DNA of 64,000 nt, from the NCBI RefSeq assembly GCF_009914755.1, contig NC_060939.1, one strand, 5' to 3'. Numbering within the stretch: position 1 is the stretch's first letter; every line of letters starts with the position of its first letter. This DNA comes from the human T2T-CHM13v2.0 reference genome, Homo sapiens. The position numbers and the translations under genes are program-made. This document shows, piece by piece, positions 1 through 64,000 of the stretch. The notes under the pieces were generated by a model, which did no database searches, was not told the origin of the DNA, and worked only from the letters and a program-made list of their open reading frames with translations.

Positions 1-899
1 TTACGGAAATACACACAATGAGGAAATTGTTGCCTTCATAGTCCTATATGGAATGCCTATTACTCTGCTGCATTGGGTTTCCACACTGAATGTCTTCGGT
101 AGAAAAGGAAATCTCCCTTTCCAAACCCCCAGCTGGCATTGGCAAAAAAGAATCAGGTTGCTGCCATAGACTCAAATTGACTCACCAAATTCCCCCTTAA
201 AAAGCACAACCCCCTGCATAGGCAGGCCTGTAATGTAATGCAAAACATCCAATTCTATAATGTTTATGCTTCCATTTCAGGCATCCAGACAGCCAGGGGG
301 AATTAACCTGCTCACCACTGTGCTTTCATCTGGCTCAGTGCCGTTGCCACCACTGCTGCTGTTTTGTTTTCCATCAGCCTCTATATTCACCTGTGTTCTC
401 TTCTCCTTTAGCCTGGGTGTGGCTCCCATGGAGACCCAAGCTGAAAAGCACCTTCCATTCTTGCCCTTTCTTGATCTTCCAAGACACAGACTCACGGGAC
501 TTCCATCTGAGCTGCAGCCTCTCTCTCAGATTGAAGTTGCTGTTTCAGAAGAAATCAGCAGTATCCACCTCTTTACCTAAGCAAGCAGCACAGTCCTTGA
601 GTTTTTCTTCTAGAAAAGGATGGTGATGTGTGAAATGCCCCCACTCTCTTGACCTGTCCACACAACCAAAAGCCAGGCATGTCCAAGCAAGCAGAGTAGA
701 CACAAAGACATATTTGTTGAGCTGTGAAACCAAATCCTGCATTAGAGTTTTTAATACCTAACCCCTTTCCCCACTTCCCCTGCACATGCACATGCATGCA
801 CACACAAATACACACAGACACACAACACACACAGCCCTCTCGATGGCCTCTGCCTGCACATGGGTCCAAGCTGTCCAGGACCCTCTCCAGTGCATTGCA

Positions 900-1330
900 A
901 AAGCCTCCTACCATGTCTGTCACTATTTGGCCCTCTCTCCGATCCAGCCCTGCACATTTCCAGAGCTTGGTTATGCCACTGCCTTGCTCAGAATCCTTCA
1001 GCAGCCTCCACTAGTCCTAGAATAAAAGCTATCCCCTTCGCCTGGCATTCACCACCTTTCCTAACCTGGCCCCAGCAAATTTCTCCAGCTGTATCTTTCA
1101 CTGCACCCACTCACCCTCTGCCCAACTGGTCTACTCTGGTCTCCTGTGCACACACCCACGCTTCTCCTCCCTGTGAGCTTGCTCATTCTACATCCTCTGC
1201 CTAGACTGCTCTCCCCTCCATCTCTACCTGTCAAATCCCACCTCTCCTTCAAAGCCCAGCTCAGGTGTCACCTCCTCCACAAAACTGCCCACACTTAGCA
1301 CGGTGCCTGGCAAAAGCAGGACATGTTCAC
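900..1330 (+). mobile_element. L2 LINE 3' fragment
   Basis: L2-like blocks (cttcaaagcccagctcaggtgtcacctcctcc; tagcacggtgcctggca). A second L2 tail (gttgaatcagtgattgaatcaatgaatgaatga) lies at ~1600-1655. Confidence 0.7.
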
Positions 1331-2149
1331 ATGCAGTTTTGCAATGCAACTGATTCAGCTCAGCCATATCAGCATTTAAAATCCCTGTGTCCTACCTCAC
1401 CCAACTCCCATCCCACCCCTGGTTCTCACCCTAGGGGTGAGAGTTGACCAGGGGATGCAGTTTGGGGATGGAGTGAAGATGTCTGGCTTGTACGTTTCTA
1501 ATTTTAAAATAGCTGAGAGTATATGGTTTGGTTTTTAAGTGCATCCAAATGTCTCACTGTGGAAAAGACTGCACCAGAATCTCCTGTTCTCTACCTGTCC
1601 CGCAGTAGGTGCTCCACATGCTTGTTGAATCAGTGATTGAATCAATGAATGAATGACTCTCCCACAGCTCCTTGCAGCTTCTTCCCTCCTTAGTTCACTC
1701 TGCGATAACCAGCCTGACTCCCTGCAACACCTCCCACTACGCTTCTCCCCACTGCTAGACCCACCAAGCCCCTTCTGTTCTCTCAGCCCCTCCCCACCTT
1801 GGAGCTACAGCAAAGGGAAGGGAAATATCAGGAGCCCATGGCAGCCCTCCTATGCGCAGTGACTCAGTGACAGACATCTTGCCAAATAGCCTACTCTGTT
1901 CCTTGCCTCTCTGGGTGGCTTTTGCCTTGCTCCTGAGACCATGGCCTATCCTTCCTCCAGGTCTCAGAAGGAACTATACTTCCAGTTCTCCACTTTCTCC
2001 ATGGTATAGCTTCCTTCTACTCAGAGGCTAATTCCCTCTCTGAACCTCAGCCACAGGACAACTCTGCCACTAGCAGCCCAGCCTCTCTGATGCCATCTGC
2101 CTATGCTATCACCCAGTGCCCACCCCAGACTGCTTATCACCAGATATTG

Positions 2150-2350
2150 CCACTCTCTTCTGCCAGATTTGTGGTGGCAGAGATTGGCTAGATTCTCACC
2201 AAACCCATCCCCCCTCTTCCTGGCACATACCTGGACTTCACTCTGTGGAATACAGTGCAGCCATATGACATTGTTCTGATGTGAGTACAATGGAATGCAA
2301 GAAAGTGAAGAACCTGTGTACTTCACCTCTAGGCCCAGCCCATAGACTTG
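2150..2350 (+). mobile_element. Old MaLR LTR fragment (MLT1J/L-like)
   Basis: Starts tgtggtggcagag and contains MLT1-like gccatatgac...aatggaatg motifs; degenerate. Confidence 0.4.
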
Positions 2351-2469
2351 TTCAGTCTTCCTCTCTCCTCCCTTTCTCCTTCCTCCCCCCAGCCTCTCTC
2401 TCTCTTTCTCTCATGTCCCCCTTTTCTCTATCGATCTCTATATCTATCTCAATGGATGATTGCAAATGA

Positions 2470-2968
2470 GACTGCACTAATACGGTAGCCACTAGCCACA
2501 TGCAGTTATTTCAATTTAAACTACTTTAAATGAAAGAAAATTAAAAATTGGTCAAGCATGGTGGCTCATGCCTGTAATCCCAGCACTTTGGGAGGCTGAG
2601 GCGGGCAGGGGGGATCACCTAAGGTTGGGAGTTCGAGACCAGCCTGACCAACATGAAGAAACCCCACCCCTATTAAAAATACAAAATTAGCTGGGCGTGG
2701 TGGCGCATGCCTATAATCCCAGCTACTCAGGAGGCTGAGGCAGGAGAATCACTTGAACATGGAGGTGGAGGTTGCAGTGAGCCAATATCGTGCCATTGCA
2801 CTCCAGCCTGGGCAACAAGAGCGAAACTCCATCTCAAAAAAGAAATAGGAAAGAAAATTAAAAATTCAGCTCCTCAGTTGCACCAACCACATTTCAAATG
2901 CTTGCTCACCACAGCACAGGTAGAGAACAAGTTCACAATTGCAGAAAGTGCTATGGGATGTGCTGTTC
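2470..2968 (-). mobile_element. MER3 hAT-Charlie MITE, split by an Alu
   Basis: taatacggtagccactagccacatg ... aattaaaaattcagctcctcagttgcac ... gcagaaagtgctatggga matches the MER3 reverse complement. Confidence 0.8.
2550..2848 (+). mobile_element. AluSp-like SINE
   Basis: Full dimer with diagnostic gggagttcgagaccagcctgaccaac and gggcaacaagagcgaaactcc. 18-bp TSD gaaagaaaattaaaaatt at 2532-2549 and 2849-2866. Confidence 0.95.
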
Positions 2969-3479
2969 TGTGGAGCCCACACTAAGGGAAGTCTGGCCCT
3001 CAAATAATGCCATGGGGCAGAGTCATCCCCTCCCCTACTAACCTTTGAATAAACATAATGTGAGTGAATGGGAAATGACCTTTGATTGGGTGCAATTGCT
3101 GAGGTTTTGAGATTGTTTGTGACAGCAGTCAGTACACCCCAACACCAGCCACTCAGCTGCCTTAAACACTCCAGACACAGTACCCTGGCTTGTCATCTTT
3201 GCCTCCTTCACTGGGCCCCAGAGAGAAGCACAAGGGGTCAGGATTTCAGCCACTGCCTTTCTGACCCTTCCTTCTTCCTACGAAGCTCTGCAGCTCTTTG
3301 TATTCCTCTCCCAACCTCTGTATTTCCCAAACTCTTTTCAGCTTGATTGCCAAATCTATTACAACCTCTATTATCATTTACTTAATATCTTTTCAAAAAC
3401 AAGCTCTCTTTTTAATTTGAATAAATATATTGACTAGAGACACTTTATGCAACTCTTTAAATGGAGGCAGACAAGTCCC

Positions 3480-3820
3480 AAGATCTTTAATCAGCCAGCT
3501 GGAGACCCAGGAGAATTGATGCTATAGTTTCAGTCTAAAGGGGAGGAAAAAAAACCCACTATGTCCCAGCTCAAGGCAGTCCCAAAGGAAATAATTCCCT
3601 CTTATTCTTGGGAGAGTCAACCTTTTTATTCTCTTAAGGTCTTCAACTGATTGGATGGGGCCCACACAACCTAGGCAGGGCCATCTGCTTTACTTAGTCT
3701 TCCGATGTAAATGTTAATCTCATCCAGAAACACTCTCACAGATACACCCAGAATAATGTGTGACCAAATATCTGGGCACTCTATAGCACAGTCAAGACAA
3801 TGCATTAAATTGACCATATA
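3480..3820 (-). mobile_element. MLT2 (ERVL) LTR
   Basis: aatgttaatctcatccagaaacactctcacagatacacccagaataatgtgtgaccaaatatctgggcac is the reverse complement of the MLT2 5' end. Confidence 0.8.
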
Positions 3821-4552
3821 TTTACCACAATTAGAAGATACAATACAATGAAAACCTAACACTATGATTAAGTCCAGCTAGAATCTGTCGCCTATCAAAG
3901 GCTCTGGGTCTGAGGTCTGCTATTTTTTTGTCTATTTAAAAGGGAGATGAACAAGTACTGGGGAGGTGTTAAAGATGAACTAATACCATGATGAGACTTT
4001 CACCTTAAAACGATCAGCAGGATTGTTAAAGAATCTAAAAAAGAACACCTTTCCCACAGCGTGATCAGCCGTCCAATGTATATCCATATCTCATATCAGA
4101 TGAGCCCCATTGCCCTCCGGAGGGATCCATGCCCACTTAGGGGCCACTATCCTAGACTATGGTCCCCTGAAGGCCAAGATCACATTTAAATGGCAGTTGT
4201 ATATCTCTTGGTGCCTCACACGTAGGAGCCACTTAATAAACAGTAAATGAGTGAAGATATGGCCAGGAACAGTCTCTGACCTAGTTGGCAGTTTCTGTCA
4301 GAAGCAGAACATCATGACAAAGGAAATGGGACTAAAATGTTAAACCACACTAAAGGTTCCATCTACCAAATCGCTCCTGTGGCACACTGGGGCAGGGCTA
4401 CGTCTAAAGGAATTAAGACATTCAATAGATCCAGGGCCAGATTAAGACATTCTGAGGCCCTAACACCAGAATGTATTTTTACAGACAGAACATTGAACAT
4501 TCATATCTAAATACAAATTAAAGCGGCATATATACAAAATATAGTGTATTAA

Positions 4553-4650
4553 GAGAGAAGAAAGGGAGGGAGGGAGAGAGAGGAGAAGGAGAGAAGGCAA
4601 AGAAATGGAAAATGAAAGAGGAAGAAGTGAGGAGAAAGGGAAAAGGAAAA
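4553..4650. repeat. Purine-rich (GA) low-complexity tract
   Basis: About 100 nt, almost all A/G. Confidence 0.8.
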
Positions 4651-5269
4651 TGCCCTATCTGATATTTGACCATAGCGTCTCCCCTGTGTGAAACTCTTCA
4701 GTAATTTTTTTCCCTTTATAATAGGGACAAGGCCACTCTCCTTTTTAGGTACACAAGGTTTTGGATCACTTATATCTAAATCTAGCCCCCCTAAGACCAC
4801 CCAGTGTCTGCAGGTCCCCACAGGAAGAGTCATGCACACTTATGGACTACCCAGGGGCATCTTCAGCTGATGGGGCCTTAATGTCACCCAGGACTCCCTG
4901 TTCTGGGGGAATTCTCAAAGGTAGATGCAGGGCTCCAGGAGCTGTTTTCAAATTTTCTAAAAAACATAATAGGTATTAAAACCTAATAGGTATTATATAT
5001 TTTCCTTCAACAAAGCCTAGTAGTAAAGCTCACAGCAGGGTCCTGTACTTATCTCTAATGTATCACGTCATTTTCTTGCTTGTCTCCCGCAAAGGGGTGT
5101 GAGCTCCTTGCAGTTGGAAACCATGCATTTGACTGATTTCACTTTTTAAAAAAATATCCTCAATGCCTGGCACATAATGATCCTTAAATGATGTCTGATG
5201 AATAAGTGGCCACTGGATGAATGAAACAAATAAATGTGATACTACACTGTTTCCATTGCATACGTCGCT

Positions 5270-5509
5270 GTATATATATATATACGTATATATATACATA
5301 TATATGTATATATATATACGTATATATATGTGTGTATATATGTGTATATATATACACGTATATATGTGTGTATATATGTGTATATATATACACGTATATA
5401 TGTGTGTATATATGTGTATATATACAAGTATATATGTGTATATATACACGTATATATGTGTGTATATATGTGTATATATATACACGTATATATGTGTGTA
5501 TATATATAT
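5270..5509. repeat. Compound (TA/TG/CA) microsatellite with a 36-bp higher-order unit
   Basis: Unit cacgtatatatgtgtgtatatatgtgtatatatata; cacg starts at 5355 and 5391. Confidence 0.95.
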
Positions 5510-5752
5510 CTTAGATTAATCAAAATGTGAAGGCAAATTCATTGGTAGTAAACATAAATTATTTTGAAGGAAATATCACTCCAAACAAATGAAAAAAATA
5601 ACGAAAATGGTGCTAGGGAAGAAAGAGGCTGGGATCCTTAGATAATGCACAGATATGTGTGTCCCCACACGTGGCCTAAGAAGCTCTAATCTCCCCCAGA
5701 GGAAGCTGGACCCTGGGGACACAGCCTGCTTCTAAGCCACCAGCTCCTAAGG

Positions 5753-5940
5753 CAGTATTTCTCAAAGTGAGGTTTGGAAGCCACCAGCATAAGAACTGTT
5801 GGGAGATCTGTCAAAACACTGATTCCTAAAACATGCCCCAGACCCAGAAAGTTGGAATATCTGACACCAGGATTTGAAACCCTACATTTGTAAGTTCTTT
5901 GGGTTACTCTTAAGCATCTTCAAGTTTGAGATATTGCCCC
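5753..5940. mobile_element. MER5A-like hAT MITE
   Basis: cagtatttctcaaagtg ... ccccagaccc ... aagtttgagatattg. Confidence 0.6.
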
Positions 5941-6626
5941 GAGAGTTCCTGGGCAAATCCCATTCAGGCCACCTGCCACCCAGGGCTGGGGGTAGGCTCA
6001 GAGCAGCTGTGTCATCCCCACATCCCAGCTGTGAGTGCTCATCCCTCACCTGGGACCCATAAATGTTGTGTTGGAGAGGAGATGTAGTGAGAACCAGGCA
6101 TAAATCATGCTCCTCTGCCCCTCTTTCCACCCTCTGCCTTCCCTTAAGGAAGGCCCTGACCCCAGGGACTGCTCACCGGGTATTTCAATAAGCTCCAACT
6201 GGCCCTTTATCAGATGGTCCAGTCAATTAGAACTTCATCAGGAATCAATTTGTGAGGCCCAGCTGAGATGTAACTATAGATCAGGGCAGTGGCAACTGAT
6301 TATCCCACTAATGGAATATTCCATTGATTAATTGAGTATTTAAATCTTTCCGAGGGTGGCTGTGCTTGCTGCCATTGTCGCTGGATGAAAGGGATAGGAG
6401 AGTGTCGTGCAGTCAAAGAGGAAGCTGATGGTTCTTCCTTCATTTAGCAGCTCTCAGCAAAATAACGGGTCAGCCTCACGTTCTCAGAAAGCAAGAACAC
6501 TGCAAGGTCTTTGGCACAACGTAGAAACCTCCCACCAGCTGATTGAACCAATCAGGGGATGGTGGGTTTTAATTCGCTATTTTTCTGCAAAGCTGTGTGC
6601 TGAGGACCTCAAAGAAACATCCATTC

Positions 6627-6785
6627 CAGTGCTTCTTATAAGTTAGAATCCCCTGGAGATTTGCTAAAACACAGATCCCTGAGCCTGCCCCCCAAGTCTG
6701 ATTCAGCAAATTTGGGGCGGGGCCTGAGAATCTGCATTCCTAGCAGGCTCCCTGGTGAAGCTGGGGCCACATTTTGAGTAGCACT
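6627..6785. mobile_element. MER5A/B-like hAT MITE
   Basis: agaatcccctggagatttgctaaaacacagat ... ggggcctgagaatctgcattcctagcaggctccc. Confidence 0.75.
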
Positions 6786-6989
6786 TACCTACATTTTATA
6801 AACATATATTTTAGCAAACAGAAAGGACAGACATTATCTGATACCTACTTGGGTCGTGCTGGAGTCTGAAATTTTAAAATGCACATTATCCATGACAATG
6901 CAGTATTGACGACAATTATAAGATAGTCATAACGTGCTACATTCACACAAAGGCAGATGTATACCGTACATCTTGCTGGGGCCCTTGAT

Positions 6990-7200
6990 CAAGAGTGAGG
7001 TTTGGTTTGGGATTTCTATCCTGAGTCCAGTTCTTCCTAGCTATGTGACCCTGCATAAGCAACTTAGCTTCTCCCTACCTGGGTTTCCTCAGTCTGAGGA
7101 TGCTCATTCCTGCCACGTGGTAAGAACGCACATAAAGCGCTTAACGCGATGCTTGGCACATAGTAAAAACTCAATAAACGGAAGCTGTTACTATTATTAC
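6990..7200 (+). mobile_element. MIR SINE
   Basis: MIR core ctagctatgtgaccctg...gtttcctcagtctg and tail cttggcacatagtaaaaactcaataaac...tattattac. Confidence 0.75.
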
Positions 7201-7590
7201 CCTGATACCCAATGCCTAAAAAGGTCTCAGAAGTCAGGTTCCCTTTGGGGAAGAGAGGGATGTGATTGCTTTCTGCCGAGAAGCAGATGCATCTGCTTAA
7301 GGGATGTGGAGAGCAGCAGGAAAGACCGTTGCTCCCAGCATCTTCACTGTGCTGGGTCTTTCCCACAGCGTGGCTGTGAAGTTTATGATGTACAGACTGC
7401 CAGGGGCCGGAACCAAATTTCCCAGAACAGCTGGCAGATGGTGAGGGAAAAGGAAAGAAGAAAGGGAACTGGCATTCATTGAGGCCCTACTGTATGCCAT
7501 GCTCTTTTTAAATAAGGGATCTCACTTAATCTTTACTGAAACCTGAAGGGGTCAATATAATTATCCCTATTTTTCAGATTTGGAAACTGA

Positions 7591-7988
<398 letters not shown>

Positions 7989-9599
7989 AGATTTGTGTAC
8001 TTTCCACCACACCACACCATGGGTGTCGTTGCAGGTGGAGGGGTGACTTTGTGGGTGATGCTATGCCATCACACATGACTGAGTGAAGGTGTATATATAC
8101 ACATCATACAGGCAGATGCAAGCCATCTGTATTCAAAACACAACGGAGTAAGTTATTCTAGTCACTCAGAATTCAACCTGTTCCCCTGAGGACTTTCTTA
8201 CCACTAGGGGCCACCTTCTGGAGTACGCTCCTTCCCTGACAAATACAGATTGCTTCACTAGTCCTTAAATTTTCATTTGAGTGACCTACAAAACACAAAG
8301 AATGACAGTGGTTCTTGAATTATTTTAGCCTGTAAACTACTTCAATGGGGGGGAAGATCTCATAAGCTACCTATCATACAGCTCCTCAGAAATAATGGTG
8401 TCACTGACACTGCTATTGATGAATCACCCTTGAGTGATGTCTAGTTTTCAAAAAATACAAGAGTTAAATTATTTATCCATGCCACACCAAATTGGGCCCA
8501 CCGTCGTCTGATAAAAATTAGTCCTAAAAAAGATGTACCCATCAAAACCTGAGGGCCTCTCACACCTATGGCTGAGAATCCCAATGCTCTGATATCATCT
8601 TTTCCCCAATGACTTGAGTACAAGTCTTGGAAGGTAATAAAAAGTCAGAGGGTAAGAAGGATGAATTGGTCTGTCCTCAGCCCCAATTTTCATGAACACG
8701 TTTGCCCATGTCATTATGGCCGTGTGGGGGCACCCATGAAATGAACCAGTGAATTATTTTTAGTGTCATATAGGATGCATCAAACTCAGCATCCAGAGTG
8801 TTGATTCTAAGCAGGCTCTTCCAGTAACCAGCTGGTGACCTTAGCAAATCGTCTGTCACTATCTGGGTCACAGTGTCTTCAGTCCTAATGTCCTGTGATT
8901 TTAAAAGATATTCCCCATCTGACAGATGGGATTTTAGGGGCCCTGCCTTGCAGTAAGGAGCAGCACCTGCCCTAGACAAGGATGTTTCCTCAAAGGGTAA
9001 TTTGAGCCTAAGCAGTAAGTATGGCATAGGCCACTTTTTCATAGCCAAGGGGAGGGAAGACAGGAACAGCATGAAAAATTCAAAAAGCAAAGATCAAAAT
9101 TTAGCCAAGGGTGTCAGGCCACACCTCAGCTAAGCCTTTTGCAGACTTCGCCCCATGTCCTGTGTGGGTTGTGAACCCTGCCAACTGCAAGCTCATCCTG
9201 GCCAGTCCCTGAGCCAACAAGAGCCAGCCAGCCATAGAGCTTGTTCAGACCTCCCCCTACTCATATGAGACAGGCTTTTAGAGGTGGTCTAAGACTGGAA
9301 TACCATGTTCTAGGTGGGCACGGGGCTAGAATAACTCCCTGAATGCTTTTAAGAGGGTAATGCTGTAACCTCTTTGCCTAGCACACTTGGGGTGACCTTG
9401 TGTCCTGGCACCTGATTCCTTGAACCTACTCCAGTTCTCATCAAGAACTGAGCTCTAGCCTGACCTTCAAGGCTATTTCCTACCAGTCCCTGACTCACCA
9501 CAAGAAGGTGGTAGACGAGCTGGACATAATAGCCAGGACTCCTTTTCCACCACTACAGAGTTCCACACACTGATGGTGGTAGTCGGGTTCTGAAGCCCA

Positions 9600-10010
9600 G
9601 TGATGAGGCTTTTGGCCGCATGTAACAAAATGTCCCATAAAAATTAATCAAGAAGGGCATTTAATTACCAAACCTAACAAGAAGTCACAGAACCAGCAGC
9701 ATTCAAAGGTCTATCCAGTGGTTCAACAATGTCATCAAGGAACCAGGTTCTTTCTTTCCTTCTGCTGTCAGCATCAATTTTCTTAAGGTGTGTATCCTCA
9801 TGGTGTCAAGATGACTGCTGCGGCTCCAGGTATCATATCCTCACACCCCATATTCTTAAGAATTAAAAATGGCATTTTATCCTCACATGTCTCTTTTTAC
9901 CAGGGAGGAAAATCTTTCTTGGAGATCTCCCTGCACATTGCCCCATTGGTAAAGATTAGATCCCATTGTCCATGCTCTGGATGCAAAGGAGCCTAGTGAG
10001 GTGAGTAAGT
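9600..10010 (-). mobile_element. Old MLT1 MaLR LTR
   Basis: MLT1-like caagatgactgctgcggctccagg...cccattgg...tgcaaaggagcc. Confidence 0.55.
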
Positions 10011-11171
10011 GACTTTCTAACACTTAGAGTAGAAGGCCAACCCTAACAACAAGACGGGATTTGGGATACAGAGAGATCTATTATGTAGGCAACCAGCAGT
10101 GTCTACCCTACCTGGTAAGATGGGTGTTTGCCTGGATAAGGTCGAGCCATAGATATCTCTTAGACATGTGAAATTGCTTCTTGAATGAGTTTGGAGTTCT
10201 AGGATGGTATAAGTATTAGAGAGCCAGTTTTGATGCAGGATATGAAGGACCATTCCAGACATAAAGCATATGACAGGCAGGAGTGACAGACCCACAAAGC
10301 AATGCCTATTGCAGCTAGGGCTTGAACAGTGATGGGAATCAGGGCTGCCATGCTGCCCAACTCCAGGTGATGCTATGCACATAGGACACAATTGATACTG
10401 CACTGAGAAGGTACACATGGACCTCTGTGCTCATTGGTGAAGACAGTGTAAGAAGAAGGGCTTGATCTCTAGGACAATAAAAAGCCACCGTGGAACCTTT
10501 GACACTGCCCCAGGTCTCTGAGATCTCCCTGCAGATCCTCACACCTTAAGCATCTGCTCCCTAACCCCAAGTCTGCCGCCATGCTCAGCTCATTTACTTC
10601 AGGCAGGGAATGAAAATAATCCCAAATCTGGTGGATCAAACCTCATGAATAATCTCTGGTGAGCAAGAAGAAACAGTTACTTTTTGCATCCCTCCTCCCT
10701 CGCTCCACCTTCCTACTTTTAGTCCCATTAGGACATAGGTGGCAAATAAGTGAGTCCTAGAGAACAGCAGAAAAGAGATCAATGCGGATCACTGGGATTA
10801 AAGTGAGGGTATGGCCTCTCCAGTAAGATGTCTTTGCCAGCACTAAGGCCCAGGCTGGAAAATAACCATCCCTACTTGTGTCAAGATCTGTAGGAGTGCC
10901 AAAATGAGCTAAGGGCTCGCTCAGGGAAAAGCTCCCTGGCCTCTTGGAGGGCCTGCTCTGTTTCTTACACCAGGTGGCTGTTAGATTATGCATAGTAATG
11001 TAACTAGCAAAAATGAGCACGCCCTAGTACAGTCTAATGTGGCCCATGCTCTTCATGGTTTTCCCCTGCAAGTGATAAAAAGAGCTTCCCTGCTTTCTCC
11101 TATAAGAAGTGAAGTAGATTTGGAAAAGGAGTATGAGGTTCTGAGTGGTGAGATGGGGCTGAGGGCAAATG

Positions 11172-11225
11172 GTGTGGTGTGCGTGGTGTGTGTGTGTGTG
11201 CGTGTATGATTTGTGTATGTATGTT
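11172..11225. repeat. (TG)n microsatellite
   Basis: Imperfect TG run. Confidence 0.85.
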
Positions 11226-13157
11226 GTGGCTTTAACAGAGCCAAGCATGGACACTATGTGGCCATGCATGGGGTTTCCACTGCTCCAAGTGCTGTCACCA
11301 GAATGCCCAAGGCAGCTGCAGAATCGACTGGGCTGAGATGACAGCCCCTCTTATACCCACTGAGCTTGACTTTGTTCTCTCAAGTTACCAGCCCCTCCAC
11401 TCCTGCAACCCACACTTCCACATGCTACTTTGGGGCTGAGCCTTGGGCTTCTAAACAAGCCATTGGTTACTCTGGTCCAGGGTGTATGCTGTTTCAGGGG
11501 CCCTCTGACCTCCAAGAAATAGGTGTTGTCGCCTGCATTCTGCAGAAGAGGCATCATGTAACCCTCCCAAGGCCACACAGCTAATGAGTGGCTGAAGCTG
11601 AATTTGATGTCTGATATTTTTCTCTTAAAAGCTCTTCCTTAGGGCCAGAGCCCCATTTTCCTTGGGATAAGAATGGAGGTTCTCTGGGCGCCTGAGGGTA
11701 ATAGAAGACAGATGCTTTGCCCACATATGTCTGGTACATTTTTGCAGCGTGAGAAGCTCTCTTCTCCCATAGCAACCACTTGGGGTTTTCAGCTGCTAAC
11801 CCTGTCCTCCAGGACAACAGCAGTCTAGGCTAGGCAGGACCACATTCCCACACCCCACTCCAAACTCTTTGTCTTAATAAACCCTGGATCCCACTTCTTT
11901 CTTCCCAGCTTCTCGTTTATGTTTCCAAAGAACACAATAAGCACAATTGATTTTAAAATAAAAATCTCTGGGTTATGCACAGAGGCATTATTCAGAAAGG
12001 TTAAAAATGATGAAGCAGCATTATTTCCCATTATCTTTACTTTGTAACCTTGCAGTTGAAACACCGCAAGACCAGGGTGGCCTTCCTTAATGGCGTCACG
12101 TGTGGGCAGCTGTTTCAGGTGGGCAATGCATAGGGCAGTGCCTAGTTGTCCTTGGCTCAGGACAAACCACAAAGGACAAAGGCTCATAAGTCAGCAGAGC
12201 TGGAGGAGGCCTTCAGCACTATTGGGTACAACTTCTCCCTTTGCTAGCCGGGAAATGTGAGGGTAGTTCCATCCAAGAGGAAAGGAGACCTCGGGAATTT
12301 GTGAGTCAGTGTGAGCAGAAAGCTACAAGGACCCAGAGAATTGCGCCAGAAGAGAAAAGTCGGCCTTCCCTTTGGGGCAAAGCAAATCTTTTCTGTATCA
12401 AAACGATCCACCCTGAATGAAGCTTGTGTTTTCCCCTCTTTCAAGTCAATGAGGTGGTGGAAAGCCTTGCTGGGAGGACTTAGAAAGTCAACCCTGGGAG
12501 GGTAAAATAGCTGTACAACAGGCAGAAAGAAAGCATCTTTGAGAGGGTGGGCAAAGTGGACCTTTGTGCTGTGTGTGTCTGAAGACAGTCTAAGGGAAGG
12601 GAATGTGATTAGGTTCTAAGCTCCAGGACCAGCAGGTGCCTGAACTAATCCCAATCCCATGCAGCTGTGCAGATGGAAAGCACCTCCAGAGGTACCATTT
12701 GAGGATACTATTAATACTTCCTTGGGCATGGAGTGTGAATGAGGGAACATGTAGTGAAAGGGAGATGATATGCAGGGTTGGCAAGAAGAATACCAAGTTG
12801 CACTGCAGAATTAATTACCTCCCCAACAGAGCCTGTTGCACCCTGCTGTGGGCTCCCATCATACTGTTTATACTTATGATGGTACATGTTGCAGTCCACC
12901 TTATATTATTCTAACTTGGTTTAACACTGCCTTGTCTCTCCACCTACAAGATGAGGGCAGGGTTCACAACTTATCAATGCTCAATGACCCACACACTTGG
13001 TGATCTCAAGGATCTGCTAGGAGTAACTGTGGCTTGCACTAGAAATTGGGAGGTGGTCCTGACTGGCCTAGATTGGGATGGTTAGAAGATTTAACAGATC
13101 TCTAGCAGGGAGATTAAGATGATGCCAGGCAGGGTTAGCAGAAGGCCAATGGGTCTC

Positions 13158-13518
13158 TGTATTAGTCCGTTTTTACACTGCTGATAAAGACATACCTGAG
13201 ACTGAGTAATTTACAAAAGAAAGAGGTTTAATTGGACTCACAGTTCCACGTGGCTGGGGAAGCCTCACAATCGTGGTGGAAGGCAAGGAGGAGCAAGTCA
13301 TGTCTTACATGGATGGCAGCAGGCAGGCAAAGAGAGAGAACTTGTGCAGGGGAGCTCCTCTTTTTAAAACCATCAGATCTCGTGAGACTTATTCACTATC
13401 ACGAGAACAGCACGGGAAAGACTTGTCCCCATGATTTAATTACCTCCCATTGGGTCCCTCCCACAACATGTGGGAATTCAAGATGAGATTTGGGTGGGGA
13501 CACAGCCAAACCATATCA
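13158..13518 (-). mobile_element. THE1 (THE1A/B) MaLR solo LTR
   Basis: Runs tgtattagtcc ... gggacacagccaaaccatatca, with TG..CA ends and a perfect 5-bp TSD gtctc at 13153-13157 and 13519-13523. Confidence 0.93.
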
Positions 13519-13769
13519 GTCTCCCAAGGTAGCATATGCATCAGTGAATTCATTAGAGTCCAGGATCTGGTCCTCAAACTGAGAGGCTCAGAAACTTGAG
13601 GTGTTAACACAGAGAACTGATCTGTCAATTAGGGACAACTCAAATCAACTGAGTTCTTTAGATAGATATATAAACTGGACTCTAACTTATTAATTTACAT
13701 TGAAAAATACTGTAAGCATAACGGTCATGCATACTAGAGTGCCTGGGTCTTGCCGACTAGGGCAATTTC

Positions 13770-14740
13770 TCTTGGTCAAAATCCTTCCATCAGCATTTAG
13801 ACACACTGAAGTCTCTCACCTAAAAAAGAACAATGAACACAATCTAACGCCCCTGGGCCTCACATCCAGTTTCTATCCCCTCTCTCTCTCTCCTCCCTTT
13901 CAAAACAAAAGTTCTATAAAGAATTGTTCATTGTCATTGTCTCAGTTTCTCCACTTCCCATTGATTTCTCAATCCACTTCAATATGACATCCATCCAGCA
14001 GTGACATAAGTATCTAAGTAACCAAGATACTTAGTTACCAAGATGGCTTGGAAAGCAATCATCCAGCCATAGAGCTTGGCAAGGTCCTACATCCCCCTGC
14101 TGGTTGGGAGGTTGACTTTTGCTACTGAATCATGTTGAGGTCTGTAGGTGAGCCAGGGAGAGAGACAATGAACTGGGGCTATAGGGGATCATTCAGGGGG
14201 ATTGGGGTGGTAGCTATTTACCAACCAATATATAAGTATTTCCACGTGTTCACACAGCATGGCTGTATCATTTGGTATGGTGTGAATACCAGCCTTGCTC
14301 CATCACTCCACATAAATAGCTCTTGCTAAGCTCATCAAAGACTTCCATGTTGCTAAATGTAGTAAGGATATTTTTCAGTCCTCATCTTACTTAATTTCTC
14401 AACTGCATCTGACTCTCTTAACCATTTCTTTCTTCTTGAAACACTCCTTTCTCTTGTCTTCTCTGGCCTCACACTTTCCTGGGTTTTCTCCTACAATGTG
14501 GGCAGCTCTTTTTTAATCTCCTTTTCTAGCACATCCCATTCGCCTGGCTATTGAATGTTGTAATTCCTAAATGCTTGGTCTGAAGCCACCTCTTCTTTCA
14601 AGGCTGTTCTTTCTCCCTGGACAATTGTACCCATGCCCATGTCTTCAATTCTAATTTACACACTAATTAAGTTGTATTTTATATTATCAGCCTAGAACTT
14701 TCCTCTGAGCGTCAGCTCTAACCACTTCAAAAGCACTTCA
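13770..14740 (+). mobile_element. L2 LINE body fragment (resumes at ~16505-17075 after an L1M insertion)
   Basis: L2 motif gacttccatgttgctaaat...cagtcctcatcttactt...ttcttgaaacactc. The L2 tail is at ~17030-17075. Confidence 0.7.
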
Positions 14741-14813
14741 GGAGGAGATATTTATGAAACACATATTTGATACAGAACTTGTATCCAGAATACATATTTT
14801 AAAACACTCATAA

Positions 14814-15050
<237 letters not shown>

Positions 15051-15726
15051 TAGGCAAAAGATTTGAATAGACACTTTATGTAAGAAGATCTACAGATGGC
15101 AAACATGAAAAGATGCCCAACATCATTATTCTTTAGGGAAATGCAAAATAAAATCACAACGAGATACCACTTCACACCTATTGATACAGCTAAAATAAAA
15201 AAATATTGACAACACGCGGTGCTGGCAAGGACTTGGAGCAGCTGGAACCCTCATGAATTGCTTGCGGGAATGCAAAATGATACAGCCATTCTGTAAGGCA
15301 ATTTGGCAGTTCCTTCTAAAGTTAAACATATACTTTCCATTTGACCCAGCAATCCCACTCTATTTGTTACTGCTATTTATCCAAGAGAAATAAGAACACG
15401 TGTTTACACAAAACTGTATGTATATGTTTATTGTGCCAAATATTGGAAACAATTCAAATGTGCTTCAACTGGTGAATAAACAAACAAACTGTGATACATC
15501 CATGCAGTGAAATAATATTTACCAATAGAAAGGAACAAACTACTAATACATAAAACAACAAGGATGAATTTCAGATGCGTTACCCTAAGTGAAGGGGAAA
15601 TCTATCTTGAAAGGCTACATACGAGATGATTCCATTTATATGAAACCAGGAAAAAACAAAACTCAGGGATAGGAAACAGATAGTCAAAGAAAAGGGCACC
15701 AGGAAACTTTTTAGTGTGATGGGAAA

Positions 15727-15899
15727 CGGGACTGGTTACATAATTCACAAGGTCCAGTGCAAAATGAAAATGTGGAGTCCCTTGTTTAAAAATTATTAAG
15801 AACTGAAAGACAGTGACAGGATACCAATACCATTCAACCAAGCGTGAGTTCTTCTATGTGTGGAGCGTGCACAGGTCCCATGCCCAGGAAAAATGCCCT
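15727..15899 (-). mobile_element. MER45A hAT-Tip100 MITE inserted in L1M
   Basis: ccagtgcaaaatgaaaatgtggagtcccttgtttaaaaattattaagaa ... gccctg matches the MER45A reverse complement. Confidence 0.75.
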
Positions 15900-17716
15900 G
15901 GATGAAAATGCTGTATATCTTGATGGTGGTATGACTACCTGGTGCTATGCATTTGTCAAAACCCATAAAAACACACTAGAAAGGATGAATGCTGCCATGT
16001 GTAAATTAAACCTCAATAAACCTGACATGTTTTTAAAAGACTCTTGTCACGAGGAAACCCCACATTAAAGTGGGCTGAGCTTCATCACACAGATATCACA
16101 CACATCATCACACAGAAAGACAGGCCTGTACCCTTCAAACTGCACATGAAAGCCAGGGAAACAGTGAGAGAGTGTTTCAGACGCAAGGAGACCAAAATGA
16201 CTTGGCAACCAAATGCAACGTGTGTTCTTGGACGGGATCTTGGGCCATAAGGAGAAAGGTTGTTGAGATGGTTGATGACATTTGAATGGGATTTGTGGCT
16301 TCTTTCCTGATTTGGGGCTTGTGTGGTGGTAATGAAGGACGGTGTCTTTAGGGGAGCATTTAAGGGCGTTGGAACAAATGTGATTAAATGCTAACTACCG
16401 GGGAAGCTGAGAAAAGGGAAGTCAAGAGATTTTTGTACAGTTCTTGCAGCTCTTAAGTTTGAAATTATTTCGAGATAAATTATTTCAAAATAAATTATTT
16501 TTTAAGTACTTCAAGATCGGCAGGTCAAATTCATGACTAGGAGGCCAAATTCATGACCTCCCTGAAATCTCCACCCCTAGAAGTGATTCTCTTCCAGTTT
16601 CCTTATCTCAGGAAGGCCCCACCTTCAAGGGGCTCTGGGAGCCAGAAACTCCCCTGATGCTTCCCTCTTCTTTCCTGACCCCTGCTTACCTTCCAGCCTC
16701 ATCTGGCCTCCTCTCCCCATCCATTTCTTACCCCTAAGCAGACTGGCCTTCCATCCATCCCGGGGACCACACACAAGCTGTCCCATCCCCAAATGTCACA
16801 TCCTCAGGAAAGCACCTACCACTACCATCCCAGGTCAGGTCCTGTGCTGGGCACCTTGGAGCCCTCGGACCTTCCCCACTATGGGTGCCTCGCAAGCATT
16901 GGTTTACCTGCACCATTCTACGATTCTTCAATCCACATGTGTCTCTCATCACCAGGTTGCATTTCCATGAGGCAGAGCCAGATCTGGTTCTGCTCACTGC
17001 CATCCTTGGCACTGTGTTTTACATGAGAGGTGCTCCATAAATATTCGCTGATGGAGCCATGAAGGAGTGAATGAATCCTGGCACATCTATTTGGAGGAAA
17101 TTGTTCCAGTCAGGTTCAAGCCAGGGCCAAAGGAAGTGAGCTAGTTGTGAGATCAGAAGGCTAAGATACATTTCTGTTAGTTTGCTTTCTCTCTATCCTG
17201 GCCCCCGAAATTCTTCTAGGCAGTGCAGCCCCTTTCTGAGGGCTTCTCTTGCCACAGTTGTGCTCGTTTACCCAGCCCTCTAATGATCAAGCTTGACCTG
17301 TCCTGTGACCTATCATTTTTGCCTGTCTATTATCCACATTCATATATATATGTACATATATTCTCATGCATATGTGTCTTTTGTGGGGAGTTTAACTGTT
17401 ACCAGGCCATTGAATTTTCCTTTATTAAATTCTAGGGCACCACATGGCAGGGCGTGAGTTCCAGTGGGAGGCCCCATGCCAGTGTTCCCCTTCTGTTCCC
17501 ACTCCCAGCTCATTCTCACACCACAAGGAACCTGATGCACTCCAGCCTGTAAGTCCTGCAAAGCCCAACTCTGTCCACAGCCCCAGCACTTGCCCCCGGA
17601 CACCACATGGGGCTGGACATGCACACACCAGTGAATCCATCAGGGAGAGGTGGGCCAGGAGTAGGAGGCCTACACAGGCCCTGGAAGTAGGCTTGGGAAG
17701 TGTGGTCAAGAGGAGA

Positions 17717-17876
17717 GTGTGGCAGGCAGATCACCTGAGCCCAGGAGTTCAAGACCAGCCTGGGCAACTGGGGTGGGAGGATTGATGGAGCCAGGAGGTC
17801 AAGGCTGCAGTGAGCCATGATTGTGCCACTGCACTCCAGCCTGGGAGAAAGAGCAAGACCCTGTCTCAGAATATAA
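17717..17876 (+). mobile_element. AluJ fragment with an internal deletion
   Basis: Left-arm segment (gatcacctgagcccaggagttcaagaccagcctgggcaac) is fused directly to the right-arm 3' part (gtcaaggctgcagtgagccatgattgtgcc). Confidence 0.85.
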
Positions 17877-19279
17877 GAGAGTGGGGGTTCTAGTAGGTGT
17901 GTCCAACCAGGTCTAAGGGCAGTACCACCATATGCCACTGTCTGTACTTCCTACTGTGGCAGTTTATGTGCTGGTATCTGGTACACTTATTTAGAGGGGA
18001 GCCAGGGATCCTGCACAGAAGGTAAGACTGACAGGGCTGGAACATCCATGCCTAATTGATACGGAATGTCGAGGCCCACCTTCATTAGCAGTGAGGTCTG
18101 ACTATAAGGCATTTTTAAAGATATAAAAGAATTTTAAAAGCATAGGGGCCCAGTCCAACTCCTTTATTTTAAAGAAGAGTTGTAAACTGAGCCTTAAGAA
18201 GGCTTAGCTTAGCCTTAGAAGCCTTAAGTGACAAAGCCCCCAAGTTGAGCCTCTAAGTGACAACAATGTGACTGGAACCCAGGGTCCAGATTATCGCTGA
18301 GTCAAAACCAAAGTGCTCCTCCTACACCTTTGAATATTCCAAACATGCTCACCCGGGGGGAAGGTATACTGAGGGAGAGGCATCAGTTAAACTGTATGGG
18401 CACAGAAGGCCAGGAGTCATGTTGTCCCAGCGCAAATGCTGCCTCTCGAGAGAGGTGGGCGCATGGGGCAAATGAATCTGTCATGCTAAATTTGATGTTT
18501 CTCATCTGTAAAATGATGTCATACTTGGCCCGAATTCACCTGGTTCAATTTTGGGAGGATTAAAATAAAGTCTATGCATAGTAGTTAGCATAGCGTCTGA
18601 CATATAGAAGAAAAGCTGGATAAATGTGAGTCGCTGTATTTTGTATGACGGAAAGGAGAATGATATTAACAAAATATTGCTGGTATCCTCAGGCTCCAGG
18701 GAACAGAAGGTTAAGCATGAACTGGAGTTGCCAGGTCCATTATCGGTATAGGAAGAGGCTCTTGAATCTCAAGTACTGTGTTTACAGTTTCCTCCCAAGC
18801 ATCTTGCTGAGGCAATTAATTTATATCAGCTCTGTTTTCTCTCTTTAATATCTCCCCTCCCCTTAATCAGGCACTCAAGGCACGTTCATCTATTTTGCTA
18901 GTCTTCTGGTTTTATTTCTTTCTAACATACATTGTTTTATGTCTTATTAACCATCACTTTCATCTTTATTAATATTCTTTCCCCATTTTCTTTGGGTTTA
19001 TTTAGTCATTCCTATTTTAATTTCTTCAGATGAGTGCTAAACACCACCCCTTTCTTCGAGGGAAGGTCTTTCTTCATTAGAAGTGAAGGCATTAGTAATG
19101 AAGGCGTTTAAGGCTATTAATTTTCCTCTGTAAACAGCTTTCACTGTCTCATAGATTTGGGGACTTGCACCCTGTCTGAAGAATTATTTCTGAACACAAG
19201 TAAACTTTTTAAAAAACTGATCACAAATTCAAAATTAATAATTCAAAATTAACAGCTGACATGTTAATGTGTGGCCTCT

Positions 19280-19990
19280 TGTCCTCAACACTTTCCTTCC
19301 TCTCCCCTTAACCTGCCTGCCAGTGTCCATGCCTACACTGTCTCTCCTTGGACTTGGACACTAACCCCTAATGATCTCTGCTTCCAGCTCCTGCTTCACG
19401 CAGTTGCTCCTGTGATCTTTCTAATTCAAAAATGCAGCCTCATGATTCCTCTACCTAAAACCCCTCAGCAGCTTTCTCATTACAGGATAATTGTTAGTGC
19501 CACACACACCATCCTGTGTCTGAACTCCTGCCCACCTCTAACCTCAATTGCCCTTCCTCCCAGACTCCACGTACCCTTATCCTTCATCCTCCAACAGAAC
19601 CAAGCAATGCGTGGTGCCCTGTACTCCCAGCTTGGTGCATAGCTCCATCCCTTTGCCATCACAGGCTGCCTTTGCCCACTGTGCCCACTCATGTCTCCCC
19701 TGCCAGCCCCTGTGCTGCAACCATCTCATCTGACCTTAGGAGACCCCTGCTTCAGAAGCCTCCCCAGGCACCCTCCCTGCCCCCTGCCTGCTCCATGGCA
19801 AAGCGCCCCTCAGCTCCCACAGCCACGTGGACATGGCCCTTGCCTTTTCCTCACCACAGTGCATTGAGATAATCTATCTGCTTGCTTATCTGTTTAACTG
19901 TCACTTTACTAATGACCAAACACAATGTTTCCTTTTACCTGGGTCCCTAGTCCTTCACTCTGATGCTGACTCTGAACTCAACTGATAAAC
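19280..19990 (+). mobile_element. L2 LINE 3' fragment
   Basis: L2-like gtgatctttctaattcaaaaatgcagcctcatgattcctctacctaaaacccctcagcagc. Confidence 0.6.
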
Positions 19991-20321
19991 ATCTCTGAGC
20001 CGTGGGCCTCGAGGGTTTTGCAGCTTGGGCTTTGGAAAGAAAACACTCACACGTGCCCAGAGCAGATGCAGATCCCTTTCAGACCTCACACTCTGCCTCT
20101 ACAGCTGGGAAGGACAACAGGTGGCACTCTCTGGTCTCCAAACAACATCAGGTCCTCCATGACACTCAGACAAATCACTTTTTCATTGAGGCAGATGAGG
20201 TTGGTTAAGGCATCTAGATTTTATTGAGCACTCACTATTGGGCAAGAAGTTTTTAGGGGGTACCTTCTTTAATCCTACAAGGTATGATTCCCACTTTCTA
20301 TAACAGGAAGATTGAGGTTTA

Positions 20322-20790
<469 letters not shown>

Positions 20791-20797
20791 GGTTTTA

Positions 20798-21334
<537 letters not shown>

Positions 21335-21679
21335 CTCTAGACAAAGCCGAGAGGAGGAGGGATTACAGCAAAGAGCTGTGGGAGCTGAAGGACTAGCCTT
21401 CTCCCACAGCAGTCCAAAGCTCAGGCCTGGGAGGGCTCAGGGTGGCTAGATTTCAGCCTAGGTGCAGAAGCCACTCTGAGTTTCCAGCTAGCAACTGGGC
21501 CAGGGCTCAGGCTGAAGCTGCCCATCTGGACACTGAGAAAAGATGAAACGTGTTTTGCAGCGTGTTGTACTTCCATGAAGCCACCTCCTGCTCCTGAGTG
21601 GTACCTGAGAATACATGAGGGACAGAGAGATAAGGATGCAGTGCGGGTCCGTGGCCATCACAGCAGGATGGGGCTGGGA

Positions 21680-21890
21680 GCACTGTTACTGAACATGTAA
21701 TAAGTGCCAGGCACTGTTGCAAGCACAGCACATATTGGGTTCATTTTACTCTCTACACCAACAATTTTACCTTTTGTATAGATAAGGCCCAGAGAGGTTA
21801 AGAAACTTGCCTGAAATCACATAGCTTGTGAGTGATAGAGCTGTGATTTAAATTCTAGAACTCTGGCTACAGAGCCTTCGCTCTTGACTA
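21680..21890 (-). mobile_element. MIR SINE
   Basis: aggcccagagaggttaagaaacttgcctgaaatcacatagc is the antisense MIR core. Confidence 0.75.
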
Positions 21891-21969
21891 AATGCTAAAA
21901 TTATCAAGGGGGTGGTCTGTCTGGCTTGGAAGTGGTTACAGAAGAAATGTCTAGGCCCTCTGGCATCCC

Positions 21970-22637
21970 AAGGGGCCAGCAGCTGCCTGAGCATTGTTAA
22001 GGGAAATCTCAAAAAGGTTAGGCGAGAGAACTTCTCTCTGCCCTGAGTCCTATGGTGTGTTGTTGGAGTGAAATGGAATCTCTCATCCCATGGTTATCTC
22101 CCTCCCCAACTCTCCACTGTTCTCCTCCGGGACCCTTTTCACAACTTGGAGATAGATGGTCAGGTGAGGCTGGAGTGGACTCGTGCCTAACAAGGGCTGG
22201 GGCCAGCGTACTGGAGAAGCACTCCACCACTAGTGGAGTGGACCCTTCAGCATGATTTTCAGAGTGCTTACGCCACTTGCTCTAATGAGATAGCAGATCC
22301 TGGTAGAGACTGGTTCAGGACCAAGGCCGTCATCACATCATTAGGGTAAGAGGCCTGAGAGGCTGAGCCAAGAGCTAGTGTAGCCTCTTCTCCTGCTCCT
22401 CCACTACAGTGGCTCCAGCCCTTGTTAGATACGAGTCCACGGCAGCCTCAGCCGACTCTCTCCAAGCTGCAAAAAGGATCAAGGAGGAGGAAGGTGGGTC
22501 AGACAGGGTGATAACTATGGGGCAGGAGATTCCATTTCTCCCCAACAGCACACCATAGGACACAGGGAAGAGAGAGGTTATCTTGCCTGGCCTCTTTGGA
22601 CCTCCCTTAAGAGTGCTCAGGCAGCTGCTGGCCCTTT
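21970..22637. repeat. Long imperfect inverted repeat in non-Alu sequence (arms 21970-22221 and 22394-22637)
   Basis: Manual alignment gives ~80% identity between the left arm and the reverse complement of the right arm. Three ungapped blocks of 35, 36 and 31 nt each have 3 mismatches. Confidence 0.95.
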
Positions 22638-23344
22638 AAATGGAGCCAGCTCCCACTGGGCACTCTTAAAGCTCACTTCATTCATGAATTAAGTCCCTGA
22701 CATCTCGTATCGGTATGATCAATATGTTTGTTTATTAGCAGCAGCTGCTGTGTTTTAGCGAAGGCGGTGAGCCCCCGTGAGAGGGCCGTCGGGTAACCAC
22801 AGAGCAGGGCCTGGGACAAGGAGGAGAAAGTCCTCCTGCCGGCAAATGGGAGCTGGGGCTGGATAGGGTTTCATGGTAATGGTCCTTTAATCGAAATAAC
22901 CGGTTCAGTAGGACTGTTTGGTAGGGAGCTGTGCTGATGGCTCCTGGCTGGGTCCCCACTTTAAGAGATCCATTAACTGGTGGCTGTGCTCCCAGCTGCT
23001 GGCCTATGCAACCACCAGCAGCGTGGGGGAAGCCGAGCTGCGAGGGTGGCCGCTGCAGGCCATGCTGAAGGGAGGGGGCCTTGAGTTGGCCGCTGTCAGG
23101 ATGTTAAGACCACGTAGCCTTCTGGCCTGGTCCCAAACCCAAGCTCGGCCCTCCTGTCCCCATTCTGGGTTCATTTTGCCTCAGTGACTCAGGAACCTCA
23201 TTCCTAGGCTGACTTATGTTTTCCAGAAGAGGAAAGGACTCATCACTTTCCAGTTCTGATATCTCCTCTGCATTGATGATTCAGGGTCTTGCCTCTCGTC
23301 CATTTGTCATGCTGGAGGTCCAGGGAATGATCCACAAAATCACT

Positions 23345-23560
23345 ACTTCATTCATCCATGCATGCATGCATGCATTTGGGAAACATTTAATGAGTAACTT
23401 CTATATGCCAGGCTCCATGCTGGCTACTGGAAACACAAAGATAAAGGAATGCAGGCATGCCCTGGGGGGATTTCAAGTCTTGTGGGGATAAAACCATGCA
23501 AACATTGACAATACCAGAAAATAGTAGCTGGATTGGGAAAATGTGTGATGTACTACGGCA
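23345..23560 (-). mobile_element. L2 3' end
   Basis: ttcattcatccatgcatg...aaacatttaatgagtaacttctatatgccagg is an antisense L2 tail. Confidence 0.7.
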
Positions 23561-23745
23561 GGTGAAACTCCTAAGTTGGGATGATGGAATGCAGGGAGCT
23601 GGCACTGGACCTGAGAGACTCTCCAGTAAATCTACAGGGCCATAAGGCTATTCCATTTCTCCCAGGTCCCCCATTACAGGCTAGACTGGCAGATCTCTTC
23701 TGTATTCCATAACATGTGCTGTGTGCTGCAGCCGGGCAGACTATG

Positions 23746-23953
23746 CAGTGGTCTTCAGCCGGGGGTGATTTGCCCCCCAGGGACATTTAGTAATGTCTAG
23801 AGACATTTTTTTATTGTAACATTTTTATGGTGGAGCAGATACCACTGGCATCTAGTAGTAAGAGGCTAGACATCCAACAATGCACAGGACAGCCCCCAAC
23901 AACAAAGAATGATCTGGACCAATATATCAACAATGCCAAAATTGAGGAACCTA
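23746..23953 (+). mobile_element. MER20 hAT MITE
   Basis: cagtgg...gggggtgatttgccccccagggacattt...caatgcacaggacagccccc...ttgaggaacc. Confidence 0.85.
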
Positions 23954-25696
23954 GGCTACGGTTTTGTATTTTATCCTAAGTGAGATGCAAACACAAGCAC
24001 CTTCACCACTTCCTGCCTTGCTTTAGAACTGCCCTCCTTAGTCCATCCATCACACTAATTTCATTATGCAACCAACCCACCCAATGGTTGGTCTTTCTAT
24101 CTGGTCTGCCACTTACATTGTTACCTTGGCCTTTGGTGTTTGATGTCGGGTAACATTTTCTAGGACAGGACCCTGGCTATTTCCACATTAACCCCCAAAT
24201 CCTCAAATCTTGGGGCTTCCCTCCTGGAAGATGTTCCAAATGGGCTCACCCTGTCTCCACAAACACATTCACCACTGATCCTGCCCTTGTTCTCCTGCCT
24301 CCATTCCATATTTAGCTTGAAGTGTGGACACATGGCTAAGTCCATCACTCCCACACTCTCACCAGAATCCCATTCTCCTCTCATCACTCAGCTCTGCTAC
24401 TCATGAGGCATGAACACAGGTGCTTCTAGTGCACAGAAAAAGGTCAGATAAATGTCACCAATTTATGACTTCACATTTTCTAGCACCTGGCTTAGGGTAT
24501 GCCTGAATCCAAAAGTTTTGAATAACTTCCAGTTGCTATCTGATTAAGATGTCATGATATCAAAGATGCTGAGATCCTGATTCTTTCTGCACAGGATGCT
24601 CAGTAGAGAATCCCAGGCTATCCACAGTCTTCATACTGTCCCCCAGCCAACTTCTAGGTAGTTCTAGAAAATGTCTGTTGTTGCCCTTGGACTTCCCAAA
24701 CCAAAGATGACAAACAGCCGCCTTCAATAAGTTGATAGTTGATGCCTGAAGCAAGATATTGTGAATAATTCCTGGGTAGTGGGGCCATGGGAGTCCTAGA
24801 GAAGAAGGTCTTTGGGGGTTCTCACTCATCTCCGCTCTATTCTTTGACATACTTCAGCTTTGAGCCTACACCCTCACCCCTATTCCAACGAGACAGCTGG
24901 CCCCGGTCCCTCCTATTATAAAAATTCTAGAATCTGAACTATTTGAGGCCAAGGTTCAGGAAGAAAGACAGTCAAGATCAATTAGCAATTTTTTTCAAAT
25001 ACATAGAGGTGAGAGGAGTGGAGGCTTCTGTGGCAGATGTTTGCCATTCTTGGATACAAATGGAAGATGAATTATCATGCATTCCTCATGCTATGTTAGT
25101 AGGACAGTGACTATGGCTGACAGTCAGTGTCTGGGTCTTCATGAGAGACCCAGATGAGTACTGAGATGGATTGCATCTTAAGTGAAGTTGACAATGCATT
25201 CTCGCTGGTTTTCACCTGTGGATATGTGCACAAAATCTGTCTGGTGATATAATTAGAAAGTAGGACTGTCTTCAATCTGCATATTTCAATGACCCATTCA
25301 TTGGAAAGGTGCCCAATCTGCGACTTTGTTTTCCTGAATGGCAACATGCACACGCTTTAGAACATCCCGATAAGCAGAGATTTTGAAAGCCCCTGAGGAA
25401 TGAATCAACGACTTACCCAGTGTTGGAATACACTCTCCTGTATTTCTGCCAAGCTGCCCTAGCTTTTTCCTGAACAATCCACAGATAAGGATTCATAGCC
25501 TTTTGCCCCAGGCAGCCCATTCTGACTAGGCACAGCCAGAAGCTCTGGCCAATTAAACATCACCCTTAAAGGTAAGAAAATTTACGGATCTATAAATTCC
25601 AACCTTCAGCCTCACTTCTTCCCTTGAGGACCCTCAGAACAGCCCAGCCCTCCTTCAAACATTCTTTCAACCATCTCAAGGTAGGATCCTAAAGAC

Positions 25697-25908
25697 CAAG
25701 GTTAAGCAACCCCAGGTCTTGGAACCAAATATGGCCTTCCACTTGTTTTTGTAAATAAAGTTTTATTGAAACACAGCCACATTCATTTGCCTATGGATGC
25801 TCTTACACTTCAACAGTAAAGCTGAGTAGTTGTGACAGAGACCATATGGCCTGCGAAGCCTAAAATATTTACTATCTAACCTTTTACAAAAATATTTGCC
25901 AACCCCTG
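25697..25908 (+). mobile_element. MER58A hAT MITE
   Basis: tgtttttgtaaataaagttttattgaaacacagccac...gagtagttgtgacagagacc...tttgccaacccctg. Confidence 0.88.
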
Positions 25909-25916
25909 CTGTAGAC

Positions 25917-26279
25917 CAGCAGTCCCCAACCTTTTTGGCACCAGGGACCGGTTTCATGGAAGACAATTTTTCCATGGATGGGTTGAGGGGGTGGTTTCTG
26001 GATGAAACTTTTCCATTCAGATCATCAGGCATTAGTCAGATTCTCATAAGGATCACGCAACCTGGAGCGCGCAACCTAGATCCCTTGCAATGAGCAGTTC
26101 ACAATAGCAGTTCACATTTCTCGCTCTCCTATGAGAATCTAATGCCACGGCTGATATGACAGAAGGTGGAGCTCAGGCAGTAATGGAGCTACCCCACTGC
26201 TGACCTCCTGCTGTGTGCCCCAGTTCCCAACAGGCCACGGACTGGTACTGGTCCACGGCCCAGGAGTTGGGGACTCCTG
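25917..26279 (+). mobile_element. MER1B hAT-Charlie MITE
   Basis: Terminal inverted repeats cagcagtccccaac / gttggggactcctg; 8-bp TSD ctgtagac / ctgtggac. Confidence 0.9.
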
Positions 26280-26589
26280 CTGTGGACTATAACTTCTTCG
26301 GTAGGTGCAGAACAAGCCAGATCTTGCTAGTGATCATCATGGGGCATGATTTTGAGTCTTTTCACCTTCACCATCCTGATCACTCTCCTCTTAACACCTC
26401 CTATTAATTTATGTTCATTTTTTAAAGAGCGATCCCAGAACCATGCTCTTGCAGGAACTGGACAAGACTCATCTCCTTCCTTTTTCTTAATACCAAGCCC
26501 TTCTTTCTGCAGAGAAAGATGACATTCACTTCCTCATGGTCAACAGTCACTGCTGATTTACAAGGTGTTCCCTGTTAACAACAAAATAG

Positions 26590-26830
26590 CACCAACATTC
26601 CTAGCTAGCATTCACTGAGCACTTGCTATGCACCAGGCCAGGGATAAGTACTACATATCACTGCTTTGATTGTTTCCACCAACTCTCCTATAAGGTAGAG
26701 CCTATCATTATCCCCATAAATGAAGAAATTGGAGGTTCAGAATGGTTAAGTATGATCCGAAGTCATACAGTTCACAAGTGACAAGGTTAGATTTCAAACC
26801 CAGGTCCTACTGATTCCCGAGCCCCATCTT
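26590..26830 (-). mobile_element. MIR SINE
   Basis: cattcactgagcacttgctatgcaccagg...atgaagaaattggaggttcagaatggttaag...atttcaaacccaggtc. Confidence 0.75.
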
Positions 26831-27113
26831 ACAGTAGCTTTCCCCTTCCCAGGTACTAGAACCCAGCTGCGTTACATTTGGTTATGGTTCCCACATCAAG
26901 AAATCGTGACTTTAACTTGATAATTTAGCTCACCTGCATTTATCCAACAAGCAGCTCACTGACTAAATGCATGAGCCAGGCCTTGTTCTAGGGTGCTGGA
27001 ATAATGGCAGTGAGCAAAACAGACAAAAATATCTACCCTCCTGGACCCTGCCTTTTAGCAGGATAGAGGAAAGGGAGAGAGGCATAAATAAAACAAATAA
27101 GGAAAAGAATTAG

Positions 27114-27430
27114 GGCCAGGTGCCGTGGCTCACTCTTGTAATCCTAGCACTCTGGGAGGCTGAGGCGGGCAGATCACCTGAGGTCAGGGCTTTGAGACCA
27201 GCCTGGCCAACATCGCAAAACGTCAGCTAATACAAAAATTAGCTGGGTGTGGTGGCTCACACCTGCAATCCCAGCTACTCCAGAGGCTAAGGCAGGAGAA
27301 TCACTTGAACCCAGGAGGCAGAGTTGTGGTGAGCTGAGCTCGCACCACTGCACTCTAGCTTGAACATGAGACTCTGTCTCAAAGAAAAAAAAAAGAAAGA
27401 AAAAAGAAAAAGAAAATAAAATAAAAAATA
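27114..27430 (+). mobile_element. AluS SINE
   Basis: ggccaggtgccgtggctcac...gatcacctgaggtcagg...A-rich tail; small internal deletions. Confidence 0.93.
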
Positions 27431-28203
27431 TTAAAAGTGGCAAGTGCTATGAAAAAAATAACCAGGCAGGGAAGAAATCACGTGCTGGAGGGGGCAGGGT
27501 TGCAGTTTTAAGTAGGGTGGTCAGAGTGGCCTTGCTGGGAAAGCAGCCTCTCGGAGGTGCAGGATTGAGCCATGTGGGCACCTGGAGGAAGAGGCTTTCA
27601 AGCAGAGGAAGAAAGACCCTGAGGCAGGGCTATGGCTGGCACAGTCAAGGAGTAGCAGAGAGACCAACTGGCTGGAGCAGAAGGACCAAGGGGAGAGTAG
27701 CAGGAGGTGAGGTCGAGGTTTAAAAGGGCCAGGCCCTGCAGTGCTTGAGGCCTCCGCAAGGCTTTGGGGTTCCACTCTGAGCAAGAAGGGAAGTCAGTGG
27801 AGGCATCGGAGCAGAGGAGGGAGGTCATCTCACTAAGGCGGTAAGTGGACCCCCTGGCTGCTGGGTTTAGAATGGACTTTAGTGGACAAGAGTGGAAGCA
27901 GGCAGAACAGTTTGAAAGCTTCTGAAATCAAACACAAGAGAGACAATGGGGATTCCGACCACAGTCCCAGCAGCAGAGGTGCAGAGAATCCCGCTGGACT
28001 CTGGATATATTTTCAAGGTCGAGCCAACAGGAATGCTGCATGGATGAGGGATGCAGCATGTGAGAGAAAGAGTAGAGTCAGGGATGTTATAACCAAGAGA
28101 GGAAGGAATCACTTGATGGATTTCTTGTCTGAGCAACTGCAAGTTCTGAGCAACATGACCTTGGACCACGCCTATGACCTTGGACACCTTAAGTCTGAGA
28201 TGC

Positions 28204-28280
28204 CTCATCATTCAGTTCCCACTTGTAAGTGAGAACATGTGGTATTTGATTTTCTGTTCCTGCATTAGTTTTCTAAGGAT
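28204..28280 (-). mobile_element. Short internal L1P 3'-region fragment without poly(A)
   Basis: ctcatcattcagttcccacttgtaagtgagaacatgtggtatttgattttctgttcctgcattagt is the antisense L1PA/PB ORF2-end/3'UTR junction. Confidence 0.8.
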
Positions 28281-29479
28281 TCAACCTCCAAGAGGAGGTG
28301 CTAAGTAAGCGGGTGGCTATAAGAGACTGAAAGTTCAGGGTGGACCCTTTTGTTCACTCGCTCCTTCATTTATTCATAGCCATTTACTGAGTGCCTACTT
28401 CAGTTCAGCAAGGAATCAAAATGTTCCTGGTGAAAAAAAATAAACTTGTATTTAGATCAATACTAAGTGGCACGTCCTACTATCTTAGACTGTTAATAGC
28501 CTTCACTTCTCTGTCAGCAGCACGAGCACCCCGTCTACACACACACACACAAACACAGAGGCTCACACACCAAAGAATCAGGCAGTCTTCACTGAGAAAA
28601 TTCTGGGTGAAGAGAAAAGGCAAAGACGAGGCAGACGCCCTGCAGATGATGCAGAGAAGGCTCTCCCTTAAGGCTCCCCGCTTCTACTAGGAGCTCCTGC
28701 GCTCCAAAAACGCTTAGCTCCTGCAACTCCAAAAACACTCCCCAGCCACTGAACATCTGCCTCATTGCACACCCAGGCTGGCCACCCCCTCTACGAGGAA
28801 TAGCCCAGAAGCACCTCTGTCCAAGGAAGGCATATGGCCTCATTTTAGGACTGCAGCAAGAGAAGATCCCTATGGTCTTAGATAACATCCTTTTTTTTTT
28901 CCAGCTTAATTATGGCTTCTGACAGACAGGGCTCAGCTAGTACAGAAATCTGCACCCCGAACTCACTGTCACAAAGATTCCAGCCAGACAGACCTGGGGA
29001 CACATTTCCCTTGGACTGAGGCTGGAAGACAGAGACTTTTTAATTAGAATTTGTTATTAATGGGAAGTGCTGCAAATTAAAACTAGGCCTCCTCCCTCTC
29101 CCTCCTGCGTTCCCCACTATATTTATCTCTGATCTCAATTAGAAAGTTCAGGGACTCGCTGCTGAATAGAATGTGTGGATATGAAAGCTTCTGGAGACAC
29201 CAGAAAGAGGGTGAAGGCGTGGAAGGAGAGAATGGAAAGTGGAGGCTGGGGAGGGGGCGATGGGTGTCGCTGAGACAGGGTGGGAAGGACCGGGATCACA
29301 CCCCGTGCCTGAGCTGTGAAACGTGCCCTGGAACTGCCCCAGGAAAAGCCTCCTAGGGCTTTTCTCTAACACTGGTGACAAATGTCTCCACTCCTTGAAG
29401 AGGGAATAACTAGTCACTAACACAGATGAGACATCAGAGGTGGCTACACTCTGAAAGAGACTTTTTTCAGGGAGAGTTA

Positions 29480-29915
29480 GAGAGACATTCAGTTTGGTTT
29501 GGTTTATACATTTTCAAATGGAAACCAATCTGATTTTTCCCTATTGTAAAGATAAGACATGCTTTTTTATTTTTAAAACCCCCACATTACAGATAAGGTT
29601 AAAGTAAAAATCATTTGAAATCTCACCAACCTAAAGATCTACGCTGTTCATAGTTTTGGTGAACATCCGGCTTGCTATCTGTCTCTGTCTCTGTCTCACA
29701 CAATTTAATATCTTTGGGATAATGCTATATATATGAAATGTCCCGAGGCATGCTTTTCCCTCGACAAAATACATTGTGAGATATCTTTCTATATCAATCA
29801 ACATAAATCTATGTCAAAATTTTTAATGGCTACATGGCATTCCAATATATGGACGTATCATAATTTATTTAACCAGGCCCATCTTGGTGGTCATTTAGGC
29901 TGCTTCCAAGGTGCA
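29480..29915 (-). mobile_element. Old L1M 3' fragment
   Basis: ttttaatggctacatggcattccaatatatggacgtatcataatttatttaacc...ggtcatttaggctgcttcca. Confidence 0.7.
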
Positions 29916-30024
29916 TTCTTACAAACAGATCTGTGCCTTCCCTTTAACAGAGCAGAGCTGGGACTGCACCACAACGCTACCTCCATCCCTCCGCAACTGG
30001 GCCGTGGGACTTCCCAGGGTCCAA

Positions 30025-30043
30025 CAGCGCCATCTATGGGCCG
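30025..30043 (-). promoter_or_regulatory. Candidate CTCF site
   Basis: Minus strand cggcccatagatggcgctg matches CCASYAGRKGGCRS at 12/14. It lies in a locally CpG-retaining unique patch (~29970-30080). Confidence 0.5.
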
Positions 30044-31319
30044 GAAGACCCCCGAGCGATAGCATTTTCTCAGCGACCTCTTTGTCTACCCAAGAAACTA
30101 AATGTGGGCCCTCCCACCCCAATCCATTGGCCTAGAGCTGTGGAAAGCTGCATGATCAGCAGAATTAGAACAATAAACAAACTTCCCCTTGTGCCATAAA
30201 TCCTTTTGGGGACCTTCAGATGGACAATAACCCTAGTTTAGCACACTCAATATGGTTTGCTATTATTATTCTTCCAGTCATGAGATGATATTTGGAAACA
30301 TGATTATGATCATCCAATTCCACCTAAAAAAGAGAGAGAGGGAGAGAGCTTCAGAGCTGCCCAGCCTGGGAGAAAGTCGTGATGCCTCCCCTTCTAGCTG
30401 CAGCACAGAGGACAAGTGACTTGGCCTGAGTCTCACTTTACTCATTTGAAAATGGTAGTAATGATACCTCCCTTGCAGGTTTGCTTGAGATTACAAATAA
30501 TGTATTGAAATACTCAGATCATAGTAAGTGTAATGGTAATTTTAACAATAATTACTAGCATTAGTAATAATAGCAAAATACTATGTTTGTATTAATAATA
30601 AATTTCTCTCTATCATGCCTCCTGCTAGTCTTACAGGGCATATGTACAAGACACATGCCCTGCCTTCAAGGTAGGCTCAGATCTCTCTACAGGCAACTCT
30701 CCTAGGAAGCAGATCCTTCAGGAGGCACAAGGTGGCTGTGAAAGAGGCGGCACAGAGCATAGAATGAAAGGAACCCACAGCACAATGAGGGAAATTTAGG
30801 AATCAGCATGGAAAGCAACTTAAAGCTCATGAGGTCCAACCGCCTGTTCCCACACTTGAATCAAAGCCAGCTCCAACAGGTCTGGTCTATTCACCTTACT
30901 CCAGGGATGAGTCCCAACCACACTAGTGAGGCCAACTTCCCCTCTGCCAATAGCTCAGTTAGAAAATGCTCCTGCTCAAACTTGAGGAAGTGCTTAGGGC
31001 AGGCTTTCTAGACTGTCAGGATGATTGAAGGCAGACCTCCCAGAGAAGAGAGATTGGGGGGTTATAATGCAGGGTAAGTGAACATGGTCTTGGGTGGTTT
31101 GGGTTGTCATCTGCCAAGGGCAAGGACTGGTCTTGATGACCAGATGACCTCCTGGCCACACCAGCTTTGTGTCCCACATTTTATGCACATGTTGTACATG
31201 ACCTGTGTTTCCAACCCAGGCTGAGGTCCAACTACTGCTGAGGACCTCAGAGCACACTCATGACAGCCATCATGGTGCTGAGGGCAGAGTGAAGGATGGA
31301 GATGGACGGAGAGAGAAGG

Positions 31320-31900
31320 TTGTCTTCTGTCCATCTCACAGCCATTGCCCCATCCAGACACTTACTGCCTTTTCGGTAGGGTACTATGATAACTTCCAAC
31401 TGGTTCCAGCAGTCATCCTATTTCTACTCCAGCCCTTTCTCCACACCACTGCCAAATTAATCATCTACTGCAGCTACTCCCCAGCTCAAAAACCATCCAT
31501 AGATCCCCACTGCCTGCACAATGAGATTCAAACTCAATCTATACGCAAAACTCTCTATTATCTGACCCCAACTCTTTCCCTAGTTCTTCCTACTCTCCAG
31601 ACATATAGAAACATGTGATGTCTCCCAATACTTGTCTCATGCTTTCCCACCTCCCTGTCTTTGTTCAAATAATGCCCTCTGTTACCGTCTCTCTCTTCCA
31701 GATCCCCACATGCCCCAATTTTACCCATATTCAAGGTGACGCCTCTGCTGGCCACCCATTCAGAAGTAACCCTTCTCTCCTCTGGCTTTCACTTGTATCT
31801 TTCATGTGGAAGTTAGCATTTTAATCTTTTATAATTATTTGTGATTCTAGGGTATGAGCCTTGTAGACTCATCCTGGAAGACAAGAAGACATTGCCCTTC
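31320..31900 (+). mobile_element. L2 LINE 3' fragment
   Basis: ctccagccctttctccacaccactgccaaattaatcatct...ctccccagctcaaaaaccatccatagatccccactgcc. Confidence 0.7.
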
Positions 31901-32151
31901 ACATTTATCTGAACATCACCATAACAAGCAATGACTACTAGTTGATGTGTGTTCAGGACACACCTTGGGTCTTAGGTCACCTTCTGTCACTCATCAACTA
32001 TGTTTCCTCAACTAAGTCCCAATTGAAGGTCTTAGTTTTCTCATCTGCAAACTGGAGCTAATAATACCTTCCCAGGGTTATATGTGCATCAAAAAGCTAA
32101 GGAACAGGATCCTACACTCCCTGCCAAAAGTGATGATTAAAGGTGAAATGA

Positions 32152-32470
32152 GGCCAGGCACGGTGGCTCACACCTGTAATCCCAGCACTTTGGGAGGCCG
32201 AGGTGGGTGGATCACTTGAGGCCAGGAATTTGTGACCAGCCTGGTCAACATGGTGAAACCTCATCTCTACTAAAAATACAAAAATTAGCTGGGTGTGGTT
32301 GCGCATGCTTGTAATTCCAGCTTCTCTGGAGGCTGAGGCATAAGAATTGCTTGAAATTGGGAGCCAGAGGTTGCAGTAAGCCAAGATCACACCACTGCAC
32401 TCTAGCCTGGGCGACAGAGCGAGACTCCATCTCAAAAAAAAAAAAAAAAAAAAGAAAGAAAAAGAAAAAA
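32152..32470 (+). mobile_element. AluS SINE
   Basis: Full dimer with a long A tail; approximate TSD aaaggtgaaatga / aaaagtgaaacga. Confidence 0.95.
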
Positions 32471-34355
32471 AAAGTGAAACGAACAGCGGGATCTCCAGGT
32501 TCAGTGAGTGGAACGGAATAGAAAAAACTGAAATGGGTAAAGTGGGGGTCTCTGCTCTCTCACTTGGGCTTTAGGTAAAGTTTTCTGCCTGTCCAAAGTT
32601 TGCATTCTGGATGGTGGGGTTAGAACAAATGCAAGGCTAGAAGCTTCACCTTATGTTCCTCCTGGGAATGCTGATCCTTCGGAAGGATGCTATGCCCTGC
32701 CTCCACTCCTGGAAGCCCAGGTCGGGTCTCCCCTGCCACTCTCACTTCACCTCATCTCACCCCCACAGTTTCCCCTCCCTGTGGGGCCCAAGCCTTGCCT
32801 GTCTCCTGCTGGGGGTCTTGGACTCCCCAGATGGCTGCACCAAGGTGCTCAGTCTCATAGCCAAGTGGGCCAGACCCTGAAACTACCCCTCTGTCTACCA
32901 ATTGGTCGCTGCTATCTCTCCCTCTCTGTACGAATATTATTGCCAGCAATTAGCACAAAGATCCTTTCCCACTCTAGTTAAGATCCCAAGCTGCAGTTAA
33001 ATGCTCCCAGATCCCATTTAAAGGATTTTCAATGCAATTCATTCTGACTCATTAAATAATCCCATGGACGACTTTCTTTGCTTTTACCACCTTAGAAGCC
33101 TCTTTCCAGAAAAGAAAACAATAAATGAGGGTGGGTTGGAAGTGAGGAGAACAGCCTGGTCTGGAAGAGGAAAGGAGAAGGCTTCTGTCCTGGCCTCACC
33201 AGCTCCTGGTTTTGCATTTTGCTCTCTCCCTCTGGCTCCCACCCATGCCCTCCTCCTGCTCTCTCCCTCCATCCTTTTCTCTCGGAAATGACTTCACCTG
33301 ACAGCTATGGATTTAGAGATTTTTTGCCAATTACTTATGCCCAGTGAGAAAATAGGTTTTTAATGTCTGCCCTTGTTCCTCCCAGCCTGGCTACCTCACT
33401 GTGAAGCGAGCCCACAGCTCTCACTCCCTGAGCAGCCGGTGCCCACTGCCCAGGCTGGGGAGGATGGGGTGAGGACAGCTGGAAGGGGCAGGAGAGGGGC
33501 AGAGGCTTCGGTCTCAAGGATAGCACCCTTGTTACAGAGTTGGTATAACAGCCTGTGAGATCTGTGTTCCCTCATCACCCAGCTCAACATACCCATTCAT
33601 TCATTCTCCATTAATTATCAAGATTTACCAAGCATTTACTGTGTACCAGGCACCTGGCAACCATTTTCTATGTATTAATATACTAAATCCTTGAAATAAT
33701 CCAGTAAAGTAGATGCTATTACAATGTCATTTTTACAGAGAGGGAAATTAAACCTCCAGAGTTTAATGTATCACCCAAAAATCACACAACTAGTAAATGC
33801 TTCTGAGAGTTGAGCAGAGGGATGAGCATGAACCCAGGCACTGTTGTTCCAGAACTTCTAGATATGCATAACCACTCCTGTGCACTGCCTTTTGCTTTAT
33901 CATCTTATACCAATAGGAGGTGGTACAGGGCCCTGCCGCACCTGGAGAGGCCTCAGCCAGACAAGGTCCTTGCCACACCACAACTCACATTCTACCTGGG
34001 GACACAATTATTTCAACTGTTTTTGTATAACATGGCACATGGTCTGGTGAGGGCTGTGACTGAGGTTTGTGCAAAGTGCTGTGGGAACTCAGGGAGCAGG
34101 GCCATCCATTCTGCCTGGGGAAGAGAAGGCAGATTGGGAAAGGTGACAAGAGGAGATGGCATATCATCCAGGCCTTGAAGGCTACGGAGGAAATCATCAG
34201 ATGAAGGAGGGAGGGGAAGGGCATTCCTGGGAGAGGGAACAGCATGAACAGAGGCTTGGAGGCTTAAAAGGGCCTGGTGCTTAGGTAGCATCCTCCTAAG
34301 CAAGATGCAAACCCCGAGTGTGGCAGGGGATTTATTGCATAATTTTTACTCTAGA

Positions 34356-34573
34356 CCAGTTTTTGAGAGGAGGCAGTTCTGCCTCCCAGCACACTTAGGC
34401 CAATGTCTGCAGACATTGTTGGTTGTCACAACTGGGTGGAGGGGGTGCTACTGGCCTCTAGTAGGTAGAGGCCAGTGATGGTGCTAAACATCCTAAACAG
34501 TGCAGGACAGCTCCCCACAACCAGGAATTACCCAGCCCACAAATCTCAATAGAGCTGAGCTGGAGAAACCCTG
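34356..34573 (+). mobile_element. MER20 hAT MITE
   Basis: caatgtctgcagacattgttggttgtcacaactggg...gctaaacatcctaaacagtgcaggacagc...gagaaaccctg. Confidence 0.85.
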
Positions 34574-34901
34574 ATCCAAAGAAAGGATTGCAGTAAGGCA
34601 TGCAGAGGAAAGCATGGTTAATTCCAGTTAAAGAAATCAGAAGAGGGTTCATGGAGAAGAGGTATTTAAGAAGATCACACAAATGGGGAGGATGTGGACG
34701 CATGAGGATGAGGGAGAAGAATTACCAGCACAGGAGAGAACTTAAGCAAGACCTAGAAGGTGCAAAGTAAGGGGTGTGTTCAAGGAACTGTGCGCTTCGT
34801 GTGTACAGCATTCATGAGGAGGAGTAAGAGAAAATGGCTGAAAAAGTCGTTTCAGGTTAGATGTTTATGAGCCTTAAAGCAAGTTAGAAAGAGTCAGTAA
34901 A

Positions 34902-35271
<370 letters not shown>

Positions 35272-35851
35272 TCAGAAATGCACTTTAATTAATCAGGCTT
35301 TAATTAATTAATCAGCCAGTGCACGGAGAGGCTGGAGGAGGGGAGACCAGTTAGGAGGCCATTTCAGTGTTCCTGGCAGGAGTTCCAGCCAACCTGGACT
35401 TGCACAGTGGCAGCCTCGCTCCACTCGCTAAATTGAGAGTTTACCCTGTGCCAGGCCCAGTGCTAAGCATATAATACAAAACTGAGCCTCATTTTACCCA
35501 ATAGACAGTTCCCTGGGAGATATGAAAAACAAGCTCCTGTCAATTAATTTAAAATTTAAATGTAATTTGATATTTTAGTATGTTAAAACATGCATTACTT
35601 TTATCATTAAAAATACAAGAAGTTTTTAAAAATGGAAACCAAGATTTATGCAAAAAGATTTTATTACACTATTTTCTAAAATAACAATGTGTTTGCCATC
35701 AGGGGATCACCAATGACATATCAGGCACTGCACGGGGTGATTTACATGAAAACAACCAAGTATTTTCTTTTCTTTTTTTTTTTTAAAAAAAAGGAGAGTT
35801 CGCTTTTAAAAGACTGGCATATAGTAGCTGTCCAATAAAATATGTTGAGTA

Positions 35852-36209
<358 letters not shown>

Positions 36210-36509
36210 TTAGAATGGAAGGGCACCTGATTGATACTGGGCTCAGGTATAAGTAAGAAACACCACATTCATACTTGAGTGCTGATCATGCTGGACTGGC
36301 CTCCCAAGTGAATGGAGTTAGGCAATGGGAGGAGGGGCTGGAGCTGTTTCAATCCGTCCTGCCCCAGATCAGGCCCCGGGATCTAGGAGAGCTGTGACTG
36401 CAAGAGATGAACCACGTCCCAGCAGGGAGTCAGGAAAGGGGACACCAAGGTGAGAATCAAGAAAGGTAGGACAGATTAAAGCTTTTGTGAAGCCACCAGA
36501 GCTTTATTA

Positions 36510-36920
36510 AATGAATAGTGGAAAACTCAAATGCTTGCTCTGAAACAAAGAACCTCAAAGTCTCAGTGGCATACGGTAACAAGCATGTCAAATTCTCCCT
36601 CATGAGTTTGCAGGTGGCTAGGGATGGCTCTGCTCCATACAGCCCTCATCCACCAGGGACCAGTGAGCCAGCAGGCAGGTTTTTTTCAGGGCAATGACAG
36701 ACGTTCAAGAGAGCAAGACCAACTGCACAAGGCCACCCAAGCTCCTGCTTGCATCACATCTACTAATATCTAGCCAGCTAAAGCAAGTCAGGTGGCTTAG
36801 CCAAAAGACAAGGAGCAGGGAAATACACTTGCCCTCTTGTGGAAGGAATTACAGAGATGCCCAGCAAAGGGCATGGATACAGGCAGGGGTAGAGGATTAA
36901 GGGCAATCATCAATCATGCA
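36510..36920 (-). mobile_element. Old MLT1 MaLR LTR
   Basis: aaagtctcagtggcatac...ctgctccatac...aagcaagtcaggtggc...gcaaagggcatggatacagg. Confidence 0.6.
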
Positions 36921-37374
36921 GTCTCAGCCCAGCAACTATTAACACTTGCAGTTTCCTATTTTCATATTACAAATTTGCTTAAAATGGGCCCTGTGGCAAA
37001 CAAACAGGGGCTCTTTGCAATGGATGAATCCTCTCTCCCCTGAGATTCTGAATGGGATCACAGGAGAGAAGCAGAGGATAGGGAGAGAACATTGGCCTAT
37101 AAGCTGGAAGCCTTGGATCTTATCAATGTTGTTGATGCTCAGCCTGCTGTGCTTCACCTTTATTTAACACTGACCTAACCCTAACCTAAACCTCAACCCT
37201 TTGACACTGTCAGCCTCCTCTTTCTCCTTAAAACTGTCTTCGCTCTTTCCAGAGCATCTTTCTCTTGCTGTTTTTATCCTGAGCCTGCCCCTCGAGCAGT
37301 TCCTTCTCTGTTCCCTTTGAAGGTTTCTTTTCTGCCACCTGCCCCTGAAATACCAGTGGTCTTCAGGTTTCTGT

Positions 37375-37810
37375 CTGGAGGCTACTATGTTAAGTGAAAT
37401 AAACTGAACACAGAAAGACAAATATTGCATGTTCTCACTCATATGTGGGAATTAAAAAGTGAATCTCATTTAGATGAAGAGTAGATTGGTCGTTACCAGA
37501 AGCCAGGAATGTTAGGTGGGAGAGGGGTGAAGAGAAGCTGATTAATGGGTACAAATATATGGTTTGAGAGAAGGAATAAGACCTGGCGTTAGATCAGTTG
37601 GCTGACTATAATTTACAATAATCTATTGTACATTTCAAAATAGGTAGAAGAGAATAATTTGAACAGTTCCAGCATAAAGAAAAGATAAAAATATTTAAGG
37701 TGATGAATATCTCAAGTACAATTATTTGATCGTTACAAGTTATATCAATGTACTAAATTATCACATGTACCTGAAACTATGTACATCTATTATGCATCAA
37801 TAAAGAAAAC
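37375..37810 (+). mobile_element. L1MA-type 3' end
   Basis: atgttaagtgaaataaac...cacagaaagacaaatattgcatgttctcactcatatgtggga...aataaag. Confidence 0.85.
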
Positions 37811-38234
37811 TTAATTTGGATAAAATGGAAAACTTCTATTTCAAAAAAAGAAAAGAAAAGGGGCAGACCCAAAGAGCTGATTCCTGGAGGCTGTTCTCAC
37901 ACAATAAGGTTTCAAGAAAGATATTTGTCTGCCCTGTGCTGACCCCACTGGCCCAGAGGAACTGAGCCTGCATTGCATTTTCCCACCACACTGCACAGAG
38001 TTCATTCCAGGCTTCCTGTTCATAGGTGTTCTCACTGCATGCACCTGGCTGCCTGACACTGCTTGAGCACAGTGGGAGGGATGGGGTGGGGTGGACTTGC
38101 TTCTGTAAAGGACTAAGAAGAGCCTGGAGGGACGCAATGAGCAATCCCTGAGGGCTGGGAGGCATTAGACACACTGCCAGTGAGAAGGACGCTGGGTTCT
38201 TCCCTTCTTTTTCCCTTTTAATAGCCTCCAGTTC

Positions 38235-38590
38235 CATTCACCTTGCTGAAAGTGACAGGAATTGATTCCCCTTTATTGCTGAATAGTATTCCATTGTGTA
38301 TATGTACCACATTCCCTTTATGCATTCATCCTTTGATGAGCACTTAAGCTGACTCCATATTTTGGCAATTGTAAATAGTGGTGCAATAAACATGGACGTG
38401 CAGAGGTCATTTTGATACATTGATTCACTTTTAAAAATATATATACACAGAAGTGGAATTGCTGGATCATATGGAAGTTCTAGTTTTAGTTTTTTGAGGA
38501 ACCTCCATACTGTTCTCCACAGTGGCTGTACTAATTTACATTCCCACTGACAGTGTACGAGGATTTCCTTTTCTCCACATTTTCATCAGC
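38235..38590 (-). mobile_element. L1M fragment
   Basis: gctgaatagtattccattgtgtatatgtaccacatt...ggaattgctggatcatatgg...gaggaacctccatactgtt. Confidence 0.85.
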
Positions 38591-38870
38591 CTGGGACTGC
38601 CTATTTTCAAGGTCTCAACCCCTGTCCTTGCCTCACAAACCTCATTTAGAGTTGAAGAATCGCTAAATCAGAGATATTGTTCTGACCCTCGCTGCCTAGC
38701 TGGAGGGTCTTCCAAGAAACCTGCATTCTCATCCACTGCTGATGGAAGTAGAAAATGATACAATCTTGCCGTTGAGCCATTTGGCAAGAAGTGTTTGACC
38801 TTCATGTCCACCTCTAAGAATTCATTCAGGAATGTGGTTTGATGGTTAATTTTTTGCTTTTATTATTATT

Positions 38871-39151
38871 ATTATTTTGACACAGGGTCCCACTCTATTG
38901 CCCAGGCTGGAGTGCAGTGGCATGATCTCAGCTCCCTGCAACCTCTGCCTCCTGGGCTCAGGTGATCCTCAGCCTCCCAAGTAGCTGAGAGTACAGGAGT
39001 TCATCACCACGCCCAGCTAATTTTTGTATTTTTTGTAGAGATGGATTTTTGCCATGTTGCCCAGACTGGTCTCGAACTCCTGGACTCAAGCGGTCTGCCC
39101 ACCTCAGCCTCCCAAAGTGCTGGGATTATAGGCGTGAGCTACCTCGACCAG
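38871..39151 (-). mobile_element. AluJ/S SINE
   Basis: Antisense Alu with a (TTA)n tail; TSD gctttta(t/c)tattatt at 38856-38870 and 39152-39166. Confidence 0.93.
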
Positions 39152-39166
39152 GCTTTTACTATTATT

Positions 39167-39379
39167 TTTAATTAATATAATAATTGTACATATTTATGGG
39201 GTACAGTGTGATATTTTGATACATGTATACAATGTGTAATGATCGTCCTAGGGTAATTAGCATATCCATCACCTCACTTATCATATCTTTGTATCGGGAA
39301 CATCCAAAATCCACCCTTAGAGCTATTTAAAAAGATACAGTAAATTATTGTCAATTATATTCACCCTATAGTGCTATCA
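39167..39379 (-). mobile_element. L1MA 3' end
   Basis: taattgtacatatttatggggtacagtgtgatattttgatacatgtatacaatgtgtaatgatc. Confidence 0.85.
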
Positions 39380-40820
39380 TGATGGTTAATATTATACATC
39401 AACTTGACTAGGCTAAGGGATGCCCAGATAGTGTATGAAACGTGATTTCTGGTTCTGTCTGTGAGAGCGTTTCTGGAAGAGATTAGCACTGGAATCAGCA
39501 GACTGAGTAAGAAGATCCACCCTCACACAATGTGGGAGGGCCTCAGCAGAACAAAAAGGCAGAGGAAGGGTGAATTTGCTCCCTCCTATGGAACTGGGAC
39601 ATCTTCTACTGCCTTGGGACATCACAGCCCCTGATTCTCAGGCCATCAGACTCCAGACATCAAAACCCCTCCCATGTAAACTGTTCTCAGGCCTTGGGAC
39701 TCAGATTGAACTGCACCACTGGCTTTCCTGGTTCTCTAGCTTGCAGACGGCATGCCGTGGGACTTCTCAGCCTCCATAATCACGTGAGCCAACTCCTATA
39801 ATAAATCTTTTCTTATCTATCTATCTATATATATCCTACTGGTTATGTTTCTCTGGAGAACCCCGACTAATACATGTGGTAAGAGATGAAACTCAAAGAA
39901 TGTTCATCGAACACTATTCATAAAAATAAAAAATGAAAACAATGTAAATTCCAAAATAAGGATGAATTACATAAATTCTTACAGTATTATTAAATGGGTT
40001 ACCATGCAACTGTTAAAATAACAAGGTTGGGGAATAGCTAATTACATGGAAAATATTTATGGAATGTTATTAAGTTTAAAAGCAGATCAAAAAAGTCTAT
40101 ACATACAATCCATTTTGCAGTATATATAAATGTATCCTAAATGTATCTATAAGCATAGAAAAGAGACTGATAGGATAAACAGAAAACTGTGAGTGGTTAT
40201 TTCTGAGTAGTAAAATTTCAAGTGACTCTTTTCCTCTTTTGGCTCATTTCTATTTTCTACATTTTTTGCAATTAGTTTGGATCACTTTCGTAACAAGAAA
40301 AATTATTTTAAGAGTTATATTTTTGACAATCTTCCAGTTCCCTTGAGCCATGTTATTTCATAAGTTTCATGCTATGACTTGGACACCTTTTTTTAAAGTT
40401 CTACTAAGATCTACCTTCTTAAGGGTTGGGAAGCATGTCTGATTATGCCCAGCCTTATCCACCCTAAGAGAGCATGGGAGTTTCCCAAAAACTCTAGTCA
40501 TTTCTATGTTACCAAGCAATTTCTCCTTATCAGTATAAGGACTAGAGTAGTAAGAGCATATTTGCATCTCTCTCTCTCCCCCAGCAGATGAATTTAACAG
40601 TAAGGAAAGTCAAGGTATTAGACACTCATCTTCTAGGTGCATGGAATTTCTAGTTGGCTGGACGTCCTTACCCTAGACTGACATAATGCTTCTGCAGGTT
40701 GTCCACTACACGAAGAACTATCCAAGGGGGCAGGTGGAGACCAAAATCCAGTCCTCGTTCTGCTCACTGGCATGTGCCTGGTGCAGGGCCGAATGCTTCA
40801 AGGTGGAGGAGGTTCTGTTC

Positions 40821-41101
40821 ATGCATTCGTTTATTCATTCATTTTTAGAGACAGGGTCCCATTCTGTCACCCAGGCTGGAGTGCAGTGGCCAGAAATCAA
40901 AGCTCACTGTAGCCTCGAACTCCTGGGCTTCCATAATCCTCCTGCCTCAGCTTCCTGAGCAGCTAGGACTATAGATATGTGCCATCACGTCTGGCTAATT
41001 TTTTTTAAATTTTTTGTAGAGACAGAGTCTCACTGTGTTGCCCAGGCAGATCTCAACCTCCTGACCTCAAGCGATTCTCCTGCCTTAGCCTCCCAAAGCA
41101 T
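40821..41101 (-). mobile_element. AluJ SINE (5'-truncated)
   Basis: gagacagggtcccattctgtcacccagg...gctcactgtagcctcgaactcctgggct...cctcccaaagc. Confidence 0.9.
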
Positions 41102-42468
41102 GGGTTCTTTTTTACATTCACAGCACAGTGACCATCCTCTTGCCAACCTTGGAAACTGCAGGGCTGAGTCTCCCTAGAGGAGATTTTTTTTTCTTTTTTT
41201 CTTTTTTTTTTTTTTTGCACGAAAGCACTATGGGTTAGCAGTGGCCTTGTTCCCATCACGGTCTGCATTTAGAAACCAATATCCATTTCCTTCATTGGCC
41301 CAGTTGGCTTCCATAAAGATATCAGATCTATTCCTTTCTTCTGTAATCTCCTATAATCCTATAATCTTCTCCTATAATCCAGTTTGCTTCTAGTCCAGGT
41401 TCCTCTAACCTCACTTGGAGCTACCCATAGCCTTTCGTTTTACCTCATGGGTGGCTGTGGTTTTCAACAGTGACTGCACACCACAATACTTGAGGAGATT
41501 CTGAAAATCCAGATGCCTCAGCTATGCCTCAAACCAATTAAATCAGAACCCCTGGCATGGGACCCAGCCATGGTTGGGAAACACTGGCTTACTAGAAACA
41601 ACTTGAACTTTAAGCCAATAAATAAAATTAAATGTCTGGGTTTAAGGGTCAGTTCCTCTGCTTATCACCATACAATCTTGGAGACGTTACTTTACTTTTT
41701 TCCTAGCCCAGTTCTTCAAATGCAAAACCCCCAGATCAATGCGTTCCCATCAAAATTGTTCTGCAAAACTGGTCAACCCTATAATCGTTCTACAACTGAC
41801 CCCAGAATAAGAAAAAGAGACACAGCCACTGGGACCAAGGAGGATGGGGAATGGGGAGGAGAATAGGCATGAGGTGCTAAAAATCTGGCTTGCCAGCTAG
41901 GAAACACTGGTTGAGAATAATGTAGGACCAGTTGCTCCATGAGGTTCCTTTCATCTCTAAAAATTGGTATTCTATCCATGTGTGCAAAGCTGGCAAGAAG
42001 ATAAATTTCTATGCTTCCACATGGATCAGAGGAGATTGTGAGTTGCCTAGATATGATGCCTTTTTTTTTTTTTTTTTTTTTTTTTCAGATTCAGGTCATC
42101 AGGCTCAGAGAATTTGCTGTTATTGCCAGTCCGTCCTCACAATGTAGTAAGTCCTCACTTTCCACATGCTAGGCTAAACCTTTTAGTTATTACCACTCAT
42201 GTCCAACCGGTTGGCTCCACTGAGAGACCAACAGGTGAAGCAAAGTCAACCACCCAAAGAATTTTAAAACCTTCAAGGATTTTTATCAAATCTCTTGCCT
42301 TGTCCCATTTTTTCAGCTACTTCTGCAAAGACAAGCCAGAGAGAGGAAGCAAACCTTCTCACATATCTTCTAATAAGGGCAATAATCTTGTTGTGAAGCC
42401 TCCACCTGATAACCTGATTATCTCCCTAAGGCCCCATCTCCAAATACCATCACATTGAGGTTTAGGGG

Positions 42469-42854
42469 TGTATTAGTCCATTCTCACACACTATAAATAA
42501 ATAACTGAGACTGAGTAATTTATAAGGAAAAGAGGTTTGATTGGCTCATGATTCTGCAGGTTGTACAGAAGATACAGTGGCTTCTGCTTCTGGGGAGGCC
42601 TCCAGCAACTTACAATTATGAGGGAAGGGGAAGCAGGCACATCTTACATGGCCAGAGCAAGAGGAAGGTGGGGAGGAGGAGCCACCCACTTTTAAACAAC
42701 CAGATCTCATGAGAACAGCAGCAGGAGATGGTGCTAAACCATTCATGGAGGACCACCCCCATGATCCAATCACTTCCTACCAGGCCCCACCTTTAACATT
42801 GGGGATTACTTCTTGACATGAGATTTGATAGGGACACAGATCCAAACCCTATCA
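42469..42854 (-). mobile_element. MST (MSTA/B) MaLR solo LTR nested in an older MLT1 remnant
   Basis: tgtattagtccattctcac...gggacacagatccaaaccctatca; near-perfect TSD agggg/aaggg. Confidence 0.88.
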
Positions 42855-43479
42855 AAGGGTTTGATGTACAGATCTTAGGGGCACATAAACATTAAACCCA
42901 TAGCAGACACCCCTTGACATCAATCACAGACCTCAGTCAGCCATTGACCCAGGGATGGTCATGGTATTATTAACCCACCTGAGGAGGCATGCTTCAGGGA
43001 GGACTTCCATGTTGACACCTCCAACGGAAGGGGCCAATGAAGGCAGCCTACTCGATCCCTCAGAGCTTGTGCCTCCTCCCACTTGTCAGGAGTATACTTT
43101 AAAACCCCATGCGGAGACACTGGCATTGCCTACCCAGAGATGAAGGCAGCATGGGCTCTTCCTCCAAGGAACCCCGAAAGCACGTAGTTTTCAGTCTTAT
43201 TATAAAGGCGAGGGATTATAAAAGAAAAAAACAGTGATGCTTCTTAACTGTAGTAATAATAAATACGTTTGCATCAGTGTGGCATAAGGCCTCTCTGTAG
43301 ATAACCTGGCTCTTGAGTGGAAAGCAGACGGCCCTGTGTGATTTTGTGGCTGAGTGCGGCTGAGCATCTCGGGGGCAGTGGCACACTGAGCGAGGCCGAG
43401 TGATAAGGAAGAAAAGGTGCTATGCAGACCTGTCCCTTCTTGTGACTCTCTGGCAATTCCCTACTGGGTTGGCCTTCTG

Positions 43480-44100
43480 GCCCCGTCAGCAGACCTCGGC
43501 CTGGCTTTCTCACACTCTTCACCTCTAGTCTCCAGTCATGCTGGCATTCCTGTGGATCTCCAAACATATTGGTGCCAGCCAGCCTCAGAAACTTGAGCCT
43601 TGCTTAGTCCATTTTCTGGAATGTTCTTTTCCAGATCCTTATGTGGCTGTCTTCTGCTTATTCTCTCAGGAGATCTTATCTTGAAGCATTAAGAGCAAGA
43701 ACACTGGAGCCAGCCTGCCTGGGCTCAAACCCCAGCTCTGTGTGCCTGAGTGGATGGACAGTTATGAAAATCAAATAAGCCAGTGCATGTAAAATCTTAG
43801 AATAATGCCTATTGCATGGTAAGTGTAAATAAGAGTTAACTATTATCATTCATCAATAATAACATGTCACCTCCTGTTAGAATAGTTTCCCCACCCATCC
43901 CAGTCATTCTCTCCCCTTACTCACTAACTGAAATTATGTTCTGAATTTGTTCGCTTGTTCATTCTTTCCCTCCCCACCACTAGAATACTTGCACCATGAG
44001 GACTTTGACTGTCTTGTTCTCTGCTGTATGCCCAGTGCCTAGCATCAGGCATATAGTAGGTGCTCAAGAAATAGATATTAAATAAAGTAATTCAGTGAAT
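43480..44100 (+). mobile_element. L2 3' fragment with an embedded MIR (~43690-43850)
   Basis: L2 tail cccagtgcctagcatcaggcatatagtaggtgctcaagaaata; MIR head ctggagccagcctgcctgggctcaaaccccagctctg. Confidence 0.7.
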
Positions 44101-44138
44101 GATATTCTGCATGCCAATTATTATTTTTTGGAGGTCCA

Positions 44139-44482
44139 TCTAAGTTTATTCAGGCTGCTATAACAAAACACCTTAGAGTGGGTAAGTTATAAACAACAGA
44201 GATGTAATGCTCACAGTTCTAGAGGCTGGGAAATCCAAGATCAAGGCACCAGCAGATTCTGTGCCTGTTGAGTCCCTGTTCCTCATCTTGGTGCATTCTG
44301 TGTGTCCTCACATGGTAAAGGAGGAAGGCAGCTCTCTCAAGCTTCTTTTAAAAGGTTACTAATCCCACTGAAGAGGGTGGAACCCTCATGACTTAATCAC
44401 CCCCAAAAGGCTCCAGCTCTTAATACTGTCATATTAGGTATTGGATTTCAACATACAAACTCTAGGGGACAGCAGCATAGCA
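44139..44482 (-). mobile_element. MLT1A/MSTD-like MaLR LTR
   Basis: caggctgctataacaaaacacc...ctcacagttctagaggctgggaaatccaagatcaaggcaccagcagatt...atttcaacat. Confidence 0.8.
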
Positions 44483-44874
44483 GGGTCATAAGTGAGTAAA
44501 GTGCTTCCAAGCTCATATATGTCATAATATGGCTCTTTCATAAAAATTAACCCTTTTCTTGCTCCCTTGCTCAAACTCTCTAAAAATATTAACACTTCAA
44601 TCTGCAAGATAGTGAACATGAAGACGTTAAATGGTAACTGTATAAGCTGCTGCAATTTAGACAAATTCTAGTAGTACATAGGATGTCTTCCAGTGTCTGG
44701 GTTTTTGCCCAATGGGCAATTTTCAGCTCTGACAAAATCAAAATGTGTTTTCCCTCCAGAGGTGATAGAGATCTGGCTTCTCACAGACAGCAGAACTTCA
44801 AAAGGAATTGAGTTATGGATAATGATGATGAAGAGCTCAGCAGAGCCATGAAGACCGGAAGATAAAACCGGTAA

Positions 44875-45225
<351 letters not shown>

Positions 45226-45239
45226 CGTCTTTTTATTTT

Positions 45240-45640
45240 TGATAGAAAACAAATTCCCAACCTTCCTTGCAGCTGTGTGTAGGTAAGTGACTAGTCCTGG
45301 CCCAAAGGATGTAAGTGGAAGTGGTGAGTGCAGCTTCCAGGAAGTTTCCTTGAAAGGATTTTTCTCCCTTATCTTTTTCCTGCTGTCTGTGAATGCAGAA
45401 CTGATGACTGGAGTTCAAGCAAGCCTGCTGGCTCATGAGGTAAACAGGAGTCATGCTTGGTGGAACCACAAGGGAGAAAGCTCCTGACTTCTTGAATATT
45501 TTGTGGAGCAGAGCTGCTGTACTTTCCCTGGACGACACATCTTCTAATTTTTATTTGAGAGAAAAATAACCTTCTATCTTTTAAAGCCATTGTTAATTTT
45601 GGATTCTTCTATTACTCATATCCCAACCCAATCTGAGTAA
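45240..45640 (+). mobile_element. Old MLT1 (J/K-like) LTR
   Basis: tgactagtcctggcccaaaggatgtaagtggaagt...ttttaaagccattgttaattttggattcttctattac. Confidence 0.6.
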
Positions 45641-46526
45641 ACACAGCCTTACAATGAGTAAATGCTGAATACATTTTGATCTATTAAATTATTAAATAAA
45701 GACAGGGTTGTCTGCAAAAGAAGGTTGTGACACAGAAAATGTAGACCAGTGTGGGCCAAGATCAGTGTAGGAAGAAGAGGCTCAGGAGACTCTTAGGTGC
45801 ACAATATAAGGGAAAAAAAATCCAGATCAAGCCTGAGCAGACAATTCTCTTAGCTAAATCCAATTAAACATTTTCTCTGTTCTTTAATGATAAGAAATTA
45901 AAAACTAACACCAGACTCTTGCTAGGTAGCACGGAAGTTCCTCTACTTAAGAACAGTTATGTTCTTTGTAAGTCTATTTGTTTGTGAGTCTGGAGGGAAC
46001 AAGGAGTATTTCCACTTAATCTGAGTGTAAGTCCCTTGAAACTTTAAAACCAGCAGATGCTGCTTCTTTATGCTAATAAATATTTTATGGGTCTTCTTTT
46101 CTCCAAAGTAGATCAGATCAGTGTAGCGGGGAAATCTGTGGAGCCAGGTAATTCCCTCCTGCCCCCACCCTCAGCCCATGGAGGGCCTCAGCTGCCACGA
46201 TAGCTGCAATGTGCCATGCCCCCACCCACTCTGGCCTGTGCAGATTTGAAAGACCTGAAACCAAGAACCATCCTGACACCACCACCTACCAAACCTCTGC
46301 TTCAGTTGCTTCTATCACTGCCCTTGTCTCGTTTCTTTCATGGCACTTACCAGCGTTTACACTTCTATATTTCTGTTTGTTTGTTGTCTGCTCCCTCCAT
46401 CCCCCATTCTTCCATAGACTATCAGTTCCTTACAGGCAGGGACTAGCTATATCTGTTTTAGTCACTAATGTGTTCCCCGTAGCCAGCACAATGTTTGGCT
46501 CATAGTGGACACTCAGTAAAATAGGT

Positions 46527-46819
46527 GGCTGAGCATGGTGGCTCCTGCCTGTAATCCCAGCACTGAGAGGCCGAGGCAGGTGCATAACCTGAGGTCAGGA
46601 GTTCAAGACCAGCCTGGCCACATGGCAAAACCCCATCGCTACTAAAAAAATACAAAAATTAGCTGGGTGAGGTGGTGGGTACCTGTAATCCCAGCTACTT
46701 GGGAGGTTGAGGCAGGGAGAACTGCTTGAACCCAGGAGGTGGAGGCTGCAGTGAGCTGAGATTGCGCCACTGCACTCCAGCCTGAACGACAGAGTGAGAC
46801 TCTGTCCCAAAAAATAAAA
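46527..46819 (+). mobile_element. AluSx SINE in an L2 tail
   Basis: Full dimer; TSD taaaataggt(g) on both sides. Confidence 0.95.
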
Positions 46820-47308
46820 TAAAATAGGTGCTGAGTGAACGAATGAATGAACAGTTCAGCAACAGCACCTTCAGCATATTCTGCCGTTTAGGTCACTGAG
46901 CTATGTCCCAGATCTCTCCTGAATGAGTATCTGGCTGATAGGTAGCCCATCTGGATGCGGATCTTGCAGTGCTCTGCTCTAGTTTTTGTGTTTGTCCTTT
47001 TTCCTCCTCTCTTGCTGAGTATCATGGACGGTGTATGCACAGCGCATTGCAAGTTAAGTGCTTTGTCCTTCTGAACCACACCTCCTTTTGGAAAACTCAC
47101 AGCACATAGAGCAACAGGCATTATTTTTCTCAGCACTTTCAATCTTTCAATTCCATACAATTCTCTTCTTTCAATTCCATAACAATTGCACACCTTTTAT
47201 TTCAGCAATTTAAAACGTTCACTGCGTTTGTATTCACTGGATACAATGAAATTAATGTTTGCAAAATACCTTGGAACTAAATAGAACCCCAGCAAGATTG
47301 CCACTAAG

Positions 47309-47658
47309 AGTTATGTGTCACTTAACCACGGGGATACATTCTGAGAAATGTGTCATTGGGTGATTTTGTCATTGTGTGAACATCACAGAGTGCACTTACA
47401 CAAACCTAAATGGTCTAGCCTACTACACACCTAGCCTACTACACACACAAGAGGCTGTATGGTATAGCCTGTTGCTCCTAGGCAACAAGCCTGCACCGCA
47501 TGCTCCTATGCCAAATACTGTAGGCAACTGTCACACAGTGGTAGGTATTTGTGTACCTAAACATAGAAAAGGTACAGTAAAAATACAGTCTTATATCTTA
47601 TGGGACACACCTGTTTCCTGTTGTTACATGAAACTCTGTTATCTGGTGCATGACTGTA
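47309..47658 (+). mobile_element. Tigger3a (MER7A/GOLEM) TcMar MITE
   Basis: cacttaaccacggggatacattctgagaaatgtgtcattggg...catagaaaaggtacagtaaaaatac...gtgcatgactgta. Confidence 0.85.
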
Positions 47659-50600
47659 CAACAAAGGACTCTATGGTCCAGACTAAAAGAACCTCACACT
47701 GCAACTACCACCACCTTTGGTGGGAGGCTGAGTTAATGTGATCTTGTTTTGTAGCTTTGTGTTGTTTCTATCTATAAAAGTTTGCAACTTGGAAATTCAT
47801 AAGCAGAGAAGCTGTTTGTTTTAAAAATGTGTAGTTTGTTAGGTTTAATTATACTTATAAATTCAGAGTATTATCTCTTTTAATCTCTTTCCATTGTGTG
47901 TGTTCGAACAGTCTCATTTATTCATTTGTATTGAATTCTCAAGGTCTGGGGATAAAAAATTCTACTGAATATTGCTATAATTTGATTTGTCCCACACTGT
48001 GCTCTGTAGAGTGTTAATAGATGTTCCCACCTAAAAAAAAAATCTGTGATAAAATAAATTTAGGAACCCTGTCATACCTTGCTCTGATATACTTACAATG
48101 TGCATTATCATTTATAAGGTTCTGCTTAACCAATGTGTATTATCGCCTAAACTTTTTTTTTAACCTAGTGTTTCTTAAACTTGCCTGACCATAGAACTCT
48201 TTCTTAAATGTAACATTCAGTGTTCCAGTATTTTTAGGGAAATGCTGAACTATACATTTATCTGGCAGATTATAAATGTTTCTTGGAATCAAGATACTGG
48301 TGCAAAAATAAGCCAAAACCATGATTATAGCACTCCTGACAGAATATTGTCTTTGCAAAGCTCATTTCAGTCCTGGTGTGCAACACTTCAAACCAGCACA
48401 GTGACAGAAGACAACACCTGCTTGACATTCTGGAAAGGGTCCTCATTCTGTCTTGTTCAGGGATAACGAACACCTTTTCCCAGCAGGTGAAGCAGCATCT
48501 CAGCAATTGTTGCATTTTGTGGAAGGGAAACATGAGAAAATTCCAGCAGGTACAGGAAGGCTGGAAGCACTTGTTTTATTTTTTGAGTAGGTTCATCTTG
48601 GCTTGTGCACGTCTTAATCTGAGTAAGACAAATATTATTCACAGTGTAGGCGTGGCAGCTCAGGAGGACAATAATGGAAGCTCCAGTTTCACATTTTTTT
48701 TTATTTGGTGTACATTCTATGCATCAAAACTATATAGGATGTTTCAATGTTCTTTTGAGAGTTCAAGCTGAGAAAACTCCCGTGGTTGGTGCATCCCTGA
48801 AATACTAATCACCACACCAAAATTTTACAGAAGAGAGAGGAAAAGAAAGAGGGTGGTGGTGGGAGGGTAGGGGTGAGTGGTTATAAAGTTACAAAGCATT
48901 AGAAAATTTCCTGAGTGTCAGGAATTTAAAATTAAAGGACTCAAACTTAGAAAACCTCTGTGGAAATGATGATATGAATGGACATTTGCATGCTCAACCT
49001 TGATGACTGGCTATCAATAACCCTGAGCAACATCAGGGTTTGAAACTATTAGCCTCTAACTACCCTATAAGAACTGCAGAAAGTCAACTGACTGTGACTA
49101 GTGGCTGTGAATGTTCTTTAACTTCATCATTTCTAATGCTTTTACAGTGTCCCCTAACTCCACATAAGCGATAGGTGTCAGTCCTGTTAATATCACTAGA
49201 GCCAGGTGGCCACAGATGACCAGCTGAATGCTTTGATTGACTTGATGCTCAGTGTCTTCAACTTTCAAAATGCATTTTTAAGTTGAATTTCTGGCTTTCA
49301 AGTGAATTGATACAACTGATGAATCCAGAGGAATGACCCTTGTATGCACTTAATTCTATGAGGAATATTTTTGGGAATCGTTTGATAATTTCCTATCCTT
49401 GGGTTGTTTCACTGGCATAAATATCTTAGACATGGATTCCCAGGAGGAATGATCCAATTCATTCTCAAGAGGCTTTTGTGCTGCTATTATAATTATAATC
49501 ATCATCAGCATCATTACCAATCCTTACATTTGTAAAGCTGTATTCATCAGGACTGTTGGTGGTGACTGATAGCACCACAATTCAATGAGGTTTTATTGGC
49601 TCATGAAGTTTAAAAAATCCAGAGGTAGAGGTGGATTCAGCCATTCCATCTAAATAACACCTCACCTCGGTCTTCCCCTATTCTGCTGTAAATTTTCTTC
49701 TTAGAATCTATTACTACCTGGCATTATATCATGCATTTATTTAGTGTTTGTGTATTGCCAGGGCTGCCCACTGGAATGCAAGCACCATGAGAGTAGGGTC
49801 TTTCTTTCATTTATCACCAAATGCCAAGAATCCAGAAATTGTTATGGACTATAAGAGGAACTTAATAACTAGTTGTGGAATGAAAAAATGAATTATTTGA
49901 TGCAGATGCTGAAACGACATCATCAGAAATTTGTCTTTAAACATCTCTCTGCTTTTCTCTGTGTTGTTCTCATTCTCAAGACTGCCTATTCCCTGGAGAC
50001 AAGATGGCTTCCAGGAGAAAGAGCACTTTTTTTCCCCCTCAATATAACCAGCAAAAGGCTTATTGGCCAGCTTAGGTCATATGACCATCCTTCAGCCAAT
50101 GAGCATGGCCAAGGGGAAGGTGTTGGCCCCAGTGAACCAAAAAGTTTAAGGGCGGGAGGATGCAGGCCGAACAGACCTAACAAGAAACTGTGGCTAAAAT
50201 AATAGAGTTTATTAATTGCTTTCAGTTGCATTATCTCAGCCGATCCTCACAAAAGCTTGTGAGGAGAGTAGAACAGATATTATTATCCCCATTTTAGAAA
50301 TAACGAAATGGAGGCTCAAAAAAGGTATGCCTCTTCAAGCAATCAGGAAGTGGTGGAGCTCTGTCTCAATCTTAAAACCAGTAAGAGAACCCTTACCGGG
50401 AACCAGACCTGCTGAGCCTTGATCTTGGACTTCCCAGCCTCCAGAACTGTGAGAAGTAAATTTCTGTTGTTGAAGCCACCCATTCTATGCTAATTTGTTG
50501 TAGCAATCCAAGCTGATTAAGATAGGGTCTTTAGAGGGTCTGCCCGAAGAATTGAAGCCAGTAACACAGCCTGTCTGTCCATCTTGTATTGAAATGGACA

Positions 50601-50991
50601 TCTTGTATTGAGAAATCACCCATCTGTTTATACCATGAGAGAAACATCACCTTCTGTCTCACTCTGCCACTTGAAAACCTTCAAAGGCTCCCATTCCTAT
50701 AAAACAGAGCAAACTCCCATTGAGTGAATGGCTTTTTAGTGACCTGATTTCGGCCCCACTATTCAGCTTCATCTCTCACCATTTTCCATTATGCTTTGAT
50801 GGGGACAAATAAACCATACCCAATCCACAGCAAGTATTCACCTCAGTAGCTCTAAATGCCATGCATATACTACTATTTCTTGATATTTTGTGTGTAGGAA
50901 ATATGTATTAACTTCCCACTCAGGAAGATGAAGTGTTGACTCTTTCATCTCCCTTTCCCTGCCTCCCACCAACACACACGTACTTCCCACC

Positions 50992-51436
50992 TGTGTTAGG
51001 TTTGTAGGGATGCCATAACAAAGTGCCACAAACTAGGTGACAAACAACAGAAATGTATTGTCTCACAGTCCTGGGGACTAGAACTCTGAAGTCAGGGTGT
51101 CAGCAAGGTTGGTTCCTTCTGAAACTGTGAGGAAAAAACTGTCCTATGCCTCTCTCTTAGTTTCTGGTGGTTTGCTAGGAATCTTTGGCATTTCTTGGCC
51201 TATGGCAGCATAACTCCAATCTTCACAACAATGTTTTCACTGTGTCTCTGTCTCTATATATTCAGATTTCTCCTTTTTATAATGCACCAGTCATATTGAA
51301 CTGGAGCTTACTCCAAAGGCTGCATCTTAACTTGATCATCTGCAGAGAACTTATTTTCAAATGAAGTCACATTCACAGGTATTGAGGATTAGGACGTCAA
51401 CATATTTTATGGGAACACAATTCAACCTGTAATAAC
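50992..51436 (-). mobile_element. MLT1B/C MaLR LTR
   Basis: gccataacaaagtgccacaaactaggtg...aacaacagaaatgtattgtctcacagt...gtcacattcacaggtattgaggattaggac...acaattcaacc. Confidence 0.8.
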
Positions 51437-51439
51437 ATC

Positions 51440-54260
51440 CTTTCAAAACTGTATAATTATGTCATCAATTTGGTTAGATTAATGTTCAGTATTTACACTG
51501 TAATAAACCCACAGTTATGCAGAGCTCAGCTATGTAGTAAACTATGGTTTTATTTTTTTCCTGAATAATTTTTTGTTGTATCTGAAGTTAATAATAGTTT
51601 TTCAATCACTTTAATTTTTATGTTCTTACCATCAGTTTAAACAAATCCTTCTGCCAGTTGTCTAAATCTTTTCTCATCCCATTCACTCATCTCAACTGTC
51701 TGTCAATTTCATCTTGATCCCCAGGGCTTCTAACCTGCTCTAATCTGTTCAGGTTGATCTTTGGAGGATGTACCTTCCCTGCTATGCTGAAGATTCTCTA
51801 TTTCCTGTTTCTTGAATCAGATGTCTTCCTTTCATTAGTTACTACTTTGATTTATGGAACATAGTCTCCAGTAGCTTCTTGAGAAAGAATGTGTAGAAAG
51901 TAAATATTTGAGACGCTTTTTTTCAACAATATTCATATCCTGTTGTCATGCTCAATAGATAGTTTGGCTGGGTATAGAACTGTAGGTAGGAAATCCTTTC
52001 TCTTTGGAATTTTGATAGCACCACTCCATTGTCTTCTAGCTTCCAACACTGCTGTTGAGAAATCTGAACCATTCAACTGCCTGATCATTTATATTAACCT
52101 ATTTATTTCCCTCTGAAAGCTTACAAGAGCTTCATTTGTCCCAATTATAGTAGGAAGAATTCTAAGATGACCCTCAATGGGTTACACTCATGTGTAATCT
52201 GAGGACAGAAACTGAGACTTACTTCTAGTGAATAGAATATACCAAAGGTGATGGGAAAGTCATTCCCTTGGTTAGGTTACATTCTATAACAAAGGTGATG
52301 GGATAGTCACTCATGTGATTATTTTATGTTATATAAAACTCCATCTTAGACTGGAGTGAGAGATTTTTCTGCAGACTTTGAAAAACTAAAACTAAGTTAT
52401 CATGTTGCGAGATGGTCTATGAAAGCACAATATGGCAAGGGTACCTCTGAGAGATGAGAGTAGCTCCCAGCTGACAGCCAGCAAGGAAGCAAGGACCTCA
52501 GTCCTACAACCACAAGGAACTGAGTTTTGCCAACAGTATCACATGAGATTGGAAGAGAACCCCAAACTCCAGATAGGAACAAAGCCTGGATTGCAGCCTC
52601 ATGAGACCCTGAGTAGAGGACTCAGTTACACTATGTCTAAACCCCTGACCCATAGAAACCATGCTATGCTAAATGTATGTCCATTTGAACTACTTAAGTT
52701 TATGGTAATTTATTACACAGCAGTATAAAACTCATACTAATACAACAGCATTCTAAAATTTCAGAATATAAATGTTAGTGTTGGGTTTTCATGTTCTTAA
52801 GTTATAAACTTTTTAAAATTACTTCGTTGATGATTTTCTCTTGTTCACTGTCTTTGTTTTATCCTTCTGACACTCTTATTATTCAGATGTTGAGCATTTT
52901 AGATTGAAACTCTATATTTTTTTTCCTCTTCTACTTTGTGTTTTTCTTGTCTTCCTGGTATACTATCTGAGAAATTTGCCTAGCTTTATCTTCTAACCCT
53001 TCTATTGAGTTTTCCACTTCCACTACCATGATTTTAGTTTCTAAAAGTTTATTTTGTTCTCTAAATGTCCATTCTCTTTGGATAGCATCATGTTCTTGTT
53101 TCACAGATGCTATCCTACCTATTTCCTTTTTCCTGTCCTATTCTTGTTTCCTACCTGTTGCCTTTTTCTGTCTGCCTACTAGCTTGTTTGGTATTCAATC
53201 ATTCACATTAGAGTCATTCTCACATTCTCAAATCTCTGATAATTATATTTAAGAGTGGGGACCTAAAGCATTGATTGAAAGTCCTGAGCTCATTGTGGCA
53301 CTTGTTGATTGTGAACTACACTGTTAAGTGATACAGCTGGGCCATTTGCTAGGGAACCTCAATGTAAGTCTCTTCAGTCTTTCTTATTGAGCTACTCAGA
53401 TTCCCCAGAAACATTTATTCTAATCTCCTGCTAGGAAGTTAAAGGGCTGTGTTCTGGGATTCAAAGAGGGCACAGAGTAGAGGAGAAAGCCTCGGAGTCT
53501 AAGCATCCAGTTTGCATTCAGTCATTCTGTCTCCCTATTTTCAGTATGGTACCCATAACATTGACTATGCCTGGTGTCCTCTATCTATGGACACTCTCTT
53601 TTACCTCTCCAGAAAATAAACCCCTTGTATCTTGGCCAGGATGTTAGGGCTTCCTAACCCATCAGCAAGGAATGAGGGAGAAAATGTAGGAGTCTAACTG
53701 CTTCTTTTTTATTGTGGTAAAACATATATGACATAACATTTGCTACTTTAATCGTAGTGTGAATTACATTCACAGTGTTGTGCAACCATCACTACTATTT
53801 ACTTCCAGAATTTTTCATCACCCCAAACACAAACTCTGTACTCATTAGGCAATAATTCCCCATTCCTGTTTCTGAAACAGATTTCCACCAATCCTCTTTA
53901 TTCCCACCTCTATCTCCAGTTCTGAGAGTTTCTGATGCCAGTAATCCCTGAGCCTTTGAGGATTCTGCAGTGTAAATTTGGTTGGTTGGTGGGTTTTTTC
54001 ACTGCTGCTTTCAGAGTCTTCTTTCTCAGGTCAGCTACATATGTTATCACTTGTCCACCTCCTTTCTAGCTTCCAAAATGATACCATTGTCTCCACTCTC
54101 ATTTTACCCAAACTTGTGGATTTGTAGCAAAAAAAGGAACCCTTTACTGGTGGTTTTAGTGGAGTTACAGGACAGTATGAATTTAGATGAGTGTACTCAG
54201 CTCTGCTCTCTGATCAACTTGCCAAACACTCTAACTTCCAACTGCTTTTTAGCTGATTTT
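51440..54260 (-). mobile_element. Old L1M (ME/MC-like) fragments
   Basis: tagtttggctgggtatagaac...ctccattgtcttctagcttcc...gctgttgagaaatctga. A separate L1MB-like 3' end lies at ~53705-53870. Confidence 0.65.
52148..52745 (+). mobile_element. MLT1D/E MaLR LTR
   Basis: agaattctaagatgaccc...cagctgacagccagcaaggaagcaaggacctcagtcctacaaccacaaggaactga...taatttattacacagcag...ctaataca. Confidence 0.85.
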
Positions 54261-54699
54261 CTTAAGTAGATGATCATATTATGTACAGATAGAGTTTTCA
54301 GACTTCTTGCAACATGTTCTGTTAAGTTGATGCAGCTCTTCCCTTCAGTTACAAACACATAGAAACACTTGATATTGTTTTTAAAATATGGCTGCACTTG
54401 AAAGAAAGAAAGGGAAATGTCATAGTGCCAGAAATCAAGAGATAAGACAGAGCCAAAAAGGTACAGGAAGGTCATGACCATCTGCAGAGGGTTTAGGGTC
54501 TATAAACCAGGGTTCTAAAACCCACACAAGTACAGGAGATGCTTCCTTGGCCCTTGAGATGGGGAAGCTGAAACCGAGCTGTAATAGGTGATTTTTGTGT
54601 CCAACATCATTTGCCCCTGGTCAGTCTCTGATTTCCCTAGAGATGAGTGTTTCACTTCTAGCATGCACCTGAGAAGAGGGACCAGAACACATGAGTCTA

Positions 54700-55620
54700 G
54701 TAGACCAAGGTAAGACGTTTGAAAGAATTTCACATGACAGAGTGATGTTATCTGATTCACATTTCCAAGAGATTCCTCTGGCTGCTGTGTGGAGAATAGA
54801 TATTAGTGGAAGGAGGGAAATAAGTTGGGAGAGCATGCCAATAGTCAAGAGGAGCATTCTGGTTATCTATCACCGTGTAACAAACTACCCCAAATTCAGA
54901 AGCATTAAAACTATAACTTTCTGGCATATAGAGAAAACTGTAAAAATTTTTAAATAAAAAAACAAAATATTATTTTATTATGGTCATTATCTATGAGTCA
55001 AGAATTCAGAAAGAGTGCAATCGACATGGTTTATCTATGCTCATGATGTCTGAAGCCTCAGGTTGGAAGTCTCAAATGGCTGAGATGATTTAAATGGGTG
55101 GGAACTGCACTAGCGGAGTTAAGCTGGAACTGTTAATTGGAATACCAACATGCCTGCCTCTTGGGTTTCCTCATAGCATGGCAGCTTAGTTACAATAGGG
55201 AGCATCCAAAGTGAGTGTTCCAAGAGAAGCAAAAAGAAGCTTTTTATGATCTATTCAGAGAAGTCACATAGCTTCACTTCCACCATATGCAATTAGTTAA
55301 AGTAGTCTTGGGCCCACCCAGGTTCAAGGGGGAAGGAACATCAACTCCACCTCTTGATGCCAAAAGTGTTAAAGAATTTGGGGACCATGTTTTAAAACTG
55401 CTAAGGGAGAGATTATTATGGCTACAAACAGAGTGATTAGCAGTGAAGATGGAGAGTGAAGACAGATTCAAGAGGCATTTAGGAGTCAAGTCAAGAAACT
55501 TGCTGTTGAATTATATGCTGGAGAAAGGGGATGATGGTGATGTAAAAAGAAGAATCATGAATGACTTCTAGGTTTTGGGGCCAAGCACTTGGGTAGATGG
55601 TAGTGCCATTTCTGGGCTGG
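54700..55620 (-). mobile_element. L2 fragment interrupted by an MLT1 LTR (~54855-55400)
   Basis: L2 antisense gagattcctctggctgctgtgtggagaataga and gaatgacttctaggttttgg; MLT1 gtaacaaactaccccaaa...ctcatagcatggcagc. Confidence 0.65.
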
Positions 55621-55685
55621 GGAAGGAGTTACCCCAGGAGGTCCTATTTCATTCTAAATGAAGGGTTTAAAAATTATGTTTTTGC

Positions 55686-56719
55686 GGGGGGAGGAGCCAA
55701 GATGGCCGAATAGGAACAGCTCCAGTCTACAGCTCCCAGCGTGAGCGACGCAGAAGACGGGTGATTTCTGCATTTCCAACTGAGGTACCGGGTTCATCTC
55801 ACTGGGGAGTGCCAGACAGTAGGTGCAGAACAGTGGGTGCAGTGCACCGTGCACAAGCCGAAGCAGGGCGAGGCATCGCCTCACCCGGGAAGCACAAGGG
55901 GTCAGGGAATTCCCTTTCCTAGTCAAAGAAAGCGGTGACAGACGGCATCTGGAAAATTGGGTCACTCCCACCCTAATACTGAGCTTTTCCAACGGGCTTA
56001 AAAAATGGCACACCAGAGGATTATATCCTGCACATGGCTCAGAGGGTCCTACGCCCAGAGTCTCGCTCATTGCTAGCACAGCAGTCCGAGATCAAACTGC
56101 AAGGCGGCAGTGAGGCTAGGGGAGGGGTGCCCGCCATTGCCGAGCTAGTTGTTTGATTAGGTAAAAAAAGCGGCCAGGAAGCTCAAACTGGGTGGAGCCC
56201 ACCACACCTCAAGGAGGCCTGCCTGCCTCTGTAGGCTCCACCTCTGGGGGCAGGGCACAGACAAACAAAAAGACAGCAGTAACCTCTGCAAACTTAAATG
56301 TCCCTCTCTGACAGCTTTGAAGAGAGTAGTGGTTCTCCCAGCACACAGCTTGAGATCTGAGAATGGGCAGACTGCCTCCTCAAGTGGGTCCCTGACTCCT
56401 GAGTAGCCTAACTGAGAGGCACCCCCCAGTAGGGGCAGACTGACACCTCACACAGCCAGGTACTCCTCTGAGACAAAACTTCCAGAGGAATGATCAGACA
56501 GCAGCATCTGCAGTTCACCAATATCCGCTGTTCTGCAGCCACCACTGCTGATACCCAGGCAAACAGGGTCTGGAGTGGACCTCTAGCAAACTCCAACAGA
56601 CCTGCAGCTGAGGGTCCTGTCTGTTAGAAGGAAAGCTAACAAACAGAAAGGACATCCACACCAAAAACCCATCTGTACGTCACCATCATCAAAGACCAAA
56701 GGTAAATAAAACCACAAAG
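55686..56719 (+). promoter_or_regulatory. L1 5'UTR internal sense/antisense promoter with YY1 site
   Basis: Intact YY1 motif caagatggcc near 55698-55707; CpG-containing 5'UTR. Confidence 0.8.
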
Positions 56720-57735
56720 ATGGGAAAAAAACAGAGCAGAAAAACTGGAAACTCTAAAAATCAGAGTGCCTCTCCTCCTCCAAAGGAACGCAGCTCCTCA
56801 CCAGCAACGGAACAAAGCTGGACAGAGAATGACTTTGACGAGTTGAGAGAAGAAGGCTTCAGATAATCAAACTACTCCGAGCTACAGAAGGAAATGTGAA
56901 CCAATGGCAAAGAAGTTAAAAGCTTTGAAAAAAAATTAGACGAATGGATAACTATAATAACCAAGGCAGAGAAGTCCTTAAAGGACCTGATGGAGCTGAA
57001 AACCAAGGCACGAGAGCTATGTGACAAACGCACAAGCCTCAGTAGCCAATGCGATCAACTGGAAGAAAGGGTATCAGTGATGGAAGACAAAATGAATGAA
57101 ATGAAGCAAGAAGAGAAGTTTAGAGAAAAAAGAATAAAAAGAAATGAACAAAGCCTCCAAGAAATATGGGACTATGTGAAAAGACAAATCTACGTCTGAT
57201 TGATGTACCTGAAGGTGACGGGGAGAATGGAACCAAGCTGGAAAACACTCTGCAGGATATTATCCAGGAGAACTTCTCCAATCTAGCAAGGAAGGCCAAC
57301 GTTCAAATTCAGGAAATACAGAGAATGCCACAAAGATACTCCTCGAGAAGAGCAACTCCAAGACACATAATTGTCAGATTCACCAAAGTTGAAGTGACGG
57401 AAAAAATGTCAAGGGCAGCCAGAGAGAAAGGTCGGGTTACCCTCAAAGGGAAGCCCATCAGACTAACAGCTGATCTCTCTGCAGAAACTCTACAAGCCAG
57501 AAAAGAGTGGGGACCAATATTCAACATTCTTAAAGAAAACAATTTTCAACCCAGAATCTCATATCCAGCCAAACTAAGCTTCATAAGTGAAGGAGAAATA
57601 AAATACTTTACAGACAAGCAAATGCTGAGAGATTTTGTCACCACCGGGCCTGCCCTACAAGAGCTCCTGAAGGAAGCACTAAACATGGAAAGGAACAACC
57701 GGTACCAGCCACTGCAAAAACATGCCAAAATGTAA
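56720..57735 (+). pseudogene. L1 ORF1p (disrupted)
   Basis: ATG at 56720 (MGKKQSRK). In-frame TAA at 56864-56866, TGA at 56897-56899 and a frameshift near 57185. The C-terminal part is in ORF 57166..57735 (RPTPRHIIVRF-like RRATPRHIIVRF; YPAKLS). Confidence 0.93.
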
Positions 57736-57798
57736 AGACCATCAAGGCTAGGAAGAAACTGCATGAACTAATGAGCAAAATAACCAGCTAACATCATA

Positions 57799-61606
<3,808 letters not shown>

Positions 61607-61899
61607 ACAATGAGAACACACGGACACAGGAAGGGGAACATCACACACCGGGGACTGTTGTGGGGTGGGGGCAGGGGGGAGGGATAGCATTAGGAGATAT
61701 ACCTAATGCTAAATGACGAGTTAACGGGTGCAGCACACCAGCATGTCACATGTATACATATGTAACAAACCTGCACGTTGTGCACATGTACCCTAAAACT
61801 TAAAGTATAATAATAATAAAACTAAAAAAAAAAATTATGTTTTTGACCACGTAATATATACAGACTCTGTGATTGAAATGTATGATTTTTTATTTAATC

Positions 61900-62190
61900 T
61901 TTAAAACAATCCTGTGAAGCTGGTATTTATTTTTATGCTTATTTTTATTTTTTGTTTGTTTATTTTTTATTTCATTTTTTAGATGTAAAAACCAAGATCC
62001 CAAAAGTAAGCTATTTGCCTAAGGTTACACAACAAGTAAGTGGCAGAGCAAAAATTCAAACTTCAAAGACTCTGTGTTTTCTATTTAACTATTCTGTTTC
62101 CCAAAGAGTCACTGAAACTCATGAAGATTAAGTAATTTAGCTAAGATTGCACAGGAAATAACAGAACTAGATTTTAAAATAAGTTCTGGC
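61900..62190 (-). mobile_element. MIR fragments
   Basis: agatgtaaaaaccaagatccc...tttgcctaaggttacacaacaagtaagtggcagagc. Confidence 0.6.
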
Positions 62191-63569
62191 CCTAAAGCCA
62201 CTGTTTTATCCAGTACAGGTGATGATTGACAGCAACAGGTGTATTGCCGGCAGGTGTATCCCTGGGGCCCCCACAATTGGAAGAATATGAGCTCTCTGAG
62301 TGAGGATGCCAAGATACTCATGGCCTTTGAGGCTCTCTGGATGTCCCATGAACATGACGGTGCTCTTTGAATGGTAGATAGTTCTCAATTTAAAAAAAAA
62401 GAAAAGAAAAGAAATGCCCTGCCATTAGATGACTTGACCTAGAAGTTACTCCCTAAAAATTATCCACAGGTCATCCCATCTACCTGGGGCATGGTGTTAT
62501 GGATGTTCCTTGAACACGTAGAGCTGCCTGAGTGTTTGCCCAAAGAGAACATTGGCATCACTCACCTTTGAAATACAAAAGAGAAGCCGTTTGCTTTACT
62601 TAAATCCTGAATCTTTGATCATCCACATCAGGTGTCTTTGATGTTGGCTGCAATCTGTAATTGCTACAAATTAACACAAAGGTAGGAAACAGGTTAAAGA
62701 GGCACGGAGAAATGAAATAAAAGTCTTACATCTGAACACAGGCACCTTTTTTTCTACCCCCTTTCTCCTCCAAAATGAGGCTTGTTCACTGTCTCTTCCT
62801 TCTGCTAGAAGTTTCTTGAACCTATGACTTATCTGCCACATACATTTAATCATTTTAGGGTCCATTTAGACTCTTAAAAGGAGTCTCGAGTATAGTAGGC
62901 CTTCAATAAGTATTTGTTGAATAGATGAGTTAGAGACCTAATTATTAAGTTGATAACCATTGGTTAAATTTCAGGTGCCAAGTCAGTTACAGACTTCCCA
63001 TCCTGACTGCTCACCATGTGGACCAGGGTAACTTCAGCCGGAGAGCAGCATAGGGTGTCCTGATGTCTGGCATGCTGCCTGGTGGGCAATCCTCCATCCA
63101 TTACCCTGTTGGTTCTTCCATTTGGCCATCGGTCCCCAGTCTAGGGAGTGCCAGAGGCCAAGGCAACCAGGAGCAGCTGGGGCACCTCCCAGGCCAGCCT
63201 GTCCCCTTCCTGCCCACACCAACCAGGCAGCCTCTTCCTCCTGCCCACTGCTTGCACCAGCTTCTCTACCCAGAGAGATGACTGCGTGGGCCCTTGGATT
63301 CCACAAGCAACTCAACTCAGGACATTTGATAACCTTAGCCACAGAAGTGAAAAGAGAAAGCAAGGAGAGAGGTGGCGAAGGAGAAAGAGAAAGAGGAAAT
63401 GAAAAACAGACATCAGTTTATAAAGAAAAAGAGTTTCTGAAGAAGAAAAATCAAGGACAAAGTGAGAAACTCTTCCTTCTTACAATGGATACAATGGATT
63501 TTTCCCAAACATGTTAAATTCTTCTCCAGAAACTTGACTGAACTGTGACAAAGAGGTTTTCATGAACTT

Positions 63570-63740
63570 TGGAGGCAGACAGACCTGGTTTGGACTCCTG
63601 GTTCCAGCCTCTGCTTGCCCTGTGGCCTTCACAGCCTCTCTGAAGCCATTTCTTCCCGCCTGTAAAAGAGGAAAATAACCTGTAGAGCAGCTGTGAGAAT
63701 TCAGTGAGAGATTGGGGCTGAAGAGTCACTCAATGAAATA
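63570..63740 (+). mobile_element. MIR SINE
   Basis: tttggaggcagacagacctggtttggactcctggttc...cctctctgaagccatttcttcccgcctgtaaaa. Confidence 0.7.
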
Positions 63741-64000
63741 TTTTTTCCTCTCCTTGCTCTCCCACTAGCCCTTTCCCCTTCCTTTGGTTGGACTTGGTTG
63801 TTTCCATTGTGGATTTGTCTGTTTCCGCTACCTCTCGGAAGCACCTGACCCTGGACTGCAAGCTCAGGAAAGAAATCTACTGATGAGGCCCCCGGTGATT
63901 ATAAGTGATCACAGCCTGAGCGAGCAGTCAGCTGAAGATGTTCCGGGCATACATCTGCCTTCAGTGCTGCAGCTCATCCCAGGAGTCTCGTGAGAGATAA

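What the first reader, a model, noticed from the sequence alone, without database searches (positions are those of the whole stretch)
21970..22637. Long non-Alu inverted repeat able to form a ~700-nt RNA hairpin or DNA cruciform
Seen: 21970-22221 is the reverse complement of 22394-22637 at ~80% identity by manual alignment, around a ~170-nt spacer. Three ungapped stems each carry only 3 mismatches: 21970-22004/22603-22637 (35 nt), 22047-22082/22526-22561 (36 nt) and 22175-22205/22410-22440 (31 nt). Pairing can be extended outward (gaagtg 21929-34 / cacttc 22674-79; tgtctag/ctgggca) and inward (cactag 22228-33 / ctagtg 22375-80). The ORF track echoes the symmetry, with VDS-LTRAGA-V-E in both 22052..22255(+) and 22375..22563(-). 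I recognise no Alu, L1, L2, MIR or MER sequence here, and no obvious terminal inverted repeat or TSD. Established: long imperfect duplexes are ADAR and Dicer substrates. Inference: this is either a structured ncRNA or editing/endo-siRNA hairpin, or an ancient fold-back duplication or unannotated palindromic element. Transition mismatches do not clearly favour one strand for G-U pairing (~13 vs ~17 by hand), so the transcribed strand cannot be inferred.
Basis: partly seen in the sequence, partly recalled or inferred. Interest (0 to 1): 0.8.

Follow-up and report, generated by a model that had tools for sequence, protein, structure and literature searches.

The report
Old single-copy inverted duplication, decaying
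This is a real 668-base inverted repeat found nowhere else in the human genome, most likely an old local fold-back duplication that is drifting apart, with no sign so far that it works as an RNA.

Summary
Bases 21970-22221 are the reverse complement of 22394-22637, with 198 matches, 46 mismatches and 8 gap columns. That is 81% identity without gaps and 78.6% with them, around a 172-nt spacer. Either strand folds far better than shuffles (z -18.8 to -22.9).

It is not a transposon family. Whole-genome searches of T2T-CHM13 with the whole repeat, each arm and the spacer found only the locus itself and the opposite arm. The same tool found 951 and 63 candidates for two old dispersed repeats next door. 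I saw no target-site duplication. There was no Rfam hit above threshold and no Pfam hit.

The arm differences look neutral:
- 31 transitions against 15-16 transversions.
- G:U-compatible mismatches number 14 on the + strand and 17 on the - strand (p 0.72).
- Mismatches are evenly spread, and the longest perfect run of 21 nt is as expected.

Best reading: a local inverted duplication of unique sequence, tens of millions of years old, decaying neutrally. It would form imperfect dsRNA only if transcribed, and no transcript is annotated over it. No orthologues, expression data or editing data could be reached, so a functional hairpin is unsupported but not excluded. Interest is low.

The parts
21970..22221 (+). 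Left arm of the inverted repeat (252 nt)
   Evidence: Aligns to the reverse complement of 22394-22637 with 198 matches, 46 mismatches and 8 gap columns. In the whole genome it matches only itself and the right arm.
22222..22393 (.). Spacer or loop (172 nt), mostly non-symmetric and unique in the genome
   Evidence: A genome search finds only itself. Its two halves share one weak symmetric stretch.
22267..22288 (+). Weak inner remnant of symmetry, left half
   Evidence: 17 of 22 positions match the reverse complement of 22338-22359. z 3.9, and 0 of 500 shuffles scored as well. It lies about 5 nt off the axis of the arms.
22338..22359 (-). Weak inner remnant of symmetry, right half
   Evidence: Partner of 22267-22288.
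22394..22637 (-). Right arm of the inverted repeat (244 nt)
   Evidence: Reverse complement of the left arm. In the whole genome it matches only itself and the left arm.

Best explanation
This is a locus-specific inverted (fold-back) duplication. About 250 bp of ordinary unique intergenic sequence was copied once, in reverse orientation, roughly 170 bp from its source. A replication template switch or snap-back repair of a break is the likely cause; the mechanism is inferred, not shown. The two copies have since diverged by ordinary neutral substitution and small indels to 81% identity.

The divergence is 0.228 substitutions per site between the arms, or about 0.11 per arm. Using recalled primate neutral rates of about 1.5-2.2e-9 per site per year, that puts the event at roughly 50-75 million years ago, or earlier if the arms exchanged sequence by gene conversion.

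Today the repeat is a passive structure. With a 172-nt spacer and 19% mismatches it is a poor cruciform former in duplex DNA. It falls below the >85% identity criterion quoted for recombinogenic long inverted repeats. If read-through transcription crosses it on either strand, it would fold into an imperfect duplex of about 250 bp that ADAR could edit. That would be a by-product and not a selected function.
For: Shown:
- The inverted repeat is real and has sharp outer ends.
- It is single-locus. Genome-wide DNA searches with 21900-22700, the left arm, the spacer and the right arm, at E up to 10, returned only self and opposite-arm matches. The first-look stage picked up the 78%-identical opposite arm as its own candidate, so the search reaches that identity.
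- Positive controls with the same tool worked. An old dispersed repeat at 23738-23950 gave 951 candidates; 40 were scored and all matched, one being the query itself and 39 other loci at 70-88% identity. The old SINE-like element at 21735-21905 gave 63 candidates; 40 were scored and all matched, one being the query itself.
- The decay pattern looks neutral. There are 31 transitions against 15-16 transversions. Three aligned CpG sites read TpG or CpA in the other arm, and only one CpG is shared. CpG observed/expected in the arms is 0.21-0.23, against 0.18 for the window.
- Mismatches are evenly spread, with a bin variance of 2.6 against a mean of 3.9. The longest perfect run is 21 nt, where the expectation is 19.9 +/- 4.9 (P 0.38). 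There are no long identical tracts of the kind recent gene conversion or strong constraint would leave.
- G:U-compatible mismatches number 14 on the + strand and 17 on the - strand, out of 31 transitions (binomial p 0.72).
- Nothing in Rfam reaches threshold inside the repeat. None of 7 open frames has a Pfam match at E up to 1.

From the hub's gene table: no exon, transcript or RefSeq functional element overlaps 21970-22637. The nearest annotated exon ends at 20909.
Against: No orthologous sequence from any other species could be examined. The date, the direction of the duplication (which arm is the source) and the absence of compensatory changes are therefore all untested.

No Dfam or RepeatMasker run was possible. 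A family whose members are too diverged for BLAST, below about 65-70% pairwise identity, cannot be formally excluded.

The spacer shows one symmetric 22-nt stretch above chance. The original structure may therefore have been a fuller palindrome whose centre was later rearranged, not a duplication with a built-in spacer.

An exact third copy of the 12-mer at both arm termini lies 356 nt to the right and is not explained by a single duplication.

A neutral-looking mismatch pattern in one genome is weak evidence. A hairpin selected only for being roughly double-stranded could look the same.
Confidence: 0.66

Rival explanations
1. The repeat is the relic of a palindromic non-autonomous DNA transposon (a MITE-like element of about 670 bp). 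Its two halves were complementary when it inserted.
For: The overall shape fits: long complementary halves, a short central non-symmetric part, and sharp outer ends. Old DNA-transposon relics do occur nearby, for example 23738-23950.
Against: The arms are only about 0.11 substitutions per site from their common ancestor. A family of that age should leave many copies about 78% identical to each other. The genome search finds none, although it detects the 78%-identical opposite arm and families at 70-74% identity (against 21, 38). The flanks show no target-site duplication: CTGGCATCCC on the left and AAATGGAGCC on the right (read). By recall, the termini resemble no hAT, Tc1/mariner or piggyBac terminal repeat.
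Confidence: 0.1
2. The repeat is a functional long hairpin RNA locus. It is transcribed, for example as read-through from the lncRNA LOC105370958, which ends 1,061 nt upstream. The duplex is then kept by selection as an ADAR substrate, an endo-siRNA precursor or a protein-binding structure.
For: Both strands fold into a continuous hairpin. The + strand RNA has MFE -456.7 kcal/mol against -293.5 for shuffles, and the - strand -415.8 against -249.5. Pairing is 81% Watson-Crick and 86-88% with G:U, with runs up to 21-26 bp. These values lie between the medians a human dsRNA catalogue reports for edited and unedited predicted dsRNAs (passages of PMC11838218). The arms are much better kept than the spacer.
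Against: There is no strand preference for wobble-compatible changes, 14 against 17. Mismatches are spread evenly, as expected for drift. No Rfam family matches. No annotated transcript or functional element covers it (hub table). The arms match no other place in the genome, so there is no candidate target of the kind classical hairpin-siRNA loci have. The dsRNA catalogue reports that over 99% of predicted human dsRNAs are not conserved and that most non-repetitive ones are unedited. The high fold z-scores follow automatically from any inverted repeat.
Confidence: 0.08
3. The inverted repeat is much older than its 19% arm divergence suggests. Occasional gene conversion between the arms has kept them similar, as happens in larger palindromes.
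For: The arms are far more similar to each other than the halves of the spacer are. Conversion within inverted repeats is an established process (general knowledge).
Against: There are no long identical tracts. The longest perfect run, 21 nt, is what random placement of 47 mismatches gives (P 0.38), and mismatch density is even. Arms of 250 bp at 81% identity are poor substrates for homologous exchange.
Confidence: 0.08
4. The repeat is two independent insertions of the same interspersed repeat in opposite orientation, like the inverted Alu pairs elsewhere in the window.
For: This is the usual origin of inverted repeats of this size. The window holds two Alu-sized inverted pairs, at 35862-36152/38859-39143 and 44928-45213/46539-46823.
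Against: Neither arm matches anything else in the genome, whereas old repeats next door give tens to hundreds of candidates.
Confidence: 0.02

Closest known systems
Long inverted repeats (LIRs) or inverted duplicates of non-repetitive sequence, as catalogued by Inverted Repeats Finder, Lirex and dsRNAscan
   Same: It has two adjacent reverse-complementary copies of unique sequence with a short spacer. Arm length (about 250 bp), identity (about 80%) and spacer (172 nt) fall within the ranges quoted for human LIRs: stem identity 70-100%, stems 24-973 bp and spacers 0-2,435 bp (passages of PMC4319165). A preprint predicts roughly half a million dsRNA-forming pairs in non-repetitive human sequence (PMC11838218, Table 1 as shown).
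   Different: It is longer than the typical non-repetitive case, whose medians are 75 bp (unedited) and 144 bp (edited) in PMC11838218. It falls below the >85% identity quoted from Wang and Leung for recombinogenic LIRs. I could not check whether this locus is listed in any catalogue, because bioRxiv supplements are closed.
Inverted Alu pairs (IR-Alus), the main human ADAR substrates
   Same: Arm length, arm identity and hairpin energy are similar. If transcribed, it would be handled in the same way.
   Different: The arms are not Alu or any other dispersed repeat. The two copies arose from each other and not from two separate insertions.
Palindromic MITEs and non-autonomous DNA transposons (MER-type elements)
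   Same: It has a fold-back architecture with sharp ends.
   Different: It has no other copies, no target-site duplication and no recognisable terminal repeat (and by eye).
Hairpin-RNA (hpRNA) or endo-siRNA loci of flies and mouse oocytes
   Same: It is a long inverted duplication that would give an intramolecular duplex of several hundred bp.
   Different: Those loci are transcribed and nearly perfectly paired, and they derive from a target gene found elsewhere in the genome (general knowledge; PMC10317233 seen as abstract only). Here pairing is 81%, no transcript is annotated and no related sequence exists elsewhere.

Membership tests
Local inverted (fold-back) duplication / long inverted repeat of unique sequence | Two nearby segments that are reverse complements far beyond chance | tested here: met
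   198 of 244 aligned positions are identical. E was 9e-52 in the window and 2.4e-49 genome-wide.
Local inverted (fold-back) duplication / long inverted repeat of unique sequence | Arms are otherwise unique in the genome | tested here: met
   Searches returned only self and opposite-arm matches. The controls show the search detects old repeat families.
Local inverted (fold-back) duplication / long inverted repeat of unique sequence | Outgroup species carry a single copy (the source arm) at the orthologous site | not testable with these tools
   No other eukaryotic genome is held (one search states that the genome has no relatives here).
Recombinogenic LIR (criteria of Wang and Leung as quoted in PMC4319165) | Stem >30 bp, stem identity >85%, spacer <2 kb | tested here: not met
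   The stem (about 250 bp) and spacer (172 nt) qualify. Identity is 81% without gaps and 78.6% with them, which is below 85%. The criteria were read in passages.
Palindromic non-autonomous DNA transposon (MITE) | Multiple dispersed copies in the genome | tested here: not met
   No other copies were found at E up to 10, although the search is sensitive to 70% identity.
Palindromic non-autonomous DNA transposon (MITE) | Target-site duplication flanking the terminal inverted repeats | tested here: not met
   The flanks are CTGGCATCCC and AAATGGAGCC, with no shared 2-8-mer at the junctions (read). The outer flanks show no similarity beyond chance.
Palindromic non-autonomous DNA transposon (MITE) | Match to a curated consensus (Dfam/Repbase) | not testable with these tools
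Inverted pair of interspersed repeats (such as IR-Alu) | Each arm belongs to a dispersed repeat family | tested here: not met
   Searches found no match outside the locus.
Known structured RNA family (Rfam, including miRNA precursors) | Covariance-model score at or above the family's gathering threshold | tested here: not met
   The best hit touching the repeat is mir-980 at 22602-22674(-), with 20.1 bits against a gathering score of 47 and E 0.45.
hpRNA / endo-siRNA hairpin locus | Arms homologous to a target gene elsewhere in the genome | tested here: not met
   Searches found no other match. None of 7 open frames has a Pfam match.
hpRNA / endo-siRNA hairpin locus | Transcription across the hairpin and 21-23-nt small RNAs from the stem | not testable with these tools
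   No expression or small-RNA data are held. The hub table lists no transcript over 21970-22637.
Selected RNA duplex (ADAR or protein-binding structure) | Compensatory changes or strand-biased wobble tolerance | tested here: inconclusive
   In this one genome the G:U-compatible mismatches number 14 (+) and 17 (-), p 0.72, so there is no bias. Covariation needs orthologues, which are not available.

The most novel reading that the evidence does not exclude
The repeat could be a primate-lineage long hairpin RNA made from non-repetitive sequence upstream of NTRK3. It would be transcribed by read-through from LOC105370958 or from an unannotated start in the CpG-richer patch just to its right. It would then be kept double-stranded enough to serve as a dedicated ADAR or Dicer substrate, or as a regulatory dsRNA in neurons. 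The clustered CAGCAGCTG motifs at both arm tips and twice more within 370 nt would be part of its control region.
Probability: 0.05. Interest if true: 0.55.

Novelty: new member of a known kind. Interest (0 to 1): 0.13.

Why it matters
As it stands, it matters little. It is one more old inverted duplication of unique sequence, a class already catalogued in large numbers in the human genome.

It has two modest uses. It is a clean non-Alu example for asking whether intergenic unique-sequence hairpins are ever transcribed and edited. Its arm divergence also gives a built-in clock for local neutral decay.

If orthologues showed constraint or covariation, it would become a rare case of a conserved long dsRNA made from non-repeat sequence next to a neurodevelopmental gene.

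Tried and rejected
- Profile search of the genome. I used plain DNA queries instead, so relatives below BLAST range remain untested.
- The R1 profile run over the 64-kb window with filters off gave 65 matches at E up to 10. Apart from the two arms, all score 12.3 bits or less, and the alignments I viewed have low posterior probability (37903-38116 at E 0.003, 63598-63724 at E 0.028, and others). I read these as compositional noise and not as family members.
- A possible third partial copy of the arm terminus lies at 22953-23005(-). It scores 6.2 bits with E 0.22, and its Smith-Waterman score of 13 equals background hits elsewhere in the window. An exact 12-mer is shared. This is left unresolved.
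- A direct partial copy at 22642-22669 scored z 1.45, and 68 of 500 shuffles did as well. Rejected as chance.
- Outward extension of the pairing is rejected. RNAfold does pair the flanks in its best structure, but no better than chance.
- Coding origin: 7 of the 15 open frames of at least 50 aa listed in 21900-23200 went to Pfam and none matched. I chose the 7 longest, namely the five that lie in the arms and the two in the right-flank patch.
- The bacterial-type promoter and terminator scan has no bearing on a human locus and is disregarded.
- Literature: four searches turned up nothing on this locus. The NTRK3-AS1 search listed 10 of 11 papers, seen as titles and abstract starts only, and none concerns an inverted repeat.

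Full report
**What is there**

The sequence holds an inverted repeat at exactly the coordinates given. The repeat finder reports three collinear inverted blocks:
- 21970-22004 / 22603-22637 (35 nt, 91%)
- 22010-22126 / 22482-22598 (117 nt, 76%)
- 22154-22221 / 22394-22461 (68 nt, 81%)

A gapped local alignment joins them into one pair of arms, 21970-22221 against the reverse complement of 22394-22637. It has 198 matches, 46 mismatches and 8 gap columns in 4 indels, which is 81.1% identity without gaps and 78.6% with them. MAFFT gives the same picture with 47 mismatches. The spacer is 172 nt (22222-22393). Chance is excluded: E was 9e-52 in the window and 2.4e-49 in the 3.1-Gb genome.

**Limits of the repeat**

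The outer flanks (120 nt each side) do not pair better than chance: z is -0.65, and 442 of 500 shuffles scored as well. The flanks (CTGGCATCCC on the left, AAATGGAGCC on the right) share no target-site duplication.

Inside the spacer, one 22-nt stretch (22267-22288) matches the reverse complement of 22338-22359 at 17 of 22 positions (z 3.9, 0 of 500 shuffles). It lies nearly on the same axis as the arms. The rest of the spacer is not symmetric. Either the spacer was there from the start, or a fuller palindrome had its centre rearranged later. I cannot tell which.

**Folding**

As RNA, the + strand of 21900-22700 folds at -456.7 kcal/mol against -293.5 +/- 8.7 for shuffles (z -18.8). The - strand of 21960-22647 folds at -415.8 against -249.5 (z -22.9). 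As single-stranded DNA the figure is -209.9 against -107.3 (z -21.7). These values follow from the repeat itself and add no independent evidence of function.

Pairing is 81% Watson-Crick, rising to 86.5% (+) and 87.7% (-) with G:U. The longest uninterrupted helices are 21 bp (Watson-Crick), 26 bp (+ with G:U) and 22 bp (- with G:U).

**Copy number**

The window's own assembly (T2T-CHM13 according to the hub; chr15:86,077,970-86,078,637) could be searched. The queries were the whole element with flanks, the left arm, the spacer and the right arm. The last three were run at E up to 10. All returned only the query itself and, for the arms, the opposite arm at 78% identity.

The tool warns that it skips very common words and scores only the best candidates, so I ran controls. 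The first-look stage found the 78%-identical opposite arm as a separate candidate. An old dispersed repeat 1.1 kb to the right (23738-23950; a MER5-like hAT relic by my recall) gave 951 candidates. Forty were scored and all matched: the query itself and 39 other loci at 70-88% identity. The old SINE-like element just left of the repeat (21735-21905; MIR by recall) gave 63 candidates, and all 40 scored matched, one of them the query itself.

The search therefore sees families far older than the arm-to-arm divergence, and the arms and spacer belong to none of them. This rules out an inverted pair of interspersed repeats. It also makes a transposon family of the age implied by the arm divergence very unlikely.

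**Other negative tests**

- Rfam, run with permissive E-values over 21000-23600, gave 4 matches. Two lie in the Alu at about 21020-21170 (SRP and mir-3135), and both are below their gathering scores.
- A third match is mir-980, at 20.1 bits against a gathering score of 47 (E 0.45). It sits on a small hairpin at the right edge of the repeat.
- The fourth is snoU89, at 12.8 bits and outside the repeat. None of the four is credible.
- Seven of the 15 open frames of at least 50 aa in 21900-23200 were scanned against Pfam at E up to 1, with no match.
- A sequence-only profile of the two arms (R1), run over the whole window with filters off, found only low-scoring hits of 12.3 bits or less apart from the arms, and the alignments I viewed have low posterior probability.

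**Pattern of differences between the arms**

Of the 46-47 mismatches, 31 are transitions and 15-16 are transversions. The Kimura distance is 0.228 between the arms, or 0.114 per arm. Three aligned CpG sites read TpG or CpA in the other arm, and only one CpG is shared. CpG observed/expected in the arms is 0.21-0.23, near the window's 0.18.

A transition leaves a G:U on one transcript strand and an A:C on the other. The split is 14 (+) against 17 (-), with binomial p 0.72, so neither strand has been favoured. Mismatches are evenly spread over 12 bins of 21 nt (mean 3.9, variance 2.6). The longest perfect run of 21 nt is what random placement of 47 mismatches gives (mean 19.9, P(>=21) 0.38).

There is thus no sign of conversion tracts, of protected sub-helices or of RNA-level selection. 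This is the limit of what one genome can show.

**Interpretation**

The best-supported reading is a single local inverted duplication of unique sequence, followed by neutral decay. The formation mechanism (a replication template switch, or snap-back synthesis at a break) is inferred from general knowledge of how such structures arise. It is not shown.

With recalled neutral rates for the primate lineage (about 1.5-2.2e-9 per site per year), 0.114 per arm gives roughly 50-75 million years. As an in-window yardstick, the arm identity (78-81%) is similar to that between pairs of Alu-sized repeats in the same window (72-79%). Both estimates are rough, and any gene conversion would make the event older.

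**Consequences today**

By the criteria quoted from Wang and Leung (stem >30 bp, identity >85%, spacer <2 kb; passages of PMC4319165), the repeat misses the identity threshold. The abstract of PMC10164571 (search listing) states that distance and divergence between the arms lower the ability of inverted repeats to cause rearrangements. Cruciform extrusion across a 172-nt spacer with 19% mismatch is therefore unlikely (inference).

As RNA it would form a long imperfect duplex, but no annotated transcript covers it. The hub table places the last exon of LOC105370958 at 20826-20909 and lists no functional element.

A preprint that scanned the human genome for dsRNA-forming pairs predicts 5,134,754 such structures. 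About 497,000 of them lie in non-repetitive sequence, and only 4,597 of those are edited. Over 99% of all predictions have low conservation scores (passages and tables of PMC11838218).

This locus is longer than the typical non-repetitive case, for which the medians are 75 bp (unedited) and 144 bp (edited). Its pairing percentage and contiguous helix length lie between the medians reported for edited and unedited structures. It belongs to a known and mostly inert class. I could not see that preprint's supplementary tables, which may list this locus.

**What remains open**

No orthologous sequence, repeat library, expression data, editing data or small-RNA data could be reached. The functional-hairpin reading is therefore unsupported but not refuted, and I put it at about 8%.

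One loose end is the 9-mer CAGCAGCTG. It occurs 5 times in the 64-kb window, all within 21977-23001, where shuffles give 1.19 on average and 3 of 100 shuffles reach 5. The 12-mer GGCCAGCAGCTG at both arm tips recurs exactly at 22993-23004 on the minus strand (3 matches at up to 1 mismatch, 0 of 100 shuffles reaching 3). Longer similarity around that third site is no better than background. I cannot say whether it is a fragment of a further duplication, a recurring protein-binding motif or chance.

**Verdict**

The locus is an ordinary member of a known class, and its interest is low.

Noticed in passing
window 21977-23001: All 5 window matches to CAGCAGCTG fall in this 1-kb stretch, at 21977, 22622(-), 22739, 22742(-) and 22993(-). 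Shuffles give 1.19 on average. The exact 12-mer GGCCAGCAGCTG at both arm tips recurs at 22993-23004(-). The motif contains a CAGCTG E-box (recalled). It could be a fragment of a further duplication, a motif cluster or chance.
   Followed up: partly
window 22600-23200: The patch just right of the repeat is GC-rich (up to 62%) and retains CpG, with observed/expected 0.36-0.54 against 0.18 for the window and 7 CpGs in each of two 200-nt bins. The two longest open frames there (122 aa and 91 aa) have no Pfam match. It could be a weakly hypomethylated or constrained element upstream of NTRK3.
   Followed up: partly
window 23738-23950: Relic of an old dispersed repeat, a MER5-like hAT MITE by recall. 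It gave 951 genome candidates; 40 were scored and all matched: the query itself and 39 other loci at 70-88% identity. It served as a positive control.
   Followed up: yes
window 21735-21905: Old SINE-like element, MIR in reverse orientation by recall, directly left of the repeat. It gave 63 genome candidates; 40 were scored and all matched, one being the query itself.
   Followed up: yes
window 22607-22620 / 22656-22669: A small 14-nt hairpin (93% complementary, 35-nt loop) straddles the right edge of the repeat. Rfam's mir-980 model touches it at only 20.1 bits against a gathering score of 47. I read it as noise.
   Followed up: yes
window 5260-5510: A simple repeat rich in TA, TG and CA dinucleotides, about 250 nt long and self-complementary. 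It shows up as a palindromic self-hit in the inverted-repeat census.
   Followed up: partly
window 35862-36152 / 38859-39143 and 44928-45213 / 46539-46823: Two Alu-sized inverted pairs, at 78.8% and 74.7% identity with spacers of 2,706 and 1,325 nt. Apart from the simple repeat at 5260-5510, which pairs with itself, they are the only other inverted pairs with aligned arms of at least 100 nt and a spacer of 3 kb or less in the window. Both overlap stretches the hub lists as masked repeats.
   Followed up: no
window 20385-20680 / 20875-21178: Two direct Alu-like copies, 72% identical. Rfam SRP and mir-3135 hits, both below threshold, lie in the second copy. The last annotated exon of LOC105370958 (20826-20909) ends inside it, by the hub table.
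   Followed up: no
window 23349-23372: A short (CATG)n-like microsatellite, seen in the sequence read.
   Followed up: no
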